A stretch of 10,766 nt of DNA. Source: Candidatus Aenigmatarchaeota archaeon. Its GTDB lineage: Archaea; Aenigmatarchaeota; Aenigmatarchaeia; Aenigmatarchaeales; JACQIB01. Positions within the stretch are counted from its first letter, which is position 1; each line of letters opens with the position of its first letter. A program made the translations under genes and the position numbers. The stretch is from the NCBI GenBank assembly GCA_043799675.1, contig JAZDNN010000035.1, forward strand, positions 1-10,766, given 5' to 3'. A model generated the notes under the pieces. It searched no databases. It was given only the letters and a program-made list of their open reading frames with translations, and had not been told where the DNA came from. Below are positions 1-10,766 of the stretch, one piece after another.

Positions 1-622
1 TTACCAGCGGCAGCCGGCTGTTTGCTATCATCTTTGTTGCCTCCGCGGTCTCCACGTTTGTCCGATAAACGGGGACCCCCAGCGATTTGTACATGCCTTC
101 CACGATATCGCCGGATTTGGAGTCGCCGCTGCCTATCACTATACGCCCTTCCTTCTCAGGTGTTATGTCAAACTTCTTGTCCCCGGACCAGGTCCCGCTT
201 ATGACAGTCAGGAACTCGGGATTGTAAACCACGCCGAAGTCCTTTCCTTCCGTCAGCCCGGCGGCGGCTATCGCCGGAGCGAATATTCCGCGTGTGGAAC
301 CCGGAGTCACGGTGGACTTTAGAACGAACACGTGCCATTTTTCTTTTCTCTTCAGAGCCTTGCCAAGTTCCTTTCCCGCCGCCGAGACGAAGGAAAGATC
401 GAACCTTCCGTCCTTCCCCAGCGGGGTCGGGACCGCGACGATTGAGACCTCGCTCGCCGCTATTGCCTCGTTGAGGTCGGTCGTGCACCTATGGCCGTTT
501 TTTCTGAGCTCAACGAGCGGTTTCTCAATCACATCGTAAAAGATGACGTCGTGACCCAGTTGCCTGAGCTGCATGCCCATCCTGCTGCCGACCTGCCCGC
601 TTCCGATTATGCTGACTTTCAT
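1..622 (-). CDS. UDP-glucose/GDP-mannose dehydrogenase family protein (N-terminal ~207 aa; runs off the left edge)
   Basis: Not in the ORF track; translated by hand from ATG at 622: MKVSIIGSGQVGSRMG (Rossmann GxGxxG), IFYD, SIVAVPTP, FVLKSTVTPGST, VYNPEFL, RIVIG, TAEATKMIAN. These are hallmark motifs of the family. The frame is open to the window edge. Confidence 0.92.
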   Translation of the reverse strand, partial: MKVSIIGSGQVGSRMGMQLRQLGHDVIFYDVIEKPLVELRKNGHRCTTDLNEAIAASEVSIVAVPTPLGKDGRFDLSFVSAAGKELGKALKRKEKWHVFVLKSTVTPGSTRGIFAPAIAAAGLTEGKDFGVVYNPEFLTVISGTWSGDKKFDITPEKEGRIVIGSGDSKSGDIVEGMYKSLGVPVYRTNVETAEATKMIANSRLPLV

Positions 623-643
623 ACTTGGCCCTTCAGTATTCAA

Positions 644-651
644 TTTTAAAT
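644..651 (-). promoter_or_regulatory. Archaeal TATA box for the dehydrogenase gene (probably leaderless)
   Basis: Minus strand reads GAAGTATAAGGTATTTAAAATTG; TTTAAA starts 28 nt upstream of ATG 622. Confidence 0.6.
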
Positions 652-678
652 ACCTTATACTTCGCCGGTCCTCGGTTT

Positions 679-1740
679 TCAGAGCCTGACGCCCGCCTTG
701 TCAAAAAGTGGTTTGAATTCCGCCGCCCATTCGGTCTTCAGGATTTGCCTCATGTAGTTCTTTCCTCTCCTGTTGTACCACCACCAGGTGTTGTACTTGG
801 TCGCGATAGCGGAAAGCAGTTTGAATATGGGCGTGTTGAACAGCAACGGCTTCACTATCGGAATCTTCCGCAGCCTCATCTCCCAGAAGAAAATGGGCTG
901 TTTGTCCGGTTCAGGCGGCTTGAAGGGGTTCGATTCGAACTTGTCGCCGACCAGCTCTATGTCCGTTCTTGTTCCGATGCCCATGTCTTCTGCGTTCTTG
1001 ATGTGTTCTATCTTGTCGGCATCGAATCCCATGAACCTTGCCGCCGTGTAATCGGCCGCCACCCTGTCCGCGGACGCCATGATGACTCCGCAGACCTTTG
1101 TCACCCCGGTCCTCGGCGCGTTTCCTTCCATCGAGACCGTCAGATCGAGCAGGTTGAACCGTGTCTTCTTGAAATAGAAGTTGATGTCCGGTATCGCCTG
1201 GTTTGCCACGGGGTGGTACTGGTGCCTGAATCTCGGCACCATGCCCCAATGGTTCTTCAGGCAGCCGGTTATCATGGTCAGGCAGTGGGCCTTCGGAATG
1301 GGCATGTTGATTATGGTATCGATTTCCGTCAGTATCTTCGGAAGCTCCAGCTCCTTGAACACCTTCCCGCCGCAATCGACCTTTACCAACGGCTCATCGG
1401 ACAGATTGACGAACTTGATTCCGTATTTCTCGCATATCGCCCTGTGGCCCCATATCCTGCTGGCCGTATCGAGCTGTCTTGCGGCCGCAAGGTTCGCGTC
1501 GCCCATGTACAGTTCCGCATCCGGGAAGTTTTCCTTGACTTCCCTGACCATGGCTTCGATCACCCACGGCGACGTGCATTGGCCCGGGACGATCTGATCT
1601 GAAATGCCGTTTATCTTGAAGAAAATCTTCCTGCCGTGGATATACTTTTTCCAGTCCGTGAGCTCCAAAGCCCTTTTGACGGCGTCATGCACGCCTTCCT
1701 TGCTTACCTGCTTCATTTTTATGAAAGCCACTTTCGACAT
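679..1740 (-). CDS. DUF362 domain-containing protein, 353 aa, no C-terminal ferredoxin domain
   Basis: Motifs FFKIN (variant of KPN), CTSPWVIEAMV, YMGD, IINMPIPKAH-x4-TGCLKNHWG, MEGNAP and DRVAAD are typical of DUF362. Its ATG directly abuts the upstream TGA (1741-1743). Confidence 0.88.
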   Translation of the reverse strand: MSKVAFIKMKQVSKEGVHDAVKRALELTDWKKYIHGRKIFFKINGISDQIVPGQCTSPWVIEAMVREVKENFPDAELYMGDANLAAARQLDTASRIWGHRAICEKYGIKFVNLSDEPLVKVDCGGKVFKELELPKILTEIDTIINMPIPKAHCLTMITGCLKNHWGMVPRFRHQYHPVANQAIPDINFYFKKTRFNLLDLTVSMEGNAPRTGVTKVCGVIMASADRVAADYTAARFMGFDADKIEHIKNAEDMGIGTRTDIELVGDKFESNPFKPPEPDKQPIFFWEMRLRKIPIVKPLLFNTPIFKLLSAIATKYNTWWWYNRRGKNYMRQILKTEWAAEFKPLFDKAGVRL

Positions 1741-3024
1741 TCAACCACCAACATCCTCTTCGACTGCCTTGGCCGCCGCCTCGCCCTCTTCCAGCGCACT
1801 GGCAACATTCCTTACTCTGGGGAATATCTTAAATATGCCGGCAAGGTAAAGCCCTTCCCCGGCCCTGACAGGCGGATTTTGGAACCCCATGCTGTATATC
1901 GCCTCGGCATGCTCGAACCTGACGATCCTGCTCCATTCAACCGCTTCCGAAAACCCGGGCAGGAAGCTGTCGGCTTTTTTCAGGTAGAGTCTCTTCAGCT
2001 CCTCGTCGCTCATTTTCCACTGATGTTCTTTCTTGTCCAGATATCTGGCGATGTAGAAAATCTGCTTCCCTTCGGGGGCATCCTTGTACAGGGCGGTCTG
2101 ATTGAACATGACCGAGAACGGCACGTCCTTATCCAGGACGTTCGTCCAGTAGATGTCATTGAACTCCTTCCTTACTCCGAACGTGAGGCATATGCAGCTC
2201 AGGTAACGCATGTCGCGAAGTTGTTTCTCGATTGCCGGTTCACACTGAACCATCGACAGGAAGACTTCGGGTGCGACGGTCGATATTATCGCATCGGAAT
2301 CTGTCGCATGTTTCTTTCCGCCGGCCGAATACGAGACCCGTTTGATTTTTCCCAGCTCTATTTTCTCCGCCCTGGCCCCGGTTATTATTTTCACGCCCCG
2401 CCTGGGCAGCTCCTGCGCCATTTTTTCCAGTATCATCCCTTGGCCGCCGTCTATCGCACCGAACTTGGCCAGGAATGAGCTCGACTCCTTTACGAACCTC
2501 GTGCCGAACCACGGCGCGGATATGGTGGACGGCTCGGCATGGAACTTGTTCCGCATGAGCTGATCGAAGAAGATGTCGTAGTTCTTTTTTCCCGCCTTGG
2601 AAACTATCCATTCCGATGCGGTCTTTCCTGTCAGGGAGTCCCAGTCCGCCCTTTTGACATCGAACAGGGTGAACTTTGCAAGCCTGATTTTGCTGGATAT
2701 CGGCAACGGGAAGCGGAGTATGTCGATTGGGGATGAAAATCTATGTATCTTTCCGTTGTAGATGAATCCCTGCTTCACCTTCCTGAACTTAACTTCCAAT
2801 CCTAGTTCCCGTGCGAACCGTATTGTGGTCGCATCCCCTTTGAGTATGTGATGATAGGTCTTGTTGACGGAATATTTTTTCCCGTCCCAATCGACGTCCC
2901 ACTTTCCGCCCATTCCGCCGGTATCATTCTCGACCTCCAGCAAGGTGACATCATGCTTGCCGGCAAGCCTCCATGCGGCGGCCAGCCCGGCCGCACCGGC
3001 ACCGATTACCGTTATCTTTGCCAT
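1741..3024 (-). CDS. FAD-dependent oxidoreductase, protoporphyrinogen oxidase/amine oxidase/UDP-galactopyranose mutase-like fold, 427 aa
   Basis: N-terminal VIGAGAAGLAAAWRL-x6-LLE-x5-GG FAD motif, YHHI, DAIIST, C-terminal LYLAG and ALEEGEAAA. The start overlaps the GT2 stop (TAATG). Confidence 0.88.
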   Translation of the reverse strand: MAKITVIGAGAAGLAAAWRLAGKHDVTLLEVENDTGGMGGKWDVDWDGKKYSVNKTYHHILKGDATTIRFARELGLEVKFRKVKQGFIYNGKIHRFSSPIDILRFPLPISSKIRLAKFTLFDVKRADWDSLTGKTASEWIVSKAGKKNYDIFFDQLMRNKFHAEPSTISAPWFGTRFVKESSSFLAKFGAIDGGQGMILEKMAQELPRRGVKIITGARAEKIELGKIKRVSYSAGGKKHATDSDAIISTVAPEVFLSMVQCEPAIEKQLRDMRYLSCICLTFGVRKEFNDIYWTNVLDKDVPFSVMFNQTALYKDAPEGKQIFYIARYLDKKEHQWKMSDEELKRLYLKKADSFLPGFSEAVEWSRIVRFEHAEAIYSMGFQNPPVRAGEGLYLAGIFKIFPRVRNVASALEEGEAAAKAVEEDVGG

Positions 3025-3689
3025 TACCAGCGCCCCCTCATCCTTCCCCAGCGCAGGCGAAGCATCAGCCAGACTATCCTGAACGCCTCCTTTGTGCCGC
3101 GCAAGTTGAAACCAACTTTCGATTCACCGGAGATCCTTTGCCTGAAAAATATGGGTACTTCCTTCACGTTCGCCTTCGATTTGTAGAGCAGCTCCAGAAC
3201 TATTTTGTAACCCCTTGGACTGAGTTTCGTCCTTTCAATCACTTCACGTCTTGTCGCCATGAACCCGGTCATCGGGTCCCGTATGCCTGTCCACAATATC
3301 AATCTGGTGATTATGCTGAATCCCCTCGATACGAATTTCCTTGAGAACGGGTCTTCCGTCTGCCCCCCTTTCACGAATTTCGACCCTACCGCCATCTCAT
3401 GCTCTTTCAATTCGTCGACCAGCTTGAGCATGTCTTCCGGCCTGTGGCTGCCGTCACCGTCCATCAGGACAATTTCACTGCCCCTTGATTTTTCAAATCC
3501 TTCAAGGAAGGCTGTCCCGAGTCCGTTCCCTTTCTGTTTCATGAGGACGGCCCCGTGCAACGTCGGTGCAACATCGCTCTTGTCAACAACGATTATTTCA
3601 TGCTCCTGTTTTTCCATGACTCCGTTGATTCCGTTGACAAGCTGTTGTATTCCCGGCTCGTTTTTGGTCGGTATGATTATCGAAATCAT
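3024..3689 (-). CDS. GT2 glycosyltransferase, dolichol/polyprenol-phosphate mannosyltransferase (Dpm1)-like, 221 aa
   Basis: MISIIIPTKNE, EIIVVD, GLGTAF, MDGDGSH (DxD), VGSKF, DPMTGF, EVPI-x2-RQRISGESK. Start moved from the track's 3908 to ATG 3689, because the GT-A fold begins there and a TATA box lies 27 nt upstream. Confidence 0.92.
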   Translation of the reverse strand: MISIIIPTKNEPGIQQLVNGINGVMEKQEHEIIVVDKSDVAPTLHGAVLMKQKGNGLGTAFLEGFEKSRGSEIVLMDGDGSHRPEDMLKLVDELKEHEMAVGSKFVKGGQTEDPFSRKFVSRGFSIITRLILWTGIRDPMTGFMATRREVIERTKLSPRGYKIVLELLYKSKANVKEVPIFFRQRISGESKVGFNLRGTKEAFRIVWLMLRLRWGRMRGRW

Positions 3690-3710
3690 ATGAACGTTTC
3701 GGCACCAATC

Positions 3711-3716
3711 CTTAAA
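3711..3716 (-). promoter_or_regulatory. TATA box for the GT2-oxidoreductase-DUF362 operon
   Basis: Minus-strand TTTAAG starts 27 nt upstream of ATG 3689. Confidence 0.55.
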
Positions 3717-3807
3717 TGCGTTGCATTTCTCGATGCCAAAAGCATGACGGGGGGAACATGAGACCGTTACAGGGGTATGACAACGAAAACGTCTGTACGA
3801 TTCAATT

Positions 3808-3813
3808 AAAAAA
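3808..3813 (-). terminator. Oligo-T tract after the cupin stop (archaeal-type terminator)
   Basis: TGA is immediately followed by TTTTTTAATT on the minus strand. Confidence 0.45.
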
Positions 3814-4110
3814 TCACTTGTGCAGGCTGACAACGTATACGTACCGCAAAGGCGTGTTGCTGCGGTTGATGACGTTATGCGGCATGCTTTTCGGTATGTA
3901 GACCGCATGACCGCTTCCGACCGTCAGCTCTTCTTTCCTTAACATCACCGTTGCGATGCCCTCAAGCATTATCAGCACCTCTTCCTTGTCACTGGTGATA
4001 TGCTCGCCGACCTCTTGGCCGGGCTGCAGAATCACGACCGAGGATTTTATCCGTTCTGCATCTTCGGGTGTCACTTTTCCCGCCTTTCCCAGGTCTACGA
4101 TGGTTGCCAT
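3814..4110 (-). CDS. Small cupin domain protein (Cupin_2-like), 98 aa
   Basis: Motif 1 LQPGQEVGEHITSDKEEVLIMLEG and motif 2 GHAVYIPKSMPHNVIN. Start placed at ATG 4110 (MATIVDL), which avoids overlap with the upstream gene and lies 28 nt below a TTATAA box. Confidence 0.88.
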   Translation of the reverse strand: MATIVDLGKAGKVTPEDAERIKSSVVILQPGQEVGEHITSDKEEVLIMLEGIATVMLRKEELTVGSGHAVYIPKSMPHNVINRSNTPLRYVYVVSLHK

Positions 4111-4132
4111 GTTGTTTTTCCGTTCCTTTTCC

Positions 4133-4138
4133 TTATAA
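4133..4138 (-). promoter_or_regulatory. TATA box for the cupin gene, overlapping the GGR stop codon
   Basis: TTATAA starts 28 nt upstream of ATG 4110; its TAA (4133-4135) is the stop of the upstream gene. Confidence 0.55.
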
Positions 4139-5095
4139 CAGCCAGTCGCTGTCAAAACTATTCGGAAGTATATCCGGTATGGTATTGCCAAGCGCAATGA
4201 CTGTGACGGTGGCGATTCTTCCAGCCGCTATTTTCGGCATGAACATCCTCTTCAACCTGTATTCGTAGGCGGGAAAATTCGGCCAGCTGTCGAGCAGCAG
4301 CCTGGCTGCGGTAAGCCCCCAGATGATTCCTCCGCCGCTCCACGGCTTGGTGAGACCGGCCGCATCGCCGCAAAGTGTAACGTTTTTTCTTCCTGTCACC
4401 TGGACGCCTTCAGGTATCACCGCGGCCTGCACCGGCAGCCTGCTCAACCCGTTCTTTCTTGCGAACTCCCGCCAGGCTTTTCCGGTTGTCTCCTGATTAC
4501 CGAACATTCCCCACTCTACCATGTTTCCTCTCGGGATTTTCCAGAAGAAGCCGTTGTCCGTCGGCCATATGTCAGCCGACCTGCCTTTGCAATTCGTTTT
4601 CTGGAAGCATTGCAGCCCCGCGCGGAATCTCGGTTTAGTGTTTGTGAACAATCTTCTTACCGCGGAAAGCGCACCGTCGCAACCGATGACCCTGTCGAAC
4701 GTTTCTTCTTTTTTGCCTGTGCAAATCCGAACTCGCCCGCCGTTTTCCCTTACGCTTGTTACATCGTGATTGAACAGTATTTTTGCGCCAGCCGACTTTG
4801 CCTGTTTGGCAAGACGAATATCCAGTTTCTGCCTGTCCAATGCAAGCATACGGGGCCTGAACCTCACGCTGACCGTCTTACGCGGAAAATGCAGTTCAAC
4901 GACCTCAATCTCCGCTTGGACCTTCTGGGCGTCTTTTTCCACGAAATTCCATATCCGCTCACTTACCAGCCCGCTGCAGGCCTTTCCGCCGGAAGATTTT
5001 TTACGCTCAAAAACGGTCACGTCTTCACCTTTCTCCGCCAGCCTTCCGGCGAGCCAGCTCCCTACGGGACCGGCCCCGATTATAGCAACCTTCAC
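4133..5095 (-). CDS. Geranylgeranyl reductase family FAD-dependent oxidoreductase, ~320 aa
   Basis: VAIIGAGPVGS, VFERK, KACSGLVS, LDRQKLD, IGCDGALSAVRR, FFWKIP, LCGDAAG-x3-PWSGGGI. Start proposed at GTG 5095 (VKVAIIG), 27 nt below TATAAA. The 27-aa extension from 5176 is probably promoter DNA. Confidence 0.88.
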   Translation of the reverse strand: MKVAIIGAGPVGSWLAGRLAEKGEDVTVFERKKSSGGKACSGLVSERIWNFVEKDAQKVQAEIEVVELHFPRKTVSVRFRPRMLALDRQKLDIRLAKQAKSAGAKILFNHDVTSVRENGGRVRICTGKKEETFDRVIGCDGALSAVRRLFTNTKPRFRAGLQCFQKTNCKGRSADIWPTDNGFFWKIPRGNMVEWGMFGNQETTGKAWREFARKNGLSRLPVQAAVIPEGVQVTGRKNVTLCGDAAGLTKPWSGGGIIWGLTAARLLLDSWPNFPAYEYRLKRMFMPKIAAGRIATVTVIALGNTIPDILPNSFDSDWLL

Positions 5096-5178
5096 GGACG
5101 GTCTGGGCTCGGAAAGTTTATATCCGTTGGTGACTCGGTGAATTTCTTTAAAAGGTTCACTATGCATGCTAGCCAAAA
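5096..5178. promoter_or_regulatory. Divergent promoter region (GGR leftwards, secF rightwards)
   Basis: Minus-strand TATAAA at 5122-5117 and plus-strand TTTAAAA at 5147-5153 in an 83-nt intergenic gap. Confidence 0.6.
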
Positions 5179-6039
5179 GTGAGCAAGATGGAAAAAGATA
5201 TCCGGGAAAGCGGTTTCAGGATGTGGTTGCTTGTCATACCGGCAGCGTTTCTGATCGCATCTGCGGGATACCTTGTCTGGTCCTCGACGACCGGCAACTT
5301 CAAGCTGGATGTCGATCTTAGCGGCGGGACGCAGATAACGTTCGCCGTGCCTGACCAACCGGACACGGCATCGTTGGAGCGTGCATTGACCGGTTACACC
5401 CCGGCCATCCAAACCGCCCATAGCCTCTCCGGCTGGATCGTGAGCCTGAACCTGCCGATAGAGACCAATACGACGGAGGTTCTGGCAAAGCTCTCGGCCG
5501 CAGGCTGGCCTGTGCAGGAGGCGTCGGTGCAGAGCATCGGGCCTGCGCTCGGTGCCACGTTTTTCAATCAGGCGATGATTGCGATGGTGGTGGCGTTTAT
5601 TTTCATGTCCATCGCCGTGTACATGACTTTCCGCGTACCGGTCCCTTCGGCTTATGTGGTGCTGTCCGCCTTCGCCGATATAACGGAGGCATTGGCATTC
5701 AGCCAGCTGCTTGGAATCAGGCTCAGCTTGGCAACGTTCGCCGCGTTGCTGCTGCTTGTCGGCTATTCCGTGGACACGGACATCCTTCTGACGGCTAGGG
5801 TGCTGAAAGGCGAAGGAAAGCTCAAGGAACTTATCAGCCGCGCCCGTAAGACGGGATTGACGATGACAGGGACCACATCCGCCGCTTTGCTTGCCCTTTT
5901 CGCGATATCCGGAAGTGCCGTCATAACGCAGATTGCCTCGGTCCTGCTGATAGGAATGCTGTTTGACGTACTGAACACGTGGATAACCAACGCCGGGCTT
6001 CTGACACGGTACGTTGAGCGCAAGAGGTCTGCAGTATGA
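5179..6039 (+). CDS. secF: Protein translocase subunit SecF (archaeal type)
   Basis: TM1, then LDVDLSGGT, SIGPALG, five further hydrophobic segments, LLLVGYSVDTDILLTARV and TWITNAGLL. The start may be GTG 5179 or ATG 5188. Confidence 0.93.
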   Translation: MSKMEKDIRESGFRMWLLVIPAAFLIASAGYLVWSSTTGNFKLDVDLSGGTQITFAVPDQPDTASLERALTGYTPAIQTAHSLSGWIVSLNLPIETNTTEVLAKLSAAGWPVQEASVQSIGPALGATFFNQAMIAMVVAFIFMSIAVYMTFRVPVPSAYVVLSAFADITEALAFSQLLGIRLSLATFAALLLLVGYSVDTDILLTARVLKGEGKLKELISRARKTGLTMTGTTSAALLALFAISGSAVITQIASVLLIGMLFDVLNTWITNAGLLTRYVERKRSAV

Positions 6040-7748
6040 TGAACTGGAAGACCGTCCTGAAGGAATGGAAGATATTGCTTCTGCTTGTTATGGTAGCAGG
6101 CTCGTTGCTCCTGGTAGCACCGGTTTCCTCCGAAGGTGTTGTCGTGAAATCGGTCTCGGTGGACAGTCCGCTGGCGGGGAAGCTGGCCGCAGGGGAACGT
6201 TTGACATGGATGAACGAGCAGACGATAACGAAGCCCGCTGACGTCTATCAGTTTGAGAATTTCACCGGTACCCTGCGATTCATTCACGACGGCAAGCTGG
6301 ATCTTGCACAGATTACCAGACCGGGGCTTGGTTTGACCATCGAGGGCGGTTCCTCTTCAAAATTATCCTTCGGTCTTGATCTTGTCGGCGGCACGCGCGT
6401 ACTGCTAAAGCCTACAAAGAACGTGAGCTCGGCAATAATCGACCAGACCATAGCCACCCTCCAGACCCGCATAAACATCTACGGACTCAGGGAAGCGAAG
6501 TTCCAGGCCGTCAACGACGTTGAAGGGAACCGGTATGTGCAGATAGAGATGGCCGGCGCAACGCCTGCCGAGGTCGAGAACCTGCTGGCGAAGCAGGGGA
6601 CTTTCGAAGCGAAGATACCCAAGATACTTCACCTGAGCAACGGCACATCAACACTGCTTAATCGGACCGTGAGCGTGGAGGATGGAAAGCTTGTGTTGGA
6701 CGGGAAGCGTTTATCGATAAACGACACGTTCAGTCTTGGCGGGATAGAATGGGAATATACGAATTCAACCAAGGACGAAGCAACCGTGCTTGCTTCCGTG
6801 ATGTCGGGGAGCGACATCCGCTCCGTTTGCCTGATTGAACAGGCCGGGGTATGCACCTCACGGGTGCAGAAGGTCGAGGGAGGCTACGAGTTCGTGTTCC
6901 AGATAACCACCAGTGAGGAGGCCTCCCAGCACTTTGCGGATGTCACGCGCGGAATGCCCTCGATTGTCAACCCCCAGAGCGGTTCGGCCTATCTGGAGAG
7001 CCGCATATACTTCTACATCGACGGTAAGGACGTCACCGACCTTACCATCTCTTCCGACCTTGCCGGCCGCGCGCTTACCGACCCCTCAATAACCGGCTTC
7101 AGGACGACCAGGGATGAGGCGCTGAAGGAGAAGCTCGGTCTGCAGAGCATACTCCAGTCCGGCGCGTTGCCGGTTTCCCTTGACGTGATCCGCATGGACA
7201 GTGTCAGCGCCACCCTTGGAGCCGACTTCCTCAGGTCGACCGAATTGGCCGGTCTGATTGCCGCCGGGGCCGTCGCGGCCGTGATACTTTTCCGTTACAG
7301 GAGATGGAAGATAGTCGTCCCGATGGTGGCCGTCTCATTCAGCGAAGTCGTGATAATTCTGGGAGGCATATCGATAATCAATTACACCCTGGACCTTGCA
7401 GCGATAGCCGGAATAATTGCGACGCTCGGGACCTCGGTGGACGCGCAGATAATGGTGATAGACGAGCTCATTGCCAAGGAACGTATGTACACGTTCAAAC
7501 AGCGGCTGAAACGCGCGTTCTTCATGATATTCGGCAGCGCCGGAACGGTAGTTGCCGCCATGCTGCCTCTTGCAATCATCGGCATCGGCGTCATGCGCGG
7601 CTTCGCGATAGTGACCATGATGGGCGTGTTCATCGGCATCTTAGTCACGCGGCCGGCCTTCGCGCGCATAGCCGAAGTGATAATTGAGCGCGAGGAACGG
7701 AAGGCGCAGACCAAGCCTCCGGAACCGGCCCCGCCCGTGACTGCGTGA
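6036..7748 (+). CDS. secD: Protein translocase subunit SecD (archaeal type) with an N-terminal PDZ-like insert
   Basis: FGLDLVGGT, LQTRINIYGL, LQSGALP, VSATLG, IAGIIATLGTSVDAQIMVIDE, MRGFAIVT and ILVTRPAF. ATGA overlap with the secF stop, with a GAGGT Shine-Dalgarno-like motif upstream. Confidence 0.94.
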   Translation: MMNWKTVLKEWKILLLLVMVAGSLLLVAPVSSEGVVVKSVSVDSPLAGKLAAGERLTWMNEQTITKPADVYQFENFTGTLRFIHDGKLDLAQITRPGLGLTIEGGSSSKLSFGLDLVGGTRVLLKPTKNVSSAIIDQTIATLQTRINIYGLREAKFQAVNDVEGNRYVQIEMAGATPAEVENLLAKQGTFEAKIPKILHLSNGTSTLLNRTVSVEDGKLVLDGKRLSINDTFSLGGIEWEYTNSTKDEATVLASVMSGSDIRSVCLIEQAGVCTSRVQKVEGGYEFVFQITTSEEASQHFADVTRGMPSIVNPQSGSAYLESRIYFYIDGKDVTDLTISSDLAGRALTDPSITGFRTTRDEALKEKLGLQSILQSGALPVSLDVIRMDSVSATLGADFLRSTELAGLIAAGAVAAVILFRYRRWKIVVPMVAVSFSEVVIILGGISIINYTLDLAAIAGIIATLGTSVDAQIMVIDELIAKERMYTFKQRLKRAFFMIFGSAGTVVAAMLPLAIIGIGVMRGFAIVTMMGVFIGILVTRPAFARIAEVIIEREERKAQTKPPEPAPPVTA

Positions 7749-7793
7749 TGCGGACGCAAAACTTCTTGAACGGGCATCTGTATTTTTTGCCGG

Positions 7794-9011
7794 ATGTTTG
7801 AACTGCTGCTCGGGCTGGCATTTGGAATAGCGCTCGGTGTGTTCGCCGGGCTGCTTCCGGGACTGCACCCCAACACCCTCATCCCGTTGCTTGTCGGGGC
7901 GGCCGCCTACTTCGACCCGCTCACCGCCGCGGTCATCCTGGTGGCCACCGGAATCACCAACAGCTTTGTCGCGTTCATCCCGGCCATCCTGCTCGGCGCG
8001 CCCGAGGACTCCGAAGCCATGAGTGCGTTGCCTGGCCACCGCATGCTGCTGGCCGGCCGCGGCTATGAAGCGATAAAGCTCACCATAATCGGCGGGCTTG
8101 GCTCCGTTCTGCTCTGCCTCGCCCTGCTGCCGGTTCTCTGGTTCGGCTTTCCCGCCGTCTATTCCGCCACCCGCCCGTTCCTGCATTGGCTGCTTGCAGC
8201 TCTGGTGGCATACATGCTGCTGAGCGAACCCGTGTGGAAGAAGGCGGGCTGGGCATCGTTGACTTTCTTTTTGGCGGGAATCCTTGGCATTATTGCGCTC
8301 GACGGTTTCGGCGACTGGACCCTGTTCCCGATGCTGACCGGCCTGTTCGGCCTGCCGATGCTCCTGCTCAGCCTGAAACACAGGATAAAGCTTCCCGAAC
8401 ATTTCAGCTACGAGTCCGACCCCATGCCCGCAAGATCAAGGCTCGGCGGAATTGCCGCCGGTTCCGCGGCCGGGATTCTGGTCGGCCTGCTTCCGGGAAT
8501 AGGTTCGGCACAGGCCACCGTGCTTGCACAGGAAGCGGTCGGTCGCTCGAAGGATACCGGAACATCGGACAGGACTTTCCTGACTGCGGCCGGCGGTGTA
8601 AACGCTGCGGATTCGATTTACGGTCTGCTCGCCTTGTGGCTCGTGGGAAATCCTCGGAGCGGCATCTCCGTTGCAATCAGTCAGATGGCCGGAATGACTT
8701 CGGATTCGCTGCTGGTGATAATACCGGCACTTGTTGCGGCCGCGGGCATTGCGGCCTACATAACACTGAAGCTCGCGAGGACGGCTGTCCCATTATTGCG
8801 CCGCATCGATTACCGCCGCCTGAACATCCTGGTGGCCGGCATGCTGGTCGTCCTTGTCGCGTTCTTCAGCGGCTCGCTCGGTCTTGTGATACTGACCGTT
8901 TCAACGGCAATAGGTCTGATTCCGAACCTCACCGGCATCAGAAGGAGCCACGCGATGGGTTGTCTGCTGCTGCCCACGATTTTGTTCTTTGCGGGGCTCA
9001 CGCTGTTCTGA
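7794..9011 (+). CDS. TctA-family (DUF112) tripartite tricarboxylate transporter permease-like membrane protein, archaeal type
   Basis: Very hydrophobic 405 aa. Repeated family signature FAGLLPGLHPN / LVGLLPGIGSAQA, plus FIPAILLGAP, LPGHRMLLAGRGYEA, GNPRSG and RRSHAMG. Confidence 0.88.
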   Translation: MFELLLGLAFGIALGVFAGLLPGLHPNTLIPLLVGAAAYFDPLTAAVILVATGITNSFVAFIPAILLGAPEDSEAMSALPGHRMLLAGRGYEAIKLTIIGGLGSVLLCLALLPVLWFGFPAVYSATRPFLHWLLAALVAYMLLSEPVWKKAGWASLTFFLAGILGIIALDGFGDWTLFPMLTGLFGLPMLLLSLKHRIKLPEHFSYESDPMPARSRLGGIAAGSAAGILVGLLPGIGSAQATVLAQEAVGRSKDTGTSDRTFLTAAGGVNAADSIYGLLALWLVGNPRSGISVAISQMAGMTSDSLLVIIPALVAAAGIAAYITLKLARTAVPLLRRIDYRRLNILVAGMLVVLVAFFSGSLGLVILTVSTAIGLIPNLTGIRRSHAMGCLLLPTILFFAGLTLF

Positions 9012-9033
9012 TAAAAATAAAAAAGAGTGAAAA
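9012..9033 (-). terminator. T-rich tract between convergent genes (probable terminator for the protease gene)
   Basis: After the TAG the minus strand reads ATCATTTTCACTCTTTTTTATTTTTA. Confidence 0.5.
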
Positions 9034-9037
9034 TGAT

Positions 9038-10171
9038 CTAGGGTGCTATCGGAAGGCCGAAGCCAGAGTACTTGTCGTCACCTGCGCCGTCAAGGTCGTG
9101 GTTCTTCGCGAGATTGTCGAGGTAGGTCCTTGTATCGCTTGCACTTCCCTGCCACAGCTTTGCAGCCAGACCTGCGACGTGCGGTGTTGCCATCGAGGTG
9201 CCGCTCATGGTGTAGTAGCAGCCGTCCTTGTACGTGGATTGTACGCTTACGCCAGGTGCCGCCATCTCCACCTCTCCCGCTTCCTTGACGTAGTCACCGT
9301 CATTGGTTCCTACTGCAGACCACGAAGGAATCGCCTCGTTGCTATCTATGGCCCCTATGGACATCGGATAGGCATACGCGGCCGGATACGTCACCGCTCC
9401 TGGTCCCGAGTTGCCTGCCGCCACCACTACGAGAATTCCTTTGCTTTGCGCGTAGTTGACCGCGTTCTCCATGATGGTGCTTCCGCTGGTGCCGCCTATG
9501 CTTATGCTTATCACCTTGGCCCCGTTGTCGGCCGCATAGATGATGCCCTCGGCCAGGTCGTCCCAGTAGCAACCCGCCGGCTTGCAGACCTTGATTATCA
9601 TCAGGTTCGCGTCCGGTGCCACTCCGAGGATTTTCCCGTTGGCGGCGATTGTTCCGGCCACGTGCGTTCCGTGCCCGTCTGTGTCAGAACAGCCGTCCGC
9701 GATTTTCCTGCCCGTGGTGTCCTTGCACAGAACGATGTTGTTCTTCAGGTCCGGGTGTGTTGTCGCTGCGCCTGAGTCAAGCACGGCCACCTTGACCGGT
9801 GAGCCGTTGTACTTGCCACCGGAGCCGCCGTTGACCTTGGTTATTCCCCATGGTGTCTTTGCGGTCGGGTTGCATACTACCGGCGGTGGCTTTGCCTTTC
9901 CTTGGTCCTTGCCCTCCTTGTCCGGGTCCAGCAGCTGGCCCATCCCGACCTCTTCGACCTTCACTCCCTTCTTCTCGAGCTCCTTGATTTCCTTCTTGGT
10001 GAGCTCGGCCGTGAAGGTGTCACCGAAATCGTGGATGACATCGTAGCTGTCTTTCAGGTTCTTGTCGGTTATAGCTACCCTTTTGGTTTGTGAGTCGTCC
10101 GCCAGCACGGGCATTGTAAAAATCAAAGTCATGCCCAGAACCAGCAGCGACCCTAGAATTAACTTGCTCAT
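9038..10171 (-). CDS. Secreted S8 subtilisin-family serine protease (signal peptide, propeptide, catalytic domain)
   Basis: Catalytic motifs VAVLDSG (Asp), DGHGTHVAGTI (His), AAGNSG (oxyanion Asn) and SGTSMATPHVAG (Ser). N-terminal Sec-type signal MSKLILGSLLVLGMTLIFTMPVLA. Confidence 0.96.
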   Translation of the reverse strand: MSKLILGSLLVLGMTLIFTMPVLADDSQTKRVAITDKNLKDSYDVIHDFGDTFTAELTKKEIKELEKKGVKVEEVGMGQLLDPDKEGKDQGKAKPPPVVCNPTAKTPWGITKVNGGSGGKYNGSPVKVAVLDSGAATTHPDLKNNIVLCKDTTGRKIADGCSDTDGHGTHVAGTIAANGKILGVAPDANLMIIKVCKPAGCYWDDLAEGIIYAADNGAKVISISIGGTSGSTIMENAVNYAQSKGILVVVAAGNSGPGAVTYPAAYAYPMSIGAIDSNEAIPSWSAVGTNDGDYVKEAGEVEMAAPGVSVQSTYKDGCYYTMSGTSMATPHVAGLAAKLWQGSASDTRTYLDNLAKNHDLDGAGDDKYSGFGLPIAP

Positions 10172-10194
10172 GTGCTGGATTGAAGGTGCAGGGA

Positions 10195-10200
10195 CTTAAA
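10195..10200 (-). promoter_or_regulatory. TATA box for the protease gene, overlapping the polB stop codon
   Basis: Minus-strand TTTAAG starts 29 nt upstream of ATG 10171; the TAA at 10198-10196 is the polB stop. Confidence 0.55.
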
Positions 10201-10766
10201 TATTTGATTGCGCCTTCACTATCTTTCCCAAACTCCCGCCCTGCTGGAAGTAAAGCTGCCCGCCGCACTTCGGGCACACGCCTGAAAGGGAAGGCCTGTA
10301 GAAGGACCAGTTGCACTTCCCGCAGCTGATTGAATCGAAACCTGTGAGGACGGTGCTTTCTGGAGATACCGTTTTTCCGCTCGGACTGACAGCAATGCTT
10401 ACAGCACCGAGTTTCATCTGCTTGCTGCCTTCGAGCAGCTCGGTCTTGCTTATCCCGAGCGCCTCGAATATTCGTTCCAGCGGGGGAAGCAACTGGTTCT
10501 CGATGTAATAGGTGCTGTCTATCTCGAGGCCGTTTGCCTTCACGTAATCCGGGTCCTCGGCCCGCTTGCTGAGCATCGCATTGCCCTTTACTATCACGTA
10601 ACCGAGCCTTTCCCCGACCGCGCTCCCCCTCATCGGGTCCCTCGCCTTCAGTTTCTTTGCAAGCTCCACGTGCGGCTGCATTCCCTCGTAACTTTCCAGC
10701 GCCCTCGTCACTCCCTTCACCACGGTGAGCTTGTCCAGCGGTATCCTTCCGGCCGTCAGGTCCTTC
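10196..10766 (-). CDS. polB: Family B DNA polymerase, C-terminal fragment (thumb, PIP-like motif, C4 zinc finger); 5' part lies outside the window
   Basis: Frame is open to the right edge (KDLTAGRIPLDKLTVVKG...). Thumb motifs PHVELAKKL, RDP, GERLGYVIVKG, RAEDP and IDSTYYIENQLLPPLERIFEALG. Confidence 0.93.
   Translation of the reverse strand, partial: KDLTAGRIPLDKLTVVKGVTRALESYEGMQPHVELAKKLKARDPMRGSAVGERLGYVIVKGNAMLSKRAEDPDYVKANGLEIDSTYYIENQLLPPLERIFEALGISKTELLEGSKQMKLGAVSIAVSPSGKTVSPESTVLTGFDSISCGKCNWSFYRPSLSGVCPKCGGQLYFQQGGSLGKIVKAQSNI

Follow-up and report, generated by a model that had tools for sequence, protein, structure and literature searches.

The window analysed here, a stretch of 10,766 bases from a Candidatus Aenigmatarchaeota archaeon, ends inside the gene of a family-B DNA polymerase (PolB). 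This end of the window very probably (we put the probability at about 0.85) encodes the CTD of a PolB of the B6-aenigma1 type, whose finger would hold a small DP1-like protein (mini-DP1), the pair standing in for the lost PolD. The explanation draws on homologies, gene order, conservation and distribution in the phylum, and on a docking that is predicted. In the proposed arrangement, the polymerase measures ∼894 aa, its exonuclease and polymerase motifs are intact, and its core resembles Pol delta. The tail would combine a linker, flexible and bearing a degenerate PIP-like motif, with a single Cys4 finger of DP2 Zn-III origin and a pair of short strands. The groove into which the finger loop and the following strands are predicted to fit belongs to mini-DP1, a small B-subunit of DP1 type without catalytic activity, which has the DP1 N-terminal helices, an OB fold and a rump of the PDE (phosphodiesterase) domain and is encoded directly upstream. 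PolB and mini-DP1 would together form a two-subunit, eukaryote-style polymerase replacing PolD, and may act as the main replicase.

The window is an entire contig (C7) of a genome of 748,753 bases in 45 contigs (83% complete), and the contig breaks inside the PolB gene. Its minus strand (10196-10765) carries an open frame, cut off by the contig end, that translates into 189 residues followed by a stop. The start of a second contig, C33, consists of the same 141 bases as the end of C7, and the minus strand of C33 encodes the first 752 residues of PolB. The two pieces share 47 residues, giving a total length of ∼894 aa. The basis of the join is the 141-base identity together with collinear homologues: one protein of 901 aa, from a different sample, aligns collinearly with the two pieces (81% identity over 750 ungapped residues with the C33 piece, 85% identity with the window piece), and in relatives the orthologous open frames, 883-930 aa long, also back the join. 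A preliminary description of the window, made from its letters alone, had proposed recovery of the full gene, and C33 supplies the part that was missing. The features of the PolB end are listed in the table.

Features of the PolB end in the window (residue numbers refer to the 189-residue open frame)
Feature	Position	Strand	Basis
Thumb (last part of the PolB polymerase domain), residues 1-102	10460..10765	-	PF00136 and PDB match
Flexible linker from thumb to finger, residues 103-147	10325..10459	-	no Pfam match; low AF2 pLDDT
PIP-box-like KQMKLGAV, residues 115-122	10400..10423	-	aligns with P. abyssi PolB KQVGLGA
Cys4 finger CGKC-NWSFYRPSLSGV-CPKC (CGKC-x12-CPKC), residues 148-167	10265..10324	-	homology to DP2 Zn-III
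C-terminal strands (GGQLYF...GSLGKIVKA...)	10199..10264	-	conservation and AF2 model
PolB stop codon	10196..10198	-	translation

The 752-aa piece on C33 matches PF03104 (exonuclease, E 1.2e-31) and PF00136 (E 1.4e-94), and the PolB translation contains the strings DIET, SLYPS, KKRY and YGDTDS, which we take to be the PolB exonuclease and polymerase catalytic motifs. Among PDB sequences this piece matches human Pol delta best (303.6 bits), with Thermococcales PolB3 at no more than 280 bits, Pol alpha at ∼236 and E. coli Pol II at 136, and the thumb alone gives the same ranking. The thumb is recognized by PF00136 (DNA_pol_B; window-frame residues 2-102, E 1.3e-19), its best PDB match being residues 870-980 of human Pol delta (72.9 bits, with the best archaeal PolB at 62.3 bits), and the thumb string quoted in the preliminary description is present in the 189-residue translation. 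The genome encodes a second PolB on contig C9 (806 aa, 477 bits to Thermococcales B3 and 115-125 bits to Pol delta), which by sequence is clearly a plain PolB3. The scores support a core that is more Pol-delta-like than this second polymerase, and the eukaryote-like or Pol-delta-like PolB of the preliminary description is borne out to the extent of this similarity ranking, in which Pol delta precedes PolB3. Nesting of the core within ordinary PolB3, which would have spoken against that description, is not indicated, since the similarity ranks favour Pol delta and a separate B3 exists. It is hardly credible that the gene is itself an ordinary archaeal PolB3 that acquired an unrelated generic zinc ribbon: the Thermococcales PolB3 score does lie close to that of Pol delta (280 vs. 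304 bits), but the clear PolB3 of this genome is a different gene, and the finger, as detailed below, is invariant in orthologues and specifically matches Zn-III of DP2.

Beyond DNA_pol_B, the last 87 residues of the frame (from residue 103 onward, hereafter the tail) have no Pfam match. The alignment with P. abyssi PolB stops at window residue 121, where KQMKLGA pairs with the terminal KQVGLGA of the P. abyssi protein, so that the extension past an ordinary archaeal PolB amounts to ∼68 aa. The CGKC/CPKC motif was placed by the preliminary description at 10265-10324 in a C-terminal extension of about 70 aa, and its position is exact. The PIP-like stretch sits internally in the protein and has its aromatic pair replaced; across 30 orthologues the Q never varies and the L hardly does. 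A PCNA gene is present in the genome, and KQMKLGAV may be a degenerate PIP box through which the linker would bind PCNA. An AF2 model of the tail is confident solely for the finger and two strands (pLDDT 76-89), the linker being disordered, with pLDDT <50 at tail residues 1-4, 7-12 and 15-29. The strands fall at tail residues 68-73 and 76-78, in a region where F71 is invariant and G75 and G78 are nearly so, and these conserved C-terminal strands are predicted from the models to be part of the docking surface.

The window's 189 residues are matched in 39 of 41 genomes (40 relatives and the genome itself), the best match covering nearly the full query length in most of the 41. All four Cys of the finger are invariant in 30/30 orthologous tails. 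Invariant or nearly invariant positions also include the W after the first CxxC, the RRP loop, L-x-G, the CP of the second CxxC, the F that follows, and two later Gly. The invariance of the Cys together with the W, RRP, L-G, CP and F positions across the 30 orthologues shows that the Cys4 finger is not a chance motif; Cys conservation in orthologues was one of the points on which the preliminary description had staked its reading, and it holds in all 30.

Four NCBIfam DP2 models weakly match residues 145-181 (E 9e-4 to 0.015). A profile of the 30 tails, compared with PDB sequences, retrieves Zn-III of DP2, the large subunit of PolD (6knb_B 1129-1165, E 5.7e-7; 6hms_B, 1.7e-6; 6t8h_B, 1.8e-6), and the first match after DP2 appears at E 0.015, a gap of four orders. 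Tails and DP2 have in common the strings C-x-K-C and (F/Y)RRPPL-x-GKCP-x-CG, and the finger loop FYRPSLSG is the counterpart of the DP2 KxRRxP loop. At the R-R-P of relatives and DP2, the window's own loop reads Y-R-P (FYRP) and so retains a single Arg of the canonical pair. In Foldseek searches with the tail model, P. abyssi DP2 is the top match (rmsd 0.7-0.8 A over 31 columns, 45% identity, E 0.011-0.015), and with this model alone no match reaches E≤0.001. Below DP2 lie weak matches to generic Zn ribbons (adenylate kinase lid, HypA, RpoP/Rpb12). The finger most likely derives, on this sequence evidence, from Zn-III of DP2, and the bound metal is presumably zinc. Zn-III is equated with the eukaryotic CysB/Zn-2 module in the treatments of PMC7544198 and PMC6355029. 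The kinship with polymerase C-terminal Zn modules that had been suggested for the Cys module is upheld by the specificity of the profile for DP2 Zn-III, with no unrelated ribbon in its place. The comparison with eukaryotic CysA/CysB modules holds in part: there is kinship of the metal finger, but the tail has a single CxxC-x12-CxxC and no second Cys4 motif, hence no CysA+CysB pair, and its AF2 model contains strands alone, with no helix of ≥4 residues and no helical bundle.

The partner of the finger escapes Pfam. PF04042 (DP1/B-subunit) has no match in this genome or in any of the 42 genomes of its order, and a reading with no DP1 at all was considered on that account and rejected after a lineage profile had found the gene upstream of PolB. 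The gene downstream of PolB (window 9038-10171) was likewise considered as a partner and rejected, as it encodes a subtilase. Elsewhere in the phylum, several weak PF04042 matches are 360-440-aa proteins encoded directly upstream of PolBs that are 40-44% identical to the window's. The lineage profile was built from these proteins, which are DP1-like, divergent and encoded in other families of the phylum; a second version also includes canonical DP1. Among the 5946 stop-to-stop ORFs of the genome, the profile matches one, at C33 2261-3127 on the minus strand (E 2.5e-16, and 2.5e-18 with canonical DP1 added), the runner-up ORFs having E values of at least 0.86 with the first profile and at least 0.13 with the combined one. 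From its ATG, this mini-DP1 gene spans C33 2261-3112 (minus strand) and encodes 284 aa. It lies directly upstream of PolB and ends in GTGTGA, its TGA stop overlapping the GTG start of PolB, and the two genes are probably translationally coupled.

Mini-DP1 matches no Pfam family even at E≤10. A profile of 30 mini-DP1 orthologues retrieves DP1 chains from the PDB (E 2.8e-22 to 1.3e-20), and the similarity is high across the OB fold and low in the N-terminal helical domain and in the final portion of the PDE domain. Its AF2 model (pLDDT 92.8) gives 47 Foldseek matches in the PDB at E≤0.001, all of them DP1 or B-subunit chains of Pol epsilon, delta, alpha or zeta, with TM scores (query) of up to ∼0.6. 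Mini-DP1 keeps the OB and PDE fold of DP1 and B-subunits, the PDE part being just a rump of ∼100 aa. In an alignment of canonical DP1 from the PolD-keeping family, mid-sized forms from other families and the forms of this order, the latter have gaps across PDE motifs I-III and lack motif V (GH-x-H), the motif names being those that we take from the calcineurin-like phosphoesterase family. With motifs I-III and V lost, mini-DP1 cannot be a nuclease. As extracted, the DP1-like proteins of the order have 241-365 aa, most of them 276-331 aa.

Tail and partner occur together. Mini-DP1 is found in 38 of the 42 genomes of the order, and both genes could be located in 35. In 30 of these 35, mini-DP1 lies upstream of PolB on the same strand, at a distance of ∼600 nt or less in 25 and of 0.8-2.7 kb in 5; these distances are approximate, the PolB starts being estimates derived from the length of the open frames. 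In 4/35 mini-DP1 and PolB occupy opposite strands, and in 1/35 they fall on different contigs. In a sample of 301 genomes from the phylum, the tail profile is matched in 276, the DP1-like profile in 280, and DP2 in 14. PF04042 misses the partner in most of the phylum, being positive in 35 of the same 301 genomes, and annotation pipelines will therefore report no DP1 here. Seven loci from four other families have a DP1-like gene (368-436 aa) directly upstream of a one-finger PolB (891-914 aa); an eighth locus that was fetched shows DP1 adjoining DP2. The 120 listed homologues include ten with an organism name, namely eight from Aenigmatarchaeota/Aenigmarchaeota, one from Nanoarchaeota and one from Micrarchaeota. 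The preliminary description had considered such a PolB rare rather than unprecedented. Precedent there is (PMC7544198), but rarity does not hold within the phylum, where the tail is nearly universal (276/301).

Searches for DP2 with TIGR00354 return the PolB tail alone from the genome itself, and none of the 42 genomes of the order (0/42) has a match above the cut-off; in 3/42 the sole matches at E≤1e-5 are again the PolB tail. The absence of DP2 is read from the 42-genome order and not from the genome itself, which is 83% complete. The DP2-positive genomes of the sample comprise all 12 of the 12 genomes of one family and 2 of the 58 of another. In five of five genomes checked from the DP2-keeping family, the tail profile matches DP2's own finger, and the only PolB in these genomes is a protein of 773-783 aa (or a fragment), 30-33% identical to the window's PolB and without the tail.

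In PolD, the KxRRxP loop of Zn-III is described as lying in an acidic groove between the OB and PDE domains of DP1, and a 20-aa Zn-III peptide is reported to bind DP1 with nanomolar affinity (Raia et al. 2019, PMC6355029). Mini-DP1 and the 87-residue tail, each with a 30-row alignment, were co-folded along with three controls. The pair scores 0.76 (runs 0.77, 0.75 and 0.76) and the best of the three controls 0.00; the mark applied to such co-folds is reached by 116 of 157 solved complexes and by 2 of 215 mismatched pairs. The pLDDT of the partner is 67-69, and ≥65% of the contacts are common to the runs. On the tail side, the confident contacts are made by R-P-S-L-S-G in the finger loop, by CP in the second CxxC, by L-Y-F and by G-K-I-V-K-A in the last strand (tail residues 69-71 and 78-83 being part of the interface); on the partner side they are made by the helix that precedes the OB fold and by the invariant residues E125-D126 and T128-G129. 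The predicted interface is thereby made up of the conserved non-Cys positions of the tail and invariant residues of the OB domain, in the geometry described for PolD in PMC6355029. The suggestion in the preliminary description that the finger recruits a DP1- or B-subunit-like partner gains a candidate from the DP1-like gene upstream and from a modelled complex that scores above its controls. Because a complex of DP1 with the DP2 CTD has already been solved, the co-fold shows likeness to that complex and is not proof of binding by this copy. The tail has no counterpart of the helical bundle that touches the PDE domain in PolD and in eukaryotes, a feature that counts against the docking model, as does the Arg missing from the window's own loop.

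As a zinc ribbon that mainly contacts DNA or has a structural role, like Zn-III within PolD clamp-1, the finger could instead help the polymerase to grip the nascent duplex and bind no DP1-like protein. The generic Zn-ribbon matches below DP2 are compatible with such a role, which we consider quite improbable: the conserved non-Cys residues map to the predicted interface with the DP1-like protein, the tail and the DP1-like gene are found in the same genomes and mostly next to each other, and yeast two-hybrid data from the same phylum, as reported in PMC12680538, support binding. DNA contact and DP1 binding are not mutually exclusive roles for the finger. Other candidate partners are the primase subunit PriL and PCNA, with the DP1-like protein acting independently. 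The DP2 CTD is reported to bind primase in Heimdallarchaeia (PMC12680538, which cites others for the same in T. kodakarensis), and the linker carries the PIP-like motif in a genome that has PCNA. In the same source, the Baldrarchaeial PolB CTD showed no interaction with primase, and DP1 binding is reported for Aenigmatarchaeota; moreover, the PIP-like motif precedes the finger and lies outside it, and the co-fold with mini-DP1 passes its controls. It is thus very unlikely that PriL or PCNA is the main partner of the tail, and docking of the finger onto mini-DP1 is the reading that we retain.

This system has been described before. A PolB group B6 of Aenigmarchaeota that belongs to a 'Delta-like' clade is defined by Kazlauskas et al. 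2020 (PMC7544198), who also note the absence of DP2 from most Aenigmarchaeota and a group of inactive DP1. One contig in their Table S4 has a DP1 of 336 aa (3687-4719) followed by a B6 PolB of 887 aa (4779-7476). A 2025 study in Nat Ecol Evol (PMC12680538) reports, from AlphaFold3 and yeast two-hybrid data, that DP1 binds PolB-DP2CTD in Baldrarchaeia and Aenigmatarchaeota and does not interact with canonical PolBs. It describes the Aenigmatarchaeota CTD as shorter, 'degenerate' and with 'a different predicted structure', and treats the earlier 'B6-aenigma2' sequences as Baldrarchaeial contamination. A full-text literature search yielded no further relevant paper. The window's PolB is an orthologue of the published B6-aenigma1, and since the point has been in print since 2020 and interaction data since 2025, the window adds one more orthologue.

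A PolB with a DP2-derived finger, paired with a dead DP1, corresponds in archaea to the eukaryotic layout of catalytic-subunit CTD and B-subunit, and bears on the origin of eukaryotic Pol alpha, delta and epsilon. What is added here is that the partner in this order lacks the catalytic half of the PDE domain, that it is invisible to Pfam and its stop codon overlaps the PolB start codon, how often the components occur among 301 genomes, and that the DP2-keeping family (five genomes checked) has just the ∼780-aa PolB and no tail-bearing copy. Tentatively, and with more doubt than confidence, the models allow the co-reduced pair (OB fold, N-terminal helices and PDE rump on one side, bare finger and two strands on the other) to be seen as the smallest natural docking module of a polymerase and its B-subunit. 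If so, and if the pair still binds, selection would preserve the OB groove along with the N-terminal adaptor domain rather than the nuclease fold, and the B-subunit would be kept as a link to another part of the replisome. The relevant passages of PMC7544198 and PMC12680538 speak of an 'inactive' DP1 and a 'degenerate' CTD, and contain no description of a co-reduction of the DP1-like subunit and the CTD.

The closest known system is B6-aenigma1, which shares with the present locus the phylum, a similar PolB length (∼894 vs. 887 aa), one Cys4 most like DP2 zfIII, the absence of DP2, and a short inactivated DP1 directly upstream; there is no essential difference, in keeping with orthology. The PolB-DP2CTD/DP1 pair, as described in PMC12680538, is alike in having a DP2-derived CTD on PolB with DP2 lost and DP1 kept. 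In that account the Baldrarchaeial CTD is longer and resembles DP2 and eukaryotic CTDs, whereas the Aenigmatarchaeota CTD is shorter, as it is here.

The complex of the DP2 CTD with DP1 (PDB 6hms, 6t8h, 6knb) has the same Cys4 finger, an RRP-type loop and an OB-fold partner with an acidic E-D groove, and the docking predicted here uses the same elements. It differs in that the catalytic body here is a family-B polymerase and not the two-barrel DP2, that the helical bundle is missing, and that the partner has no nuclease active site. Archaeal PolB3 of the Thermococcales Pfu/Tgo/KOD type has the same domain order, and the PIP-like stretch aligns with its C-terminus; PolB3 stops at this stretch, without a finger or a B-subunit, whereas ∼68 aa more follow here.

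Eukaryotic Pol alpha, delta, epsilon and zeta likewise combine a family-B polymerase with a C-terminal metal finger for an inactive DP1-type B-subunit, an association that is predicted in the present case. The core is nearest to Pol delta, and the fold of the partner matches p50, p59, p70 and Pol31. In contrast to the eukaryotic enzymes, the tail has one Cys4 where they have CysA+CysB, it lacks the helical bundle, and the B-subunit is ∼150 aa shorter. CysB of Pol delta and Pol zeta binds an Fe-S cluster according to PMC7544198, and for the archaeal finger zinc is presumed.

The PolB gene is split over two contigs. An exact 141-base end overlap, lying inside the gene, joins window positions 10626-10766 to positions 1-141 of contig C33 (locus L003), and the assembly break falls within a single gene. 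C33 holds the first 752 residues of PolB together with the partner gene, a DP1-like gene whose stop codon, TGA, shares bases with the GTG start codon of PolB, and whose product matched no Pfam family at E<=10.

Many of the PolB orthologues, sized 1300-1840 aa, contain the intein Pfam domains PF14890 and PF14528, while the window's copy, unlike these, has no intein domains. These long, intein-bearing orthologues include those of genomes G005, G006, G008, G002 and G021 and proteins P0019, P0030, P0032 and P0033, among others. In the PolB tails of loci L084, L086 and L087 (families f17 and f22), the second half of the finger is C-x-C (CDCGG, CECGG) rather than CxxC.

Fragments of DP2 are present on short contigs in 2 of the 58 genomes of one otherwise DP2-less family (G119:C64, locus L085; G186:C78), the former adjoining a DP1. 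These fragments could reflect retention, transfer or binning contamination.

Downstream of PolB and sharing its strand, a subtilase (Peptidase_S8) gene begins 25 bases after the polymerase's stop codon; it probably bears no relation to replication. Elsewhere in the window are two mutually overlapping SecD/SecF ORFs, followed by a transporter gene, and a minus-strand run (2-5176) extending from the partial dehydrogenase to the oxidoreductase.

Features of the window and of two other contigs of the same genome
Feature	Position	Strand	Remark
UDP-glucose/GDP-mannose dehydrogenase	window 2-643	-	N-terminal part
DUF362	window 679-1740	-	
Amine-oxidase-like flavoprotein	window 1741-3024	-	
Family-2 glycosyltransferase	window 3024-3908	-	
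FAD-dependent oxidoreductase	window 4133-5176	-	
ORF	window 5179-6039	+	SecD/SecF C-terminal domain
Longer ORF	window 6036-7748	+	SecD/SecF C-terminal and SecD-specific domains
TctA-family transporter	window 7794-9011		
Subtilase	window 9038-10171	-	E 1.6e-52
DP1-like gene	L003 (G000:C33) 2258-3112	-	284 aa
Second PolB	L006 (G000:C9) 1471-3891	-	806 aa; 477 bits to Thermococcales enzymes

The second PolB of the genome is a clear PolB3. Its chain stops directly past the thumb, and because the aligned PolB3 chains run ∼20 residues beyond about that point, it may lack their usual C-terminal PIP stretch.
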